NCBI GenBank assembly: GCA_016839805.1 | Contig: JAEOTO010000032.1 | Span: 160,001 to 224,000, forward strand | Reading direction: 5' to 3' | DNA from: Candidatus Hermodarchaeota archaeon | GTDB lineage: Archaea > Asgardarchaeota > Hermodarchaeia > Hermodarchaeales > Hermodarchaeaceae | DNA: 64,000 bases | Shown: one piece after another, positions 1 to 64,000 of the stretch | How the letters are laid out: every line of letters starts with the position of its first letter | Numbering within the stretch: the stretch's first letter is position 1 | Position numbers and translations under genes: made by a program | Notes under the pieces: generated by a model | Databases searched by the model: none | The model's input: the letters and a program-made list of their open reading frames with translations, nothing else | What the model was told of the DNA's origin: nothing

Positions 1-1784
1 AGATTTTCACACAGTATCCTGATATTAAACAGAAGCTGTTTTCAAATCCACTTGCAGAATACAAAAAACTAAAAACTTCTTACAGAGCGTCAAAAAAACG
101 ATTTGTTCGTGAATTTATTTCCGCCTTAGAGGAAACTGATTTATTAACACAGGCAAAAGCTCAATTTGGAGATATTGTTTCACTCAATCAAAGTATCTTA
201 TTTGAGAATCTATTGCATATTACTAAAAAACAAATTGAATATATGGAACCAATTGATCCCGAAAACAAATCAAACTTAATTAACCACTATCATATTGGAC
301 CGTTTAATATTCAAGTGTTAGAATATCCTCGATTTCCAATCGAAAAGGTCTATAGAGTTGTTGTGGCCTTAGATCAAATCTTATCACCTCGTATACTTCA
401 ACATCTTTTTACTCAACATTGGCAAAGTTCTTCTATTGAAGTGAGATTACAGAGTTTGGAAGAGTTACTCAACAACAAGATATCTAATTACCAAAACTAC
501 CTGAACTCTCATTTTGAAGAACTGACTGAGTTGGAACAAAAGAATTTAGCAATTTATGCTACAGCACAGTCACTCAATATAACAAAAACTATGCCGCTTC
601 TCCTTGATGATGATGTGCAGGAAATTTACTTAGATAAACCGGGTAGCGTCTATTATCTCGATCATGCCAAATGGGGACGATGTAAAACCAACTTAGTACC
701 CTCTAATTCAGAGTTATCACATATTATTACCCGTTTACGCCTTGAAAGTCGAAAACCCCTTGATGAAAGAATGCCCTCCCTGAAAACAGAATTAAAGACC
801 AACCTATTTCATGTCCGGGCCGCGATTGATATTCCTCCCCTTGCTTATGAAGGACCTCATTTGAATATTCGAAAGCTGCGGATGCGAATTCTTACACTCC
901 CTGAACTAATCACCAATAGAACCATATCACTCTCGGCTGCCGCCTTTCTAATCTTATGTTTAACTTTACGCACTAATATGACCATTTGTGGCGAGCCATC
1001 AACCGGAAAGACCACCCTTGCTAACGCCATCAATTTATTATCCCCACCAAGTTGGCGAAGGATTGCTATTGAAGATGCTCTTGAGAGCGTAACAGTCGAT
1101 GAATCTGGAAGGCACAAAGTCATCTTCAAGGTTGATCCTTTTGATTCTCTTGACAAAAGCCGTTCAACAAAATCTGATGAAATCATTCGGCTATTACATC
1201 GATCACCCGATTGGGTATTTTTAGGTGAATTACAAACGGCAGAACATAGTTCTGCAATGTTCCACGCAATTAGCGCAGGTATCCGAGGGATTCAAACATG
1301 CCATGCCAATTCTAATACTGACCTTTTGTTACGTTGGCGTATTCATCATAATATTCCAGAAGTGTGTTTCCAAGGCCTAGGATTACTTATCCACATGACA
1401 AGAGAAGTATCCCAAGGACAAATTATTCGCCGAGTTGCCCAAATTAGCGAAGTTAAGTTCGATTCAGATACTGCTTCGTTGATAACTTTATTCGAGTGGG
1501 ACAAAACCTCTGGCCAACTCGTTCAAAAAATTGATGATTTGATTACGCCTTTAGTTTCACGGACTTGTAAATTTCAATCAATATCAAAACAGGATATTAG
1601 AATTCGATTCGAAACTTACAAAAAAACGTTAGCCGAACTGGTTTCGAAGGGAGATTACAATCCATTAGTAATAGTGTCCGCGTTTGACAAAATACATGGC
1701 ATTTTACTGACCAACTGGAATAGTACACCTAGTATTCCAGGAAAAAACCAACATTGTAGAGAAGAGGGAAATGGATTTCATTAA
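1..1784 (+). CDS. Type IV pilus/Tad assembly ATPase (TadA/CpaF/VirB11 family), 5'-truncated by the window
   Basis: Walker A GEPSTGKTT, Asp box IAIED, Walker B VFLGE, His box TCHAN. The frame is open from the window start, upstream of the 213 TTG. Confidence 0.85.
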   Translation, partial: IFTQYPDIKQKLFSNPLAEYKKLKTSYRASKKRFVREFISALEETDLLTQAKAQFGDIVSLNQSILFENLLHITKKQIEYMEPIDPENKSNLINHYHIGPFNIQVLEYPRFPIEKVYRVVVALDQILSPRILQHLFTQHWQSSSIEVRLQSLEELLNNKISNYQNYLNSHFEELTELEQKNLAIYATAQSLNITKTMPLLLDDDVQEIYLDKPGSVYYLDHAKWGRCKTNLVPSNSELSHIITRLRLESRKPLDERMPSLKTELKTNLFHVRAAIDIPPLAYEGPHLNIRKLRMRILTLPELITNRTISLSAAAFLILCLTLRTNMTICGEPSTGKTTLANAINLLSPPSWRRIAIEDALESVTVDESGRHKVIFKVDPFDSLDKSRSTKSDEIIRLLHRSPDWVFLGELQTAEHSSAMFHAISAGIRGIQTCHANSNTDLLLRWRIHHNIPEVCFQGLGLLIHMTREVSQGQIIRRVAQISEVKFDSDTASLITLFEWDKTSGQLVQKIDDLITPLVSRTCKFQSISKQDIRIRFETYKKTLAELVSKGDYNPLVIVSAFDKIHGILLTNWNSTPSIPGKNQHCREEGNGFH

Positions 1785-2604
1785 ATTTCTCGGTAAACTT
1801 GGAAATCGTGTCCCCGGAGTAGATCGAATTGGTAAACGACTCGTTTCCCTCGAAATTATTGAAGCAGTAGAATTTCTCTACCAGCATAACCTGAACCCTG
1901 TTGATGTCTCAGGTGGTGTGATGGTAATAGGAATTTCAGTCTTCTTGGCAACTACCTTTATCCTAAATACTCTGATGCCTCCATTAAGTGCTTTTATCCT
2001 TAGTATAACAATTGCGATAATGAGTTGTTTAATAATTTTCAACAATATTGTAGCGAAATATTCCAATCGACTGGTACAGATTGAAAGAGTCACACCATAT
2101 GTTCTTGAGGAATTAGCAACAATCTATCTGACAACTGGTTCAGTGTTTGAAGCGATTCAGTACATTTCAAAAGGAGAGTTTGGCAGTATCTCCGATTCGT
2201 TTTCAACAATGATACTTCCGTTAAACCAGGGCGTCCCACCAGAACACCTATTGATGGCTTTTGCCATTTCACAACCATCGATAACTCTGCGTAGAGGATT
2301 ACTTGCGTTCATTCAGTTTGTTGAGTCTTCAAATAACAGTTTAGATGCCGTTATTTCCGATGCTCATGAAAACCTCCAACGAAGATTTGAACGGCTAACA
2401 TTACAATGGGACAGCCGGATGATGGTATATGCAGGTATGCTAGTATTCTTACCGATTATTTTCATTTTGGGCGTAGCTGTCCGTGGTATGGCGTATAATC
2501 CTTTCATACTACTCCTTCCTGTCCTTCAATTTGGTCTCTCTAAAATTCTACTTAAGACGCTATTACCAAACGAACTTATTTTATTAGGAGAACAGACAAA
2601 ATGA
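1771..2604 (+). CDS. TadB/TadC-like (T2SSF) pilus platform membrane protein
   Basis: TM pair, then a cytoplasmic domain (ELATIYLTTGSVFEAI...G.PPEHLL), then a TM pair; directly follows the pilus ATPase. Confidence 0.75.
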   Translation: MDFIKFLGKLGNRVPGVDRIGKRLVSLEIIEAVEFLYQHNLNPVDVSGGVMVIGISVFLATTFILNTLMPPLSAFILSITIAIMSCLIIFNNIVAKYSNRLVQIERVTPYVLEELATIYLTTGSVFEAIQYISKGEFGSISDSFSTMILPLNQGVPPEHLLMAFAISQPSITLRRGLLAFIQFVESSNNSLDAVISDAHENLQRRFERLTLQWDSRMMVYAGMLVFLPIIFILGVAVRGMAYNPFILLLPVLQFGLSKILLKTLLPNELILLGEQTK

Positions 2605-3260
2605 CACAAGATACTGAATTTGATCAATTCATCGATTTCATTGCACATTTCTCCTCTGAATTAGCTTCTGGAACTAGCCCAGAATATGCGTTGGTTCGAA
2701 CTTCTAATTACTTTGGCAAACAGACTCCCAGAGAAATTTTGAGCGCGTTGTGCGATATTGTAGAGGGGAGAAAATCATTCTATGATTCGTGGGCTGATTT
2801 GATTAGTGTATATAGTGGAAATGCCTACGCACGATTGTTAGAATTGCTAGGAAGGTTCCTCGAAAAAGGATCAAAAGTTGGAGGTGAACGAATGCTTCAG
2901 GTCCTGAAACAAGTAAGAAAGAATAGTACGATGACAAAAAACAGAGAAAACCTGATTAAAAGCCAAAAAGTAAAGGTTATGGCGCTTTCTCTTGTATCTT
3001 CGATAGTAATCGGAATGATTGCAGCTCTTGCTCCCATACTAACATTTGCATTCTATGAGGACCTTTTTTCTAGCTCAGTTTTAGTGTATCCAACTACGAT
3101 TGCGATTCAAATTTTTCTTGCATCATTATTGACAGTTATTGTTACTGGGTACAGACTTAATCAGACTGTTGGAGGATCGCTGCGTATTGTTTTACTCTGT
3201 TTAGCATCATTTGGCTGCACATACGTTCTAGTAGCTCATCTTCTTATGAATCTCATATAA
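2601..3260 (+). CDS. Second TadB/TadC-like membrane protein
   Basis: SELASGTSPEYAL T2SSF-like motif, C-terminal TM helices, overlapping operon arrangement. Confidence 0.7.
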   Translation: MTQDTEFDQFIDFIAHFSSELASGTSPEYALVRTSNYFGKQTPREILSALCDIVEGRKSFYDSWADLISVYSGNAYARLLELLGRFLEKGSKVGGERMLQVLKQVRKNSTMTKNRENLIKSQKVKVMALSLVSSIVIGMIAALAPILTFAFYEDLFSSSVLVYPTTIAIQIFLASLLTVIVTGYRLNQTVGGSLRIVLLCLASFGCTYVLVAHLLMNLI

Positions 3261-3295
3261 TTGTGGGGCTTAAATAAGCAAACATAAACTGCTTA

Positions 3296-3523
3296 ATGAG
3301 AAATAAGATGAGAATTTTTAAGGTCTTAGTAGATTTCCTTCGAAACCGACGAGGATCTCCACTAGTTGAAGAAGGATTACTCTTAGGACTCGCAATTCTG
3401 ACCATCACGATTTTGATTACAGTAATCCTTGATGTTATGGGTTGGTCACAAGGTCTCTTCCAGTCGATTCTAATCCAGCTTGATCAAGTAAGACAAGCAT
3501 TCCTTGGTTGGATTGGAGGGTAG
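3296..3523 (+). CDS. Flp-like small pilin with class III signal peptide
   Basis: FLRNRRG|SPLVEEGLLL: Gly at -1, Glu at +5, then a hydrophobic helix; last gene of the Tad locus. Confidence 0.75.
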   Translation: MRNKMRIFKVLVDFLRNRRGSPLVEEGLLLGLAILTITILITVILDVMGWSQGLFQSILIQLDQVRQAFLGWIGG

Positions 3524-3546
3524 TGAACTTCGGAGATTGTAAGAAT

Positions 3547-4884
3547 CTAAGAGCTTGCATTTGAAGCCGATTCTATTTTTTTCAGACCAAGCCCCTGCAG
3601 GGGTTCATTCCCCACAATTCCTGAATGAAATTCAGTCAACGAGGGGTGCGGTTGTTGATTATCGATCGGTATATTTTCAGCTGAACCATCGGATTCAATT
3701 TCCGCTGGGAGTATATGTTCCACGTTTCCGACTCGTGAAATCATAGCCGGTGAACTCTCCTCTTGATCCGTACCACTCGTCGTGGAATCTAGTCGATACA
3801 ATTGTAATGAATTCCAATCAACATCATCAAAGATTTCGATGTTGCCCCGAAAACCGGGTAGTACAGCTGAGTTACCTTCTAAACCAGTCACTATTAGCAA
3901 AACTCTCACATAGCCAGCAAAATCCGAAATAATTCGAGCACCCCAAATTATCCTAGCATCATGCCGCATTTGACGTGTCACGACATCAGCTACACGAGTA
4001 GCCTCCTCCAAACTTAAGTCAGGCCCACCAATAACATGAATTAATGCTCCTGTCGCACCTTTAACACTGAGATCACCTAATAGTGGAGAGTGGAGTGCAT
4101 TTTTCACAGCTTCGGATATCCTGTCGAACCCTTTGTTCTCTGATGGCGCTGCCTCTCCTAATCCGACTAGGGCTACACCACCTCCAGCTAGAACACTTCG
4201 AACATCAGCAAAATCGAGGTTGATTAGACTGGGTAGACTAATAGTTTCGGTTACTCCTTTCACCATACTAGCTAAGATTTCATCTGCAACACTAAAGGCT
4301 TCGTCAATTGGAAGATCACGGGCAATCTCGAGGAGTTTGTTATTATCAATTACTATGACTGTATCTGCATATCTTCGCAATCGCTGTAGCCCTCGGTGCG
4401 CCTTGTTAATTCTAGCTCCTTCGATTGTGAAAGGCGTAGTGACCGTACACACAACAATTGCACCGTTTTGTTTCGCAATTTCAGCAATTACCGGTGCTGC
4501 GCCTGTACCAGTTCCTCCTCCTAAACCTGCTGCGATAAACAACAAGTCAACACCGCGTAGTAGATTTGTTAGATCCTGACGAGATTCTTCTGCAGCAGCA
4601 GCACCTAATTCAGGAAACCCGCCAGTACCCAATCCTCTAGTAATTGTCTTTCCAATGAGTATTTTCAGATGTGCCTGGACGTGATCTAGATGTTGCTGAT
4701 CCGTGTTTATAGCCACACACTCTGCTCCTTGTATTCCTATTTGTACTAATCTGTTAATGGTATTGTTACCGCCTCCTCCAACACCAGCAACCATTATTCT
4801 TGCGCCAGATTTCGAATATCTTGGAGCTTTGTTGGTTGGACGTTGAGCAGCATCTTGAACAAGTTTTGATAAACCACTATTCAT
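3547..4884 (-). CDS. ftsZ: Cell division protein FtsZ (FtsZ2-type context)
   Basis: GVGGGGNN, tubulin signature GGGTGTG, INLDFAD; long acidic C-terminal tail. Confidence 0.97.
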   Translation of the reverse strand: MNSGLSKLVQDAAQRPTNKAPRYSKSGARIMVAGVGGGGNNTINRLVQIGIQGAECVAINTDQQHLDHVQAHLKILIGKTITRGLGTGGFPELGAAAAEESRQDLTNLLRGVDLLFIAAGLGGGTGTGAAPVIAEIAKQNGAIVVCTVTTPFTIEGARINKAHRGLQRLRRYADTVIVIDNNKLLEIARDLPIDEAFSVADEILASMVKGVTETISLPSLINLDFADVRSVLAGGGVALVGLGEAAPSENKGFDRISEAVKNALHSPLLGDLSVKGATGALIHVIGGPDLSLEEATRVADVVTRQMRHDARIIWGARIISDFAGYVRVLLIVTGLEGNSAVLPGFRGNIEIFDDVDWNSLQLYRLDSTTSGTDQEESSPAMISRVGNVEHILPAEIESDGSAENIPIDNQQPHPSLTEFHSGIVGNEPLQGLGLKKIESASNASS

Positions 4885-4890
4885 TGATAT

Positions 4891-5058
4891 TCACCTAACT
4901 TTGATTTGAGGAGCTGATTGGCTCCAAAGTTCTCGTTTCAGGAGATCTCGGACTGCTATTCGAATGGCTTCGCTTCGGTTTGGATAGAGTTTTTCAAGAA
5001 TCAATTTTTCAATTCCGTTGACGTACGCTTCAGGAAGGTTAACTGTTATTAGCTTCAT
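4891..5058 (-). CDS. cdrS: Ribbon-helix-helix regulator CdrS
   Basis: MKLITVNLPEAY...YPNRSEAIRIAVRDLL, immediately upstream of ftsZ, matching the known archaeal cdrS-ftsZ2 arrangement. Confidence 0.88.
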   Translation of the reverse strand: MKLITVNLPEAYVNGIEKLILEKLYPNRSEAIRIAVRDLLKRELWSQSAPQIKVR

Positions 5059-5380
5059 TTCAATCAGATGCATACCTAGATGTTTCCCTGAAAATATGCT
5101 AGTATTATCCAGGTATTACCGTCTGTGAATAATTACCCCTCGGGTAGGAAAAAACACTGGAATCCAGCCCTTTAAGTGCTCTAAATCAAAAAATACGGAC
5201 ACAATACTAGTATTACCTAGCACGGGAGCAAAGGCAACCGAAAACCATCGATTTTAAACCATTTAGCAGGTGAAATAGACAAGCAATAGACATTCCCCTT
5301 TAATGACAAAAGAATTGGCGCCAAAACAGTTGATAAAATTTAAAAAGACAAGTACGTGACGGGATGTTTGCCCATTGAGT

Positions 5381-5496
5381 GCGGGGGTACCCGAGCACGG
5401 TCTAAGGAATTTATTGAATAGATTCCGATTAAAGGGGCAGGACTGAGGCTCCTGTGGTGTAGACCTTCGTGGGTTCGAATCCCACCCCCCGCACCA
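5381..5496 (+). tRNA. tRNA-Leu(GAG) with a 28-nt D-loop BHB intron (5405-5432)
   Basis: GCGGGGG/CCCCCGC-A-CCA acceptor, CAGGA-CTGAGGC-TCCTG anticodon arm, long variable arm, GTTCGAATC; BHB GGTC-TAA...GATT-AAA. Confidence 0.93.
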
Positions 5497-5558
5497 TATC
5501 ATTATTTTGATTATAATTTGTTGGTTTTTATAGAGTAAACTGGTCCAATCTGTGGAGC

Positions 5559-6494
5559 TTGCTGATGTTGTCAAGTAAAATGCTAGATCAGTTTAGTCTT
5601 CATTTACAACATATCAAAGCTGTCCCCGGAGTAGAAAACTCTGTTTTAGTTCAGAAAGATGGTTACCCAATATCCAGTGCTGGTGTTTGGTTATCAGAAA
5701 ACGAAATCTTTGGTCTGTCCTCTTCGGCTGCTGCGATATTATCTGTGGCACAAAGGCTTCATGATGACTTGTCTTATGTTCTAATCGAAGGAGAGCGGAG
5801 TAAATTTTTACTTGCAACATTACCGCGAGCTATGAACTATTTCATCACCGTCACGACACAAAGTCACAGCAATCTCGGTGCCCTTTTATTACAATTGGAA
5901 AGGACCATTTCTTATCTTGATGACGCCCTTTGGAATGAACAGTTTATTCCTCCATTACGAACTTTTGAACAGTCAGAACGAACTCAAATTTATAATGCGT
6001 TCAATGTACGTGAAGGTCCTAAACGAACTTGGTCAACTGGATCATTAAATATGGCTATCACGGAAAATACAGCTCAGCAAATTACAGAAATTGTTACTGA
6101 TTTCCTTAAAGCCTTACCTTCCGCAACAACAGGGGAGGTTTGTCTTGAAGGGGGATATTTGATTCCAACACAACGATATAATGAAGGTATGCGAATAAGA
6201 AATTCGACACTAACATACACTCTTTTTGATACATCTCGAAAAGTTGCTCAATTAGTTAAACGTACAGGAATACTCCAAGTTCTTTGTGATTGTGGGACCA
6301 AACAACATTTCATCTACCGGCTAGCAGGAGGGCTTTTTAGCACCCTAATCCGTAAAGATTCAACTCGTTTGGGCCTTTTACGTCTAATAATTCCCAATTT
6401 CATCTCGGAGATTGAGTCTGTTTTAGAAAAGGCTCCAATAGCACAGCGACCATCCCTCGATGTGGATGGCTTTTTGGAGGCGATAGCTCGATGA
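5559..6494 (+). CDS. Tandem roadblock/LC7 (MglB/LAMTOR-like) domain protein
   Basis: N-terminal VPGVENSVLVQKDGYPISS...SNLGALL roadblock pattern and a second degenerate copy ending TRLGLLRL. Confidence 0.8.
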   Translation: MLMLSSKMLDQFSLHLQHIKAVPGVENSVLVQKDGYPISSAGVWLSENEIFGLSSSAAAILSVAQRLHDDLSYVLIEGERSKFLLATLPRAMNYFITVTTQSHSNLGALLLQLERTISYLDDALWNEQFIPPLRTFEQSERTQIYNAFNVREGPKRTWSTGSLNMAITENTAQQITEIVTDFLKALPSATTGEVCLEGGYLIPTQRYNEGMRIRNSTLTYTLFDTSRKVAQLVKRTGILQVLCDCGTKQHFIYRLAGGLFSTLIRKDSTRLGLLRLIIPNFISEIESVLEKAPIAQRPSLDVDGFLEAIAR

Positions 6495-7381
6495 ACACTT
6501 TTCTTGATAGTGGATTGCATACCCTAGGACGTAAAGAGCGAGCAATTGTGTTACGATCTATTTTGGATCGGTACCCTGTTATTATTTACAGTGATTCCTG
6601 TGAGTCATCAGATGTAATCGCTGAATCACTAGTATCATTCGTTCCTCACCGACGGGAGATAGTTTTTGGATCGGATTTTGTCTCTTATTCAGAGCATGAA
6701 AGAATGATACACCATGAAAAGGGGGACTACAATGGGGAGAGGATAATCTACCGTGCGCCATCTTCCGCATCACAGTTAGTAACTGACCAAATAACAGACT
6801 TTAGAGGATGGGTTATTGCTACTGATCAGAGTAATGTTGAAAAAATCAAGCATGCCATTACTCGAACTTCTACCTCTCCGATCATTTTACGATTTGAAGA
6901 TGATTCTCTCAAGCTTGAATCAAATGGAAATTCAAAAGCTATTAATGATACAGTTTTTGAACAAAAATTGTTAGAAAAAGTGACTTCTGAAACCCAAACA
7001 AAAATTGAAAGAATCACACGTATTTTACGCAGAGCAGCCCGTGGAAAAGTAAGTGAAAGACTTGAAAAAAGCCTGATTGATCTTAAACAAGAAGAGGAAC
7101 GCGTCCGTCTGAGTTTATACCGGGAACATATTCAAGCATTCGTTGAAGCAGCTTGGCGGGTTATGATCATTTTGATGCGCCTTCGACTATTGCAAGGTGT
7201 TGGAGTCAAATCAGTAATTTCTGATAAGATGCTACAACAGGCAGTCGATTATAAAGGAGCCACAATTGATCGACTTATGGAGTTTATTAAGGCCGAATGG
7301 GGTGAAGATTTTCAGAGTTCCGTTCAGGAGGGAGCAGAACAAACGTTTGGTGATCGACTTGAAGGATTTTGGACGATTTAG
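6491..7381 (+). CDS. Uncharacterised protein, possibly a DENN/folliculin-like core
   Basis: Sits between the roadblock and GTPase genes. AIVLRSILDRYPVIIYSD...IAESLVSFVP resembles the cDENN helix-strand-helix-P pattern (pattern recognition only). Confidence 0.45.
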   Translation: MNTFLDSGLHTLGRKERAIVLRSILDRYPVIIYSDSCESSDVIAESLVSFVPHRREIVFGSDFVSYSEHERMIHHEKGDYNGERIIYRAPSSASQLVTDQITDFRGWVIATDQSNVEKIKHAITRTSTSPIILRFEDDSLKLESNGNSKAINDTVFEQKLLEKVTSETQTKIERITRILRRAARGKVSERLEKSLIDLKQEEERVRLSLYREHIQAFVEAAWRVMIILMRLRLLQGVGVKSVISDKMLQQAVDYKGATIDRLMEFIKAEWGEDFQSSVQEGAEQTFGDRLEGFWTI

Positions 7382-7400
7382 GATTTGAGGGAATCGATTA

Positions 7401-7991
7401 ATGTTAATTGATTGGAGTCAACGAATTATTCAAACCAAGATCGTCTATTATGGACCGGCGATGAGTGGAAAAACTGAAAGTATCCGAGCCCTGTTTCATC
7501 ATCTCAATATTTTATCGCGTCTCGAGTCGATTGAAACAACTTCAGGACGAACCCTCTTTTTTGATTACGGTCCAATTGAACTAAAACACGGTGAGTGGAC
7601 TCTACAAATTCATATTTGGTCGGCAACGGGACAAGACTACTACGCTGAAACGCGTTCAACTGTCCTGGCAGGAACTGATGGTATTGTTTTTGTAGCTGAT
7701 TCAAGCCCTAATTTATTAAACGAGAATTTGCGTTGTTGGGAAGAGCTTAATGGATTTTTTGGAACTCGACTTGTAAACAACATACCGGTTGTTTTCGCAT
7801 TAAACAAACGGGATATCTGGCCCACCATAAGTCGATTTGACTTCATAAATTCTTTGAGATTAAATGGTTCTTCATTAATTTTCGAAACAGTAGCTACTCA
7901 AGGAACATTCACAGTAGAGATATTACAGGAAATTATTCGGAAGATATTACTTGAATCTAGTCTTGCACAACCTAAAAGGATAGGTACATAA
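7401..7991 (+). CDS. MglA-like small GTPase
   Basis: KIVYYGPAMSGKT, RTLFFD, ATGQDYY, DGIVFVADS, NKRD, ETVA. Confidence 0.9.
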   Translation: MLIDWSQRIIQTKIVYYGPAMSGKTESIRALFHHLNILSRLESIETTSGRTLFFDYGPIELKHGEWTLQIHIWSATGQDYYAETRSTVLAGTDGIVFVADSSPNLLNENLRCWEELNGFFGTRLVNNIPVVFALNKRDIWPTISRFDFINSLRLNGSSLIFETVATQGTFTVEILQEIIRKILLESSLAQPKRIGT

Positions 7992-8030
7992 TATCTCATT
8001 CTAAAGTGTCTAAATTAGGAGAACTATAGA

Positions 8031-8909
8031 ATGCTAGCTTCAAACTTAGAAGCCACCATAGTAGATCTTTTGCGTCTGGCTGTAACCGACTTACCACGAG
8101 ATGTCTCAAATGGACTTGAGCAAGCACTACAAAAAGAGAATAATCTAACAGCGAAAAATCAGTTAAATGCAATTCTCGATAACATCAATCTAGCCCGTCA
8201 GAATTCCATACCAATGTGTCAAGATACAGGTATTCAAATATTCTATGTTACAGTTGGATCAAAGTTTCCTTTACTTCATGAAATTCCTCAGATACTTGAA
8301 AATGCCGTACGAAGAGGAACCCGAGAAATCCCATTAAGACCCAACACTGTCAACCCATTTTTGCACAAGAACCCCAATGACAATACTGGTTTACATATTC
8401 CATGGATTAACTGGAAAATTATTCGAGGGACAGACCTGCAAATAACTGCTTTTCCTAAGGGTGGAGGTTCAGAGAATGTTTGTCAATTAGCAATGCTAAC
8501 TCCAGGGAAAGGAATTAGGGGCGTAAAACGCTTTGTGATTGACGCGGTTATTGAAGCAGGTGCAAAACCATGTCCACCAACCATAATTGGAATAGGGATA
8601 GGAGGAGGCGCGGATATTTGTATGAAACTTGCTAAAGAGCAATTGTTTAGACCTGTCGGTCAGCGTCATCCTAACCGGAAAGTAGCTAAATTGGAGGAGG
8701 AATTATTAGAAGCTATTAATGCAACAGGAATTGGCCCAATGGGATTGGGTGGAGATACGACCTCTTTGGATGTGCATATTGATTTTGCTATGCGACACCC
8801 AGCATCTCTCCCAGTGGGTTTTGCCGTGCAATGTTGGGCTGCAAGACGTGCGTCAGCAATAATCACCAAAAAAGGGAAGGTAAAATTCACTTCACATAAG
8901 GTGGATTAA
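8031..8909 (+). CDS. Fe-S fumarate hydratase/tartrate dehydratase, alpha subunit
   Basis: PMCQDTG, PKGGGSEN, KPCPP, GIGPMGLGG, HPASLPV, CWA. Confidence 0.93.
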   Translation: MLASNLEATIVDLLRLAVTDLPRDVSNGLEQALQKENNLTAKNQLNAILDNINLARQNSIPMCQDTGIQIFYVTVGSKFPLLHEIPQILENAVRRGTREIPLRPNTVNPFLHKNPNDNTGLHIPWINWKIIRGTDLQITAFPKGGGSENVCQLAMLTPGKGIRGVKRFVIDAVIEAGAKPCPPTIIGIGIGGGADICMKLAKEQLFRPVGQRHPNRKVAKLEEELLEAINATGIGPMGLGGDTTSLDVHIDFAMRHPASLPVGFAVQCWAARRASAIITKKGKVKFTSHKVD

Positions 8910-8911
8910 AA

Positions 8912-9511
8912 GTGGTAACATATGAATTAAGTACACCAATCTCCGAGGAAGATGTTCGAAAACTTCGTGTCAATGATGTTGTATACATTTCAGGAACAAT
9001 CTTTACAGCCCGCGATGAAGCCCACGAACGGGCTCTGGATTGGTTCATTTCAAATAAAGCCTTGCCAATTGATCCCACTGGTCTAGCGGTGTTTCACTGT
9101 GGACCAATTGTAAGGAAAGTGAAAGAAGAATGGGAGCTAGTAGCTGCGGGACCTACTACAAGCACGCGAATGGAAATGTTTGAAGATAAATTCATTGAGG
9201 CATTCAAGATTCGCGTTATTATAGGAAAAGGAGGAATGGGTCCCAAAACTGCAAGAGCCATGAAGAAGGTAGGAGCTATTTATGGAGCGTTTACAGGAGG
9301 CGCGGCAGTATTAGCTGCGAAAGCTGTTCGTCGGATTATTGATGTTGCTTGGCTAGATCTTGGAATGCCAGAGGCTCTTTGGATTATGGAAGTTGAACGA
9401 TTTGGTCCACTTATTGTAGCGATTGACTCCAATGGAACGAACCTATTCGAAGAGGTTAAGGCGGGAGTTGAACGAAGTCGTGAACATGTGTATAAACTAG
9501 CTGGTCTGTAA
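8912..9511 (+). CDS. Fe-S fumarate hydratase, beta subunit
   Basis: TARDEAH, HCGP, AGPTTSTRM, GKGGM, LGMPEA. Confidence 0.93.
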   Translation: MVTYELSTPISEEDVRKLRVNDVVYISGTIFTARDEAHERALDWFISNKALPIDPTGLAVFHCGPIVRKVKEEWELVAAGPTTSTRMEMFEDKFIEAFKIRVIIGKGGMGPKTARAMKKVGAIYGAFTGGAAVLAAKAVRRIIDVAWLDLGMPEALWIMEVERFGPLIVAIDSNGTNLFEEVKAGVERSREHVYKLAGL

Positions 9512-9521
9512 TAACAGTGGT

Positions 9522-11138
9522 CTATTTCAGACTCTCTCCACGGTAGGAGGCAGCGAGAAGATCAGTAATGTTCATAACTCTAATATCAGAATTTGAATTT
9601 TTTACCACATCAACTAATTGAATGAAACAAAATGAGCATGACGTAGCAATAACGTCTGGTTTGACTTCGCTAAGAATTTCGTATTTAATTCGAGCAATTT
9701 CCTGTGAAAGCTCTCGCCGACCAGCTCGTACACCTCCGCCGGCTCCACAACATCGGTCACTGTCTTCAACATCTATGAATTCAATTTTCGGTATCATTCG
9801 CAGAAGTTTTCGAGGCTCTTCGCTTATACCTTGATGGCGATTAAGATGACAGGGGTCATGATAGACTACCCGAATAGGTAAGGGTTTCAAATCTTGTTGA
9901 TTAAAGCGTTCAAAACCTAATTGATCGACTAAGTACTCGTTGATGTCAAATGGCTCGAAATCATACGGTGGTTTATCCTTTTCATGTAGAATAATTGGCC
10001 AATCCTGTTTGATTGTGGACATACAACCGGGACAAAGTCCAACAACTTTGTTGACTCCCAATTTTCGGAAGTAATCGGTATTTTGAATAACCATCTCAGA
10101 AGCTATAGCGCGTGCTCCTGTTCGAAACGCAACACTTGTACAACACACAAAATCTTTTGGAATATGTACTCGTACTTTGTTTCGTTTTAATACTTCAACG
10201 ACATTCAATCCTACTTGCTGTATTCTCAGATTTATTAGACAGCCCGGGTAAAACAGCACCTCATCAACTGGGTCATCGACATCTATCACATCAGGTAATT
10301 GGTCCGTAAGAGGAGTGCTCTTAACGTCAACTGCATACCCTGTACTTTCTATTTGTTTGATGAAGCCCTGATGCCCTTCTAATGGTCCCATCCCTCGCTC
10401 AACCGCGAGCGCACGTAAACCTTCCACTGCAGTTCGCCTAGTATCAATATGTTTGGGAATGCAAACTTCTTTGCATATTCCGCAGCTTGTGCAATCATAT
10501 AGACCACTAGTCACAGCTAATTGGACACGGTCACCTTGATCGCGTGGATCGAATTCAAAACTTGCCAATTCTCGCATTGCGATTGGTCCGGGGAATTCCT
10601 GTTTGGCTGAAGCTACAGCGGGACATGCAGCATAGCAAGAAAAACATTCAATACATGAACGCAGTTCCATTGCGGCAGAGATTTCTTCGCGAGTTAACTT
10701 TTCAGGTCGGTCAGGAGCTGATGTACGTTCTAAGTATGGGCGTAACTTCTCAAGGCGTCGGAACCCTGGTCCTAAATCCACTACAAGATCACGGATTATT
10801 GGAAAATTGAATAATGGTTCTAGTGTATATTGTTTCGAAGGGTCGACTACAGTTCGACAAGCAAGTCCGGGGATTCCGTTAATATCGATTGCACAAGATC
10901 CACATTGACCAGTTCGACAGTTCCAACGATAAGCCAAGGTAGAGTCCAAATTTTGAAAAATATAGTGGAGTGCATCAAGGACTCCTTGGCGATCTGAATA
11001 TGGAACTTTAAAAGTAACATATGTAGGTTCATCATCTATATCAGGATTGAATCGTTGAATCCGGAATTGAACCTTTTGTTTTTTTGCCATTAATGTTAGC
11101 CTCATTAAAGCAATTTCTAAGTCCAAGGGGGGGGCCAC
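9522..11138 (-). CDS. tfrB: Thiol:fumarate reductase subunit B (FrdB Fe-S domain fused to CCG/HdrD-like domains)
   Basis: CRTGQCGSC 2Fe-2S motif, two CxxCxxCxxxC motifs, HDPCH and CCGAGGG CCG motifs; true start probably MAKKQ. Confidence 0.85.
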   Translation of the reverse strand: MAPPLDLEIALMRLTLMAKKQKVQFRIQRFNPDIDDEPTYVTFKVPYSDRQGVLDALHYIFQNLDSTLAYRWNCRTGQCGSCAIDINGIPGLACRTVVDPSKQYTLEPLFNFPIIRDLVVDLGPGFRRLEKLRPYLERTSAPDRPEKLTREEISAAMELRSCIECFSCYAACPAVASAKQEFPGPIAMRELASFEFDPRDQGDRVQLAVTSGLYDCTSCGICKEVCIPKHIDTRRTAVEGLRALAVERGMGPLEGHQGFIKQIESTGYAVDVKSTPLTDQLPDVIDVDDPVDEVLFYPGCLINLRIQQVGLNVVEVLKRNKVRVHIPKDFVCCTSVAFRTGARAIASEMVIQNTDYFRKLGVNKVVGLCPGCMSTIKQDWPIILHEKDKPPYDFEPFDINEYLVDQLGFERFNQQDLKPLPIRVVYHDPCHLNRHQGISEEPRKLLRMIPKIEFIDVEDSDRCCGAGGGVRAGRRELSQEIARIKYEILSEVKPDVIATSCSFCFIQLVDVVKNSNSDIRVMNITDLLAASYRGESLK

Positions 11139-12814
11139 TTAGTAACAACAACAGATGTGTTTTGAAGTGTCATCTTCCCGTTGTGTTTTGCCACCATAAT
11201 GTTGGTAAACCAATTTTTGTTATCAAGGCTAGGATAATCAGTTCGATAATGTGCACCCCTTGACTCTTTGCGAAGAAGCGCAGAACGAACAAACATCTCA
11301 GCTACGAGCAGCATATCTTGCAATTCTAGTGCATTTATCCACTCTGTATTGTAGCGCGTAGCTTTGTTTCGAACAGCAAGTTGGGAAGTGATCTGCTTTT
11401 GATGATCATTGATGAATTGAAGAGCTGCATTTAGGTCTTGTTCATTTCTGAATAATCCTGCTCTATCCCACATAACACGTTGAAGCTGTTTGGTTTCCAT
11501 TGACGGGCTTAATCCATCTTCTCTTTGCAACGGAGCCATTACACGTTCGTATTCTTCATTGATTGCCCTTCGATTAAGAGAGGGAGATTGAGCAGTAGCA
11601 GCATATTTTGCAGCTGAACCCCCAGCAATTTTTCCGAAAACTTGACCAGCGGCGAGAGCATTCCCTCCTAAACGATTCCCACCATGCACCCCACCCGCTA
11701 CTTCACCAGCGGCATAAAGCCCTGGTAAATTTGTAGCAGCCGATGCATCAATTTTAATCCCACCCATCACGTGGTGAGCTGTTGGTGTAACTTCCATTGG
11801 TTCATTCCGAATATCAATACCAATATCAAGAAAATCTTCTAGCATAGTAGGAAGTCTTTCTTCAATGATTTTTGTAGGTAAGAAAGAAACATCTAGATAT
11901 ACAGCTTCGTTTTCTGTTCCACGTCCTTCGCGAATTTCTGTCGCAATTGACCTTGCAACTTCATCACGTCCTGCTAGCTCCATGGATCGAGGATTGTATC
12001 GTATCATAAATCGTTCGCCAACTTTGTTGAGAAGAATTCCGCCTTCACCTCGCACACCTTCAGTGACTAGGCGCCCCCGTGCAGCAGGGGGAATAGCTGC
12101 ACCCGTTGGATGAAACTGAAACTGTTCCATATCGATTAATTCGACACCAGCCTTGTATGCCAATGCGTATCCACTACCCACATCGGCTTGAGCATTTGTC
12201 GTTACATCATAAATCCGTCCTGCACCACCTGCAGCCATAATCACAGAGGGAGCACGGAACACTTTGAAATTCCCAGTTCTAATATCAACAACTGAGATAC
12301 CCACCACACGCGTTTCTTTGGTTAGGAGTGAAGTGGCAAATACTTCATCGATAATATTAATTTCCCGTCTACGGAGTTCTTCAGTTAATGTTGCCAAAAC
12401 CTCATGCCCCGTCCTGTCTCCAGCATAGCACGTTCGACGATAGGTTTGGTGACCGAAAGGACGTTGCATTATTAGTCCATCGGGAGTACGGGAAAATATC
12501 GCACCAAAATTTTCTAGATCATATACTCTCTTAGGAGCATCCTCTACTAGGATTTCAACTAAATTCTGATTATTCAGGAAGGCTCCAGCGCTACACGTAT
12601 CCCTCCCATGTATTTCACATAAATCATCTGGATCTAGATTTGCTAGCGCGGCGTTAATTCCTCCTTCGGCCATAACAGTATGGGCTTTCCCCAAAATATC
12701 CTTAGTAATTACTGTAATATCCAGATCTGCCTCAGAAGAAGCAATAGCCGCACGACACCCAGCACCTCCTGCTCCAACAACCAAAACGTCTGTATCAATA
12801 ATTTCGAAAGTCAC
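11117..12814 (-). CDS. tfrA: Thiol:fumarate reductase / fumarate reductase flavoprotein subunit A
   Basis: GAGGAG, AHTVMAEGG, QFHPT, EGVRGEGG, HGGNRLGGN, ESRGAH. Confidence 0.9.
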   Translation of the reverse strand: MTFEIIDTDVLVVGAGGAGCRAAIASSEADLDITVITKDILGKAHTVMAEGGINAALANLDPDDLCEIHGRDTCSAGAFLNNQNLVEILVEDAPKRVYDLENFGAIFSRTPDGLIMQRPFGHQTYRRTCYAGDRTGHEVLATLTEELRRREINIIDEVFATSLLTKETRVVGISVVDIRTGNFKVFRAPSVIMAAGGAGRIYDVTTNAQADVGSGYALAYKAGVELIDMEQFQFHPTGAAIPPAARGRLVTEGVRGEGGILLNKVGERFMIRYNPRSMELAGRDEVARSIATEIREGRGTENEAVYLDVSFLPTKIIEERLPTMLEDFLDIGIDIRNEPMEVTPTAHHVMGGIKIDASAATNLPGLYAAGEVAGGVHGGNRLGGNALAAGQVFGKIAGGSAAKYAATAQSPSLNRRAINEEYERVMAPLQREDGLSPSMETKQLQRVMWDRAGLFRNEQDLNAALQFINDHQKQITSQLAVRNKATRYNTEWINALELQDMLLVAEMFVRSALLRKESRGAHYRTDYPSLDNKNWFTNIMVAKHNGKMTLQNTSVVVTKWPPPWT

Positions 12815-13275
12815 TTGGATTCACCCATCGCCTTGACAATTTTACTGAGTTTAATTGGTGAACTTATGCTCTTTTCTTGGATAGCCAAACCTGACTCCAA
12901 AGGTTGAATAATTTCTTGGATTACCCAATCCGTAGCTTTTCTTTGGGCAGTTTCATAATCTTTGTCTTCGGTATTCCGGTCAATGCGCATGAAAAAGTTA
13001 TATGGTTCATTTTCCGAACTTTCTTTGGAGATAATCCAGAACGATTTTCCACCTTCGGGAACATTAATTGAACCTGTTATTTCATACCACTCTTCAATTT
13101 TGATTTTACCTTGTTTTTCGCGGTCGATTCGAACTTTGGTCATTTGTACATTTCGAAGATCAGATATGTTCTGTAAGCTTTGGAAAAGGACTTCACTAGA
13201 TTTCTTAAGGTTATAATCAGCGATTGTAATTTTGACATAGAGATCTGTTCTAAATATTGGCATTGAAGTAAACAC
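12811..13275 (-). CDS. Hypothetical protein
   Basis: 154-aa ORF overlapping the tfrA start by 4 nt; no recognised motif. Confidence 0.6.
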   Translation of the reverse strand: MFTSMPIFRTDLYVKITIADYNLKKSSEVLFQSLQNISDLRNVQMTKVRIDREKQGKIKIEEWYEITGSINVPEGGKSFWIISKESSENEPYNFFMRIDRNTEDKDYETAQRKATDWVIQEIIQPLESGLAIQEKSISSPIKLSKIVKAMGESK

Positions 13276-13412
13276 CTGGAGTGGGATTCCAGCAGCGGCA
13301 AAGTCTCAAGTTGCCTTAAACTTTACTCATTAATTGAGTTGAGCCGATTGATAACTACAAATTTTTTCAGTTTAACGAGTTTTTAACTTAATTTCATAGA
13401 CTTCTTTAGAGA

Positions 13413-14846
13413 ATGATGAGGATTCCAATTTTTAAAAGATATGAGGGTACTTTATTTGTATTATTCAAATGCCTTAGCCTTGGTTTTTTCCTAACTCTTG
13501 TTCATTTACTAATACAGCCGTTTATTTTGGTTGGAATTGCCACATTTCCTCTAATCCTCATAGGATCTGTAATACTCATCGTAAGATCATTCTTATTTGA
13601 AAATAGAACAGAGATTTTTGATTTAACCGCTCCAACCATATTCGACAATGGTCTTATGACCTTTCACTCACTGAATGAACAGTCTGCAGTCTTTTTCTCA
13701 TTTAATTTATCATTGTATAGATTGGAGGGGAGAATCGCAGAGCGAGCTCTTACAGTTCTTCTTAAGATTTTACCAGCTTCCACTATCTTATCGCTAGAAT
13801 GGTCCTCTCAGAACGAGTGCTTTGTGAATTTCTATATTAAACTTGAAAAGAATTCCTTCCTAACTCAAGCAAGAGAATTACTAGATAATATCACGAATAG
13901 TTTCAATAAAATTTTTGGAGAACAACAGATTCGTGCATTAAATGGAGAAGAAATTACGCTCCATTTTTCCATGGGAATGACTGGAAGGATTGGTCAAATT
14001 GCAGCTAAGGGAAAATGCCTTGACCTCTATACTGAGACAGCAAGAGAAAAGCGTTTTATTACCTTAATTAGCCCTTCAAATAAGGATACCCTTAAACATG
14101 TTTTGGAGAGCCTTACCCATTCAAATTTTATGAGAATATTTTTTCCAATGAAAAAGGTTGAAAAAGCCCTAAAAATTTCAGATCATCTTATCATGGTTTC
14201 AGATGTTGAATGTAAGTACAGTAATTCATTTCCTCAAACGGAAATGATTTCCATAACTAATCTGTCGGCACTTAAAGCAATTCGAATATTTGGCGATATT
14301 CTGACAAGAAATCTTATTCATGAAAAATCCAAAACGTCTAATTTTCAGAATACCGTACATCAAATTTTGGAATTCGTTTCACCATCATACACAAGGCAGG
14401 AAGACACCATGCAAACGGTAGTAACGCTCACTGCTAGCCCCCGAGCCTTAAATTCAAGAAAATGGAGAGAAAGTTTAATTCAACTTTCATCTCAATTGGA
14501 TTTACCTTTTGAAATTGATGCTCAAATGTTAGTTGAAGGAATTCCGATTAGACTCGACGGAAAAGTAGGAAATCTTTTATTTTTCATTATTCCGCAAATA
14601 AAAAATTCACACCTGAAATGGTTAATCAAAAGCCTCACGAAACTTCTTAAAGAAGATCACCAGATGAGAATCAACTTTTTATTAGACCAGAAGTTACAAA
14701 AACCGTTGGTTGATGAATTGATCTCTGCATCTGTGTTTACTGATCGAATACAAGGGATTTCGACCAAAAAAGAACTTAACGTGATTTTAAGCGATTACAA
14801 AAAGCTTCTCTTAGGAGAAAAAGACGTACTCGTCCAGGTAGTTTAG
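13413..14846 (+). CDS. Membrane-anchored hypothetical protein
   Basis: 477-aa ORF with two N-terminal TM helices. Confidence 0.65.
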   Translation: MMRIPIFKRYEGTLFVLFKCLSLGFFLTLVHLLIQPFILVGIATFPLILIGSVILIVRSFLFENRTEIFDLTAPTIFDNGLMTFHSLNEQSAVFFSFNLSLYRLEGRIAERALTVLLKILPASTILSLEWSSQNECFVNFYIKLEKNSFLTQARELLDNITNSFNKIFGEQQIRALNGEEITLHFSMGMTGRIGQIAAKGKCLDLYTETAREKRFITLISPSNKDTLKHVLESLTHSNFMRIFFPMKKVEKALKISDHLIMVSDVECKYSNSFPQTEMISITNLSALKAIRIFGDILTRNLIHEKSKTSNFQNTVHQILEFVSPSYTRQEDTMQTVVTLTASPRALNSRKWRESLIQLSSQLDLPFEIDAQMLVEGIPIRLDGKVGNLLFFIIPQIKNSHLKWLIKSLTKLLKEDHQMRINFLLDQKLQKPLVDELISASVFTDRIQGISTKKELNVILSDYKKLLLGEKDVLVQVV

Positions 14847-14892
14847 AAAATTCTTTAAGGATATTATGACTTCCTTCAGAACCGGTGGTTTA

Positions 14893-15195
14893 ATGGTTAA
14901 GAAAAATAAACCCGTTTCTAAACAGCCAACCAAAAAACAACAAAAGGACGAAGAGACTAAAACTCGGGGACGCGAATCTATTCGACGTGAGCTAATTATT
15001 AGTGAAGAACAAAAACAGGAAATGGAAAAAGAAATTCCAACAATGCGTGTAATCACAGCTAGTGCAATTGCTCAAAAATACTCGGTTAGAGTTAGTATTG
15101 CAAAAGCCGTATTATCTGAATTGGAATCAAAGGGATTAATTCGACAGGTAGCCTCTCAAGGAAAGTTCAGATTGTATTCTAAGACTTCAAGTTAA
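14893..15195 (+). CDS. rps25e: Ribosomal protein eS25
   Basis: Lys-rich N-terminus; KEIPTMRVITASAIAQKYSVRVSIAKAVLSELESKGLI winged helix typical of S25e. Confidence 0.88.
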   Translation: MVKKNKPVSKQPTKKQQKDEETKTRGRESIRRELIISEEQKQEMEKEIPTMRVITASAIAQKYSVRVSIAKAVLSELESKGLIRQVASQGKFRLYSKTSS

Positions 15196-15211
15196 CAAGG
15201 AGAAGATTTGT

Positions 15212-15613
15212 TTGGGTAACTCGACGTTCGTTTCGCGAATACCCATTGAATTCACCATAGGTAATGATCTCGTCTTGACGGGAGAATTAAACAGTGTGCT
15301 TTCCCCACGAACAATTGATAGACTTCTAAAGAAGATTCCAATAAATAGTCGAATACACATTTGGAAAAAAGAGCTTTATTTTGAAGTGGGAATTCGTATG
15401 GGAGTCGAAAAAGTTGCTGAAACCTGTAATGCTGGTGATATCGCATATTGGCCTCAAGGCGATGCTGTGTGCCTTTTCTTTCAAACAATGAGGCCATTCA
15501 GTAAAGTCAGCCCATTAGGTCAATTTACCAGCGTCGATTTTGAAAAAGTATTTGAGCAAATTCATTCTGGAATGATGATTAAAATTCGTCAAACAACTTC
15601 ATCTGAGGTTTGA
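15212..15613 (+). CDS. Cyclophilin-like fold protein (TM1367/DUF369 type)
   Basis: SPRTI..., WKKELYF, AGDIAYWPQGDAVCLFF. Confidence 0.8.
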   Translation: MGNSTFVSRIPIEFTIGNDLVLTGELNSVLSPRTIDRLLKKIPINSRIHIWKKELYFEVGIRMGVEKVAETCNAGDIAYWPQGDAVCLFFQTMRPFSKVSPLGQFTSVDFEKVFEQIHSGMMIKIRQTTSSEV

Positions 15614-15659
15614 AGATACATACTGAGTGGTTTAAGTAGACCATTTTGAACACAATCCT

Positions 15660-18515
15660 GTGTCTAAGTTTGATGTAAAGCCAACACGACAGCCTACAAA
15701 TCCACTGACTCTAGTCTTAATCGTAATTATTATTCTCGTAAGTTGGCAGATTTCAACTTTCTTTTTACCCACCAAAGGACCATTGGATATCATCAGTACT
15801 TGGTTATCAGTAACTGGCGCACAGTTAACCGAACTGATAGTTCTATTTTTTCCCCTGATATTAGTTTGTTTTATCATTTCAACTGCTGCAATTTTCCTTT
15901 TCTTTCGTCTCATCGTACTCCAAAAATGGAGGAAGTTTCTTCTCTCATTGAATATATCTTCAAATGAAACCATCCACGAGTTTCAAAATTTTCAGTTGAG
16001 CGGTCTTGAAGTAAAAAGCCTCCCATACGTGCGATCGATATTTGATTCCCCTCAGACAAGTGACACTTTCTTTACCGGTAATATTGATAACCCACAAAAA
16101 TTTGTGCATTGGATTGCATTGCATAATGAGTTAAGAGAAGCCAGTTTCGAGGTTAACATTGACTCCGAGATAAAAGTCAGGTTTTGGGTTCCGCAAAACC
16201 AAGAAAAAAACGACCTTGATATCTTATGTTCAAGCCTTCAAACAAATAATAGTAATCTAGAATTTGATCCAACACCATATCACGCAATAATAGGGATATT
16301 CGGCTCCCATCCAAATAGCGTATCACTTCGATCAAAGTATGTTAAATTTAATAACGAGTGCATTTCAATCATTTTTATCAAGGGAATTCCTAGAGCTTCT
16401 TTTGAAGGGACTCAGATAGATCGTTTAATTCATGCTCTTCTCGAAAGGGAGCTACGTGCTAGTTTTGTCGTGAATTTCATATCTTCAAAAAAAATCCCTA
16501 AAGATAATTGTGGCAAATCCACCCAAGCAAATCCAGGATTATCAAATGGAATTTCTGTAAGTTTCAACCGTAAAAATGATGGAGAAGAAACTACTTTTGG
16601 ATTCTGGGAGACTTCATCTTACTTGATCGTAAGAAGCACAGACGAAGACAAACATTTAACGAAGGTAAAAAGTGCTAAAATTATTCTAGAAACAATATTT
16701 CTAAACCCTTCTGATCCTATAGAAACGAAAATCCTAAAGGGATATCAACTTCAACTTGCCCTTCCAAAGGTATTACGGCGAACGAGTATTGGTAAAACAG
16801 GTCTTTTATCTAGTCGTCAGCTTTCGTTTTTAGTCCAATTTCCTCAAGAAGCCCAACCAGGATATGTTCGTAAATATTCAACGATTTTTGAGATACCCCC
16901 TCAAAGAGAAACGGATATAGAACTTTTTCAGGTTTTAAAGGGAGATCGAAAATTGTACACGGCTGGTGTAGATCTTTCACATTTTATGACACACATGGTT
17001 GTCGCTGGTCAAACTGGCAAGGGAAAAACCCGTTTCGTAGGAAACCTAATTCAACAAATAAAAAAATGCAAGGATATTGGCATCACAATTTTTGATTGGA
17101 AAGGAGAATACCAAGAATTATTACACACCGTATATGAAATTGGTCGTGAATCCTGTCCTCTGAAAATTAATCTATTTGAAACACACGGTTTAGACAATAT
17201 CGAGCAGTATGTTCAAACACTAGTAGCTCTTTTCAGAGAATTATTACGAACTGAGACAGAAAACAATCTGTCCAGTCAGATGGAGCGAATATTGAGAGAA
17301 TCGTTAATTGAATATTTGAGACATAGCTCCGGTAGTTATGAAGGCTACGAGAAGTTCCTATCAGCGTGGATTACAAAAAACCGCAGGCGTTTTTCAAATC
17401 CTGAGTCATCAACTGCAGGCCTAATTAATCGATTTGGGACGTTATTCAGAGGTCGGTTAGGTTTTGTATTCAATACACCAGCAACAACGATTGATTTAGA
17501 ATCGCTTCTTCAGGATCAAGTCTGCTTCGACCTTTCTAATCTAGCAGCCTACAACAAGGATGACGCCCGATTATTTTTGAACGTTTTACTTATGATAATC
17601 AGAACATATCTTTTTCAAAGATTTAGTGATCGCCTAAGATATCTCGTAATTGCCGAAGAGGCGCAGTATCTTGTTCCTGAAGTCTTTACTAAACGAAGCA
17701 CAGCTGACGCGAGTCCAATTGAAGACATAACACTATTTCAACGAGCTTATGGAGCAGGCTTAATTGCAGTTACTACCAGACCCAACCTCATCAGCCGTAA
17801 TATTTTAGCTAATAGTGGAACGAAAATCTTCTTTCAATGCCCCTTAGATTCAAATCTAGTTGGGGAAATAATTAACCTCACACCCGATCAACGGCAATTC
17901 CTTTCATTAATGCCAGACCGTGTTCTCATTGCTCATCTACCATGGTTTGAGCATCCCTTTAAGGGGAAAACAACACCTTTCGAATTCTCTAATCCCCGAA
18001 CTAATGAAGCAAAAAAGATTTATGAAAAACCAGTTTCACAAAACGATCACAAGTTAAAAAAACATGAGTTCAGCCCTACCCATCAAATCAGCCACCTCCA
18101 TCCCATAGAGAGGCATTTCATAGATACAGTCTGCACTGTCCTCTACAAGCAGCAAATCCTCCATCGAGTTTGTAAAATCAACTCACAAATATTAATTGAC
18201 ATTCCCCGTCAAAAAATATTGATTTTCTTTATCGAAAATCTCGATCAACTAACCCAATTAAATCTTTCAACACTATCGTACAACGCATCAGCAATCATTC
18301 TCTTTTGCCCACCTTTAACAAAGACCAAAATTCAAAATGAATTAATTGACAAAATTACTAATTATGAAGCCACCACTAAGATCCTACCTAAGATACACCT
18401 TGCATCGTTGACGCGCATAGAAGTTGAAAAAGTGATTCAAAATCTTGCAACAGGAAAATTACACCAATATTTAATACAGATCCCTTTGAATACTCAAAAT
18501 CAGGTACTACCATAG
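15660..18515 (+). CDS. Membrane-anchored HerA/VirB4-like P-loop ATPase (DUF87)
   Basis: Two N-terminal TMs; HMVVAGQTGKGKT, FDWKGEY, IAEEAQ, QRAYG, TTRP, NSGTKI. Confidence 0.85.
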   Translation: MSKFDVKPTRQPTNPLTLVLIVIIILVSWQISTFFLPTKGPLDIISTWLSVTGAQLTELIVLFFPLILVCFIISTAAIFLFFRLIVLQKWRKFLLSLNISSNETIHEFQNFQLSGLEVKSLPYVRSIFDSPQTSDTFFTGNIDNPQKFVHWIALHNELREASFEVNIDSEIKVRFWVPQNQEKNDLDILCSSLQTNNSNLEFDPTPYHAIIGIFGSHPNSVSLRSKYVKFNNECISIIFIKGIPRASFEGTQIDRLIHALLERELRASFVVNFISSKKIPKDNCGKSTQANPGLSNGISVSFNRKNDGEETTFGFWETSSYLIVRSTDEDKHLTKVKSAKIILETIFLNPSDPIETKILKGYQLQLALPKVLRRTSIGKTGLLSSRQLSFLVQFPQEAQPGYVRKYSTIFEIPPQRETDIELFQVLKGDRKLYTAGVDLSHFMTHMVVAGQTGKGKTRFVGNLIQQIKKCKDIGITIFDWKGEYQELLHTVYEIGRESCPLKINLFETHGLDNIEQYVQTLVALFRELLRTETENNLSSQMERILRESLIEYLRHSSGSYEGYEKFLSAWITKNRRRFSNPESSTAGLINRFGTLFRGRLGFVFNTPATTIDLESLLQDQVCFDLSNLAAYNKDDARLFLNVLLMIIRTYLFQRFSDRLRYLVIAEEAQYLVPEVFTKRSTADASPIEDITLFQRAYGAGLIAVTTRPNLISRNILANSGTKIFFQCPLDSNLVGEIINLTPDQRQFLSLMPDRVLIAHLPWFEHPFKGKTTPFEFSNPRTNEAKKIYEKPVSQNDHKLKKHEFSPTHQISHLHPIERHFIDTVCTVLYKQQILHRVCKINSQILIDIPRQKILIFFIENLDQLTQLNLSTLSYNASAIILFCPPLTKTKIQNELIDKITNYEATTKILPKIHLASLTRIEVEKVIQNLATGKLHQYLIQIPLNTQNQVLP

Positions 18516-18569
18516 CTTTGCGAATGTAATTGATGGGTTTTAATTTAAATTTCGAAGTAAAACCATGTA

Positions 18570-20252
18570 ATGAAGAAAAATGCAACAATACTTCTGATAA
18601 TGGCCATTCTGCTACCTCTGATATGTACTCCATTTTTGAATATAGTAGTCACTCAGGATTGCTTTGTTCAAATTGTTTCAGTTAGTCTAAATCAAACATC
18701 TCTTCAAATTGGAGAAAAACTTGAGGTTAATCTCGTCTATGATTTATATTTTGACCCTTTAGACCCTCTAGGAATAGGATCAGTTAGTGTCACAATAGGA
18801 ATTCAAGGGGTAAGCATTCCTCTGATACAATCAGAATTTACCGATGTTGGAATCGCCATAAATAAAGTAGTTATTTTAGATATCTCTCCAATAACGTGGG
18901 CGCCTAATGAAACCGGACAGGTTGGAAGAGTTCAAGTAGAGGGGTGGGTGCAAGATTCCGTTGGATCGATGACTGATAATGTAGAACAGCAATTCAGCGT
19001 TCAGCAGAGTAATCTCATCTGTGCGATGGCATCAATACCATCTCAAATTTCCTTTCATGATGTTTTCAACCTAACCGGATCTCTGCAAAACCCGAATAAT
19101 ACTTCGCTACCAATTCCCAATCATCCTCTCCAAATATCGGTATTACAGAATGACCAATTAATTCATTCTTGGAATCAAACCACTATACACCCATCTAATT
19201 TTTCACAAACTATCAATACAACACTCATCGGTACTGGACCTTTCAATTGTAATGTAACTGCATCGGAAAGCGATGATTATATCCCAACTGGTACACTCCT
19301 TTCATTCACAATACTAAAGGCAAATATAACGCTCTCAGTCACAACGAATGCTACTGTGGTTCAAGCCTATTACCCTTCAACAAATAACCATTCTCTATTC
19401 GTTTCCGTTCATCTCAACTGCCAATCAGCTAACCATAGTTTTGAAGAGGCTAATGTAACCTGTAGTTTAAGAAATGTTGACACAACAATGGACTATTCTG
19501 ATCTAAACCACTTTTCTACAGTGATAGAAGCCCCCTCTAACCCGGGTAACTATTCTATAACAATTACAGCTCTTACACCCAATCACAATACCATTAATAC
19601 TTCAGTACCCATCCGTGTAGTATCTCGTGATCCCCTAGTCTACTTAGAATCTAATAGATCAGCGGCAGCATATGATGATATTATAGAATTAACAGTAAAC
19701 GTTCTTGATGAAAACTCACAAGAACCAGTAGCGAACAAGACATGCTCTATTTATCTCTTTAATCAATCAGTTTGGAACTTACTAACACAACTAATCCTAG
19801 ATCAGGAAGGAACAGCAAAAATTTCGTGGCTCGCTCAAAACGTCGGTGACCAAGATTTCAGATTCAAAGCCGTCTTTCACGGTGAACCTGAATTTACAAC
19901 CAAAGAAACTGAACTGACCATTACAAATACACGTGAATTCCGGATAATACTAAAATCTACCATTGACATAATTAGACAGACAAACATCTTTTACCTAATA
20001 CAAATTACTGACAAGGATCACCAGCCTTTAACTAACGTTAATTTCACATTAATTGAACAAGCTACAAATTCATCATGGTCTACAGCCTTATCTAACACAT
20101 CCGGCTATGCCACCTTAACATGGTATCTAGCAAGCGACTACGCACTTGGACCCCATGAATTTTCTCTCTTGATTCAAAATGGTTCAATTACACTTGGTGT
20201 AATAGAAGTCATTATGATAGTCTTTGAGCAAACCAAATTAGATTTGGTTTAA
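18570..20252 (+). CDS. Secreted beta-rich (Ig-like repeat) surface protein
   Basis: Signal peptide, many N-x-S/T sequons, repeated T/LxxxGxAxxxW segments. Confidence 0.65.
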   Translation: MKKNATILLIMAILLPLICTPFLNIVVTQDCFVQIVSVSLNQTSLQIGEKLEVNLVYDLYFDPLDPLGIGSVSVTIGIQGVSIPLIQSEFTDVGIAINKVVILDISPITWAPNETGQVGRVQVEGWVQDSVGSMTDNVEQQFSVQQSNLICAMASIPSQISFHDVFNLTGSLQNPNNTSLPIPNHPLQISVLQNDQLIHSWNQTTIHPSNFSQTINTTLIGTGPFNCNVTASESDDYIPTGTLLSFTILKANITLSVTTNATVVQAYYPSTNNHSLFVSVHLNCQSANHSFEEANVTCSLRNVDTTMDYSDLNHFSTVIEAPSNPGNYSITITALTPNHNTINTSVPIRVVSRDPLVYLESNRSAAAYDDIIELTVNVLDENSQEPVANKTCSIYLFNQSVWNLLTQLILDQEGTAKISWLAQNVGDQDFRFKAVFHGEPEFTTKETELTITNTREFRIILKSTIDIIRQTNIFYLIQITDKDHQPLTNVNFTLIEQATNSSWSTALSNTSGYATLTWYLASDYALGPHEFSLLIQNGSITLGVIEVIMIVFEQTKLDLV

Positions 20253-20371
20253 TCTAAAATCAATGGGAAGAACAGTATCAGTGAAATTAGGGAAAATCAG
20301 AAGTATTTTTTAAATTATAAACTAACAACCAACCAGGTCTGATTAGGATTGAATTACTGGAGCCACCATTA

Positions 20372-22475
20372 TTGACCAAAAATCAACGCTTCGAAGAATT
20401 ATCTCGACTCATGAAGAATCCTGATAATATTCGTAATATTGGAATCATTGCGCACATAGATCATGGAAAAACTACTCTCACTGACTCATTACTTGCGAAC
20501 GCCGGAATGCTCTCATCAAATCTTGTAGGCCAAGCTAGGGCATTAGATTTCTTGGAAGAAGAGCAACGAAGGGGAAACGTCTTAGCGGTAACTCGCAGAT
20601 GCCCCAATAACCATAAAATCAGCTAACATCTCTCTTCTCCATGATTACCAAGGAAGACAGTACGTAGTTAATCTAGTAGATACTCCTGGTCACGTTGACT
20701 TTAGTGGTAAAGTTACTCGGGCCATGCGCGCTATTGACGGTGCAATTGTTGTTGTAGATGCCGTAGAGGGTGTGATGGCGCAAACAGAAAGTGTGATTAG
20801 ATCAGCAATTCGAGAGGCAGTAAAACCCGTTTTATTCATTAACAAGATAGATCGCCTCATCCGTGAATTGAAACTTTCAGCGAATCAAGTACAAGAAAGA
20901 TTCATAAAAATAATCCAAGATGTAAACACCTTCATTTCGGCTTTCTTAGAAGTCTATGATGATTCAGATTGGTCTGTTAGCCCAGATGACAATACTGTAG
21001 CTTTTGGTTCAGCACTTCACCGATGGGCATTTACGGTAAAACAAATGCAACAGGCGGATCTTCAGTTTCAAAACATCATCGAGTATTATCAAAATCAGAC
21101 AATTGAAGATTTAAGCAAAAAACTTCCCATACACAAACCAATCCTGAATATGATACTCGAGCAGCTTCCATCTCCAAAGAAGGCACAACCATACCGTACT
21201 AATCGGATTTGGAGAGGTGAATCGGAATCGCCTGCGGGATTAGCGCTTCAGCAATGTGATCCGGACAATTCTCTAATCATAGGAATAACCAAAATTATTA
21301 CAAAATCAAAACATGGTATAGTCGCAGTAGGTCGGCTTTTTTCAGGGACTATCCGAAGAGGATCTCAAATCAGAATCTTTCCAAATGACACACTTTACAG
21401 AACTCAACGTGTTACACTTTTTATGGGGTCTCGACAAGTAGTTGTACCTTCCTTAACTGCAGGCAACATTTGTGGGATAACAGGCATTGAAAATCCGCAA
21501 GCTGGAGATACTATTACTGGACAAAATGTCCCTCGAGGGATGGTACCCTTTGAGGAAATAACATATATCAACGAGCCCGTTGTAACCATTGCAGTAGAAC
21601 CGAAACGCCCGAGAGAACTTCCTCGATTACTTTCGTTTCTTGAAATCGTAACCAAAGCTGACCCAAATCTAATATCTTCTGTTAATGAACAAACTGGAGA
21701 GAATTTACTTTCTGGTCTAGGACTTTTGCATTTAGAGATTGCATTAAAAGATATTGAAGAATTAGGAGTTCAAGTTGAAGCATCAGATCCAATCGTGCTT
21801 TACCGTGAGACTCCAAAAACTAACGTCACACTGCATGAATGGCACCTAAGCCCGAATGGGGAAAATGCTATTAAATTATCAATACACCCAAGGTCTATTA
21901 AACCAGTACAAGTCGATGTCTGGCAGCAAGATCCAAAGGGTAATGCTCTTCTGAATCTATCCCCTGTATTAGTACCTGAATCAGCAAAAAAATCAATTAT
22001 TTCGGGATTTCACTGGGCCATGGAAAGGGGACCTCTTTGTGCTGAACCTGTAGGCCAAACACTCATTAGAATCCTGAACCTCAAGCTCAGCGAAAATATT
22101 ACTTATCGAGGAAAGGTTGAGCTTATGTCAATGGTAAAAGAGGCAATTTTCGCAGCTTTTGAAACTGCAGAAATGACTCTGCTAGAACCCATCTACTCAG
22201 TTCAAGTAACAATTCCCTCTGAATATCTTAAAGAAGTGACAGGAGCGATATCCTCAAGAAGAGGACAAATAGAAAATGTTGAACAAAAAGTTTCATTGAT
22301 TTCAGTTTCAGGAATTTTGCCAGTCAGTGAGTCATTTGATTTAGCCGATGATTTTCGATCAAAAACATCAGGAAAAGCGATTTGGCAAACCAGATTTGCC
22401 CGGTGGAAGATTGTGCCTGACCAAAGAGTAGGGCCAATAATAACTAGTATAAGGAAAAGAAGGGGATTAGCTTGA
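20372..22475 (+). CDS. fusA: Elongation factor 2 homologue (aEF-2 paralog-like), two exons 20372-20576 and 20608-22475, about 690 aa when spliced
   Basis: [16 protein letters not shown], then EEEQRRG|ITIKSAN restored by removing 31 nt, then [26 protein letters not shown]. Confidence 0.9.
20577..20607 (+). other. Putative BHB-type mRNA intron (31 nt) in EF-2
   Basis: GGGG-AA^A-CGTCT...AGATG-CCCC-AA^T; cutting after the second nt of each 3-nt bulge gives in-frame AGG GGA ATA ACC ATA (R-G-I-T-I). Confidence 0.85.
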
Positions 22476-22506
22476 GGGGGGATTAGATATCATACTCCGA
22501 ATTGCC

Positions 22507-22986
22507 GTGATTGGTAGCAGTGGAAAAATCTCAGACAAAATTAGAAATATTGCAGAAGAGGTTGGACAAGAGATTGCCCGCAGAGGAGCCATTTTAATAA
22601 CTGGTGGAAGAGATGGAGTCATGGAAGCTGCATCTCAAGGAGCTAAAAACGCGAATGGTCTAACAATTGGAATTTTACCAGAACATAATGAATCTAAAGT
22701 AAATCCCCATGTCGATGTGGCAATACCTACAGGTATTGCTTTTGCTAGAAATTACATCAATGTAGTTGCAAGTGACGCTATAATAAGCCTTGCTGGTTCG
22801 GGTGGTACGTTAAGTGAAATTGGTTTCGCTATTGCCCTATTGAAACCACTCATTCTAGTTAAGGGAACAGGCGGAGTTACTGATTTAATAGCGCAACATC
22901 ATGAGTTGTTTCCTGAAGCCAATATCCATATTGCGGAAACCGGTTTATTGGCTGTTAATCTAGTTTTTAGTCATTATTCTAATTAG
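22507..22986 (+). CDS. LOG-family Rossmann-fold protein (TIGR00725-like)
   Basis: ITGGRDGVMEAASQGA, TIGILP, ARNYIN, GTLSEI; the true start is probably a few codons upstream. Confidence 0.88.
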   Translation: MIGSSGKISDKIRNIAEEVGQEIARRGAILITGGRDGVMEAASQGAKNANGLTIGILPEHNESKVNPHVDVAIPTGIAFARNYINVVASDAIISLAGSGGTLSEIGFAIALLKPLILVKGTGGVTDLIAQHHELFPEANIHIAETGLLAVNLVFSHYSN

Positions 22987-23004
22987 GGGAAACAGCCTTC
23001 CAAA

Positions 23005-23256
23005 TCAGCCAAGAATGACTTGCCAAGGAGGATTAAAAGCCAACCACTGCATTGCAATAAAAAGGATTACCCCTCCGATTACCATATTTTTCCCCTTTTT
23101 TGGATCGATACCAGAAAACCAGTATATAAAGCCAATAGCAATCAACAATGCTGCAGCAAAGGTTCCGATTAAAATTACGATTCCCCAACCGGTAATGAGA
23201 TAATAGGTTAATTGTTCAAGAAGTTGTTGAAGAGGAAGCTGCGACCCTTGAAAAAT
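23005..23256 (-). CDS. Small two-TM protein, VirB2/TrbC/CedA1 pilin-like (not in the ORF track)
   Basis: Manual translation: IFQGSQLPLQQLLEQLTYYLITGWGIVILIGTFAAALLIAIGFIYWFSGIDPKKGKNMVIGGVILFIAMQWLAFNPPWQVILG*. No ATG/GTG/TTG at the expected start. Confidence 0.6.
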   Translation of the reverse strand: MFQGSQLPLQQLLEQLTYYLITGWGIVILIGTFAAALLIAIGFIYWFSGIDPKKGKNMVIGGVILFIAMQWLAFNPPWQVILG

Positions 23257-23369
23257 TAACGTTTTATTCCACCCAACCTTCTTTTTAGAAGTAGATACAA
23301 AAACTCCAAAAATTGCTTTCAGATACTAACAAGACGGACATTATTATGTACTAATGCCTACATCCAACA

Positions 23370-24485
23370 ATGGTGCATTTGGCAATGTGGAGGATTGGCA
23401 GAAGCGACGCAGTTACTGTATGGTCCAATGAAATCGTAGCAAAGCGTTTAACCAGCTATCGATCCATCATTGACCTTAAACTTCTTGCCCGTTATTTACT
23501 TGCACGGAACTTTTCCGTTGAATTTGAGCCTTCAGAGAGCATCTCAACTCTATGGAAGATTCACAAACAGGCCCAAACTAGATTTCAAAAGGAACTAACC
23601 CAAAATCGAAAAAAGAAACTCAATGAAGAAACCAATTCTTTGCAATCCTTCATGGATCTTAAAGCAGCACTAGCAGATAAGATACTTCATCAATGCCATT
23701 TCTGTGAGCGCAGATGCAATATAGACAGAGAATCTCACCTTGGGTATTGTAACGTTGATCAGTCTAGCTATGTATCTTCAGCGTTCCTACACACCGGCGA
23801 GGAACCACCTCTTGTACCATCAGGCACGATATTTTTCAGTGGATGCAACTTTCGGTGTGCACACTGCCAAAATTATGATATCTCATGTAATCCTAAAAAT
23901 GGAAGCCACGTTTCACCCACGCAATTAACTGCAATAGCCGACGAATTGGTGTCACAAGGAGCAAAAAACATAAACTATGTTGGTGGAGATCCGACGCCAC
24001 ACTTACATACAATCCTTGCATCAATGAAGTTTCAACAATTCAACATCACACAACTTTGGAATTCAAACATGTACCTCTCAATGGAAGCAATGGAACTTCT
24101 GACCGATGTCATCGATTTTTGGCTCCCTGATCTCAAATACTTCTCAGAAAAATGCGCAGAAAGAATCTCTGATGTCACGAATTACACCCAAATCGTAACT
24201 CGAAATATCAAAATGGCTTACGACCAAGGAACCAAGGAAATGATTATCCGTGTTTTAGTGCTTCCTAATCACCTACAATGTTGCGTTTTTCCCATTTTAG
24301 AATGGATAGCTGAAAATACCCCTATGGCACTTGTTAATATCATGGCACAATACCGACCAATGTGGCAGGTTGTCCATAAACCTGAAATCTATGGGGATAT
24401 CTCACGGCGAGTGAAGAGAGAAGAGATGAACCAAGCTCATGACTATGCAAAAAAGTTGGGTTTAGAATTTCGATCAGTTAGTTAA
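23370..24485 (+). CDS. Radical SAM protein, PflX-like
   Basis: CHFCERRC, HTGEEPPLVPSGTIFFSGCNFRCAHCQN, VGGDPTP. Confidence 0.9.
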   Translation: MVHLAMWRIGRSDAVTVWSNEIVAKRLTSYRSIIDLKLLARYLLARNFSVEFEPSESISTLWKIHKQAQTRFQKELTQNRKKKLNEETNSLQSFMDLKAALADKILHQCHFCERRCNIDRESHLGYCNVDQSSYVSSAFLHTGEEPPLVPSGTIFFSGCNFRCAHCQNYDISCNPKNGSHVSPTQLTAIADELVSQGAKNINYVGGDPTPHLHTILASMKFQQFNITQLWNSNMYLSMEAMELLTDVIDFWLPDLKYFSEKCAERISDVTNYTQIVTRNIKMAYDQGTKEMIIRVLVLPNHLQCCVFPILEWIAENTPMALVNIMAQYRPMWQVVHKPEIYGDISRRVKREEMNQAHDYAKKLGLEFRSVS

Positions 24486-24550
24486 TTTCTTCCTGAAACG
24501 ATTTTTGTGGGGTTTTTGAACGAAAGCCAACATTCTTCTGATGTAGGCTT

Positions 24551-26062
24551 ATGCGACTTGATTTGGACTTGGTTACTAAGCATTTGAAATGCAGGCCATG
24601 GCGAGAGAATTCTAATACAGCCATATCTTCGCCAGAACAGATACTAGACCATTTGTTGCCACCCATTTTACCAAGGATGGTCAAAGATGATTTTCTTGAA
24701 TTTTTCACTCACAAAATCTATGGAAAACTTGGTTGGCTTCGTAAATGCACTGACCCCTCCTTCACCAAGTTCAAAGTGAAATTTGAACCTGGCGGGTATC
24801 GGGGATTACCTGACTTCATTGATTGGGACGGCCAACTGGACGGACGATTTCTCGAACATATGCTTCCGTTGCTTCAGTCAATAGCACAGTTTGCTTTGAA
24901 CCCCTTAACTGCTGAACAGTTTTGGATGCTAGCAACCGAATTATGCAAGTTTACTAACTTTCCCCTAACTTCTCTTGATATTCGTATTATCAAATCTTTC
25001 AGTCAGATGCCAACGATTACAAACCCAGGGCTCGCTCGATTACTAGGAGTCTCCTATAAGAAAATTCGCAGTCGATGGAACCGTTTACAAAGACTCAATA
25101 TTTGTAGAATCTTGGCAAAGGTAAACTACCGTTTGCTAGGTTTAGTGCCGGTTATTGTCGAGCTACACGATCTTACGAAAACAATCAGGAGTCCCTATCT
25201 AATCGGGTTAACCCAACTTTCAGGCGATTCAAAGAGCGTACTTTACAGTCTAGTTATCCCCGAAGAGAGACTTGGGAGTTTTTCGAAATTCCTTGATTCA
25301 AGTTTAGGAATAACACACACGCTCTTCCTAGCAAAGGATAGGGGACAAACAATTGAATTCACACATTACCAGAGAGATAAAGGTAATTGGAATATTGATT
25401 GGAGGAAACTATTCATCGGTGCACATTTACTCCATAATAGTGAGAATCCAGCTTCTTCATTATACTGGGAAGAGGATATAGAACCCGGGAACCTATATTT
25501 CCTCGATGACAAGGACAAACGACTAATCCCAATACTGATGTCTGATGCTCGCCTTAAATTGGAAAAACTTGCAGATACTGCGGGTATGAGCATTTCTCAG
25601 GCAAGCCGTCGTAAGTCAAGATTAATTGATCTTGGCGTTTTACAAATTGAACCGCTTATTAGACGAGTAGGGCTTATTGAAGATATTATCATCCGCATCA
25701 AAGAACACGATACTCGAATAACAGGAATCTTCGATGAATTACCCCAAGCCTGGAAAAGGCAACTCACTGAATATCGCACAGGAAAGAAGGAAATCTTACT
25801 CTTTGCAACTCTACCAGCTGGTTCTTTTGCACTAATGCGATACTACCTACACAAATATCTCCACACCAAATCAGAAATTTCTATCACAGGCCCTGGGAAT
25901 GGAGGATGGCCATTAACTTTTGATACCTTCGATGCTGAGCAAGGCGGTTGGGTATGGCAGAATCCAACTATCGCTGAAAACTCACAATTTACCACTTTTA
26001 ACGTAGGAACCAAGCAAACCAAACAGAAAACCCCCCAATTAGCTAGAGAGGGGATGTATTAG
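24551..26062 (+). CDS. Duplicated Lrp/AsnC-like HTH regulator
   Basis: Two HTH segments (LARLLGVSYKKIRSR; LADTAGMSISQASRR), each followed by an alpha/beta domain ending in an aromatic/Trp motif. Confidence 0.6.
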   Translation: MRLDLDLVTKHLKCRPWRENSNTAISSPEQILDHLLPPILPRMVKDDFLEFFTHKIYGKLGWLRKCTDPSFTKFKVKFEPGGYRGLPDFIDWDGQLDGRFLEHMLPLLQSIAQFALNPLTAEQFWMLATELCKFTNFPLTSLDIRIIKSFSQMPTITNPGLARLLGVSYKKIRSRWNRLQRLNICRILAKVNYRLLGLVPVIVELHDLTKTIRSPYLIGLTQLSGDSKSVLYSLVIPEERLGSFSKFLDSSLGITHTLFLAKDRGQTIEFTHYQRDKGNWNIDWRKLFIGAHLLHNSENPASSLYWEEDIEPGNLYFLDDKDKRLIPILMSDARLKLEKLADTAGMSISQASRRKSRLIDLGVLQIEPLIRRVGLIEDIIIRIKEHDTRITGIFDELPQAWKRQLTEYRTGKKEILLFATLPAGSFALMRYYLHKYLHTKSEISITGPGNGGWPLTFDTFDAEQGGWVWQNPTIAENSQFTTFNVGTKQTKQKTPQLAREGMY

Positions 26063-27180
26063 TGAGGATTCTTCTCATTATATTATTAAGTACGGTCTTA
26101 ATTGGTCTACCAGCACCTCTGCCATTTACTCAAACCGGTGCGTTTAGGGGAACACCAATTTTACTAACTGTACAATTAACTAGGCAAAATGGTAGTCCCA
26201 TAGATGATGCAACGGTTCTATTCTTCCATGAAACCCAAAACCAATTTTTAGGAACTGCACAAACGAATGCAACCGGTCATGCCCAATTCATCTGGCAAAT
26301 TCCTGGTACACATGAATTGGGCTTTGTATCGTTGAATGCAACCTTCCGCGGTGACCCTGAAAGATTTCTTCTCCCGAGTATGGTGTCAATTCCATTAACT
26401 GTATTCGCTCGATTGCAAAACATAATTAATATCACCGACACGAATGGTAACCCAATTGGTACGAGTGTAAATATTGGGCAAAAATTACTTTTCAACGTCC
26501 TCATTCAAGACGATCACACAATACCCCTCGAAGGTATTTCAGTTCAACTCCTTATAGAACCTAACCAGCTAATCACCGAAGGTGTTACCACACAAAACGG
26601 AACAGTGCGTCTTAGTTGTATTGTGAATCACACTGTAACCAATGCAGTAACTTTCATAATTCGTAGTGTGAACCAAGGGTTTTACAACGGAACAGAGAAT
26701 CGTTTTCGAGTATCAATAGGAAACACGTCTGTTCAATTAATTGGACTCCCTGCGTTTTGGCTACTAAGATGCAGTCAAAGCATTAGTGGACGATTGTTCC
26801 AAAATGACGGAGAAAGTATTCCTAATGCCACAATTGAATTACTCTCTGAAAGGGAAACGTTGATTGAATATTCAGTAACAGATTCGGAAGGAGTCTTTAG
26901 CTTTAATCTGTGCAATCATATTGAGACGATCCAAGCAAATCGATTTCTAATTTTTCGATACAATGGAGGTGGTGGACATAAAACTACAGAGGTTGTTGTG
27001 GGCATAATTACCGGTTCGACAGAAAATCCATTTTCACAATTCGTAGAAATTATTACACCAGTAGATCTAACAAGAATACTACACCAATTAAGTATAATCA
27101 TCGTTAGTTGTTTAACAATTGGAACAACCCTTATGACCTTGAAAATGAAACGTACAACTAGTCGAATCGTCTCACATTAG
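26062..27180 (+). CDS. Surface protein with Ig-like repeats and a C-terminal TM anchor
   Basis: Signal peptide, repeated G.PI..A.V and T...G.. motifs, C-terminal hydrophobic helix followed by a basic tail. Confidence 0.65.
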   Translation: MRILLIILLSTVLIGLPAPLPFTQTGAFRGTPILLTVQLTRQNGSPIDDATVLFFHETQNQFLGTAQTNATGHAQFIWQIPGTHELGFVSLNATFRGDPERFLLPSMVSIPLTVFARLQNIINITDTNGNPIGTSVNIGQKLLFNVLIQDDHTIPLEGISVQLLIEPNQLITEGVTTQNGTVRLSCIVNHTVTNAVTFIIRSVNQGFYNGTENRFRVSIGNTSVQLIGLPAFWLLRCSQSISGRLFQNDGESIPNATIELLSERETLIEYSVTDSEGVFSFNLCNHIETIQANRFLIFRYNGGGGHKTTEVVVGIITGSTENPFSQFVEIITPVDLTRILHQLSIIIVSCLTIGTTLMTLKMKRTTSRIVSH

Positions 27181-27257
27181 ATTTGTACGTCTCATTGTAG
27201 TACTGTCGAAAACTTAATCGAAGACCGACTCAACATTGACTTGAGGTAGACTACCCT

Positions 27258-28226
27258 ATGTCTGAACATTGGATGTGGACAGAAAAGTATCGACCAATGA
27301 AATTAGATGAAATCGTTGGTCAAGAGCCAATCACTGAACGACTAAAGCAATTCCTCGTGCAACGCGATTTACCACACTTGCTATTTTCAGGTCCTGCAGG
27401 CACTGGCAAGACAACAGCAATAATCGCATTTGCTCACGAGCTATACAAAGAACAATTCCCTGGAAACTTCCTAGAATTGAACGCGTCGGATGAACGAGGA
27501 ATCGATGTCGTACGAAATCGTGTTAAAAACTTTGCACGAACTCGACCATTAGGAGATGCTCCTTTCAAGATTGTTTCTTTAGATGAGGCAGATAGTCTAA
27601 CACGTGACGCACAACACGCTCTTCGAAGAACAATGGAAAGGTTTGTCACCGGTTGCAGATTCTGTCTCATTTGTAATTATTCAAGTAGAATTATTGACCC
27701 CATCCAATCTCGATGTGCAATTTTCCGATTTCCACGTCTTAACAATGAGAAGCTAATAGAAAGAATTAGTTACATTGCAAAAAAAGAGGAGGTCAAGGTT
27801 TCTGAAGAGGGAATTCAAGCCATTCTATATGTATCGGGAGGAGATCTTCGACGAGCTATTAATGTTCTTCAAGCTGCAGCAGTCACCCAAAAACGCGTAG
27901 ATGCTGATGCCGTTTATTCCACGACTGGTAAAGCACGACCGGAAGACATTAGTCAAATGATTAATTCAGCTTTGAACGGAAAATTCCTAGAAGCTCAAGA
28001 AAAGCTTCGAAATCTCTTAATCTGGCAGGGACTAGCTGGAACCGACATTATTCGCCAAGTTCACCGTGAAGTCATCAAACTGGGTATCGATGAAAAAGAC
28101 AAAGTCTATCTAGTTGATATAGTGGGAGAAGCCGAATTCCGTCTTACTGAGGGGGCAGATCCTGAAATACAATTGAGTAATATTCTAGCAAAATTCACCC
28201 AATTAGGAAAATCCAGTGGAAAATAA
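27258..28226 (+). CDS. rfcS: Replication factor C small subunit
   Basis: WTEKYRP, GPAGTGKTT, LELNASDERGID, LDEAD, SRC. Confidence 0.97.
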   Translation: MSEHWMWTEKYRPMKLDEIVGQEPITERLKQFLVQRDLPHLLFSGPAGTGKTTAIIAFAHELYKEQFPGNFLELNASDERGIDVVRNRVKNFARTRPLGDAPFKIVSLDEADSLTRDAQHALRRTMERFVTGCRFCLICNYSSRIIDPIQSRCAIFRFPRLNNEKLIERISYIAKKEEVKVSEEGIQAILYVSGGDLRRAINVLQAAAVTQKRVDADAVYSTTGKARPEDISQMINSALNGKFLEAQEKLRNLLIWQGLAGTDIIRQVHREVIKLGIDEKDKVYLVDIVGEAEFRLTEGADPEIQLSNILAKFTQLGKSSGK

Positions 28227-29457
28227 GATGATAGCACAACCTTGGGTTGAAAAATACAAACCTCAGAAGATTAGAGATCTTGTAGGAAACAACAAAGCCA
28301 TTGCGAAAATTACCGAATGGCTTCAAGAATGGCCAAAAAGTATCTCTCGTAACCGTCGAGCTCTCATGCTCTATGGGCCTTCTGGCGTAGGTAAAACAAT
28401 AACTGTCTATACTATTGCAAGAGAACTTGGTTTTGAAATAAGTGAAATCAATGCAAGTGTGAAAAGAAGTAAGAAGCGAATGAGTGAATTATTACGAATT
28501 TCTACAATGACATGGACGTTAACCAGTGAACGTGGAAGGCGTGTGTTGGTAGATGAATTAGCAGGTTTAAGTGGTAAATCAGACAGAGGAGCAGCTTCTT
28601 CGTTAAACGAACATATCAAAAACACGCGGGTCCCGATTATTTTGGTCACAAATGATGTTACAGATTCTAAAATCAGACCGTTAAAAAAAATATGTACACT
28701 AATTGAATTTGAACCGTTCGAACCTTCAGAGGTAACTGCAATATTAAAACGTATATGCCGAAAAGAAAAGCTTACTTTTGATGAATCAGGATTAGAATTA
28801 ATTGCGACACACTCTCGTGGTGATATCAGGGCGGCAATTAACGATTTACAGACTATAGCAAGGACTGGAACAAATATTTCAAAAAAGGCAATCCTCGAAC
28901 TAATTAGATCAAGAGATCATACCATTGATATCAGCGAAGTCCTTGATCGTATTTTTTATGCAGAAAGTTGGAACAAAGCTGTGTTTGCTGCCAATCAAAG
29001 TGATGTGTATCCTGATGAGCTGTTAAGATGGGTTAGTAACAATATACCTATTGTCTTTACCGACATAAATCAGCAAGTCAAGGCGTTTGATTTATTGTCT
29101 AAAGCCAGCATCTTTGCAAGTCGAATATCACGCACACAGAATTGGAGATTACTTCCGTACTCCAAGGAACTTATGTGCATAACTGGATCAATAATAGGTG
29201 GAACCCCCACACCAAACCGCGCAAATTATCGCTTTCCCGAATGGATTAGACAAATGGGGTTCTCCCGTGGAGTACGTCAGAAGCGCGCCTCAATAGGACA
29301 GATAATATCTCCTATAGTTCATATGTCAGCTAAGAAAGCTTACAAAGAATACTTGATAGTACTCAAAGCACTTCTCAAAAACCCTCACACCAGATCAACC
29401 TTCATCACAGAACTGGAATTAACTGAGGATTTAATTCAATTTATCCTCAAGGACTGA
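28216..29457 (+). CDS. rfcL: Replication factor C large subunit
   Basis: WVEKYKP, GPSGVGKT, EINAS, GDIRAAINDLQ; follows rfcS. Confidence 0.92.
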   Translation: MENKMIAQPWVEKYKPQKIRDLVGNNKAIAKITEWLQEWPKSISRNRRALMLYGPSGVGKTITVYTIARELGFEISEINASVKRSKKRMSELLRISTMTWTLTSERGRRVLVDELAGLSGKSDRGAASSLNEHIKNTRVPIILVTNDVTDSKIRPLKKICTLIEFEPFEPSEVTAILKRICRKEKLTFDESGLELIATHSRGDIRAAINDLQTIARTGTNISKKAILELIRSRDHTIDISEVLDRIFYAESWNKAVFAANQSDVYPDELLRWVSNNIPIVFTDINQQVKAFDLLSKASIFASRISRTQNWRLLPYSKELMCITGSIIGGTPTPNRANYRFPEWIRQMGFSRGVRQKRASIGQIISPIVHMSAKKAYKEYLIVLKALLKNPHTRSTFITELELTEDLIQFILKD

Positions 29458-29466
29458 ACACCAAAT

Positions 29467-29787
29467 TCACTCGGATTTTTCCCATAGCTCAATGAACCGA
29501 CGAAGCGCCAGGGCCCGTAGATTTTCTATTTTGTACCGATATATCCTAATTCGACCAAACTTCTTCTCTTGGACAAGCTTCGCTTGCTCTAGAAACCGAA
29601 GATGCCTTCTTGTAGTGCTATGATTGAGCTGAGTTCTCCGAGCAATCTCAGATATGTTCAGTTCCCCACACTCCGCTAAAAGGCGAATTATTTTGATTCG
29701 CCCCCGAGAGGAGAAAAGAAGTTCAACTGGAATTGAACGATCGTTGGGAAACTGCCCAAGAAGTGTCGTGCCAGGCACATCACCCAC
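29467..29787 (-). CDS. ArsR-like winged-helix protein
   Basis: FSSRGRIKII, ELNISEIARRTQLNHSTTRRHL, KFGRIRIY. Confidence 0.85.
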   Translation of the reverse strand: MGDVPGTTLLGQFPNDRSIPVELLFSSRGRIKIIRLLAECGELNISEIARRTQLNHSTTRRHLRFLEQAKLVQEKKFGRIRIYRYKIENLRALALRRFIELWEKSE

Positions 29788-29789
29788 GA

Positions 29790-31064
29790 TTAGCCACCTA
29801 CCTTCCTTTTTTCAATTTGTAACTCTAATTCATTCTCTAGAACTGCTGCAGGGATATCCGGAAGTCCAATCAGAGTGGTTTTTCCACGTTGCCCAATCCC
29901 AGAAATCTTTGAAGTTAAAATTCCCAACCCGACAAGTTCCTGAATATATGCCCATACTTGAGTATGAGATCGAGGAGTTTGGTTATACTCTTCACTAACA
30001 AGACCATAACGAGCTTCCAACGCACCAGTTGTCACGTAAGCGTCTTCGGATGGTTTTAATAACCTACACACAGCAAGCAGCAGGAGTTTCTGATGGAACG
30101 ATAAGTCCATGAGGACCTCTCGTCGTATTTCAGGCGTGATAAAGGCCTTCGCACTTCGTACATATTCAGGAAGTATACGAAGAACCCCCTTTTCATCAGC
30201 AACTTTCCCTGCATTATACAGGAGTTCAAGGGCGTATCGAGCATCTCCTGATGCACTCGCGATATCGGCAATCAGATCAATTGTACTTGGAGGAACTGCT
30301 CCATCCAGAACCGCGGCTTTTATGCGAAAATTAAGGATGTCTTGAAGCTGAAGAGGATTGTAACGATTAAACTGTATCATATTCTTCTGCAATGTGCTCC
30401 ACGTACTTGGATCAAGTATGTAACCAAATAGCGGATTACGGCTTATCCCGATTAGTGATATTCGCTGTTGCGCATTCAGCTGATCATCAACCGTACGTGA
30501 TAATAGATAGAGAAGCTCTTCACCACGCCGTTTAAGAAATACACCAAGCTCGTCTAGCGTGATAAGTAGATACAAGTTATGCGTCTCAATGAACTCTAGG
30601 ACAATCGAGAGGAGTTCTTGTGTGGAAAGTCCTCGGAGCGGAACACCCGTTTGGAGTGCCGCGAGAATTTTGTTTAAGATCATATATTCTGTCCGTTCAC
30701 GCCGCGCATTAACGTGAACATAGACCAGATTGAATCCATGGCTCTTTGCGATCTCGGTCAACAGCTTTCCAAAGAGCTTAGTAACTGAAGTCTTTCCCGA
30801 ACCTGTATCACCGACAATCAGAACTTTCTGTGAGAAACGACCCGGCGCTTCGATTACACCACGAAATAGCTGGGTTAACTTACGTAAATGCTCTTCACGG
30901 TGAGGAAGATTGGGAGGAACATAGTCGATAGAGAGCTTTGCTTCATCGATGAACACAGATGGGCGTTGTAATTCATGCCGAATAATTTCCGTTCCAGATC
31001 CCCCCTGCCTTCTCGATCGCAAGTAAAGGTGTCTTTCGATTCCTCCAGCACACGGATTCAGCAC
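29790..31064 (-). CDS. cdc6: Cdc6/Orc1 paralog
   Basis: DYVPPNLPHREE, GDTGSGKT, LDEL, GDARYAL, C-terminal wHTH RGKTT; exact start uncertain. Confidence 0.93.
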   Translation of the reverse strand: MLNPCAGGIERHLYLRSRRQGGSGTEIIRHELQRPSVFIDEAKLSIDYVPPNLPHREEHLRKLTQLFRGVIEAPGRFSQKVLIVGDTGSGKTSVTKLFGKLLTEIAKSHGFNLVYVHVNARRERTEYMILNKILAALQTGVPLRGLSTQELLSIVLEFIETHNLYLLITLDELGVFLKRRGEELLYLLSRTVDDQLNAQQRISLIGISRNPLFGYILDPSTWSTLQKNMIQFNRYNPLQLQDILNFRIKAAVLDGAVPPSTIDLIADIASASGDARYALELLYNAGKVADEKGVLRILPEYVRSAKAFITPEIRREVLMDLSFHQKLLLLAVCRLLKPSEDAYVTTGALEARYGLVSEEYNQTPRSHTQVWAYIQELVGLGILTSKISGIGQRGKTTLIGLPDIPAAVLENELELQIEKRKVGG

Positions 31065-31570
31065 TCTTTCGCAACCAGTATTCCCAGTGGAGTCGTGCTG
31101 ACCACATTGAATTAGTTATTTCATTGTGTGCTCTCCATTCGATTTGGCACTCTCTCACAGAACAAAGAGATTCAGATGAGTCATGAAAGGACCCCCAAGG
31201 GTGTGCCACCACCCCGCTAACGTGTCCTCCGCAGAACCCACCTATGTTTCCAACCCCTACTACATCATGATGTGCTTCTAATCCACATTCACTAAACTTG
31301 AACAGCCTCCAGAACAGGTATCAGACGAAGCTAATGCAAAGGTGTTGGTTCGTCGCATGATTTTTCCCTTCATTCGCCGCACTTTGTTATTCAGAGATTA
31401 GCAGTTTTCCCGACTGCTATACAAGCCTATTCATTACCCGAATGAATTCGAGGACCTTTTGGTATTCGCTGTATTCAGAAAATAGAGCGGGTGTAATAAA
31501 AGAGCAGACAGAGTTGGAGATAAGTGAAAAGAAATCAAAATGCAAGTTCCTTTGATTAGGACATCACCAT

Positions 31571-32110
31571 TCATTCGTTGGTTGTAGGTCCGGAAAAGAC
31601 TCGTGTTTGCAGATATTCGCTCAACACTGTTAGAGCATAACTTGCTAACCGCGAATTATCACACTGACTATACTTATGCCTTCGAAGTTGTGCGGCATTT
31701 AGAATTCGGTTAAGTGTGGTGAAGATTTCACGAGAATCGTTCATGAAGATGGAGATTCGATCTTCGGGAATATCTATTTGTTTCTCAAATGACACTCGAC
31801 CCCTCCAACCCTCATCAAAGAAAAGTATGAGGAACCCAAGAGCAACAACACCTGTTATCAGATATCGCATTTCAACCGGAGTAGCAGGAAGAGAAACCCC
31901 GGCTTGGTCACTTAAAAAAATGATCAATTCCGAACCTGAGAAACTGATTGCAATAATGGCGAGGCCAACAAGAGTAAACATTACACGGATACGTCGACGG
32001 GTATAGATATCATTGATGATTGTATCAATGAAAAGAAACTCGCCAACTAACGGATATAGAAGAAAAAGAAGAGCAGCTCGCATACCCGAAACTGGTTTTG
32101 ATCTAACCAT
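31571..32110 (-). CDS. Hypothetical membrane protein
   Basis: 179 aa with three hydrophobic helices. Confidence 0.6.
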   Translation of the reverse strand: MVRSKPVSGMRAALLFLLYPLVGEFLFIDTIINDIYTRRRIRVMFTLVGLAIIAISFSGSELIIFLSDQAGVSLPATPVEMRYLITGVVALGFLILFFDEGWRGRVSFEKQIDIPEDRISIFMNDSREIFTTLNRILNAAQLRRHKYSQCDNSRLASYALTVLSEYLQTRVFSGPTTNE

Positions 32111-32216
32111 ATACTTCTCCCTTATTCACCGATTTACTTAGTATAGGGAATACTAGAGTAAAGAATATATAGCGTTCGTATGGTCTAAATCACGCTTATT
32201 GTAACATGATGGTGAG

Positions 32217-32651
32217 ATGATGTCAGAACTCTGGTGGCCTAAATTCATTCGAAGACCCCGCCTACGAATACGTAGACCTCAATTTCGTGACGTCCAGATG
32301 CCTTCCAAGTGGATCATCTTCGCTACGGCTCTTGGAATTTATTATTTCATAGTAAGTGGGGGTATGTTTACTTTATCATATCAACCTGAACCCTTCTTTC
32401 AAACTTCTGAAGGGCCTCTTTTGCTCTATCCTAGCATTCATCGTCAGTTTCTGATTGAAGGTATTGTTGGAGGAGCCATCTATTTCATGGGTTTTCTTGG
32501 ATTTTATCTTATGTACCAAAGCACCAGGAATATTTATCGACCTCGCTACTCACAGATGATGTTAGCGTCAGGATTAGTTCTAATCCTTATATCTTTCTTT
32601 GGCTGTCAATGGCTAGTTAACATGAAAATATTTTTTGCCGGCGCGATGTAG
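32217..32651 (+). CDS. Oligosaccharyltransferase accessory subunit (OSTC/DC2, OST3/OST6 family)
   Basis: Three TMs with YYFIVSGG...QFLIEG motifs matching the DC2/OST3-6 C-terminal pattern. Confidence 0.75.
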   Translation: MMSELWWPKFIRRPRLRIRRPQFRDVQMPSKWIIFATALGIYYFIVSGGMFTLSYQPEPFFQTSEGPLLLYPSIHRQFLIEGIVGGAIYFMGFLGFYLMYQSTRNIYRPRYSQMMLASGLVLILISFFGCQWLVNMKIFFAGAM

Positions 32652-32662
32652 AATAATTGAGT

Positions 32663-33229
32663 TTACCAAGGAACATCTTTCACTCTCAATAGATATCCTA
32701 CCACATTCGCTAATAGATGGATCAATGGGGTCACGATAAGTAAGAATAGGGCTATAATAAACGGGAGGGGTGTAATGAGAATTCCAAAAATCATTGCAGC
32801 CACTAGGAAATCTAATTGATCAATTACTGGTGCCGGTCGTCCTCTGGCGATATTCAAGCGCCGTTTAATGAATGAACCGATTAAATCTCCAACTAATGCA
32901 CCCAATGCTACTAGAAATACAAGTGGAACCGACAATAATACAATGGGGTACAACTCCGGTGGTAAAACAAGATATTGTTCAATCAAAGCTAGTAAAAATG
33001 GTGCGGCTAATACTTGAAGAATTCCGAATAAGAACCCAGAGGTTAATCCACAGAAAAAACCTTCCCAAGTCTTTCCAGGACCTAGAATTCTCCGTTCGTC
33101 AATGAACAGACGCCCACCATCAATAGAGTGTTTTGATTTAATCAGCCTTCCAAATACAGCAAATCCATTGGCAATGTACGCAGGAAAAATATACCAAAAA
33201 CCAAGTAATAGAAAAATTGGATGAAGCAT
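32663..33229 (-). CDS. carS: CDP-archaeol synthase
   Basis: PAYIANG, IDGGR, GPGKTWEG, GDLIGSFIKRR, DQLDF. Confidence 0.93.
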   Translation of the reverse strand: MLHPIFLLLGFWYIFPAYIANGFAVFGRLIKSKHSIDGGRLFIDERRILGPGKTWEGFFCGLTSGFLFGILQVLAAPFLLALIEQYLVLPPELYPIVLLSVPLVFLVALGALVGDLIGSFIKRRLNIARGRPAPVIDQLDFLVAAMIFGILITPLPFIIALFLLIVTPLIHLLANVVGYLLRVKDVPW

Positions 33230-33248
33230 TGGTTTTCACTAACCCAGA

Positions 33249-33941
33249 TTATCTAAACCCTGTTGACTGTAATTGTAGTGTGAAGATTTCAGGTTCTCCC
33301 GCTTCTTCATCTTTAATCAACTTAAATTCTCTATGACCCTTCGATTTTGCTCTTGTAATTTGAAGTGAATAGGTACTCCAATAGGAACTGATAGAATAAG
33401 CCACCGGTTGAAATTCATTCTCCCCACCAATATCACCCCGAACCTGATTGACCACAATAACTGAAAACGATCGTGATCGCGCTAAATTTGTGATCATACC
33501 GAATTGTTGATTCAACCTACGGTTAAGAACCAGATTATCAGACGCTTGTCGATACTCTTTACGATATAATGAGACAATTGTATCAAAAACAAGTAGCTGA
33601 ACATCAGGTGTAAGCAAGGATTCTAATCTAGACACCAAAAGTGCTTGTTCAGTAAAACTAGTTGGGGACACAACGGTAATCAGGGGCGCAATATTTTCAA
33701 ACTCTTCTGGAACCAATTGTTTCAATCTTATAATGGGAAATTTACCTTCAGGATAGACGTAAAAAACACGAAAATTTTTGCGAGCCGCATTAATCGAAAA
33801 TTGGAGCGCAAGTGTTGTTTTGCCCACACCCCCAGGACCATAGACGTGTAATATTTCAGTGCTTCTTAACCCCCCTCCTAATAACTCATCTAATACGGTG
33901 GCCCCAGAGAATATCAGTTGATTTGAAGGCATTGCACACAC
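33249..33941 (-). CDS. radB: DNA repair protein RadB
   Basis: LDELLGGGL, YGPGGVGKTT, VVNQVR; short RecA core without the RadA N-terminal domain. Confidence 0.8.
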   Translation of the reverse strand: MCAMPSNQLIFSGATVLDELLGGGLRSTEILHVYGPGGVGKTTLALQFSINAARKNFRVFYVYPEGKFPIIRLKQLVPEEFENIAPLITVVSPTSFTEQALLVSRLESLLTPDVQLLVFDTIVSLYRKEYRQASDNLVLNRRLNQQFGMITNLARSRSFSVIVVNQVRGDIGGENEFQPVAYSISSYWSTYSLQITRAKSKGHREFKLIKDEEAGEPEIFTLQLQSTGFR

Positions 33942-33947
33942 CTAAAG

Positions 33948-33983
33948 TTCAATGAAATCAATGAAATTATTATTATTAATGAT
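33948..33983. repeat. Phased 9-bp WTCAWTGAW array (site A)
   Basis: TTCAATGAA ATCAATGAA ATTATTATT ATTAATGAT. Confidence 0.7.
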
Positions 33984-33997
33984 ACAATAGGAGAGGG

Positions 33998-35905
33998 TTA
34001 TTGGTTATAAAATGATTTCAATAATTTAAAGAGATGACCATCCTCGTCTTTTGAACGCTTTAAATTTTGGAGAATCCAACTAGGTAATAAACTATGACAA
34101 TAAGGCGTTGAATATCTATCATCTAAAAAGACAATAGCACCGAAATCTTCCAGCCTTCGAACCGAACGACCAGCAGCCTGCGAAGCAGCCCGCATAGCAG
34201 GCAACTGGTACCCATATAACCGTCCCTTCTTGGGAAATTGACGTTCGAAATAATCAACCCGAGTAATCTCACGTGGGCTAGGTCTGGCGTAAGGTACTCC
34301 AACAACGACAACCGTCTCCATCTCCCATCCCGGATAATCCTCACCCTCACTGTTTCGACCCCCAAGCACACCCAATAGTACAGCTCCATCACTAGCCTTT
34401 CTTTTAAATTCCTGAACTAACCGATCATTCTCACTGGATGAAAGACCAGGTTGTTCTACAAAGAGATCGCGATTAACGCCCGAATCCAATCCAGCAATAA
34501 GCAAGGATTGTAGAACTGCGTATGAGGGCACAAAAATCCCAACGTTATGAGGTGTTGCATGACATACTTCAATAAGCCTTTGAGTTATTTTCTCATACAT
34601 TGATGGAGTCCTATACTTCATTGCAGTTGTTACTCCCAAGCTAATTACAGGAAAGATTTGAACGTCATTAAAGGGTGAAGGCAGAGTAAGCATCCGTGTC
34701 TTTTCAGGTAACCCGACTAAGTCGATATGAGCACCAATTGGTTGTAATGTTCCAGATAAATGAACAGAGGCATGACATGAATTTAATATCGAAGCCGTTA
34801 CCGATCTAGGATCCAATGCAATTAACTCAAATCGATTTGCTGAACGAGTAGAGCTATTCTTTATCAAAAAAAATGCTGCATCTGATCTGCTTGAGAAATA
34901 ACACCACCTAACGAAAAACTTACCCAAGGAATGAATATAGCTAATAGGGGGCCTACCTTCAACTAGAAATTTATTCACTAGCTTTTCTCCGGTTTTCAAC
35001 AGCTTCGATGAAAAGGATTCTATATTCGCAATATTCATTGAACGTTGAATTTGTAAATTAAATTTCTCAGGATCTAGTTTAATTTCCCCTTTACCATTTT
35101 CTTCATCAAACAATTTTTCTAGGACTACACCAAAATTGCTTACGGTGGATAAGCGATAGCGTTTTGCTTCATTTACTGCCTGGCGAATAGAATTAATCGA
35201 TAGCTTTGCTGAAGCGATTTCTACTGCAATACGAGGTAAATTATGAGCTTCGTCGATGAGAAGTATTGTGTTTGAGAAAGGTCGTGCAAACGCCTCAAAA
35301 AATGAATTATTTATCTGTGGGTCGAAAACCTGATAATAACTCGTAGCAACAATTGTTACAAATGGTAATAATCGTTTAGACAGTTCATATGGACAAATTT
35401 GTTCATTATGGCATTTTTTACGTAGTTCCAACCCGGTTAACGGAGAAGTACAAAAACTGTTGAAGAAATGACGATTGCGTTTAATCTTTTTCGAGAGGTT
35501 ATTATACAGAGCACACCTTCCTGAGCGCTTTAATTGGCTGCATATGAACATAGCAAGCTGAGCATTAAATGCATATTTCTGTACCAGGGGATTCAAACAC
35601 GATGATGTTCTACCACGTAACACTACACCACTAAATCCATTCGACTTCGATAAGGGTAGTAACTCTTGCATTACCCGATCCAGTTGTTTGTGAGTCCTAG
35701 CAACATATATTATTCCAAAATTCCTTTTTTCTAACAGTGGTAGAACGCCTGATAACGCCGCTATTGTTTTTCCAAATCCGTTTGCCGCTTCAACACATAG
35801 ATGGTTCCCAGCTGCAACATCTTCTCGAATTGCTTCTATGAGGGTAAGTTGACCGGGTCGAGGAGACGTATAAGGGAAATATGGATTAGTATGATAGGAA
35901 GACAT
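33998..35905 (-). CDS. xpd: XPD/Rad3/DinG family Fe-S helicase
   Basis: RPGQ, EAANGFGKT, four Cys ligands, IDEAHNL, SGTL, SEGEDY, QAAGRSVR. Confidence 0.9.
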   Translation of the reverse strand: MSSYHTNPYFPYTSPRPGQLTLIEAIREDVAAGNHLCVEAANGFGKTIAALSGVLPLLEKRNFGIIYVARTHKQLDRVMQELLPLSKSNGFSGVVLRGRTSSCLNPLVQKYAFNAQLAMFICSQLKRSGRCALYNNLSKKIKRNRHFFNSFCTSPLTGLELRKKCHNEQICPYELSKRLLPFVTIVATSYYQVFDPQINNSFFEAFARPFSNTILLIDEAHNLPRIAVEIASAKLSINSIRQAVNEAKRYRLSTVSNFGVVLEKLFDEENGKGEIKLDPEKFNLQIQRSMNIANIESFSSKLLKTGEKLVNKFLVEGRPPISYIHSLGKFFVRWCYFSSRSDAAFFLIKNSSTRSANRFELIALDPRSVTASILNSCHASVHLSGTLQPIGAHIDLVGLPEKTRMLTLPSPFNDVQIFPVISLGVTTAMKYRTPSMYEKITQRLIEVCHATPHNVGIFVPSYAVLQSLLIAGLDSGVNRDLFVEQPGLSSSENDRLVQEFKRKASDGAVLLGVLGGRNSEGEDYPGWEMETVVVVGVPYARPSPREITRVDYFERQFPKKGRLYGYQLPAMRAASQAAGRSVRRLEDFGAIVFLDDRYSTPYCHSLLPSWILQNLKRSKDEDGHLFKLLKSFYNQ

Positions 35906-35976
35906 TGGTTAATTCTCATCATTTGATATACCCAAAGGATAAAAACCTCATACAACACCCAATGAACGCAAAGCAC

Positions 35977-36012
35977 TTCATTGAGTTCAATATATTTAAT
36001 GAAATTAATGAG
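35977..36012. repeat. Phased 9-bp array (site B)
   Basis: TTCATTGAG TTCAATATA TTTAATGAA ATTAATGAG. Confidence 0.7.
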
Positions 36013-36065
36013 ATATAGATTTGGACCCTGCAAATTATTTACCGACGGATTTTTTAGTATAATGA

Positions 36066-36617
36066 ATGAACCGTATACAAAACTGTATCCGTGGAGATAA
36101 TGAGTTGACTGAAAAAAACGAAACAACAGAAACGCGTTCTTGGACCCGCAGAATGCTAGGAGACCCGATTACTAAGCTTCTTGCAGACCACAGTAACCTT
36201 ACTCCAGTACAACTTGAAACCCTTGTTATCGACTATCTAATGGACGGGTTTAGTGGAAAACAGCTTGATTATGAAACAAAAGCCACTTTACGAGAAGTCA
36301 AGCCTGCTTATCAAAGACAGAAAGGCGTTAGTAGAGGTGCATTCAATCGGTCTCTTGCCCAAGCTCGAAAGAACGTGACAAAATCGATCTTTACATTAGT
36401 ACTTCTAGGCTATTTAGGACTCTTCGACACTCCATCACTCAAACGTTATCAAGACCTTTCTGATAATATTCGAAGCTTTGCGCGGGAATATGACAAAGTT
36501 GCGACAACGAAAGAAAAACCAACTGACACTCATATTAATACTCTCAAACAGGCACAAGAAAGAATTCTTAAACTCATTGAGACCCTAGCTCAACCTGTCG
36601 CCCTAAAGCCTGAATAA
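36066..36617 (+). CDS. Conserved archaeal hypothetical protein, probable HTH
   Basis: SNLTPVQLE...GVSRGAFNRSLAQARKN HTH-like segment. Confidence 0.65.
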   Translation: MNRIQNCIRGDNELTEKNETTETRSWTRRMLGDPITKLLADHSNLTPVQLETLVIDYLMDGFSGKQLDYETKATLREVKPAYQRQKGVSRGAFNRSLAQARKNVTKSIFTLVLLGYLGLFDTPSLKRYQDLSDNIRSFAREYDKVATTKEKPTDTHINTLKQAQERILKLIETLAQPVALKPE

Positions 36618-36622
36618 GGAAA

Positions 36623-36640
36623 CTCAATGAATTCAATGAT
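36623..36640. repeat. 9-bp array (site C), between convergent genes
   Basis: CTCAATGAA TTCAATGAT. Confidence 0.65.
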
Positions 36641-36665
36641 TTTTATAAAATGAATCTAGTGATCT

Positions 36666-37265
36666 TTACTTAGTCATAGTGTAAACAAGGTTTTCCCCAC
36701 TGGGAGTACATTCAATACGTTCGGGAGTTTTCATTAAATACCCCATTTTTGTTAGATAATCTAACGCATCGTTGATAAAACCGGCGTCAAACCCATGATT
36801 AAAAAGAGAGTCTTCTTGAGAAACTCCACCTAATCGTTCTAATAGAACTAACACAGATAGGTAGCCAAATTGATTGATTAGTTGACTTGCAGCTATAGCT
36901 TCGTTGTCCTGAGATCCTGGCCAGAAAGAGATCGGTATCCAACCAATGAAATGATAGAATAACACTTCACCAAAAGCCCTTAACAATTTAAGGATAGGTT
37001 CTTCCGTTCCAGGTTGCACAGCTAATACACTTTTACCTAATTTCGCATGCGGGACCTGATCTAACACCCCCTCATAATAATAAGTACGAGTAACAACTTG
37101 ACCGGATTTCAACTGCTGTTTGATTTGCTGTCTATAACCATATAATTCCCGAAAAAACCGAGTCTTCCGAGACTGATTAGCACCCTTAGGCTGTTTGAAA
37201 TCAAAGGAGATTACACACAATCTTCTCTTAGGTATAGTTTGCATAGCTAATCCCTCAAGTATCAC
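36666..37265 (-). CDS. Cas2/VapD-like ferredoxin-fold domain plus C-terminal wHTH (hypothetical)
   Basis: ISFDF...FFRELYGY...GVL...LGKSV pattern; C-terminal LDYLTKMGYL...TPSGE. Confidence 0.5.
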   Translation of the reverse strand: MILEGLAMQTIPKRRLCVISFDFKQPKGANQSRKTRFFRELYGYRQQIKQQLKSGQVVTRTYYYEGVLDQVPHAKLGKSVLAVQPGTEEPILKLLRAFGEVLFYHFIGWIPISFWPGSQDNEAIAASQLINQFGYLSVLVLLERLGGVSQEDSLFNHGFDAGFINDALDYLTKMGYLMKTPERIECTPSGENLVYTMTK

Positions 37266-37318
37266 AAGCTAATATCAACACTTAACAGTACTTACCCTAA
37301 AAAATCAAGTCATGGAAA

Positions 37319-37364
37319 ATTAGTGAACTCATTATATTTCAATAATTTCATTAATTTTAATGAA
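37319..37364. repeat. Phased 9-bp array (site D)
   Basis: ATTAGTGAA CTCATTATA T TTCAATAAT TTCATTAAT TTTAATGAA. Confidence 0.65.
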
Positions 37365-37406
37365 ATTACCATTTTTAAGGAAACATATACGTTAGACGAA
37401 CACAAT

Positions 37407-37787
37407 TCAAGATTTGTCCTTAAGCTTTTCATAGATTTCAGGAAATGCTGATCTTATTTTCTCCTCAACCGCCTTTGCGATGAATCGTGATTTCCCACCA
37501 AACCCACTATAAGGACCTTCACCTTTTTTCGTAGCTTCAAGAGCAATAAAATCCAAAGCCACCTTTATCCAACCTGGTACACTTGCACTAATTGTTTCCC
37601 GGCGATTATATTCTTCTTTGAGCCCAAGTCTCTTTAGACCCGATTCTCCGACACGAGATGGGAGATCATCTAGTTTAATAGGACCAGTATCCAACTCCGC
37701 AAAACGTCTTTTTGATTTGGGTTCTTTGCCCTTGTCTTTTTCTTTCTCTTTTTTCATTCGTTCTCTAACTAAATCCGTAGCTGACAT
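37407..37787 (-). CDS. Ribbon-helix-helix protein with a charged, disordered N-terminal tail
   Basis: ETISASVPGWIKVALD...KSRFIAKAVEEKI gives strand-helix-helix; K/E-rich N-terminus. Confidence 0.7.
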   Translation of the reverse strand: MSATDLVRERMKKEKEKDKGKEPKSKRRFAELDTGPIKLDDLPSRVGESGLKRLGLKEEYNRRETISASVPGWIKVALDFIALEATKKGEGPYSGFGGKSRFIAKAVEEKIRSAFPEIYEKLKDKS

Positions 37788-37800
37788 TCTTTATCTTACC

Positions 37801-39120
37801 TCACACAAATGTGGACCCTTTAGTCCAAAGCTCAGTGGCCTGTATTCGACCTGCCTCAGGACTATAGATTAGGCCTTGTTTTTCGAATAAATCGAAATCT
37901 TCCAACACGCTCTCCCATGAACGATTTTTACTTTCCAGCCATGTTTCAATTTCATCAAGTGACCGCGCTGTTGATAGAAACGCTAACAAATCGGTTTGAA
38001 ACTTATTGAATTCAGCTCGTGCTCGTTTAACTTCCTTTTGTACAAAATGTTGTACGTATTTAGCATCTATTTCATAGGCGGATAATACCTGATCCAAGCT
38101 ATAACCATCTTTAACCAGTACTTCCGCACCACGAATAGCGTCTTGAAGAGTCCTTAGTAATAATTCAAGCATTATACCGGGATTCCCACCAGAGTAATCG
38201 AAAATTCCTTCTAGTGCTCCAGCTGTAAATGGATGGAGAATTTCCTTTACAATTTCGGAATTCAAATTGATCCTCTTAGCCGTGTCATGTGGGAATCGAT
38301 CAAAGGAATCTTTCAGATAAGCAAGTCTCCATGCCATGACCTTGATTGCACTTGTTCTATTCATCCTACGCATATCATAAATTTCAACAAACCTTCTTCG
38401 GATAGCAGATTTTGATCCATGGCCAAGACTTTCACCAACCGAAGATAAGATTTCAAGCGTTTTCACCGCACTTTCACCTACACGAGTAATGACAGCTAAA
38501 GCAAGAACTAGATATCGCCGCCCATCTCGTGTCTTATCGTTGACCATTCGCAACAGGATATCAACAATTCTTACACGATTATCAGGCCTTTGCCTTTCTA
38601 ACTGCCTAAATTCATCAATTAGTAGGACATATGCAGTTCCGTTTTCTTCTGCGTCTGTTCTTAAAGCTAACAATAAGCGGGACAACCGTTTCGCTACTGA
38701 ACCACTACGAACTACTCTTACTCCCACGCGGTCAATCAAAAAATCACGAACCGTTTGCTCACCAATATTTGCATGAACAAGATCGTCAATAAGAGCATCA
38801 GCAGAACTTATTCCCTCGAGGCGAACAGCCCTAATGTTTGGTAAGCGATTCAATGATTGCTGAATCATTTCAAGAAAAGTAGTTTTCCCGGCACCCAAGG
38901 GACCTGATACGACTACACTCGCTGTTTGGTTACGAAGATAGTTAATCGCGCGTTTAATTGCCAAAGCCTCTTCTTCTGGTACAACATACAGGTCAGAAGA
39001 ATCAATACCGAACAACTCGATCCTTTCGTTCTTAAATCCCCATAAAGAAAGCATTTTTTGATCGAATTTTTGTGTCTGTTCTACTAGCCGATCCAGTTCA
39101 CTCAGACCTAACACACCCAA
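37801..39120 (-). CDS. AAA+ ATPase with C-terminal wHTH (Cdc6/ExeA-like architecture)
   Basis: SGPLGAGKTT, LLIDEF, AIRRRF, SGGNPG, C-terminal FEKQGLI. Confidence 0.8.
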   Translation of the reverse strand: MGVLGLSELDRLVEQTQKFDQKMLSLWGFKNERIELFGIDSSDLYVVPEEEALAIKRAINYLRNQTASVVVSGPLGAGKTTFLEMIQQSLNRLPNIRAVRLEGISSADALIDDLVHANIGEQTVRDFLIDRVGVRVVRSGSVAKRLSRLLLALRTDAEENGTAYVLLIDEFRQLERQRPDNRVRIVDILLRMVNDKTRDGRRYLVLALAVITRVGESAVKTLEILSSVGESLGHGSKSAIRRRFVEIYDMRRMNRTSAIKVMAWRLAYLKDSFDRFPHDTAKRINLNSEIVKEILHPFTAGALEGIFDYSGGNPGIMLELLLRTLQDAIRGAEVLVKDGYSLDQVLSAYEIDAKYVQHFVQKEVKRARAEFNKFQTDLLAFLSTARSLDEIETWLESKNRSWESVLEDFDLFEKQGLIYSPEAGRIQATELWTKGSTFV

Positions 39121-39192
39121 TTACATAGAAGAAAAGATGTGAGTACATACTATAAATTTATTGATAGCATTGGAAATCAATAAGTAATTAAA

Positions 39193-39210
39193 TTCAATGA
39201 ATTCATTGAA
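39193..39210. repeat. Perfect 18-bp palindrome of two 9-mers (site E), upstream of the ATPase-RHH operon
   Basis: TTCAATGAATTCATTGAA, with weaker units at 39157-39184. Confidence 0.75.
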
Positions 39211-39233
39211 AATTATAATAAACCACTTATTCG

Positions 39234-39824
39234 CTACCTTGTAAAGGCGATGATATCAATTTTTGTGATTATTCCGGCAGGTCTGTCTTCATCCATTACT
39301 AACAATGCCTCAACGCCTGAGGCTATTTTCGAAAAAGCAGTTTCGGCACTTTCATTGATATCAATTTTGGGAAAAGGGTCATCCATTATTTCATGAACTG
39401 ACAATGCAAAAACCTTCTGTGACTCCATTGTTGTTAGTCTGCGAAGAATGGTACCTTCGCTAATACTTCCAACAGTTATATTGCCTTTCATTACGGGAAG
39501 CTGGGAAATCCCTAATCGCCTCATAATAATAACCGCGCGCCGAACTTTTTCGTTTGGGCCTATGAAGACCAAAGGATGAAGTTTTGAAGTTTGCCCCTTC
39601 CACCTTAAAAGATCCCGAATGCTAGAGTGGGATTTTTTTTGGCTCTCTATTTCGACAAGAATGCGTTTCAATGTAGATACGCTCGGATTCACCTGCCCCT
39701 TTTCAATACGTGCTACTAAGGATTGGCTTATTCCAACACGTGCAGCAAGCTCCGCTTGTGTTAGACCCACCTTCTTTCGAAGTTCTTGTAATTCTTTAGG
39801 TGAGGGAACTCGATATTCAGCCAT
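39234..39824 (-). CDS. XRE-HTH plus CBS-pair regulator
   Basis: LRKKVGLTQAELAARVGISQSLVARIEKG, ISQLPV, GIITKID; start moved to MAEYRVP. Confidence 0.9.
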   Translation of the reverse strand: MAEYRVPSPKELQELRKKVGLTQAELAARVGISQSLVARIEKGQVNPSVSTLKRILVEIESQKKSHSSIRDLLRWKGQTSKLHPLVFIGPNEKVRRAVIIMRRLGISQLPVMKGNITVGSISEGTILRRLTTMESQKVFALSVHEIMDDPFPKIDINESAETAFSKIASGVEALLVMDEDRPAGIITKIDIIAFTR

Positions 39825-39915
39825 CTTAAAGCACGCACCACTAACATATACTACTGATAACAACTCCAAAAGAATTAATACCCTGCTTTTGCGGGTGAAT
39901 GGGGAGATGACACCG

Positions 39916-42240
39916 ATGACTAAAACCCAGCAAGCAGAAATTCGAGTTGTTGGTGTCGTACAAGGTATTGGCTTCCGACCATTCATCTACTCGCAGGCTA
40001 TAAAACATCAGCTGCTAGGATATGTTTTGAATACAGGTAATTCCGCTGTTAAAATTATTGTAGAAGGAGAAAAAAACAATATCATTGATTTCATTGATTC
40101 CATTGAACGAGATAAGCCTTTCCTCGCAGTAATTGATAGTATACAAACCATTTGGCGATCCTCAACTAATGGGTTTACCGATTTTCAAATTCACATCTCA
40201 AAGAATGAAGAAAAAGCCGGCGGATCAATAATCCCAGCAGATATTGCAGTCTGCGAAGATTGCATCAAAGATATGTCTAACCCTCACTCAAGACACTATC
40301 AATACCCCATGACTTGTTGTGCGATTTGTGGTCCACGTTATACCACCATCACAGACACGCCTTACGACCGCGAACGAACCACAATGGTTGACTTCCCGCT
40401 TTGTGAAGACTGTTCTGCCGAATTCAATAATCCCCTTAACCGACGATACAACGCACAAACAATTTGTTGCCCAAAATGCGGCCCAGAATTTCGACTAATC
40501 AATTCAGAGGGTTTGGTTGTTGACGCTACTGATGTATTTCAGGAAACCGTCAAGCTGTTAAACAAGGGTAAAATCGTCGCAATAAAGGGATTAGGCGGCA
40601 TTCACCTTGCAGTAAGAGCCGAACTTGAAGAAGAAGTACAACGTTTACGCAAGTTAAGAAACAAACCCCATAAACCATTAGCGATTATGTCACCTAACCT
40701 TGATGCAATTAAGCAATATGCTAGAGTCAACGACACGGCAAAGCAATTATTATTATCGTGGCGACGGCCTATTGTAGTTTTAGAAAAAATTAAAAAATTC
40801 CAGTTAGCCCCTTCCTTAGCTCCTGGACTTGACACGATTGGGGTAATGCTTCCCTACTCAGGAATCTACCTACGTTTATTCGATGGCCTCCAAGATGTCG
40901 CACTAGTGATGACTAGTGCTAATCCAGTAGGTTTACCAACCATCATTCACGCCAATACCTTCCAAGAACGCTTCATGAAAATGGCTGATTTCTTTCTCAC
41001 TCATAACCGTACAATTTACCAACGATGTGATGACTCAGTAGTTATCCCCACAAATGATCAAACCCTTATCATCCGCCGATCAAGAGGTTATACCCCTGAA
41101 CCCATTAATACAGCGAATATGGGACCTCCCATTCTAGCATTAGGAGCATTAGAAAAAAACACTGGCGCCATTTACCACAAAAAACGCATTTTCCTCACAC
41201 AGCACATAGGTGATGTTGACACCATAGAAACGTTACAATATCTCCAAGAAAGTCTATCACAGCTCCAAAAGCTACTACGTATCAGCAGCTTTGATGCAAT
41301 TGCCTGTGATCTTCACCCTGATTTCCTTACCACCCAATATGCCGAAAAGTTAGCCAAAGAACAAAAAATACCCCTAGTCCAGGTTCAACACCATCACTCC
41401 CACCTTGCTGCATTACTAGCTGACCATCAATTACCAATGGATGAAGAAATAATTGCCATCTGCTGTGATGGCGCAGGATACGGACCCGATAATACTATCT
41501 GGGGTGGAGAAATACTAGCGGGGAATGCACGTGAATACCAACGCGTAGGATATCTCGAACCGCACCCAATGCCCGGAGGAGATCTTGCGGCACAATACCC
41601 GTTCAGAATGCTCATGGGAATTCTATCTAAGAAATATTCGCAAACCAAATTAGAGCGCGTGTTTCAAAAAGAAGCAAAAAAAGCCTTACCTCAAGGCCAA
41701 ATGGAGTTACAAAACGTCATCACTCAAACATACCAAAAAATCAACACCCCCTTAACATCGAGCACCGGCAGAATTCTTGATGCTTTAGCAGCTCTCCTTC
41801 AAGTTTCTTACAAAAGGACATACGAAGGCGAACCAGCAATCCGTTTCGAAGCCTATGCAAACTCAGGTAAAAATAACCCCAAAGTTCATTTGGAAATCCC
41901 TGTAACCCGACAGGAATCCTCGTACCTTCTTGATACAGGAACCCTGGTCGACCAAGTTTTTCAACAACGATCAGACATACAGGGACCTGACCTAGCGTTG
42001 GCCGCACATCTAACTCTTGGTCAAGCCCTAGCAAATATCGCTGTACAATCAGCTAATGCGCGCGGATTAAATCGAATCGGTTTTTCAGGTGGCGTAGCAT
42101 ACAATAAGATCTTAACTAAGACCATTCGAGATGCAGTCGAATTAGAAGGGCTGACTTTTTTACTCCATCGAAATGTACCCCCAGGTGACGCAGGAACATC
42201 GGTAGGACAATCCCTTGTGGCACGCTCTCAAATTATTTGA
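39916..42240 (+). CDS. hypF: Hydrogenase maturation carbamoyltransferase HypF
   Basis: GVVQGIGFRPF, two Zn fingers, KGLGG, CDLHP, QHHHSH, GDAGTSVGQ. Confidence 0.95.
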   Translation: MTKTQQAEIRVVGVVQGIGFRPFIYSQAIKHQLLGYVLNTGNSAVKIIVEGEKNNIIDFIDSIERDKPFLAVIDSIQTIWRSSTNGFTDFQIHISKNEEKAGGSIIPADIAVCEDCIKDMSNPHSRHYQYPMTCCAICGPRYTTITDTPYDRERTTMVDFPLCEDCSAEFNNPLNRRYNAQTICCPKCGPEFRLINSEGLVVDATDVFQETVKLLNKGKIVAIKGLGGIHLAVRAELEEEVQRLRKLRNKPHKPLAIMSPNLDAIKQYARVNDTAKQLLLSWRRPIVVLEKIKKFQLAPSLAPGLDTIGVMLPYSGIYLRLFDGLQDVALVMTSANPVGLPTIIHANTFQERFMKMADFFLTHNRTIYQRCDDSVVIPTNDQTLIIRRSRGYTPEPINTANMGPPILALGALEKNTGAIYHKKRIFLTQHIGDVDTIETLQYLQESLSQLQKLLRISSFDAIACDLHPDFLTTQYAEKLAKEQKIPLVQVQHHHSHLAALLADHQLPMDEEIIAICCDGAGYGPDNTIWGGEILAGNAREYQRVGYLEPHPMPGGDLAAQYPFRMLMGILSKKYSQTKLERVFQKEAKKALPQGQMELQNVITQTYQKINTPLTSSTGRILDALAALLQVSYKRTYEGEPAIRFEAYANSGKNNPKVHLEIPVTRQESSYLLDTGTLVDQVFQQRSDIQGPDLALAAHLTLGQALANIAVQSANARGLNRIGFSGGVAYNKILTKTIRDAVELEGLTFLLHRNVPPGDAGTSVGQSLVARSQII

Positions 42241-42283
42241 ACCCGTTGTTATTGAATCAACGTATTTGTTGAACAAAGACTAA

Positions 42284-42323
42284 TTCATTTATTTCAATGA
42301 ATTCATTAAGTTCCAGTGGAAAT
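42284..42323. repeat. 9-bp array (site F) abutting a mini-ORB
   Basis: TTCATTTAT TTCAATGAA TTCATTAAG followed directly by TTCCAGTGGAAAT. Confidence 0.7.
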
Positions 42324-42378
42324 CATCCACAACTAATATAAATACCGGTTTATTATCTAGACGCAGAGTTGTGGTTAA

Positions 42379-42672
42379 ATGGCAGCTACTCGAACAACAC
42401 AGCAAACCCGACATGGTGCTCAAAAAGGTAAAAACCGTCAAAGCACATCAACTGTACAGGCCGCAGCACCAACAAACCCCAAGGTAAATATCATCGATTT
42501 ACTTCGAGATAAAGGTGCTTTAACTAGGGGTGATATCACAACAGAAACGGGGATCCCACGTACAACTGTATATGATACCTTGATGAATCTCCTCATTTCT
42601 GGGGTTATTGAAAAGTATGTTGAAAAAAATGGTCGTCGTGGTCGGCCATCTGTTTATTATCAACTTGTATAA
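42379..42672 (+). CDS. TrmB-like winged-helix protein
   Basis: LTRGDITTETGIPRTTVYDTL...GRRGRPSVYY. Confidence 0.8.
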   Translation: MAATRTTQQTRHGAQKGKNRQSTSTVQAAAPTNPKVNIIDLLRDKGALTRGDITTETGIPRTTVYDTLMNLLISGVIEKYVEKNGRRGRPSVYYQLV

Positions 42673-42687
42673 TCCCTAGCAACTAAG

Positions 42688-43861
42688 CCCCTTTGTTTCC
42701 ACTGGAACCTCATTTATTAGGTTTTTCTGTGATAATCTAGACACATTAGAAAATGCGCAAAACCATTCTATGAAACATTAAGAAAAGGCTTCTAGAAACG
42801 GGAAACTATTAATACATCCTAAACTAAAAACAAACGGGTATTATTCTTCGAATAACATATTTCCATGCACAAACTCTTTATTTTCTTCGAGTTCCAGTGG
42901 AAACGAAGGGGAGTAATATTATTATTTCATCATCTTGTTCTTAGTAGATCGTAGAACGTCTTCATTGATGTAATATATGAAAGTTTATAACTATAGTTCA
43001 TAACTTTTTATAATAAAACAATACACACAATCAAAAATCCCTAAGAATTGATATCATAGAGTCTGAAGATTTTCGGTGGTTATACTTTTGTAGCCAGAAT
43101 TGTGGCAATTTCTTCTTCTAATACCTCGATATTAACCCGGTATTCACGTTGTGCAGGTGATCCACGCCGGGTAAGGTTGCCTTCGTCATGCAGTCTTCGG
43201 AGGTATTGAGATGCAGTAGCTAATCGGAGGGGTGTATGGAAGGTCCGATTATAGAGTTCTTGGATGTCACTAGAGGTAAACCAGCCGTGCCGGCAGTGAC
43301 GGAGTACAATATAGCGGACTTTACGGAACAGGCTCCAAGATTCGATATCCGCTAGAGTGGTTAATTCCTTTGCGGGTGTTGTTGGTGTTTCTTCAGTGCC
43401 AGATTGATTGAGTGCTTTGGATATTGATTGTGTAATGGATTCAGGCAAACCATCATCGAAGGTAATGGTCAGGTTGCAGGTTTTTCCCTCGATTGTGAGG
43501 CCTTCGATGGTAATCTTTTGCTTCTTTTTCTTCATTGTTCCGTCACCTGGTATCTTCTACCCTGCTCTCCGCGTCCCATTATATTCTGGCTTGTTCACAA
43601 TAATAAAAGTGTGACGGTGTGAAGTACTAAGTTAGGGTTTATACACGAAATGTGAGTTGATGTCTTTCTTGTAATTATGGGGGTTTCAAGCTTTATTCAG
43701 AATTCTTTGGTTTTTGGTGGTAAATACGGGTTCTCTGGGTTTATTTTTGGATTTCAGGTACTTTCTCCATTTCTTCTCATTGTTCACAAGTTATCGTTTG
43801 TTTATTAGTTGTTTGTATTAATCTAAGGTCTTAGAGGGTAGTTCCAGTGGAAACAAAGGGG
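42688..43861. other. Replication origin (oriC) with ORB boxes
   Basis: GTTCCAGTGGAAAC(A/G)AAGGGG at 42688-42708 (-), 42891-42911 (+) and 43841-43861 (+); AT-rich spacers; upstream of cdc6. Confidence 0.9.
43080..43535 (-). CDS. Winged-helix protein embedded between ORBs
   Basis: WFTSSDIQELY...LATASQYLRRLHDEGNLTRRG...EY. Confidence 0.75.
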   Translation of the reverse strand: MKKKKQKITIEGLTIEGKTCNLTITFDDGLPESITQSISKALNQSGTEETPTTPAKELTTLADIESWSLFRKVRYIVLRHCRHGWFTSSDIQELYNRTFHTPLRLATASQYLRRLHDEGNLTRRGSPAQREYRVNIEVLEEEIATILATKV

Positions 43862-44108
43862 TGACTATCTGTTCACTAATGTTTTTATTCGAAATAATGG
43901 CGCGTTTAGAGAAAGATATCATAAAATAGGTTATTTTTGATGTTATGTTGACATTTAACGCGCCAAATGTGAACAAATCAACAGTGATTATTTCAAAGAA
44001 TCGTTTGATAACTCACCTTAATTACGAAATGCTAATATGGAATGGGTGCACACTTCCAAAAGAAACGCTGGGATTTCCTATGGGAGCCTGGTGGAGGATC
44101 GATGATTT

Positions 44109-45344
44109 ATGGATGACCCACGCCCACTTGATCGCATCTTCGAACGTTTTAGTACCGGGCCCTCCCTCATTCGTGATAGGAAAGTTCTCTGGCATTCATA
44201 TGTTCCGGATGAATTACCTCATCGTGAAGAACAAATCACCCAGATTGGAAGCATTTTGGCAACTGGGTTGAAAGGAAGTCGCCCGTCTAATGTTTTTGTG
44301 TATGGGAAACCTGGAACGGGGAAAACGGCAGTAACTCGGTATGTCCTTCGAGAGTTGACAACTAAATTTGGAGAGCTTCAGTTACCTTTCAAATCGGTGT
44401 ATTTGAATTGTCGTAACGTTGATACTGATTATCGGGTTCTGGCCCGAATTTGTGCAGAGTTGGGTCAAAAGGTTCCTTTTACTGGGTTGCCAACTGACGA
44501 AGTTCATTCGCGTCTTATTGAGTTGTTGGAAAGCCAGGATTTACTCACTATTATTGTTCTTGATGAAGTTGACCGTTTGGTTTTGAAGAGTGGAGATGAC
44601 ACCCTGTATAAATTAACGCGAATTAATTATGAGCTATCAAATTCACGGGTTAGTTTAATTGGGATCTCTAACGATCTTCGATTTCCTGAATACTTGGACC
44701 CGCGGGTGTTGAGTAGTTTAAGTGAGGAAAAGGTCATTTTTCATCCGTATACGGCATTACAGCTGCAGGATATCTTACGACGCCGTAGTTCTCATGGCCT
44801 AAAAGATGGAATTCTTGAAGAACCTGGTGTAATTAATTTGTGTGCGGCGCTGGCTGCACGAGAAGAGGGTGATGCAAGACGCGCTTTAGATCTATTTCGA
44901 GTTTCGGTAGAGGTCGCTGAACGCGAAGGAAGTAAAGATGTTTCAGTTGACCACGTTGAAAAGGCACGTTTAAGCATTGAGCGAGATACCGTGCTCGAAG
45001 TGCTCCGTACACTTCCTTTACAACAGAAATTGGTTCTTTATGCTGTTTACATACTGGGTCGTTACAAACATCCACATCCTGTAACGGGGGAAGTTCAAGA
45101 TGTGTATGGCGATTTATGCAATGAATTAGGGATTGACTCTCTAACGCAACGTCGTGTTAGTGATCTTATCAATGATTTAGATGCCATTGGGCTAGTAAAT
45201 GCTAAGGTAGTCAGTAAGGGGAGGTATGGCCGGACAAAGATAATTCGGTTGAGCGTTTCAAACAAAATGGTAGCTGAAGTTTTAGAACGTGATAGCCGAA
45301 TTAAAACGCTCTCAAGTTATATACCGAAAAATCTTGGAAAATAA
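44109..45344 (+). CDS. cdc6: Origin-associated Cdc6/Orc1 initiator
   Basis: YVPDELPHREEQI, GKPGTGKT, LDEVD, GDARRALD, SKGRYGRT. Confidence 0.97.
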   Translation: MDDPRPLDRIFERFSTGPSLIRDRKVLWHSYVPDELPHREEQITQIGSILATGLKGSRPSNVFVYGKPGTGKTAVTRYVLRELTTKFGELQLPFKSVYLNCRNVDTDYRVLARICAELGQKVPFTGLPTDEVHSRLIELLESQDLLTIIVLDEVDRLVLKSGDDTLYKLTRINYELSNSRVSLIGISNDLRFPEYLDPRVLSSLSEEKVIFHPYTALQLQDILRRRSSHGLKDGILEEPGVINLCAALAAREEGDARRALDLFRVSVEVAEREGSKDVSVDHVEKARLSIERDTVLEVLRTLPLQQKLVLYAVYILGRYKHPHPVTGEVQDVYGDLCNELGIDSLTQRRVSDLINDLDAIGLVNAKVVSKGRYGRTKIIRLSVSNKMVAEVLERDSRIKTLSSYIPKNLGK

Positions 45345-45947
45345 TTGTCCGGTAATGAGGGTTCTTCTATGTTTGGTGTTCCACGTGGTTCAATTCGTTT
45401 GGTGGGTTATGCGTTTCGGGCCTTAGGAAAAAAAACTATACCTTTGCAGCAATTAATTTTTTTTCTCTCTTTTGATTTAAGACAAATGACTCCTTCCAAA
45501 GCAAAGAAATTTATTCACGATTTACATGCTGACGGAAGAATTGTATTTAAAGACGATTTGGTCTCATTACCTCCTGACCTTGTGATTGAATCGGAACAGC
45601 CTACATCTAGTTCTACTGAAAACTTAGGGGCCTTACTCCAGCACTTCGTTAGCAATTCACGCCTTTCTCGGGCAGTAGGGATGAGTAATCAAGCCCTAGA
45701 AATTAAAATAGCTTCACAAAACCCATTAAGACTAGAAGCTAAAGTACATGGGTCCCAGGATTATATTCTTGTTCTTGATGAGGCCCTAAGACAAATTCAG
45801 CATAATTGTCCTGATTGGAAACGAGTAAGTGTGCTTCACCGGTTTTGTAAGCATGTGGCGAAACTCTTTTTGTTATTAGAAAAAGATGAGTCGATTAGGG
45901 TTTTACAGTCTTTGCAAGAGGAATCGTGGGATTTTGTTCAGCTTTGA
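45345..45947 (+). CDS. DUF2240-like N-terminal domain fused to a SWIM Zn finger
   Basis: FFLSFDLRQMTPSKAK; VHGSQDY...HNCPDW...FCKHV. Confidence 0.6.
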   Translation: MSGNEGSSMFGVPRGSIRLVGYAFRALGKKTIPLQQLIFFLSFDLRQMTPSKAKKFIHDLHADGRIVFKDDLVSLPPDLVIESEQPTSSSTENLGALLQHFVSNSRLSRAVGMSNQALEIKIASQNPLRLEAKVHGSQDYILVLDEALRQIQHNCPDWKRVSVLHRFCKHVAKLFLLLEKDESIRVLQSLQEESWDFVQL

Positions 45948-47509
45948 GTGAAATTCAGAGTTTTCACATTAAGGGTTTGAAGATTGACAAGTGGAATGAT
46001 TCCGGGTGTTGGTTCGATTCCGATAAGCTTTTGATAATTAGTCTGACTCTGAAAGGTACCGGAATTAATGAGAAGGGTTTTCCGGTAACTTCCTACGCTG
46101 GTAACATGAACATGTCCGCAATGGAGTATATCAGGTACCTCATCGATAACTAGCCAATCACGGGGCTCGGGTGCTAATGTAGTCCCAATTCGGTCGTCTT
46201 TCTTTTTTCCGTAAATTGGGGCAAGGTGTCGACCACGAAGCATCTCTCGCATTGCAACGAACCTTGCCTCCATTTCGGGTTTAGAAAGAGCGGCCATGAT
46301 ATCTACTAAACTGTCACCATGATAGATGAGGACATTGACTCCATGAAGACTCACTTGCGAAGGGCATCCTAGCGAAGTTACTTCAGTTCCTGAATCGTTG
46401 AGTACACTTAGAAACTTCTCATCGATTGCAGGTCGAGGTAAAGCTAACCGAACTCCATCATGGTTACCAGGCGCTATTAAGACTTGAATGTGATTAGGGA
46501 TTTCTTGAAGAAGACGATTCAGTCCCTTGAATTGACTATCAAGGTCATGAATGGTAATTTCAGCAAGTTGGTTCGGGTAAATTCCAATTCCATCAACAAG
46601 GTCGCCATTTATTATGATATATTTCACGTTACCCGCTAGCTCAATATGTTCCTTACTACCTTCCTTTCCCTGCAGCCAATCAAGAACTCTTTGGAATATT
46701 TTATCCAGAAAATGCTGGCTTCCAAAATGTATATCGGAAATCAGTAACGCGCTAATGTCCTCTTTAGCACGATTATTACGGCGATTAGATGGGATGTCGG
46801 GTAGAAACAAATCCTTTGCAATGAGCATTTCAGAGCTGATGATCGCACCTTCTATGCAAAGCACTTGGTCGAGTAAAACTAATTGTACTTTGGAAAAGAG
46901 ATTCGGGTCCCGATTCTGCACTATGACAGTGACTCGTCCTGTTAGGTCGTCCAATTCTATAGCAATATTCCCACTCTTTGTCATAGTCTTTTTCGTGACT
47001 TGACCAACAATTTTGATTGTTCTATCTTTATCATTCGTTGTGTTCTTCTTTGATTTCATTGCATCTTGGATGTCAATTATTCCCTTTCCATCTACTCGTT
47101 GGCTTAAGATGTCACGTAATCGGTAATATCGATCCTGAAAATTTGAAAGAAAGTCATCAATAGTGCCCTTGCCACGTAATTCGGGTGTAGGATCTTTGAG
47201 AATCTTGATTTCCGATTTTATGCCTTCTGCCGGCTGTCTTTTTTTTGTTGGCTGTGTTATTGGTTTCGTTGGTTTAGCGTCTTTTTCTTTGGTTATCTCA
47301 GGCGGTTCAATCCGAGGTAATTGAAAATGTGTGGGTTTGAGAACAGGAGTTTCTAAAGGGTGAATTTTGTTTGTTGATAGAAAGGTATCCACAATCTGGT
47401 TTGGATTTGGTTCTTTTTGCAACATATCTAAGGTTTCTGGGCTAATTTGGAATCCGGCTTTGATTAATTTCGCAACAGCTGTTTGTACGTTGGTTTCTTC
47501 TGTTGACAC
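45938..47509 (-). CDS. polB: DNA polymerase D small (proofreading) subunit DP1
   Basis: OB fold, SDIHFGS, GDLVDGIGIYP, PGNHD, YHG, RHLAP, GHVH. Confidence 0.95.
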   Translation of the reverse strand: MSTEETNVQTAVAKLIKAGFQISPETLDMLQKEPNPNQIVDTFLSTNKIHPLETPVLKPTHFQLPRIEPPEITKEKDAKPTKPITQPTKKRQPAEGIKSEIKILKDPTPELRGKGTIDDFLSNFQDRYYRLRDILSQRVDGKGIIDIQDAMKSKKNTTNDKDRTIKIVGQVTKKTMTKSGNIAIELDDLTGRVTVIVQNRDPNLFSKVQLVLLDQVLCIEGAIISSEMLIAKDLFLPDIPSNRRNNRAKEDISALLISDIHFGSQHFLDKIFQRVLDWLQGKEGSKEHIELAGNVKYIIINGDLVDGIGIYPNQLAEITIHDLDSQFKGLNRLLQEIPNHIQVLIAPGNHDGVRLALPRPAIDEKFLSVLNDSGTEVTSLGCPSQVSLHGVNVLIYHGDSLVDIMAALSKPEMEARFVAMREMLRGRHLAPIYGKKKDDRIGTTLAPEPRDWLVIDEVPDILHCGHVHVTSVGSYRKTLLINSGTFQSQTNYQKLIGIEPTPGIIPLVNLQTLNVKTLNFTQS

Positions 47510-47610
47510 GCCTTATCGCCAATACATCAATGGGCAGTTATCTTTTTTGTAGAGTTCGGTTAGGATGATATCATAAGGAACCTTAACGAATATTATCAAG
47601 AACTCGATTT

Positions 47611-48579
47611 ATGGTGGTATCCATGGAGGCAAGGAAGTTACAGCAAGTTGGGGCGACTTTTCTTCTCTCAGTTCCCAAACACTGGGTCGAAGAACAAGGC
47701 CTGAAAAAAGGTTCGATGATTATTGTACATGAACGCGTGGATGGAATGCTGATAATTGATCCTGGTCTAGTTGAAGAACCATTGAAATTACGAAGTGTAA
47801 TCACTAATCCGTCGAATTTGGGGCGTAATATTTTAGCAGGGTATCTTGCGGGGAATGATGTTATTGAGGTTAATCTTGGGAATGAGATGACTCCGGTACT
47901 AAAACGTGAAATCAAGCGTATGTCTCAGTTTTTGGTTGGAGTTGAGATTATGGAAGAGGATGCGTCTACAATGACACTCCAATGTCTAATTCCACGAAGT
48001 ATTGACTCTCGAACTTATTTGCGACGTACTTATGGTATCGCTGCAAAGATGCATGAAGACGCAATACGTGCTTTTATTCGGAATGACCAAGAATTGGCAC
48101 AAGATGTGATTAACCGAGATCGCGAAGTGGATCGATTATATTTCCTTGTTGTTCGTCAGCTCCGGAAAGCTATTGCATCACCCACTGGTGACCTTATGCT
48201 TTCCCCACTTAATCTCCTCGATTATCGGCTTGTTGCCAAGGAAGTAGAAGCTATTGCAGATGGTTGTGCAAGTATCGCCGAACAAGTGATTACAGAAGGT
48301 TATGTGGTTCCTCCTCGTCCATTTGCACGTGTTCTAACGGAAATCAGTCAACAAGTCCTCCTCGCACATCGAGAGGCTATTACAGCGGTTATTAAACAAG
48401 ATAATAACCGGGCACGGCGTGTTATTGCCCTTCAAGAAAAAATTTCAAGGCTTGTTGTTGAAATAACTGAGGTATTAGCAAAACAGGACACATCGGTATT
48501 ACCCGTCTTTGATCGGGTAATCCATAATCTTGAAAGAATCTTTGAATCTAGCATTGATATTGCGGACCTTGTAATATGA
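47611..48579 (+). CDS. AbrB-PhoU phosphate uptake regulator family protein
   Basis: RKLQQVG...SVPKHW AbrB domain; DREVDRLY and ERI PhoU repeats. Confidence 0.85.
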   Translation: MVVSMEARKLQQVGATFLLSVPKHWVEEQGLKKGSMIIVHERVDGMLIIDPGLVEEPLKLRSVITNPSNLGRNILAGYLAGNDVIEVNLGNEMTPVLKREIKRMSQFLVGVEIMEEDASTMTLQCLIPRSIDSRTYLRRTYGIAAKMHEDAIRAFIRNDQELAQDVINRDREVDRLYFLVVRQLRKAIASPTGDLMLSPLNLLDYRLVAKEVEAIADGCASIAEQVITEGYVVPPRPFARVLTEISQQVLLAHREAITAVIKQDNNRARRVIALQEKISRLVVEITEVLAKQDTSVLPVFDRVIHNLERIFESSIDIADLVI

Positions 48580-48591
48580 ATAAATATGGAG

Positions 48592-48688
48592 TGGCGCGGA
48601 GTAGGGGATTTGAACCCCTGCGACCAGATGGTCACTGGATAACCCGATTTATCTCGAGTCCAGCGCGTTACCGCTCCGCCAACTCCGC
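48592..48688 (-). tRNA. tRNA-Ser(CGA) with a 12-nt 37/38 intron (48641-48652)
   Basis: GCGGAGT acceptor, G73-CCA, long variable arm, CTCG/CGGG central helix with 3-nt bulges. Confidence 0.9.
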
Positions 48689-48804
48689 TAGAATTTTGAA
48701 TATGACGGTACTCGCCAATAAACGTTTTTTCTCCTCTTTATCTTGTTTCACCCAAACACTTTATTTCCTGGGACGAGTCCCACAACTCAAATAGGTGAAT
48801 CTCT

Positions 48805-49653
48805 TTGGTCCAATCAAAAGACGTAACAGCTATACAAAGGAAGTATAAAATCATTGGGCGCCAAGACATAATAACTCAATGTCTTGCTTCGGATCAGGCA
48901 GATAAACATCTTCTTATCGAAGGACCAGTTGGTGTTGGCAAAACCACGATTGCTTCAGCTATAGCTGATTTCTTAGGGCGCTCTTTTTTCCGTGTTGATG
49001 GGGATGAACGTTATACTTCAGCAAAGCTGGTTGGTTGGTTTGATCCCCCCGTTGTGTTGCAACAAGGCTATACACGCGACACTTTCGTTCCGGGTCCATT
49101 AATTGAAACTATGGAAACTGGTGGGGTACTTTTTATTAATGAAATCAATCGGATGCCTGAAGCAACGCAAAATACATTACTCCCTGTCATGGATGAAGGG
49201 CGCTTACATGTACCCAAATTAGGAACAATCCTTGCAAAAAATGGTTTCCGCATTATTGCTACACAAAATCCTGAAGCCAGTGTGGGTGTTACACCTCTTG
49301 GTGAGGCGCTTCGTGATCGCTATGTCTGGTTGTACTTGGACTATCATTCTGAATCAGAAGAGCAAGAAATTGTGAAAATAAATACTGGCGTTAAAGATGA
49401 AGAAATTCTCAATATTGCTGTAGCTATTACACGTGCGACACGTGATTATGTCGACATTTTACGAGGGGCCAGCGTTCGGGGTGCAATAGATACCGCTAGT
49501 TTATACAAACAACTTCCTGGGGATGGTCATAAAATTTGGGAACAAGCAGCGGTGATGTCGCTGGTGCCAAAAATCGAATTGAATGATAATGCCCAAAAAT
49601 CACCAGTTGAAGTGATATTAACCTTAGTAAAATCAATTTTAGCAAATTTTTGA
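48805..49653 (+). CDS. MoxR-family AAA+ ATPase
   Basis: EGPVGVGKT, FVPGPL, INEINR, ATQNP, ALRDR. Confidence 0.9.
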   Translation: MVQSKDVTAIQRKYKIIGRQDIITQCLASDQADKHLLIEGPVGVGKTTIASAIADFLGRSFFRVDGDERYTSAKLVGWFDPPVVLQQGYTRDTFVPGPLIETMETGGVLFINEINRMPEATQNTLLPVMDEGRLHVPKLGTILAKNGFRIIATQNPEASVGVTPLGEALRDRYVWLYLDYHSESEEQEIVKINTGVKDEEILNIAVAITRATRDYVDILRGASVRGAIDTASLYKQLPGDGHKIWEQAAVMSLVPKIELNDNAQKSPVEVILTLVKSILANF

Positions 49654-50723
49654 TCACGGAGGAGGCTGTGCCCTCCGATGACGTGCCTATTGTACTGTCG
49701 GGGACCATTTCAGATGAGAAACTATTTGAATCGGAAATCCGTGCTAGTGGGCGTGATTTTCAGTACTATCTTCGGCTGGGACGGACATTTGACTATCCTG
49801 CTGCTAAACAAATGGCTGAACTAGCCATCGAATTCGGTAACGTATCCGCGTTGCAAGCCTTGGCTCAACTCCAACCTATTGCCACTAGTGAAGCGATTTC
49901 CAGTCAAAATGGCGTTCACTTGATTGCGCGTTCAGCCCGAGAAGGTAATGTCGCTGCGCCCTTACTTTTTTTCCAACTCCGACATCAAATTCGAGGTAAA
50001 TATCGAGAAACTTTCCGAAAACTTGCCCGTGCTACCATTATCCATTCAGCGCTCCGGATTAGCGGTCGTGGTTTACGACCTGAAACAATTCAAAATGTTC
50101 CTTTCCATCCAGGTCTCAATGAATTCGATCTGGATGCTACACTAGAAGAAACCCTTCTAAAACCTGAATACGTTAGTTATACCGACATTGTCGGCATCGA
50201 GCGTGTAGCTCGAAGAAAAATCGGTACCATCATTCTCGATACTTCAGGATCCATGGCAGGTCTCAAATTGCTTACTGCCGCAACAGCAGCTGCGGTTGCT
50301 GCTTACCATCTTCGGCACGATAAATACGCGCTCATCGCTTTCAATACTGTCGCAAATACTGTCAAATCAATGGATCAACATACCACCATTGATTCTATCG
50401 TTGACACAATCCTCGATACCGAACCCGCTGGTTATACAAATATTGCTGACGCTCTCAAAACGGCTTATACCCAATATGAGCGCTCTCACCGGTATGAATC
50501 CTGGGCTATTCTCATTACTGACGGTATCGCCAACCGTGGTGGGTCACCAGAACCCTTTGCTCGTAAATATCAAAACCTCCATGTTCTTCAGACACCTGGG
50601 ACTCATCCCCAAGGTGAAGAAACCTGTCAACGCATCGCACTACTCGGTCGTGGACGTCACATTAAGGTAAACTCCTACACCGAAGTGCCACGTGCCCTAA
50701 TACGACTCTTACGACATACATAA
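49650..50723 (+). CDS. VWA domain protein (MoxR partner)
   Basis: MIDAS DTSGSM, GYTNI, LITDG. Confidence 0.88.
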   Translation: MITEEAVPSDDVPIVLSGTISDEKLFESEIRASGRDFQYYLRLGRTFDYPAAKQMAELAIEFGNVSALQALAQLQPIATSEAISSQNGVHLIARSAREGNVAAPLLFFQLRHQIRGKYRETFRKLARATIIHSALRISGRGLRPETIQNVPFHPGLNEFDLDATLEETLLKPEYVSYTDIVGIERVARRKIGTIILDTSGSMAGLKLLTAATAAAVAAYHLRHDKYALIAFNTVANTVKSMDQHTTIDSIVDTILDTEPAGYTNIADALKTAYTQYERSHRYESWAILITDGIANRGGSPEPFARKYQNLHVLQTPGTHPQGEETCQRIALLGRGRHIKVNSYTEVPRALIRLLRHT

Positions 50724-51083
50724 CAAGAGAAAGTTGGTTAATAGGGGAAAGGACAAACGCCTAATGGACCAATTTCTTCTCCAGGAAGAGGATACACATA
50801 ATTCACCAAAAGTTGGTGTGTAATTTCATACTTAAACACCAAAACATTTCGTACTATAGTATCGAAACAAAACCAAACTCATTTACTCAATTTTACAAAC
50901 GAATCTAAACAAACTTCGTAAGGCCAAATTACTTGCAAAAACTCTCTCAAAATCTCGTAAAAATAGTCCAACTCTTTTCGTGTAATTTTCTTTGTTTATA
51001 TAGAATTTTAGAACGGCTCCTATAGTAATAACAACTATGGAGGCATCTAACAAAATGTACCCCCCGCAACATCCCTTCCCTTA

Positions 51084-52841
51084 TTAAAAACTATTTTTCC
51101 TCCTTTTTTTTGACTTAATTTTTGGTAGTGTATTCTCTGTCCATACCCATTTTTTTGCATCAAAATCATAGTACTTTGGTTGAATTGGTGATTCAAAACC
51201 TGTCATTGCCTGCCAAGTAGGTTTCACTTGAAATGCTACATTGATTTCCTGGTTTGAAAAGATTTTTTGTAATGTTGATAGAACATCAACAGCATTATGA
51301 TTCGGGACATAAAGGAAAACATAACCATTACCATTTTCAAGAATTACTCCACTAATATTAGGAAGTATATGAAGCGATTGAAGTACTTGTATAGTTATTT
51401 CTCGTGGTTCGAAAATGTAAATTTGGATTACTGTGTCCAAGCCCACGTGGTAAAGAATCAATCCTTGTAGTTTGCTTACGTTGTTTTTTTCTAATTTCTT
51501 TATTTGTCTCCTAAATTTCATATGAGCTGAATCTGCAAGACCTGCGTAACGGGCTTCAAGTGATGGTTGTGCTGCTACTCGATCTGTGCTGAGAATAATT
51601 CTGTGATCTCGTCTAAAATATATGAAATCCTCAGGATTCAATTGAACAGGGAATTTCTGAGTGCTCTGTAATAAGTTGTAGGAAAATTCCAGTGAATACG
51701 TTTTTGGTATTTCTTCAACTGGTATCTCTTCTGATAAAATTGTACGAGATTTTTCGAGAATAACCGAAAAGTCTTGGGGCCATCCAATTTCGGGTATATA
51801 TGAACTAAGATTCCAGTTGTTAATAATCTCAGAGCTTCGTACGTTCATTAATATTGAGATCTTCTCTTGAACCACGAGGTCTTCTAACCAATCGTTAAAG
51901 GTCATTCTTTGGTTGTTTGGGATAAGTACTCTACAATGAAGTAGGTTATCCTGAATGAGGTTAATTAACCAGGTGTAACAAATTTCAGAAAAGAAAGATG
52001 AAATCTGCTGGCATTTCTTTTGGCTTGGTATCTGTAGAATTACCTCATGGGGAGTTAATCCGATTAATGGTAAGTTGATAAAGTGATATAAGCGAAGTAG
52101 ATGTCTTTGAGCAAGTTTATTCAACGCTTGACTAAGAGCAGAAGGGGTCATTTGAAGTTGTTTAGCAAGTTTGCTTTGATGGAGGGTAGTTATGTGTTTC
52201 AGCGTCAAAAGGATACGTAGCTCACTACTCGTAAGAGGGGTATGGGTCTCAAGCATCCACCGTTCAAGGGCGGCAGTATAGGTTGATGTGGCGAGGGGAG
52301 TGCCGGTGCTTGTGGGACGAATAGTGTTAAGCCAGTGGAGGGCGCGGTGGAGAAAGCTGCCGGCAACAACTTGATCGAAGAGGGGGAAGCCTAAGGGCGC
52401 GTCGTATATGTAGTGCTGGTAGTGTTGGGGTGGGGACACCTGCTTCCAGATCTTGGTAAACGCCTTATATTCAGATTCGGTATAGTTGCCGTAACGGAGA
52501 CCAGCGTAGAGGCCAAGGTCAGCCGCTTCGGGGATGTGACGTAGGTGAGGTAGAAGAAGGCTTAGGAGGGCTTCCCGCCAAAGCACCCAATCTAAGACAT
52601 GGGAGTCAGCATCTTTGAGGTCCCGGGCGAGGGCAACGTACCAACCGCCGCGTAGTTGGTTCGCAAGTTGTGTTTCAAGAGCGCCAAAGCGTGGGCGATC
52701 ATAGATTAACGGGTTGTCACCCCATACGAGGTAAAGAATACGGTCTTGCTTCCGGAATAAGGAATCCATAATGAGCTCGGTGGCTAATTGATCCTGTTTA
52801 CGATGGAACCTTTGCATCAGCTCACGCGACCTCGATGACAA
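51084..52841 (-). CDS. Large wHTH (MarR/Lrp-like) regulator, tandem paralog 1
   Basis: HQSKLAKQLQMTPSALSQALNKLAQRHLLR; shares LWREA, DLGLY, LERWM and YDF...WxW with 53198-54928. Confidence 0.65.
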   Translation of the reverse strand: MSSRSRELMQRFHRKQDQLATELIMDSLFRKQDRILYLVWGDNPLIYDRPRFGALETQLANQLRGGWYVALARDLKDADSHVLDWVLWREALLSLLLPHLRHIPEAADLGLYAGLRYGNYTESEYKAFTKIWKQVSPPQHYQHYIYDAPLGFPLFDQVVAGSFLHRALHWLNTIRPTSTGTPLATSTYTAALERWMLETHTPLTSSELRILLTLKHITTLHQSKLAKQLQMTPSALSQALNKLAQRHLLRLYHFINLPLIGLTPHEVILQIPSQKKCQQISSFFSEICYTWLINLIQDNLLHCRVLIPNNQRMTFNDWLEDLVVQEKISILMNVRSSEIINNWNLSSYIPEIGWPQDFSVILEKSRTILSEEIPVEEIPKTYSLEFSYNLLQSTQKFPVQLNPEDFIYFRRDHRIILSTDRVAAQPSLEARYAGLADSAHMKFRRQIKKLEKNNVSKLQGLILYHVGLDTVIQIYIFEPREITIQVLQSLHILPNISGVILENGNGYVFLYVPNHNAVDVLSTLQKIFSNQEINVAFQVKPTWQAMTGFESPIQPKYYDFDAKKWVWTENTLPKIKSKKRRKNSF

Positions 52842-53197
52842 TATTTAGCCATCCAACCACACGATGACTATACAAGGGATTCAGGTTAATTTTACCTTCC
52901 GATTATCCTTGAAGTATCAATAAATAAAAGAAAGGAAGGAAACCATCGAGGTTTCCTTTTAGTAAGTACTAAGTAGGAATCGATGTATGTCCCTTTTTAT
53001 TTCCTAAATATCATGAGGGTCAGGACGACGAGGGGGCCACATTGTTTTGATGCCTCCGAGGGTTATCTACTCTTCATTTCATGTAAGTTTCCCTTTAAAG
53101 ACCGAAAATTATTTGCAAAAAGTAGGATGGATTTTTTTTCTAAATGGACTTTTTGTGTAATAATCTGGTTATTGGTTGTTACATTCATGAATAATTA

Positions 53198-54928
53198 TCA
53201 GGTGCGAGGTAGTGGCAAGGTATCTTTTGTCCATATCCACATGTTTTTTCCAAAGTCGTAGTTAACAGAATCTATAGTATATGGTCCCGTCCATCCATAA
53301 GCTTCCCACGCAGGTCTAATTGCTGTAACGGCCGGAATTTCAAGGGCAGTGAGTAATTCGTTTAAGGAGATTTGTAGATATACAGCGGACTCAGAAGGTA
53401 CAAGAAGTGTAGCAACACCAGCTCCATCATCGAATATTCTTCCTGCAACGTGTGGAAACAGTTGACACGCAGTGAAGATTAGGCGAGTTTCCTCTATTGA
53501 TGATTCAAGGTATAGATAGAGAGCAGTATTTAAGCCAATATTTAACAACCCAAGTCCGAGTGGTGGGCTAATTACTTCATTTTTTTCAAGATATTTGACA
53601 CGTCGACGATAAGCCATGTGTTCAGATTCTTTATATCCAGCCTGCCTCAACTCATGGGACTCAAAAAACTTCATGTGCTCAGTAGCGAGATAAGCATCAG
53701 ATGCTCTTTGCATGAAAAAGAAATCTTGTTGTTTAATCTCGATGCTTTTTTTCGAATGAGAGGAAGCCAGCTTGTAAAAGTTAATGGGTGGTAAATGTGG
53801 AATCCATTCTTCTGATATTAATCTCGAAAAATTGTCAAATATTGATTCGATTTCAAGGGACCAGCCATCCTTTTGGGGGTCGTACAGATTAAAGTTTCGA
53901 GCGTGCATTCTTTCTGAAATCATTCGTAGTTCCGGTGAGCTAAGACCATAACTTGAAGACACTTGTTTAAGCCATTGGCGGAATCGTGTCATTCGTTCTG
54001 TTGGAATTAAGAATGAAGCTAAAAGCTGATTATTGAATTCTTGAATTGCAAGTGCATAACGAATTCTAGAGATTATTTGCGTCAGGGAATTTTTAATTCT
54101 CATATTCGAAGTAGAAAATTTGACTGTGATTGGTTGAAGACCAAGTATCGGATAATTTTCGAAGATAACAAACCGTAAAAGGTGTTTTTCTGCAAGTCTT
54201 TTAATTACTTGACTTATTGTTGGCTGGCGGATGTTGAGTTTATCAGCTAATTCGATCTGTGAACAGGTAAGACAATTGTTAATGCCCTTTAGGATTTTAA
54301 GTTCTATTGGTCGTAAAATTCTGTGATAGTTGAACATCCAGCGTTCGAGATTCTCAGCATAAGTCTGTGTGGTCATCTTCGTTGATAGTTGAAAGAATGG
54401 TTTGAACCATAGTTTGGTCTTCTGGAGAAAGGTACCATCTACAAGTTTATCGAAAAACGGAAACCCTGCTGTGGGAAAATAGCGGTAAAAGGTATATTCT
54501 ATAGGTGGTGATGTAATTTCCCAGATTTGGAGAAACCAGTGTCGCTGCTTCTTGGTTCTGAGTGCATAGCGGGAGTAGCAATATAGACCGAGATCAGAGG
54601 CTTCTTTTACAGAGCGTACTATTTTGGGTATGTGGAGTAGATAGGCTTCACGCCATAATACCGCATTAAGAAGATTCCTACGTTCAGTAAGCAATTCTTC
54701 CGATAATTCCAAAGTTAATTGATTGTTGGTGCTTGTTTCGTTAGCACCGAAGCGTGGTCCGGTGAGTTCGATTGGGTTTTGGATCCAGCGAATAGTAGTA
54801 TACGTGTCGAGGGATTCGGTACCAATAATCTGTTGTAATTGTCGTGCGATTTCATTAAAACGATGCAAAGCTTCTGTCTTTCGTTGCTTAAGGATTTCAT
54901 CTGAAATTTTAGAAGGATTTGTATTCAT
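53198..54928 (-). CDS. Large wHTH regulator, tandem paralog 2
   Basis: SQIELADKLNIRQPTISQVIKRLAEKHLLR; same motifs as the neighbouring gene. Confidence 0.65.
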   Translation of the reverse strand: MNTNPSKISDEILKQRKTEALHRFNEIARQLQQIIGTESLDTYTTIRWIQNPIELTGPRFGANETSTNNQLTLELSEELLTERRNLLNAVLWREAYLLHIPKIVRSVKEASDLGLYCYSRYALRTKKQRHWFLQIWEITSPPIEYTFYRYFPTAGFPFFDKLVDGTFLQKTKLWFKPFFQLSTKMTTQTYAENLERWMFNYHRILRPIELKILKGINNCLTCSQIELADKLNIRQPTISQVIKRLAEKHLLRFVIFENYPILGLQPITVKFSTSNMRIKNSLTQIISRIRYALAIQEFNNQLLASFLIPTERMTRFRQWLKQVSSSYGLSSPELRMISERMHARNFNLYDPQKDGWSLEIESIFDNFSRLISEEWIPHLPPINFYKLASSHSKKSIEIKQQDFFFMQRASDAYLATEHMKFFESHELRQAGYKESEHMAYRRRVKYLEKNEVISPPLGLGLLNIGLNTALYLYLESSIEETRLIFTACQLFPHVAGRIFDDGAGVATLLVPSESAVYLQISLNELLTALEIPAVTAIRPAWEAYGWTGPYTIDSVNYDFGKNMWIWTKDTLPLPRT

Positions 54929-55273
54929 TGTGAGAGTTCCCGTGGTTTTCCCTAGACTAGTCTATTCATGAATATGACATCTTAATAGTCTTAGGAAGAA
55001 TAAGTGATTGAAGGTGTGGAGTTTTTCTATTCTATAGTCTTGAGATGAATGGCGCGACTGCTTGGTCGTAGTCCGGGTGGCTGAGCGGTGTACAATCTGT
55101 GGGGTGGTTGGATGCCTCGCAACAATAATCGATTGCACATCTCCCCTCGTTGGATCCGACTGCCGATTGAGGGTCCGGAATCGTGCCGGGGGTACAATAC
55201 GGTAGTCGGAGCACGGCCACTACGTTAGCCAATTTTTATCAGAAATTGCTAACAGTTCAAATAGCAGAAGAAG

Positions 55274-55393
55274 TGGTAGCGGGGGGTTGATTTGAACAAC
55301 CGATCTCGGGGTTTCCCAAGGGGATTTATGAGCCCCGCGGGATATCAGGTCTCGGTGAGGAACACCAAGATATCCTGGCTACCCCACCCCGCT
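55274..55393 (-). tRNA. Initiator tRNA-Met(CAT) with two introns (D-loop 55344-55371; anticodon 55313-55326)
   Basis: A1-U72 AGCGGGG acceptor, GGGG/CCCC anticodon stem, BHB CAGG-ATA...CCTG-ATA and CTCA-TAA...TGGG-AAA. Confidence 0.92.
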
Positions 55394-55501
55394 TCCGAAG
55401 ATAATGGGAATCGTTAGAGAAGAGCCGGCGTTATTGATTTAAGCTTTGTGCCTTGAAGAAGATAAGCAACCGGTTCGCTTTGAGTGATGGAGAAGAAGTA
55501 G

Positions 55502-55578
55502 TGGTGGGTCGGACGGGCTTCGAACCCGCGACCTCTCGGTTATCAGCCGAGTGCCCTACCAAGCTAGGCCACCGACCC
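55502..55578 (-). tRNA. tRNA-Ile(GAT)
   Basis: Complete cloverleaf, loop CTGATAA, encoded CCA. Confidence 0.95.
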
Positions 55579-55649
55579 ACTCGTTGTTCGGGATTGCGCG
55601 TAGGGTTTTTCGTTTATATGGGTTTTGCCGATGCAGTGATGGGGTGAGT

Positions 55650-55724
55650 TGGTGGAGTGGCCGGGATTTGAACCCGGGGCCTCGTGTGTGCGAGACACGC
55701 GATCTACCGCTGATCTACCACCCC
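55650..55724 (-). tRNA. tRNA-Ala(CGC)
   Basis: G3:U70 pair, loop CTCGCAC, encoded CCA. Confidence 0.95.
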
Positions 55725-55737
55725 ACTGGGTTCGGGG

Positions 55738-58152
55738 TTATTTTGGTGGAAGTATTTGTGTGTTACCCTTTGTGGTGAATTCTAGGATCTCGATGTTGTG
55801 CATCTGTTTCAAGTCATTAGCATAGGGTTGTAGGTCTTTGGTCGTGGTGACTCGGGGTATTACCTCACGAAAGCTCATTTTGTGGTCTTTTTTATATTTC
55901 CATACATCTGCGTTGAACTGAGTTAATGTGTCAGTGGGATGGTCTTGGTCGATGATAGCAATAGGTTCGGGAAATAATTGTTTATGAATCGAACTGTCAG
56001 GGCTGTAGAGTGTGCGATGGATTTTATCGGTGATGTATGGGCAGATGGGAGCAAGGAGTTTGAGAATACTATGGAGCACGGAATGGAGAGTATGCCAAGC
56101 AGCGTTACGCTCAGCGGTATCTTCTTCACTGTAGGCACGACCCTTAACTAGTTCAAGGTAGTGACTAGCAAAAATGTCCCAAGTGAAGGTTCGGAGTTCA
56201 CGGGCGGGGATATGGAAATCGAGTTTGTCATAACCCTTGCGACTTTTTTTTATGAGGTTGTTGAGTTCAGTTAGAATCCAGTTATCGGTAGGTTGAAGGT
56301 CATCCTTGTCTGCGTTGATATAGGGGAAACCGGAGATAAAACGGGAAATGTTCCAGAGTTTAGTGAGGAATCGGTGAGCGCCAGCTAATCGACCTTCACT
56401 ATATCGGAAGTCAGAGCCAAGAGAGGCTTCGAGCGCGCCCCATAGTCGTAAGGCATCAGCTCCAAACTGGTTAATGATAGGGTTAGGATCGATGGTGTTA
56501 CCACGAGATTTACTCATGGCTTCACCCTTTTCATCGAGTCCGTGACCACTAATCCAGATGTATTTGAAAGCGGGAGCTTTGAAAAGTTGATAGATTCGGA
56601 GAATGGAATAGTAGAGCCAAGTTCGAACTATATCCTTGCCTTGTGGGCGAATGCTCGCTGGGAAGGCATGTTCGAAAAATTCATTATCTTTGGAATAAAA
56701 GATTGTAATAAGGGCGCTTATGGATGAATCCATCCAAGTGTCCATGGTGCGGGTTTCGCCTTCGAATCCTTCGGTAGCTCCACATTTGGGACATTTTTTG
56801 GTTGGTGGTGGTGTTTTCCATGGTTGATAATAAACACCTGGTGGTGGAACGATGGTTTCATTGCATTGAGTGCAATACCAGAGCGGAATTTCCGTTCCAT
56901 AAAAACGGCGTCGACTAATGGGCCAGTCATGGGTGACACTATTAATCCAATCAATGAGTATTTGTTTGTGTTTTGGTGGGAAGAATTCCATCTGGTCAGT
57001 AACAGTTAGGAGATCATCAATGTATGGAATTTGCTTCAAATAATATTCAGGCATAGCCACAAATTCAATGGGATTTCTGCTTCGCCAACACGTAGGGGTT
57101 CGATGGATGGTGGTATCTTGTTTGATAACAAGATCCTTTTTACTTAGGTCTTTGAGGATTGCGCTTCTTGCCTTGTTGACGGTCATTCCCTTATATGGGC
57201 CCGTTACTTCCGTCAGTTTTCCGTCGGGACCAAGTGCGTTAATAGGTTTAAGTTGCAGGTCTCGAAAGAGGCGCACGTCAGTATAATCACCATAACTGCA
57301 CACCATGACGACTCCGCTACCAAATTCGATGCGCGCCTCATGGTGAGGGATAATTGGTACATTCTTTTCGTATAGCGGTGTAACTGCTGTTTTGTTGTGG
57401 AGGTGTTTGTACCGTTCATCTTCTGGGTTAACAAGCACAGCTGCACATGCAGACAACAGTTCCGGTCGTGTTGTAGCAATCGGTAATTCTTCATTCGTAT
57501 CCTTTACAGAGAATTTTATTGTCGAGAGGGTTGTTTCGATGTCCTTGTATTCGACCTCGGCATCAGCAATGGTGGTTCCACATTCAGGACACCAATTGTT
57601 TGGTCGGTCATCGATGAAAATTTGGTTTTTGTTGAAGAGTTCTATGAAGGTGCTTTGTGTAACGGCTCGATATTCAGGGCTATCGGTTCGATACATCTCA
57701 TCATGTTTGAAGGAGTTACAACTCAATCCTAGACGCTGTGCCTGAGCCACGACTAATTCTTCATTTTGATCCAAGAATTTTGCACACATTTCTAGAAACT
57801 TTTGTCGCGGTATATCATGCATACTAATATTGTAGGCTATTTCGACTTGAACTTCAATAGGTAATCCGTTTCGGTCTAATCCCATAGGAAAGATGACTTC
57901 ATTTCCTTCCATGCGTTTTGTACGGGCAATCATATCAATTTGAGCATAGTGAATTGCACCTCCAACATGGAAGGGACCACTCAGATAAGGGGGTGGTGTG
58001 TCAACAGAGAAGATGGGGTTTTTAGTATCTCTTTCAAAAGTGTATAGCTGCTCCTTAGTCCATAACTGAAGGATTTCCTCCTCGATTTTTGGCTTCCAAC
58101 GCTTTTCTTTTAGCAGTATCTTTTGCCCCATCATTTCTAGCCTCTGCACCAT
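55738..58152 (-). CDS. valS: Valine--tRNA ligase
   Basis: DTPPPYLSG, FHVGG (HIGH), ATTRPE, DWPISR, DTWMDSS, AMSKS. Confidence 0.93.
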   Translation of the reverse strand: MVQRLEMMGQKILLKEKRWKPKIEEEILQLWTKEQLYTFERDTKNPIFSVDTPPPYLSGPFHVGGAIHYAQIDMIARTKRMEGNEVIFPMGLDRNGLPIEVQVEIAYNISMHDIPRQKFLEMCAKFLDQNEELVVAQAQRLGLSCNSFKHDEMYRTDSPEYRAVTQSTFIELFNKNQIFIDDRPNNWCPECGTTIADAEVEYKDIETTLSTIKFSVKDTNEELPIATTRPELLSACAAVLVNPEDERYKHLHNKTAVTPLYEKNVPIIPHHEARIEFGSGVVMVCSYGDYTDVRLFRDLQLKPINALGPDGKLTEVTGPYKGMTVNKARSAILKDLSKKDLVIKQDTTIHRTPTCWRSRNPIEFVAMPEYYLKQIPYIDDLLTVTDQMEFFPPKHKQILIDWINSVTHDWPISRRRFYGTEIPLWYCTQCNETIVPPPGVYYQPWKTPPPTKKCPKCGATEGFEGETRTMDTWMDSSISALITIFYSKDNEFFEHAFPASIRPQGKDIVRTWLYYSILRIYQLFKAPAFKYIWISGHGLDEKGEAMSKSRGNTIDPNPIINQFGADALRLWGALEASLGSDFRYSEGRLAGAHRFLTKLWNISRFISGFPYINADKDDLQPTDNWILTELNNLIKKSRKGYDKLDFHIPARELRTFTWDIFASHYLELVKGRAYSEEDTAERNAAWHTLHSVLHSILKLLAPICPYITDKIHRTLYSPDSSIHKQLFPEPIAIIDQDHPTDTLTQFNADVWKYKKDHKMSFREVIPRVTTTKDLQPYANDLKQMHNIEILEFTTKGNTQILPPK

Positions 58153-58267
58153 TCTTTAACTGAGTTACATGAAAGGAGCCATATTTGGCACTTGTTGTAT
58201 TTTTCTTTTTAACTAGGAGACGGCATTCTTTCGTATATTAAAAAGGCTTTCTCCAAGAATTTCTGAC

Positions 58268-59536
58268 CTAAGCCTGTTCAGCCCATCGTAAAATCGCTGC
58301 AAAACCTCGAAATGCACCTAGTAATTGTTTTCCTTCCTCAGTCTCAGGCGAGATGATTTCCAGCGTGGACCCAGTTTCTTGTGCTAGTTCGTTAAACTCT
58401 TCAATGATGTCTTGGGCTTTTTCAATTCCAAGGGACTGGTTATGACAGTTAGGACATTGTTGTTCTGCTAATTGATCTTCAAATTCGGAAATGGAATCAG
58501 GCTCTAAAGTTTTCTCGGAGCTGTAACCACAAGAACTACAAGTAATGGTAGCACGTTCATAATCAATACCTTCAGAAACTAATATTGTGTCAACAGCTCC
58601 TCGATCAAGAGCTTCTCGGACTTGTTTTTCTCCATATGTAGCACGACCTGTATCACGGGCGAGTTCACTGAGAAACCGTTGGACCAGGCGCTTTTCTTTA
58701 ACAAGTCGTTGGTTTCGTAGAATTTCCTCAGATTTCTCTACCAGAGCCCTAATGCCTTCTTCTCCCGCATATGCTGTATCGAGAACAGCCAAGATTTTGT
58801 CTTTGAGGGGGCTAGTGAGATAACCTTTCTCAGCAAAGACTGCCTTGGTAAATCCCGGTCCTCCGATAATTATTCCACTCAAATCGGAAATTTCCTCGAA
58901 CAGTTCTCGAGTCAATTCGCTTGATTTAGTGAGAAATTCGTGAGCTGCTTGTTCGATTAGCCGTTCAAATCGTCTCTGACTCTGACCTCCTGCTCGGTGT
59001 TTACCCATAATTCCCGATTTAAGCGTTTTAACAATCTTTAAATTAGTTCCTCTGAGGAGAGCCCATGCTGATTGACTACGATCGATTGAAATTAGCCCAT
59101 AACTGCTTTTAGGGCTTAACATATCACGGAGGGGATCAAGCCAGAACTCAGAGGCACATTGGTAGATATACACATTGACCGGTTCTGGTGGTTCAATGAG
59201 GTAAATTTCCATTTTTTCGCTACCTGGTGCCCCTTTCGGGATTGCGCCAGCAAATACTGCAAGTCCATTTGGAGGTGGTTTAGGAATGATTTTTAATCGC
59301 TGGATGACGGTTTGGATGGCGTCCATTACATTTTTTCGTGTCGATTTCGACTTGATGTTTGTTGCGGTCCCGTATTCAGTGCGTAGTGTTCCAATGACGT
59401 CACTTATTTGCCGGTCTGAAGGAATATAGAGAGTGATTAATTCCGTGTGTAGTCCTTTTTTTCGTGCTAAAGTGTCCACTACCTTCTTGAGTTTGAACCG
59501 CTGATACGATTCACTAGTAGTAGACATAGTGTACAA
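58268..59536 (-). CDS. prf1: Peptide chain release factor aRF1
   Basis: NIKS, YxC motif, GGQSQRRF, Zn ribbon in domain 3. Confidence 0.97.
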   Translation of the reverse strand: MYTMSTTSESYQRFKLKKVVDTLARKKGLHTELITLYIPSDRQISDVIGTLRTEYGTATNIKSKSTRKNVMDAIQTVIQRLKIIPKPPPNGLAVFAGAIPKGAPGSEKMEIYLIEPPEPVNVYIYQCASEFWLDPLRDMLSPKSSYGLISIDRSQSAWALLRGTNLKIVKTLKSGIMGKHRAGGQSQRRFERLIEQAAHEFLTKSSELTRELFEEISDLSGIIIGGPGFTKAVFAEKGYLTSPLKDKILAVLDTAYAGEEGIRALVEKSEEILRNQRLVKEKRLVQRFLSELARDTGRATYGEKQVREALDRGAVDTILVSEGIDYERATITCSSCGYSSEKTLEPDSISEFEDQLAEQQCPNCHNQSLGIEKAQDIIEEFNELAQETGSTLEIISPETEEGKQLLGAFRGFAAILRWAEQA

Positions 59537-59634
59537 CCCTTTTTATCGCGTAAAACGATATGAATACGCCATTGACTGCGAGCAGCAACACATTAAAGGT
59601 AATCATAAACTTTTCGAACTAAAGAGGCATCTCT

Positions 59635-60324
59635 ATGAAGCTTGTTCTCAAAATTGGTGGGTCACTCCTTTTTGGCAAAAACCAAGAATTCAATATAGAT
59701 CGATTTAAAAAATTTGCAGAAGTTATTCGGAAATTGAAAAATCAAAATCACGATCTAGTCTTGGTGGTTGGCGGAGGGATATTGGCAAAATCTTTGGTTG
59801 AACTGGGAAAAGTGTTAGAAGCCGAACATGATGACCTGGATCGCCTGGGAATTGCAGCCACATGGGTTTGTGCACAACTTATGATTGCTGCTTTAAGTGA
59901 CATAGCTTATCCTATCCCGATTATGACAGAGCAGCAGCTGACACGTCTCAAGGGAACTGAAAAAATCCTTGTTTTAGGAGGGTTGCTTCCTGGGCAATCA
60001 ACCAATGCTGTTGCCGCTTGTGCGGCAGAACTAACTAATTCAAGAATTCTGATCAATGCCACAGACGTAGAAGGTGTCTATAATGGTGACCCCAAGAGGT
60101 CCACGAAAGTAAAACTTCTTCCGGAATTGACAATCGAGCAATTACGCGTAATCGTTAGCTCGTTAGAAAGTGAACCAGGAACATATCCGCTTTTTGATAA
60201 ACGTGCTTTGGATGTCGCTAAACGGGCTCATATTGAGGTTTGGTTTGTTAATGGATCAAATCCTGAGAACATACTCTTAGCAATAGAAAAGAGAAAAATC
60301 GGTACACGGGTTGTGCCGTCGTGA
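59635..60324 (+). CDS. pyrH: UMP kinase
   Basis: KIGGS, VVGGG, DRLGIAAT, PGQST, DVEGVY..DP. Confidence 0.92.
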   Translation: MKLVLKIGGSLLFGKNQEFNIDRFKKFAEVIRKLKNQNHDLVLVVGGGILAKSLVELGKVLEAEHDDLDRLGIAATWVCAQLMIAALSDIAYPIPIMTEQQLTRLKGTEKILVLGGLLPGQSTNAVAACAAELTNSRILINATDVEGVYNGDPKRSTKVKLLPELTIEQLRVIVSSLESEPGTYPLFDKRALDVAKRAHIEVWFVNGSNPENILLAIEKRKIGTRVVPS

Positions 60325-60423
60325 ATTTCATCAAGGGAGATATCTTTCGAGGAACACTTTTTTCCTCACAGCTCCTTGTATTGGTAATAGCTTTCTTTCT
60401 AGCGGTGAGGTTGGCTTCATCCA

Positions 60424-60711
60424 ATGGGTCGATTAAAAGAGCTCTTCGGTGATACTCCACAGATAAGACTATTAGAAGTGCTAATTGAACAAAAGGATAC
60501 GACAATGCATCTTTCAATGTTAGCCCGGCGGGCTCAAGTATCTGTCTCCTCAGTGGAGCGGTGTCTTCTGCCTTTGATTAAAGTAGGTATCGTTTCTGAT
60601 ATTCGGTTCTTTCGACGACGAAGAATTTTGCATTTAAACCCGAAACATCCCATCGCGAAATTACTCGTGTCCTTTAAAGAAGAACTTGATAATGACTGGG
60701 GTTCTAGGTAA
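60424..60711 (+). CDS. Small winged-helix protein
   Basis: LFGDTPQIRLLE...LARRAQVSVSSV...LNPKHP. Confidence 0.75.
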   Translation: MGRLKELFGDTPQIRLLEVLIEQKDTTMHLSMLARRAQVSVSSVERCLLPLIKVGIVSDIRFFRRRRILHLNPKHPIAKLLVSFKEELDNDWGSR

Positions 60712-60720
60712 CACGCCTTT

Positions 60721-61866
60721 CTAATTCTTTGAACTGGCTAGCGCTTTTAATCGGGAAAGCATCCTTTTCGGGTGAATAACTTCTGCCCAGCGCTTTCTCT
60801 TTCCAATCTCAACATGTACTAAAGTGTCTGATTTCCTAAAGGCACGTTGGACATAACCCAAACCAACGCCTTTTTTAATTAATGGTGAGATTGAGCCACT
60901 TGTGACCTCCCCGATCATTTCGCCTTTTGAAGAAATTGGGTTTCCTGTTCGGGGGATACCTTTTCCTAGCATAATGAGCCCAATGCGTAATTGTTGAGGC
61001 TTTTCTTGTTTTTCGGTTACTAGTGCTTCTCTTCCAAGAAACGTTTTTTTCTTTAAATGGACGATAAAACCAATACGGGCTTGGTATGGTGAAGTCTGTT
61101 CATTAATGTCGTTACCATAAAGAACCATCCCCGCTTCTAAGCGTAATGTGTCACGGGCTGCTAATCCAACAGGGACAAGTCCCTCTTCTTGTCCTTTATC
61201 CAGAATTCTGTTCCATAGATTAACCGCCTTTTCCTTTTCATCGAGACTCACATTTAGTTGGGCAATTTCAAACCCATCTTCACCGGTATATCCACTACGT
61301 GTAGCAATGACTTCATGCCCGTCTAGCTTTATCTGAATAGAACTAAAACGTGGCACAGATGACAAGTCAGTCGTAGTCAGTTTTTGCAGGATCATAACTG
61401 CGGCTGGCCCCTGGAGAGCAAACATCGGAGTAATGTCAGAGATATTAGCGACTTTTACTTTAAACCCGTCTGCATGTTTATTCATCCATGCAAAGTCTTT
61501 CTTGCGATTAGCACCATTTACTACAACATAATATTCATTTTCGGCGAGACGAAATAGGAAAAGGTCATCTACGATTCCTCCCTTCATTGTACAAAAAGTG
61601 CTATACGTTCCTTCCCCTGTTTCTAGTCGCTGAATTCGAGTAGGCAAGAGATACTCTAGATATTGAGTTGCTTCGGGACCTGTAATCATAGCTCTACCCA
61701 TATGGGTAACATCGAAAATTCCCGCGGCTGTCCGTGTAGCAAGATGTTCGGGAACGGCTGCCTTGTACCACAAAGGCATATGAAAACCAGCGAACTCAAC
61801 CATTTTTGCGCCATGTGCTACATGCCAATCGTGCAAATGGGTTGTTAATAACTGTGAGCTCGTCAT
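60721..61866 (-). CDS. gcvT: Glycine cleavage aminomethyltransferase T
   Basis: FAGFHMP, FDVTHMG, GYTGEDGFE, GLAARDTLRLEAG. Confidence 0.96.
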   Translation of the reverse strand: MTSSQLLTTHLHDWHVAHGAKMVEFAGFHMPLWYKAAVPEHLATRTAAGIFDVTHMGRAMITGPEATQYLEYLLPTRIQRLETGEGTYSTFCTMKGGIVDDLFLFRLAENEYYVVVNGANRKKDFAWMNKHADGFKVKVANISDITPMFALQGPAAVMILQKLTTTDLSSVPRFSSIQIKLDGHEVIATRSGYTGEDGFEIAQLNVSLDEKEKAVNLWNRILDKGQEEGLVPVGLAARDTLRLEAGMVLYGNDINEQTSPYQARIGFIVHLKKKTFLGREALVTEKQEKPQQLRIGLIMLGKGIPRTGNPISSKGEMIGEVTSGSISPLIKKGVGLGYVQRAFRKSDTLVHVEIGKRKRWAEVIHPKRMLSRLKALASSKN

Positions 61867-61935
61867 AATGCTGACCTCTTTGAAACGGTCGAGTTCTTAT
61901 TTAAGCAAGTGGCATTAAGTTTTCGGTGACTACAA

Positions 61936-62772
61936 ATGGGTCCCTTCCAAGCACAACTTGGTCCTGTAACAGTTGGTGATCATGAAGACGTTGCAGTCAT
62001 GGGTATTATAAATCTGGATCCTTACTCCTTTTATCAACCATCTTATTTTGCCTCTTCGAAAGAGGCTCTTTCCGCAGCTAAAATGATGATCGAGGAAGGC
62101 GCTGATATCATTGACGTTGGAGGTGTATCCACAGCACCTGGGTCTCCAGAAGTATCCGTTGACACCGAAAAGCGTCGTGTTGCCACGATTATCCAACAGA
62201 TAGCACAAAATTGGGATATCCCAATTTCTATTGACACCCAACGGACTCAAGTCGTTCAAACTGCAATAAGGTATGGAGCCACTATTGTTAACGATGTATC
62301 TGGCTTGAAATATGACCCTGATATGGCAAAGACGATTCAGGATAGTGGTGTAAGCTGTGTGTTAATGGCGGCAGGAAATCGACCTGGAGATCGGGCCACA
62401 CTTCCTGAGATCATCTCGGCATTAGAGGATAGTCTTCAAATAGCTTTGTCTGCAGGAATTCCTTCTAACCACATCGTCGTGGATCCAGGGATTGGATTTG
62501 GCAAACCTTTCAAATGCGATCTTGAAATACTCCGAAATCTTCGGCGGTTTCGTGTTCTCGAACAACCAATTCTGCTTGGCGTATCAAGAAAGCATTTCAT
62601 CGGTGAAGTGCTTGGTTACTCTTCGCCGCATGATCGGCTCTATGGGACTCTTGCTGCTTTGACAATAGCGCTCCAGGAAGGAGTGCACGTTATTCGGACC
62701 CATGATATCCTTGCAGCACAAGACTGTGTAAAGATGGTTAATGCCCTTCTGTCAAACAAAGAGGGTGAATGA
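61936..62772 (+). CDS. folP: Dihydropteroate synthase
   Basis: MGIINLDPYSF, DVGGVST, ISIDT, NDVSG, DPGIGFGK, SRK, RTHD. Confidence 0.93.
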   Translation: MGPFQAQLGPVTVGDHEDVAVMGIINLDPYSFYQPSYFASSKEALSAAKMMIEEGADIIDVGGVSTAPGSPEVSVDTEKRRVATIIQQIAQNWDIPISIDTQRTQVVQTAIRYGATIVNDVSGLKYDPDMAKTIQDSGVSCVLMAAGNRPGDRATLPEIISALEDSLQIALSAGIPSNHIVVDPGIGFGKPFKCDLEILRNLRRFRVLEQPILLGVSRKHFIGEVLGYSSPHDRLYGTLAALTIALQEGVHVIRTHDILAAQDCVKMVNALLSNKEGE

Positions 62773-62775
62773 AAT

Positions 62776-63555
62776 ATGGAGCTCTATGGACTTTCAACAC
62801 CAATTATACAACCAGGTGATAATTTAGTTCGGATTGTCTTAACGGCTATGGACCAACAGGGATTAGTACCGAACACACATGATATCTTCGTAATAGCCGA
62901 AACGGTAGTTGCCACAAGCCAAAATCGAATTCGCGAATTAACAAAAGTAACAGTTACCCCACATGCTCTGGAACTTTCAGAGCAATATGGGCTAGATGCA
63001 TCCCTTGCCCAACTAATTCTAGACGAGGCTGATGAAATACTTGGTGGAGTCCCCCATGTGCTATTAACAATTAAAGATAACACCTTAATGGCAAATGCTG
63101 GAATCGATCGCTCAAATGCACCACCAGGTCATGTCGTCCTTCTACCCATTCAACCTACTGATGAAGCCTGGCGAATAAAAACCGAATTAGAAAACCAAAC
63201 CGGTCACGAGCTAGGAATAATTATTGCTGACAGCCGAACTCAACCACTCAGACTAGGAACGGTTGGGCTAGCTGTGGCAATCGCTGGGATTGAACCAGTC
63301 AAAGATTTTCGAGGGCATCCCGATTTGTATGGCACACCACTACGAATAACTCGCTCAGCAATAGCTGACAATCTTGCCTCGGCGGCTCAACTATTATTCG
63401 GTGAAGCCAATGAACAAGTACCCCTTGTGTTAATTCGAGGAGCACCCGTAACTTTTACAAAAAAACGGATACAACCAGAATCAATGACCATCGATCGACA
63501 AGATTGCTTGTACATGACGATATTCAAAGATTATAGTGATTCAATTAGAATCTGA
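62776..63555 (+). CDS. cofE: CofE-family gamma-glutamyl ligase
   Basis: PIIQPGDNL, ANAGIDRSN, IIADS, DLYG, DNLASAA, GEANE. Confidence 0.9.
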   Translation: MELYGLSTPIIQPGDNLVRIVLTAMDQQGLVPNTHDIFVIAETVVATSQNRIRELTKVTVTPHALELSEQYGLDASLAQLILDEADEILGGVPHVLLTIKDNTLMANAGIDRSNAPPGHVVLLPIQPTDEAWRIKTELENQTGHELGIIIADSRTQPLRLGTVGLAVAIAGIEPVKDFRGHPDLYGTPLRITRSAIADNLASAAQLLFGEANEQVPLVLIRGAPVTFTKKRIQPESMTIDRQDCLYMTIFKDYSDSIRI

Positions 63556-63702
63556 GCATTTGAAAAGGCGGAGAACGGCTCAGTACTCAAGATCCTTATC
63601 ATCCCTAATAGCACGCTACAGGTCGTAAGGGTCAGGTCTTCACAGCCAATCTCCAATAAGAATCATATTTTCCTTCCTTTTATGCATTCGCAAAAGAAAA
63701 TA

Positions 63703-63807
63703 TGGTGCGGCTTCCGGGATTTTCGGTGACTTTACAAAGCAGTCAAGCATTCGAACCCGGGTCTCAGGCGTGGGAGGCCTGGGTCATAACCACTAGACAA
63801 AAGCCGC
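63703..63807 (-). tRNA. tRNA-Gly(CCC) with a 30-nt T-loop (59/60) intron (63720-63749)
   Basis: GCGGCTT acceptor, loop CTCCCAC, BHB TTCG-AAT...CGAA-AAT. Confidence 0.92.
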
Positions 63808-63941
63808 ATGGTTCTAATGTGAAGAAGTACCAAGTAAACCTAAAATCATTTTGGTAGATTAATCCTTAGATAACCTATTTTACACCTAAAATGGAAAAAA
63901 ATCTATGAATAGTGTCACGTCCTCACAAGAAGGAATCTATC

Positions 63942-64000
63942 ATGTCTTCCAAAGTTGAAGAGATTGCTATCATCGCCATCATCATTGGTATTGTTTTGAT
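63942..64000 (+). CDS. Start of a membrane or secreted protein (truncated)
   Basis: MSSKVEEIAIIAIIIGIVL..., preceded by AAGGA. Confidence 0.5.
   Translation, partial: MSSKVEEIAIIAIIIGIVL

Follow-up and report, generated by a model that had tools for sequence, protein, structure and literature searches.

Endonuclease-type introns of archaeal mRNAs are represented in the searched literature by cbf5 and one 5'-UTR case alone (PMC2738675, PMC7714728). The former is an intron of the bulge-helix-bulge type (BHB) carried by the pre-mRNA of cbf5 in Crenarchaeota belonging to the Desulfurococcales and Sulfolobales (PMC2738675), the only precedent within a coding sequence that we found, in agreement with a preliminary description of the locus studied here; the latter is a BHB intron in the 5' UTR of the HVO_1309 mRNA of Haloferax volcanii (PMC7714728). 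Among tRNA introns, the non-canonical ones with relaxed motifs (HBh'/BHL) are cut by EndA enzymes of the (alpha-beta)2 or epsilon2 type that carry a specificity loop (PMC3241643, PMC5829648), and introns of this relaxed type are abundant in the tRNA genes of Asgard archaea (PMC11291895; bioRxiv 10.64898/2026.10.13.758758). As for the host gene considered below, aEF-2p has been described as an EF-2 paralog of Asgard archaea and Korarchaeota in a paper whose text does not mention an interrupted gene, with "intron" appearing once and "frameshift" and "pseudogene" never (PMC6143161). Our literature search, carried out outside subscription journals, turned up no paper that describes an endonuclease-type intron for EF-2 or for an Asgard protein gene.

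An interrupted EF-2 paralog and the fold of its insert

The window, a stretch of 64,000 nucleotides from the metagenome-assembled genome (MAG) of a Hermodarchaeia archaeon, contains two halves of one EF-2-family gene that are separated by 31 nt (Table 1), the host being an Asgard archaeon as had been suspected. Without splicing, the ORF at 20372-20626 encodes 84 aa, the last 16 of which, after the stretch ending in EEEQRRG, are out of frame and run into a stop codon, and the sequence beginning with ITIKSAN carries on in a different frame up to a stop at 22475. Both the frame break and the length of the truncated product had been read correctly in the preliminary description. Deletion of 31 nt starting at 20575, 20576 or 20577 mends the frame (...EEEQRRGITIKSAN...), and since both borders carry the repeat AA, the three starts cannot be told apart. 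A cut placed behind bulge base 2 at both sites restores R-G-I-T-I in silico, as had been claimed, together with a contiguous match to the aEF-2 profile TIGR00490, in which positions 67 and 69 are separated by exactly one residue, that of the split Ile codon. The frame of exon 2 is closed by a TAA at 20589-91 and offers its first possible start (ATG, GTG or TTG) no earlier than 20724, yet the 38 intervening codons, DTPGH among them, are 88-99% conserved, so that joining to exon 1 would be required.

Table 1. Features of the interrupted aEF-2p gene (window coordinates)
Feature	Coordinates	Strand	Content and basis
Exon 1 of aEF-2p	20372..20576	+	TTG start, P-loop, EEEQRRG and first base of the Ile codon; ORF list, TIGR00490 positions 5-67
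Exon 1, Pfam	20372..20576	+	GTP_EFTU profile positions 2-54
5' strand of central 4-bp helix H (GGGG)	20571..20574	+	Exonic, Arg-Gly codons; fold, alignment pairs 26-29/57-60
5' bulge AAA	20575..20577	+	Predicted cut 20576/20577; invariant in 13 species
31-nt intron	20577..20607	+	Inner and apical stem, 3' strand of H, first two bases of the 3' bulge
Intron hairpin h'	20578..20601	+	Stem of 20578-82 with 20597-601, apical stem of 20585-88 with 20593-96, and loop 20589-92
3' strand of helix H (CCCC)	20602..20605	+	Intronic; fold and covariation
3' "bulge" AAT	20606..20608	+	Predicted cut 20607/20608; without closing outer helix
Exon 2 of aEF-2p	20608..22475	+	(I)TIKSAN..., DTPGH motif, domains II-V, stop codon; TIGR00490 positions 69-720
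Exon 2, Pfam	20608..22475	+	GTP_EFTU 56-186, D2, EFG_III, EFG_IV, EFG_C

The domain IV loop of the encoded protein reads NITYRG in place of ..HRG in the alignment, and the Pfam architecture of EF-2 and its G motifs are found without the HxDxxHRG diphthamide loop. On its sequence, therefore, the gene is aEF-2p, an EF-2 paralog without the diphthamide histidine, which bears out its earlier assignment as a paralog. It is the one EF-2-family gene found in this 86.7%-complete MAG, and its summed TIGR00490 score is below the cut-off of the profile; since congeners have a second, uninterrupted EF-2 of about 802 aa, the low score indicates paralogy and not decay. The rest of the gene is intact, both exons being under purifying selection (dN/dS 0.07-0.15, with 619-621 intact codons in 11 species).

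The fold drawn in the preliminary description, made up of the GGGG/CCCC helix, the AAA bulge and the inner stem, is the minimum-free-energy structure of 20555-20625, which also includes the apical stem. The energy of the single sequence is unremarkable (z = -1.45, not significant), and support for the structure comes from the comparison of 13 species presented below. Of the features of a strict BHB (hBHBh'), the central 4-bp helix and the two 3-nt bulges on opposite strands are present, but the outer helix h that would close the 3' bulge is absent, the exonic flanks 20565-70 and 20609-15 being unpaired and single-stranded in the fold (for instance A/C opposite A). The motif is therefore classed as relaxed, not strict. 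A relaxed BHB (HBh' or BHL) consists of helix H, one closed 3-nt bulge, the intron helix h' and, in an open stretch an equivalent distance away, a second site. The insert has this geometry and is a relaxed HBh'/BHL form of the motif, as had been proposed.

Other kinds of insertion were also considered. The 38-nt motif that contains the insert has no second copy anywhere in the genome, and a repeat or mobile element was for this reason discarded. Inteins need an in-frame protein-splicing domain, and group I and group II introns a ribozyme core no shorter than about 200 nt; all three were ruled out for an insert that is 31 nt long, out of frame and matched by no Rfam family at E <= 1.

Conservation of the insert and putative introns in other genes

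All genomes compared are metagenome-assembled. The insert is found at the same codon in 13 out of 13 Hermodarchaeia species in which the region is assembled, which represent two genera and share 61-90% protein identity, and the covarying inserts in orthologs that the preliminary description had asked for at RG/ITI are thus present. In the alignment of these species 94.0% of the pair cells are paired, as compared to 30-45% with slid partners, changes on both sides are seen in 8 of the 13 pairs (22 cells), and the observed covariation score was matched by none of 500 shuffles. The pairs of helix H (26-29/57-60 of alignment A1) are formed in 100% of cases, including pair 27/59, in which GC is replaced by AU through a synonymous change of the Arg codon (AGG/CGA) matched by a C to T change in the intron. 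In the hairpin h', 7 of the 9 pairs have changed on both sides and 91% of the cells are paired. Both bulges keep 3 nt, the 5' one without variation and the 3' one as AAT in 11 species and AGT in two. One species (G014) has an in-frame 30-nt version that carries a TGA, a situation that excision can rescue and frameshifting cannot. Independent contigs of DNA, X2 record 1 (spanning 20368-20691) and X6 record 11 (20538-21500), each obtained in a different study, cross the insert without indels, which excludes an assembly artefact and answers the question, raised earlier, of whether the insert exists in DNA. A search for sequencing runs over 20300-21500 listed none of RNA.

When the same rule is applied (a helix of 4 bp, bulges of 3 nt and a cut after base 2), contiguous profile matches or canonical sequence are recovered in four further protein genes of this genome, namely dnaG (profile positions 1-30 joined to 32-419), cbf5 (3-40 joined to 41-174), rps30e and actin, from which two introns are removed, so that at least six putative mini-introns are present in five protein genes, aEF-2p included. 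The tRNA genes of the genome carry introns of 24-28 nt with the same geometry at non-canonical positions. A genome-wide scan combining HBh' motifs with ORF fusion produced 109,381 candidates and recovered the introns of EF-2p, dnaG and cbf5; however, the requirement of at least 60 open codons on each side left 1,591 matches versus 1,578-1,713 in shifted-cut controls, and that of short introns with at least 120 codons left 46 versus 36-39, with no usable excess in either case, so that the scan is unable to count introns without homology information. Four top ORF fusions tested by Pfam turned out to be adjacent complete genes.

EF-2-family genes of three other Asgard genera are also interrupted, at three sites, and each is restored by the same cut rule. 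Removal of a 29-nt insert in G024 and G034 restores DTPGHVDF, which is exactly the sequence of the intronless gene of their congener G069 and validates the rule for this intron. G036 has a 31-nt insert in the P-loop, and G059 and G066 have one of 31 nt at the same RG/ITI codon as the Hermodarchaeia, which may be orthologous to the one described here or an independent gain. Three genes flagged in the phylum survey as having stops inside (G019, G030 and G056) were discarded, since the stops located are their natural stop codons, and no stop was reported at the G047 and G088 loci, which were also checked. A search of metagenome contigs with a degenerate joined-exon pattern gave one match, an intronless EF-2 paralog that is just 40% identical to the window protein and is therefore uninformative on the splicing of the window gene.

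Splicing enzymes, proposed mechanism and alternatives

The EndA alpha subunit encoded in this genome is closest to the alpha subunit of A. pernix (3p1z_B), with the specificity loop aligned gap-free and K41 aligned with the specificity-loop lysine K44 of the A. pernix enzyme (APE; cf. PMC3241643). A second, beta-like EndA homolog lacks the catalytic His, and RtcB is also encoded. The two EndA subunit genes are located at L001 1474-2034 (minus strand) and L002 1204-1800, and the RtcB gene at C22 7173-8483. The genome would thus provide what a relaxed BHB demands, an alpha-beta type EndA with the loop lysine and an RNA ligase. As the outer helix is missing, the insert would not be a strict hBHBh' substrate, and its cutting would depend on the broad specificity that we infer for this EndA.

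The observation of an interrupted EF-2 gene with a BHB-like insert is confirmed, and its earlier interpretation as a BHB-type intron is supported. The 31 nt are very probably an EndA-type intron of the relaxed (HBh') form in the aEF-2p coding sequence of this Hermodarchaeia archaeon, and we infer that cleavage and ligation take place in the cell. In the pre-mRNA, the exonic GGGG of the Arg-Gly codons would pair with the CCCC of the intron, placing the 5' splice site in the AAA bulge between the central helix and the intron hairpin, and the 3' splice site two bases beyond the helix, in the unclosed AAT. An EndA of the heterotetramer type, in which a beta-like subunit accompanies a catalytic alpha subunit bearing the specificity loop of the crenarchaeal enzymes, would cut after base 2 at each site, and RtcB would ligate the exons into ...CGA AGG GGA A/TA ACC ATA..., with CGAAGGGGAA joined to TAACCATA as the predicted junction (also given as CGAAGGGGAA joined to TAACCATAAAATC). 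The ligated mRNA would encode a GTPase of 690 aa with the switch-I motif RGITI, and the intron would be released, probably as a circle. Splicing might conceivably gate the expression of the paralog, as the preliminary description had suggested.

It could also be the case that the hairpin directs excision by enzymes other than EndA and RtcB, such as another nuclease and ligase, or that it serves in regulation, with each half of the gene yielding a polypeptide of its own and the two assembling afterwards. A conserved structure names no enzyme by itself, and the motif lacks the outer helix, but the protein-restoring cuts fall exactly on the positions of the EndA rule in the ten inserts tested, the matching enzyme set is present in the genome, and the conserved codons that precede the first possible start of exon 2 make a separate exon-2 protein unlikely. 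We regard these possibilities as improbable.

Translational bypassing is known from gene 60 of phage T4 and from the mitochondrial "byp" elements, in which matching take-off and landing codons flank the skipped stretch. Here the ribosome would leave the Gly codon GGA, skip the 31-nt hairpin and resume at ATA, so that RNA processing would not be needed. The Ile codon ATA is intact at 20607-09, a hop of 31 nt would lead to an identical protein, the bases passed over fold into a compact hairpin, and G024 and G034 do have GTA at both borders of their insert. Nonetheless, a GTA-to-GTA hop in G024 would produce HVNF, whereas the intronless G069 has HVDF, as predicted by the endonuclease rule; in the window gene, take-off at GGA would find no landing codon to match, since CCA precedes ATA; and in G036, dnaG and rps30e the restored codon is built from bases on both sides, which a hop cannot accomplish. 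What is conserved, moreover, is the endonuclease motif with its helix of 4 bp and its bulges of 3 nt, a geometry that is also found in tRNA genes, which are not translated. Bypassing is in consequence very improbable. Finally, the view that the gene is a pseudogene in decay, or the insert an artefact of assembly or sequencing, suggested by a frame-breaking insert of the kind that automated annotation labels as a pseudogene and by a sole EF-2-family gene of low score, is refuted by the independent contigs, the conservation in 13 species, the compensatory changes in the insert and the dN/dS values of two intact exons.

Comparison with known systems

Excision of the aEF-2p intron by EndA would extend the endonuclease-type mechanism of cbf5 to an Asgard translational GTPase, with conservation throughout the class and with codon choice coupled to intron structure, and this intron is accompanied by those in the genes for actin, DnaG, S30e and Cbf5 of the same genome. 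Given the conserved, covarying insert and the at least six mini-introns, it is probable that protein enzymes splice several of the mRNAs in these archaea, which are related to eukaryotes. A much broader proposal can be made only tentatively, and we would not favor it at present: that mRNA mini-introns with obligatory splicing occur genome-wide in Asgard archaea, the aEF-2p intron being one of them, that mRNA splicing by means of a protein-only endonuclease and ligase is routine in the prokaryotes most closely related to eukaryotes, and that introns are gained recurrently and in a site-directed manner at the codons of the most conserved motifs. Such gain would be exemplified by motifs G1, G2 and G3 in genes of the EF-2 family and by the RG/ITI codon, which is the site in two Asgard families; as candidate processes, the EndA/RtcB reaction might run backwards before a step of reverse transcription, or there might be selection against RNA-guided nucleases with the intronless sequence as their target. 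Annotation pipelines will miss such genes or label them as pseudogenes, skewing the estimates of gene content and completeness of Asgard MAGs. The EndA family has been retained by eukaryotes as TSEN. If transcripts confirm the splicing, interrupted protein genes and obligatory mRNA splicing would be placed on the archaeal side of eukaryogenesis, and the system can be tested with recombinant EndA and short transcripts.

As in the aEF-2p proteins already described (PMC6143161), the G1-G5 motifs are kept, the diphthamide loop of domain IV is not conserved (NITYRG or ..AERG in the alignment, not H.D..HRG), and a second EF-2 is present in congeners. The predicted processing of an mRNA by the splicing endonuclease is shared with HVO_1309, the intron of which lies in the untranslated leader and need not be removed to repair a frame, whereas the coding frame of the window gene depends on excision (PMC7714728). 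With the non-canonical tRNA introns it has in common the geometry, the size class (24-32 nt) and the predicted enzyme with its conserved loop lysine, but the substrate is an mRNA without a tRNA body, in which codons make up the exonic side of the helix and upkeep of the helix is therefore coupled to synonymous sites. The closest resemblance in a coding sequence is to the cbf5 intron, for which splicing has cDNA evidence, while the window intron is predicted from DNA sequence: both are short introns with an unconventional, relaxed BHB, cuts (predicted ones in the window) between the second and third bulge bases that coincide with the exon borders, and an internal sequence that varies among species, in hosts with a hetero-oligomeric EndA whose broad specificity is, for the window host, a prediction (PMC2738675). 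In contrast to cbf5, the interrupted gene codes for a translational GTPase paralog in an Asgard lineage, five protein genes of the same genome, one of them cbf5, contain at least six putative introns of this kind, and other Asgard genera carry introns in EF-2-family genes at three sites.

The interrupted EF-2 paralog

The first part of aEF-2p, the EF-2-family gene that carries the insert, is an ORF that starts at a TTG (20372), contains the GTPase P-loop and continues to ...EEEQRRG, after which 16 further residues lead to a stop at 20626. It comprises 84 aa in total, the length that the preliminary description had ascribed to the unspliced product. The downstream EF-2 half is found in a different frame, open to the stop at 22475. 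The sequence of the region 20560-20620 is GAAGAAGAGCAACGAAGGGGAAACGTCTTAGCGGTAACTCGCAGATGCCCCAATAACCATAAAATC; a 31-nt deletion gives the same product, EEEQRRGITIKSAN, whether it begins at 20575, 20576 or 20577, since AA is repeated at both borders of the insert. As had been proposed, this removal restores R-G-I-T-I, the frame and the aEF-2 profile being rejoined. The exon halves match positions 2-54 and 56-186 of the Pfam GTP_EFTU profile and positions 5-67 and 69 onward of the NCBIfam aEF-2 profile, near-contiguous matches that leave only the split Ile codon missing between them.

The minimum free energy fold of 20555-20625 is identical to that previously described, with GGGG (20571-74) paired with CCCC (20602-05), AAA bulged, AAT after the helix and, within the intron, an inner stem of 5 bp plus an apical one of 4 bp. 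No outer helix forms between the insert flanks in this fold, in line with the relaxed form with a weak outer helix that had been suggested. The single-sequence fold energy is unremarkable (z = -1.45).

Domain IV of the encoded protein bears NITYRG or ..AERG vs HEDPVHRG in canonical aEF-2. The diphthamide loop is thus absent, so that the gene, already described as an EF-2 paralog, corresponds to the aEF-2p of Narrowe et al. (PMC6143161). The closest named relative by protein is 'MAG: archaeon isolate H03M_Hermod_104' (90% identity). A second, uninterrupted EF-2 (open frame of ca. 802 aa, 36-38% identity) is present in congeners and was not found in the source MAG, which is 86.7% complete. Directly upstream of aEF-2p lies a 560-aa ORF (window 18570-20252, +) whose N-terminus resembles a signal peptide and which contains numerous N-x-S/T sequons.

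Conservation and covariation of the insert

Logan contigs from two other studies span the insert with zero indels (X2, record 1, 20368-20691; X6, record 11, 20538-21500), indicating that it is not an assembly artefact of the source MAG. At 20593 the contigs of both studies share a T>C difference that converts an apical-stem G·U pair to G-C.

The GTDB class of the source genome, taken here to be Hermodarchaeia (Asgard), comprises 19 genomes in two genera. The end of exon 1 and the start of exon 2 are separated by 34 nt (intron plus split codon) in all same-genus genomes with the region assembled, and the two matches are contiguous in outgroup genomes. In an alignment of 13 sequences, one of them from the second genus, 94.0% of the cells of the structure are paired, vs 30-45% after shifting the 3' partners by 1-3 columns; two-sided changes affect 8 of the 13 pairs (22 cells), and the covariation score was reached by none of 500 shuffles. 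The check proposed in the preliminary description, an ortholog alignment for covarying inserts at RG^ITI, thus has a positive outcome. The central helix appears as GGGG/CCCC, GAGG/CCUC, GGGG/CCCU or GAGG/CCUU, and a synonymous change of the exon Arg codon from AGG to CGA is matched by an intron C to U change. The 5' bulge AAA is invariant and the 3' trinucleotide is AAU in 11 species and AGU in two, while the apical loop varies freely. In genome G014 the insert is 30 nt long and in frame, with a TGA inside, which excludes frameshift rescue. The exons are under purifying selection (NG86 dN/dS 0.07-0.15; 619-621 intact codons in 11 species), with no pseudogene-like decay. These results show the insert to be genuine and support the interpretation given first.

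Inserts obeying the same rule in other genes and genomes

Within the source genome, excision by the same rule (4-bp helix, 3-nt bulges, cut after bulge base 2) restores dnaG, rps30e, actin and cbf5, in which further BHB introns are predicted (Table). Exon 2 of rps30e matches positions 8-52 of Ribosomal_S30. The cbf5 intron has a CUGG/CCAG helix with bulges AUA and AAA, and its in silico excision makes CBF5 profile positions 3-40 and 41-174 contiguous. The two CBF5 profile segments of this gene, 3-174 and 168-322, are separated by ca. 1.6 kb (G000:C9:50479-52091, -) in open frames of 836-902 aa, a spacing that points to an intein or some other large insertion in frame.

Predicted introns and the intervals that contain them (G000, source genome; other G numbers, other archaeal genomes, Asgard in this table; C, contigs; L, extracted loci)
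Feature	Length	Location	Strand	Details
aEF-2p intron	31 nt	window 20577-20607	+	exon 1, 20372..20576; exon 2, 20608..22475
tRNA-Met intron	28 nt	gene at window 55274-55393	-	CAGG-AUA-...-CCUG-AUA; position ~22/23
tRNA-His intron	28 nt	gene at window 5381-5496	+	GGUC-UAA-...-GAUU-AAA; position ~24/25
dnaG intron	28 nt	G000:C22:35401-35435	+	excision makes DnaG profile 1-30 and 32-419 contiguous
rps30e intron	30 nt	G000:C22:69685-69714	-	in frame, two TAG stops; excision gives ...SHGSLT/KAGKVRSQTPK
actin introns	28 nt + 30 nt	G000:C32:39825-39946	-	excision restores canonical C-terminus
cbf5 intron	42 nt	G000:C9:52492-52540; L075 1902-1945	-	in frame, TGA inside
canonical aEF-2 intron, after DTPGHV	29 nt	G024/G034: L024 2660-2790; L028 1420-1550	-; +	ACGU-AGA-...-GCGU-AAA
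EF-2 paralog intron, P-loop	31 nt	G036		AUGG-AAA-...-CCAU-AUA; excision restores HGKTTL
EF-2 paralog intron, RG/ITI codon	31 nt	G059/G066: L058 984-1014; L062 ~1460-1500		bulges AAA, AAU

The searches found just one EF-2-family gene each in G024 and G034, a canonical aEF-2 that retains the diphthamide His. Excision by the rule gives DTPGHVDF, which the congener G069 (L064 790-900, -) has without any insert; presence of the intron is thus variable inside one Asgard genus, and the G069 sequence is a naturally occurring control on where the exons are predicted to join. G059 and G066 belong to another Asgard family. The central helix of their intron has three standard pairs plus G·A, and a quick tree is compatible with shared ancestry or a second gain. 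The EF-2-family genes of G020 (L023) and G031 (L025), with open frames of 919-924 aa, bear an in-frame insertion of ca. 520 nt in the P-loop region, probably a mini-intein. Locus L063 (G046:C414) lacks DTPGH right before VDFTGNVT and shows a long non-homologous stretch to the contig end, which may be a large intron or intein at the site of the G024 intron.

One half of the central helix lies in the exon, so that retention of an intron should be easiest where a conserved motif fixes the exon bases. This constraint may explain the intron sites in G1, G2 and G3 motifs and protein signature sequences, the alternative being a detection bias toward conserved regions.

Proposed intron removal and known archaeal introns

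The source genome encodes RtcB and two EndA homologs. The first (186 aa) retains the catalytic Tyr, His and Lys and best resembles catalytic alpha subunits of crenarchaeal heterotetramers (3p1z_B, 3ajv_B, 2cv8, 2zyz_B); against the A. pernix alpha subunit it is gap-free across the Crenarchaea-specific loop, with K41 and K43 opposite APE K44 and R46. In A. pernix EndA, K44 is needed to cleave non-canonical and BHL introns (PMC3241643). The second (198 aa) is without the catalytic His and matches structural subunits too. In the source genome, tRNA genes have 24-28-nt introns with the same geometry as the EF-2 insert at non-canonical positions; those of tRNA-Met and tRNA-His combine a 4-bp helix with A-rich 3-nt bulges, and ARAGORN puts the introns elsewhere.

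As the best explanation, we infer that the intron is very probably removed by EndA, which would cleave at 20576/77 and 20607/08, RtcB then joining the exons. A scan of metagenome contigs for the joined-exon junction gave as its only match an unrelated intronless paralog. Splicing might in addition control whether the EF-2 paralog is expressed, as the preliminary description had suggested. Alternatively, the insert could be bypassed in translation with no RNA processing. However, take-off and landing codons at the EF-2 insert do not match, bypass would be unable to assemble the codons split in several related cases, and in G024 it would yield HVNF, whereas the intronless congener G069 has HVDF. 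Production of the two exons as separate polypeptides is contradicted by the lack of a start codon at the head of exon 2: its frame meets a TAA (20589-91) inside the intron, and the first start codon, ATG 20724, lies downstream of 38 strongly conserved codons, DTPGH among them, so that exon 2 must be expressed joined to exon 1. A pseudogene or artefact is refuted by the conservation, the purifying selection and the independent DNA contigs.

With removal by EndA and RtcB as the preferred reading, the EF-2p insert is a predicted endonuclease-type intron in a coding sequence, a kind already known. According to a 2020 study, no additional BHB intron other than that of cbf5 had been reported until then, and the same study added one in the 5'-UTR of Haloferax HVO_1309 (PMC7714728); mRNA introns are unmentioned in papers on Asgard tRNA introns (PMC11291895; bioRxiv 10.64898/2026.10.13.758758). 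The EF-2p intron matters because it is class-wide, covaries between exon and intron, and is one of a set that spans several genes of one Asgard genome. The nearest known case is that of the Crenarchaeota, in which cbf5 was the one gene known to hold such introns: in Desulfurococcales and Sulfolobales the intron of its pre-mRNA likewise combines a relaxed motif with cuts between the second and third bulge bases, in hosts whose EndA is hetero-oligomeric (PMC2738675).

Follow-up and report, generated by a model that had tools for sequence, protein, structure and literature searches.

A candidate partition-like or origin-handling locus with phased repeat arrays beside a chromosomal origin in Hermodarchaeota

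Genes and repeat arrays beside oriC

The window analyzed here, a 64,000-nucleotide stretch of a Hermodarchaeota genome, contains a two-gene operon for an AAA+ ATPase and a 126-aa protein, set within a field of seven short-repeat arrays that spans 8.4 kb from radB to ORB1 of oriC. The genes of the field and the elements of the adjoining origin are the following:

33249-33941, minus strand: radB-like recombinase, with XPD the left border of the array field
33998-35905, minus strand: XPD helicase, with radB the left border of the array field
36066-36617, plus strand: p183, UPF0251-like HTH protein found widely among archaea, its gene linked to the origin in several Asgard families
36666-37265, minus strand: p199, lineage-restricted, probable start 37244
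37407-37787, minus strand: 126-aa protein, second gene of the operon, C-terminal strand-helix-helix region conserved
37801-39120, minus strand: 439-aa AAA+ ATPase with classical Walker A and B and a conserved C-terminal tail, leading the operon
39234-39824, minus strand: HTH(XRE)-CBS regulator, origin-linked across Asgard families
39908-42240, plus strand: hypF (carbamoyltransferase), hosting array G
42309-43861: oriC, with four ORBs
42309-42322, plus strand: ORB1
42379-42672, plus strand: Lrs14-like wHTH gene, between ORBs
42688-42708, minus strand: ORB2
42890-42911, plus strand: ORB3
43080-43535, minus strand: gene for a 151-aa protein, between ORBs
43840-43861, plus strand: ORB4
44109-45344, plus strand: orc1/cdc6 initiator gene, adjoining oriC

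The true start of the HTH-CBS gene was set at ~39824 because the longer ORF extension contains stops in relatives. The origin beside the array field is real: an inverted pair of ORBs surrounds an AT-rich spacer, an orc1/cdc6 gene lies next to it, and the GC skew switches, with its cumulative minimum at ~43 kb.

The repeat unit is the 9-bp palindrome TTCAWTGAA (first read as WTCAWTGAW), which occurs in tandem and in phase in these arrays:

33948-33983: array A, 4 phased units (2 strong) in the XPD/radB gap, immediately upstream of the radB start
35977-36020: array B, 4-5 phased units flanked by the XPD and p183 promoters, which diverge
36623-36649: array C, 2-3 units between convergent p183 and p199, where no promoter is expected
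37319-37372: array D, degenerate, 5-6 units following the 126-aa gene's stop and preceding the p199 TATA-like box
39185-39219: array E, 2 perfect units with degenerate flanks, ~30 bp upstream of the ATPase operon's TATA-like box
40081-40107: array G, 3 in-phase units within hypF codons (9 bp = 3 codons)
42284-42309: array F, 3 units, continuing straight into ORB1

Arrays D and E bracket the ATPase operon, while A, B, C, G and F extend the field, and most arrays precede a TATA-like box by 20-70 bp. The original prediction had listed six intergenic arrays, one of them in a convergent gap (array C) and the last abutting a mini-ORB (array F, at ORB1); all six lie where it placed them, and its count is raised to seven by array G. 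The two-unit pattern (<=1 mismatch) matches 13 times in the window, where dinucleotide shuffles predict 0.11 matches. In a scan of the 2.31-Mb genome, the 8.4-kb field holds 4/4 exact doubles and six of the nine doubles with <=1 mismatch, and it also holds seven of the eight best three-unit arrays found genome-wide with a PWM trained on sequences of relatives alone. The reversed-pattern control gave 0 matches in 15 genomes, so the arrays cannot be put down to AT content. Thus, the prediction that the motif would be neither uniformly distributed nor a product of base composition holds at genome scale, with the strongest arrays concentrated beside oriC.

All seven array positions are conserved across 12 congeneric genomes while their flanks diverge, and they recur in 13/13 loci, where no further scoring array was detected within ~20 kb. 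Array A is kept in 9/13 loci with XPD and, where XPD has been lost, is retained in the radB/p183 gap; arrays D and G are each present in all 13. The stretch of array G has the highest synonymous-site conservation among the first 300 hypF codons (third-position identity 0.786, where the mean is 0.441; first among 291 windows). The location of array G in codons and of array C in a convergent gap argues for promoter-independent binding. The arrays are a genome-private, origin-linked and evolutionarily conserved site set. One more conserved array, the eighth, is on another contig (C37:3530) and remote from the origin, in a divergent promoter gap at a GNAT/p290-Ras GTPase locus; it is kept in all 14 congeners.

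The ATPase and its small partner

The original description of the first operon gene as an AAA+ ATPase with a classical Walker A (GPLGAGKT) and a wHTH was borne out, with the winged helix predicted at the C-terminus. Its Pfam matches are AAA, AAA_22 and ATPase_2 only, the latter two close to the curated cut-offs (27.6 versus 27 and 33.0 versus 33.2, respectively). The first reading of the fold is corrected by the predicted structure (pLDDT 74), in which three domains form an Orc1/Cdc6-like AAA+-lid-winged-helix arrangement. The model matches 1w5s (VIA Z 16.8, 325 residues aligned, rmsd 7.0) and 2qby (VIA Z 16.2); the ATPase_2 proteins 2qen and 2fna tie at Z ~16, followed by TnsC and MuB. Cdc6_lid and Cdc6_C signatures are absent from the 439-aa protein, whereas both true cdc6 genes were matched, and its sensor-2-like lid motif lacks the arginine. 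A deviant-Walker ParA/MinD-type NTPase (KGGxxK[ST]) is ruled out by the GPLGAGKT motif, the AAA+ Pfam matches and the Orc1/Cdc6-like fold; several ParA/MinD-type ATPases are encoded elsewhere in the genome. Within the genus the ATPase is 82-84% identical, compared to 52-72% for neighboring proteins. By sequence it is almost lineage-restricted, and the sole distant relative, 29% identical, comes from a metagenome, where a 104-aa protein with the same layout as the 126-aa partner, including a similar tail, is encoded directly after it.

The 126-aa gene is separated from that of the ATPase by 13-16 bp in every genome. Its product was expected to carry a flexible, charged N-terminal tail, and it does have an invariant 15-residue peptide at its N-terminus, with a variable, disordered K/E-rich linker behind it (pLDDT <50). 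On the other hand, the proposed RHH identity of this protein was confirmed by no tool: searches found no Pfam, PDB or Foldseek fold match, the best PDB profile match is a CopG-family regulator at E 1.3, Atlas leads scored 0.85-0.87, and the AF2 monomer model has a pLDDT of 59. A conserved strand-helix-helix pattern with a G-x-S-like turn would fit an RHH-like fold. The N-domain of p199 looks beta-alpha-beta-beta-alpha-beta and its C-terminus looks wHTH. Five other DNA-binding-type proteins encoded locally are alternative candidates for the array binder.

A possible role at the origin

The origin neighborhood defined by p183, HTH-CBS, ORBs and cdc6 recurs in other Asgard families, where it contains either an AAA+ ATPase with a small protein or a canonical ParA-ParB pair. 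Among four complete genomes from three families, two (G019 and G024) encode an AAA_22/ATPase_2 ATPase and a small protein in the slot beside p183, near ORBs and cdc6, and two (G029 and G039) encode ParA (AAA_31, E 5e-55) and ParB there. Thus, synteny with ORBs and cdc6, as the original prediction would have it, extends to other families as far as the position of the slot, whereas its contents vary, and the slot is equivalent to that of ParAB. Homology between the ATPase studied here and those of G019 and G024 is moderate only (hhalign probability 56-62%). The latter have only 306 and 351 aa, and no winged-helix family appears in their Pfam scans. The G024 module also encodes a homologue of the p199 N-domain, and its ATPase is flanked by a different phased repeat of its own that extends to an ORB. 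ParB_N (PF02195) was detected in 0/15 genomes of the genus (72-91% complete) and in none of families f2 and f7; it is present in family f12 and patchy in the phylum sample.

Overall, the locus is probably an undescribed partition-like or origin-handling system, a candidate function in which the seven arrays would act in cis as the sites of an origin-linked Asgard module, conserved and fast-evolving, composed of the Orc1/ExeA-fold AAA+ ATPase, the small tailed DNA-binding protein and p199. Dimers of the small protein could occupy each 9-bp palindrome and polymerize cooperatively over tandem units, as at met-boxes and omega heptads. Because most arrays lie immediately upstream of the module's own promoters, such binding would autoregulate the module, together with its neighbors. 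The seven occupied arrays might build a nucleoprotein domain on one flank of oriC, and the conserved N-terminal peptide of the small protein may recruit or stimulate the ATPase, which could then use this domain to position the origin or drive segregation, the job done by ParA-ParB-parS in the slot of other Asgard families. We consider it plausible, at a little short of an even chance, that the locus is a type-Ib-like cassette for partition and autoregulation with an AAA+ NTPase at its core. Points that weigh against this reading are the unconfirmed RHH fold, the five other local DNA-binding candidates, the ParA/MinD-type ATPases elsewhere in the genome, the moderate homology to the G019 and G024 ATPases, and a slot comparison of four genomes. 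The broader proposal is more tentative, possible but with the balance against it: a new DNA-segregation machine with an Orc1/ExeA-fold ATPase, a tailed RHH-like binder and lineage-private tandem-repeat centromeres, replacing ParABS at chromosome origins of several Asgard lineages.

The remote array, being conserved and in a divergent promoter gap, suggests that the array binder probably also regulates transcription, and together with the positions of the TATA-like boxes it points to a transcriptional role that may be additional to that of a centromere or take its place. In a purely transcriptional explanation, unlikely but to be taken seriously, a single regulator encoded nearby (p183, p199, HTH-CBS, the 126-aa protein or the Orc-fold ATPase through its winged helix) would use the arrays as operators or upstream activating sites, and its small regulon would comprise replication and repair genes beside the origin (radB, XPD, the module, the Lrs14-like gene) together with the remote GNAT/p290-Ras GTPase locus. 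The ATPase would then be a co-regulator, like the Orc1-2 DNA-damage regulator of Sulfolobales; its best fold match, 1w5s, is of the Orc1-2 type, and Orc1-2 binds promoter motifs (PMC12490963). Archaeal cell-cycle RHH regulators also exist (aCcr1, PMC9976878), and arrays B, D, E and F as well as the remote one, with its conservation throughout the congeners, lie at the above distance upstream of conserved TATA-like boxes or between divergent promoters. However, three of the seven arrays occupy positions off promoters (C between convergent genes, G in hypF codons and A in the short XPD/radB gap within an operon), the genome holds only eight arrays in total, single 9-mer units show no enrichment outside ORFs, and ParAB in the same slot of other families would be left unexplained.

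Control of origin firing is less probable still. Here, the arrays would serve as accessory sites at which an initiator-like AAA+ protein (the Orc-fold ATPase or either Orc1/Cdc6 paralogue of the two) is titrated or loaded, and would so tune initiation at the adjacent oriC in the manner of the ORB-rich negative regulator at Haloarcula oriC2 or of bacterial datA/DARS. The closeness of the ATPase fold to Orc1/Cdc6 fits such a role, as do the two orc1/cdc6 genes flanking the field, its end exactly at ORB1, the resemblance of the 9-mer dyad, as read from sequence, to a contracted ORB core, and the precedent of an archaeal origin controlled from a separate, repeat-rich region (PMC3936714). The missing Cdc6 signatures and lid arginine argue against it, and no known origin lies close to the remote array. 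Moreover, with no winged-helix family listed for the shorter G019 and G024 ATPases, direct site recognition by the ATPase is unlikely to be general. Finally, p199, the 126-aa protein and the ATPase are orphan and lineage-restricted and could, with their iteron-like repeats, be left over from the maintenance module of a plasmid or virus that integrated, with no current chromosomal role. This is very improbable given the strict synteny and purifying selection in 14 species (ATPase at the identity given above, seven array positions kept), the analogous modules at origins of other families, and plasmid, PHROG and PADLOC comparisons that gave no match.

Comparison with known systems

We know of no AAA+ ATPase that drives partition; to our knowledge, partition NTPases are all ParA-, actin- or tubulin-like. 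If the partition reading is true, an ORC-like AAA+ cassette at the origin would be a new partition solution and might connect initiator-type ATPases functionally with chromosome positioning in the lineage nearest eukaryotes, for which reviews assume ParA/ParB (PMC7617429). If the module is regulatory only, it would still offer, at an Asgard origin, a compact set of sites and factors open to testing.

The locus resembles type Ib partition cassettes (delta-omega-parS of pSM19035 and ParF-ParG-parH of TP228) in its two-gene operon for an NTPase and a small protein with a predicted flexible N-terminal tail, and in the multiple short-tandem-repeat arrays that lie beside the operon and overlap promoter regions, as type Ib centromeres do. 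In the known systems, such arrays serve as both operators and centromeres. Here, by contrast, a classical-P-loop AAA+ protein of Orc1/ExeA fold takes the place of the deviant-Walker ParA, the repeat unit is a 9-bp palindrome, p199 adds a third, lineage-specific component, and the whole locus lies on the chromosome, linked to the origin. The tandem, abutting, dyad-symmetric units also recall the 8-bp met-boxes of MetJ, although MetJ is a metabolic repressor with neither an NTPase partner nor an origin link. Tandem dyad units suit cooperative binding of RHH dimers, as in MetJ and omega operators.

Chromosomal ParABS occupies the same slot among ORBs, p183 and HTH-CBS in Asgard family f12, and its sites likewise cluster beside the origin; its protein families are others, however, and its sites are 16-bp parS rather than tandem 9-mers. 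With ParB_N detected in 0/15 genus genomes (72-91% complete), the locus does not qualify as ParABS, whose ParB carries ParB_N and HTH_ParB domains. Orc1/Cdc6 paralogues in non-initiator roles, such as the Orc1-2 DNA-damage regulator, share the three-domain Orc1/Cdc6-like fold (PMC12490963), and the Haloarcula oriC2 regulator shares repeat clusters near an origin, there with a regulatory role (PMC3936714), but the module described here has no Cdc6 signatures, a small tailed partner and repeats that are not ORBs. SegAB of Sulfolobales is an archaeal operon too, in which an NTPase is paired with a site-specific RHH binder, with palindromic SegB sites near the operon and elsewhere, some within genes (PMC12284271). 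SegA is of ParA type, however, and the SegB site is a single 13-bp palindrome at ~40-49 scattered, mostly intragenic positions, in contrast to eight tandem arrays, seven of them within 8.4 kb at oriC. An AAA+ ATPase and a different, tandem 9-mer motif thus place the locus outside SegAB.

The origin and the repeat arrays beside it

The window covers 160001-224000 of contig C22 in an Asgard metagenome-assembled genome (2.31 Mb in 50 contigs, 43.8% GC, 87% complete). A canonical archaeal origin, oriC, is located at 42.3-43.9 kb of the window, and the cumulative GC-skew reaches its minimum at ~43 kb. A 182-bp AT-rich spacer separates ORB2 from ORB3, an inverted pair among the four origin recognition boxes of oriC, and the gene after orc1/cdc6 encodes the PolD small subunit. 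Leftward from the origin follow hypF, an HTH-CBS regulator, the operon of an AAA+ ATPase and a 126-aa protein, p199, p183, XPD, radB and a second orc1/cdc6 paralogue. Between radB and ORB1, tandem clusters of the 9-bp palindrome TTCAWTGAA (arrays A-G) are spread over 8.4 kb, a stretch that we call the field.

Features of the origin region (window positions)
29790-31064, second orc1/cdc6 paralogue
33948, array A, within a 56-bp gap of a probable XPD-radB transcript
35977, array B
36066-36617, plus strand, p183
36623, array C, in a convergent gap
36666-37265, minus strand, p199
37319, array D
37407-37787, minus strand, 126-aa protein
37801-39120, minus strand, AAA+ ATPase of 439 aa
39185, array E
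39234-39824, minus strand, HTH-CBS regulator
40081, array G, in codons of hypF
42284, array F
42311, plus strand, ORB1
42696, minus strand, ORB2
42892, plus strand, ORB3
43842, plus strand, ORB4
44109-45344, orc1/cdc6

The long open reading frame of the HTH-CBS gene overlaps the 5' end of hypF. This overlap is an artefact, as relatives carry stops or frame changes in the extension (39825-39986); the real starts lie near 39824 (HTH-CBS) and 39908 (hypF), and the 83-bp divergent gap between them has no array. Between ORB1 and ORB2, a conserved 8-bp inverted repeat (42327-42374) flanks the TATA-like box and leader of a gene for an Lrs14-like winged-helix protein; this repeat may serve as an operator for autoregulation or form a hairpin in the leader. 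The second orc1/cdc6 paralogue has a comparatively GC-rich non-coding stretch of ~500 bp (31065-31570) upstream of it. A second origin in this gap was considered and rejected, as it contains neither an ORB nor an array. No known RNA families were found in 29-47 kb.

Rarity and conservation of the arrays

The original prediction placed tandem, in-phase arrays in six intergenic gaps, and all six were recovered (A-F), together with the additional array inside hypF. Within the window, the two-unit pattern has 13 matches where shuffled sequences predict 0.11. The motif is also not uniformly distributed, with all four exact doubles and six of the nine one-mismatch doubles of the genome falling in the field. 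When scanned with a position weight matrix (PWM) trained on other species only, the genome has seven of its eight best three-unit arrays there. Exact matches in 14 congeneric genomes lie nearly all on the contig that bears the ATPase and the ORBs, and a reversed-pattern control across the same genomes gave zero matches. Thus, the shuffles, this control and the genome-wide scans rule out chance or AT-richness as the source of the arrays. Beyond the genus, an exact double occurs in 24 of 385 genomes, only as scattered single matches. MAGs of the genus itself are filed at NCBI under differing labels, as Thor-, Hod- or Promethearchaeota.

Twelve congeneric loci share one gene order between radB and PolD, and every intergenic gap shows its array as a conserved footprint between diverged flanks. 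At a PWM score of at least 18, all loci have the identical seven positions and no others in ~20 kb. XPD is missing in two congeners, and the arrays are retained where it was lost; in one congener, the gap between XPD and p183 carries an insertion of 978 bp (XPD-loss and insertion loci: L016, L020, L017). The hypF-internal array covers nine codons with a third-position identity of 0.786, against a gene mean of 0.441, and ranks first of 291 windows in the first 300 codons; selection therefore acts on the DNA itself in addition to the encoded protein.

A single strong array was found elsewhere in the genome (G000), a three-unit array at 3530-3556 of contig C37 (locus L044). Present in 14 of 14 congeners, it sits between two divergent units, the gene of a GNAT acetyltransferase (Rv0428c_C-like) and an operon that encodes a 290-aa protein, a Ras-like GTPase and an Rce1-like protease. 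As with arrays B, D, E and F, conserved TATA-like boxes lie 20-70 bp downstream of it. A genome-wide regulator acting through single 9-mers was rejected, because the 76 single units outside the field are not enriched in non-coding DNA (12 are non-ORF, 16% vs 11.5% of the genome). With this one remote array and no such enrichment, the system therefore comprises eight sites, of which seven are at the origin.

The AAA+ ATPase and its operon partner

The ATPase has classical Walker A and B motifs and, at 82-84% identity across the genus, is the best conserved protein of the field after Cdc6; its gene starts with TTG or GTG in most species. Searches of 400 Asgard genomes with profiles and protein queries gave matches confined to its own genus, and only three clusters among 1.84 billion representatives contain sequence relatives. 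In structural comparisons, its AF2 model (pLDDT 74) comes closest to archaeal Orc1/Cdc6, aligned over ~325 residues at Z 16-17 with the C-terminal winged helix included. The archaeal ATPase_2 proteins 2qen and 2fna tie with these, and TnsC, ORC subunits and MuB come next. The Cdc6_lid and Cdc6_C sequence families are absent in a Pfam scan. The last 12 residues are nearly invariant and can still be recognised in the sole distant relative (29% identity, on a 1,049-bp metagenome contig), a conservation that points to a function for the C-terminal tail. A defence, phage or plasmid origin was rejected: PADLOC and PHROG gave no meaningful matches, and the ATPase has no tblastn match in PLSDB.

In all genomes, 13-16 bp separate the ATPase gene from the downstream gene for the 126-aa protein. 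An invariant peptide forms the N-terminus of this protein, a variable, disordered linker rich in K/E follows, and the C-terminal region is a conserved strand-helix-helix. The ribbon-helix-helix (RHH) fold previously assigned to it could not be confirmed by Pfam on 12 orthologues, by two PDB profile searches or by Foldseek on a low-confidence model, and the ESM Atlas search returned only sub-threshold RHH-type leads. A 104-aa protein that follows the distant ATPase relative has the same three-part layout and a more typically RHH-like sequence; pairwise similarity between the two small proteins is not significant. Among the neighbours, p199 is confined to its own lineage and p183 is a widespread UPF0251-like HTH protein.

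The arrays are runs of two to five abutting, dyad-symmetric 9-mers. RHH proteins on met-boxes or omega heptads bind as cooperative small dimers, one per unit. By analogy, the geometry suits cooperative binding of one small dimer per unit and is a poor fit for an HTH dimer. Mainly for this reason, we favour the 126-aa protein as the candidate array binder.

The origin-proximal slot in other Asgard families and possible roles

Three further Asgard families (f2, f7 and f12) have complete genomes in which p183 and HTH-CBS again lie next to ORBs, cdc6 and the gene for the PolD small subunit. The place next to p183 is occupied as follows.

Occupants of the slot and associated repeats
G019 (f2), AAA_22/ATPase_2 ATPase of 306 aa and a 117-aa protein with an RHH-like C-terminus
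G024 (f7), 351-aa P-loop ATPase and a 153-aa protein; also a homologue of the p199 N-domain (E 4e-5)
G029 and G039 (f12), canonical ParA (AAA_31, E 5e-55) and ParB (ParB_N and HTH_ParB)
L076 8152-9751 (G039) and L074 6885-8478 (G029), ParA + ParB operons with the ORB origin immediately on one side and the p183/HTH-CBS pair on the other
L075 10791-10825, 11882-11929 and 12660-12707, private phased repeat of G024 (units around CTGATATCAG) differing from the 9-mer, directly flanking the ATPase/small-protein pair and reaching an ORB
L075 12232-12251 and 12936-12974, second palindrome family of G024

ParB_N is present in f12; searches found it in none of the 15 genomes of the window's own genus and in none of the f2 or f7 genomes. 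The gene pair is origin-linked in congeners, and the slot in other families contains an AAA+/small-protein pair or ParA-ParB; homology of the ATPase to those of G019 and G024 is only moderate (hhalign probability 56-62%, E about 1e-4), with common motifs before the P-loop and in the lid. In the sister genus g2, the origin region is either missing or not assembled in four of four MAGs; one of these (G016) keeps the synteny to either side of a contig break, with weak arrays only, and the genus was left out of the comparison. Repeats thus differ between lineages around a fast-diverging module, as would be expected of a binder that is encoded by the module and co-evolves with its sites.

Several roles could be considered for this module. 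A cassette built on an AAA+ NTPase, with partition-like and autoregulatory functions, ranks first because of the array geometry, the mixed array positions and the equivalence of the slot to that of ParAB, and we hold it tentatively, at close to an even chance. A purely local regulon, for which Orc1-2 provides a precedent of an Orc-fold regulator (PMC12490963), comes second and seems rather doubtful. Control of origin firing by titration or loading, which has a precedent in the ORB-rich negative regulator of Haloarcula oriC2 (PMC3936714), is ranked third and appears unlikely, while an inert relic of a mobile element is highly improbable.

A literature search for the 9-mer motif returned unrelated matches only, and we found no publication describing either the motif or an AAA+/small-protein origin module in Asgard archaea. 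For the partition-like cassette, the closest comparison is with omega and ParG of type-Ib partition and with SegB, in which operator and centromere functions are combined and some sites lie inside genes (PMC12284271). The mixed positions of the arrays described here, promoter-proximal, in a convergent gap and within codons, resemble the dual character of these systems.
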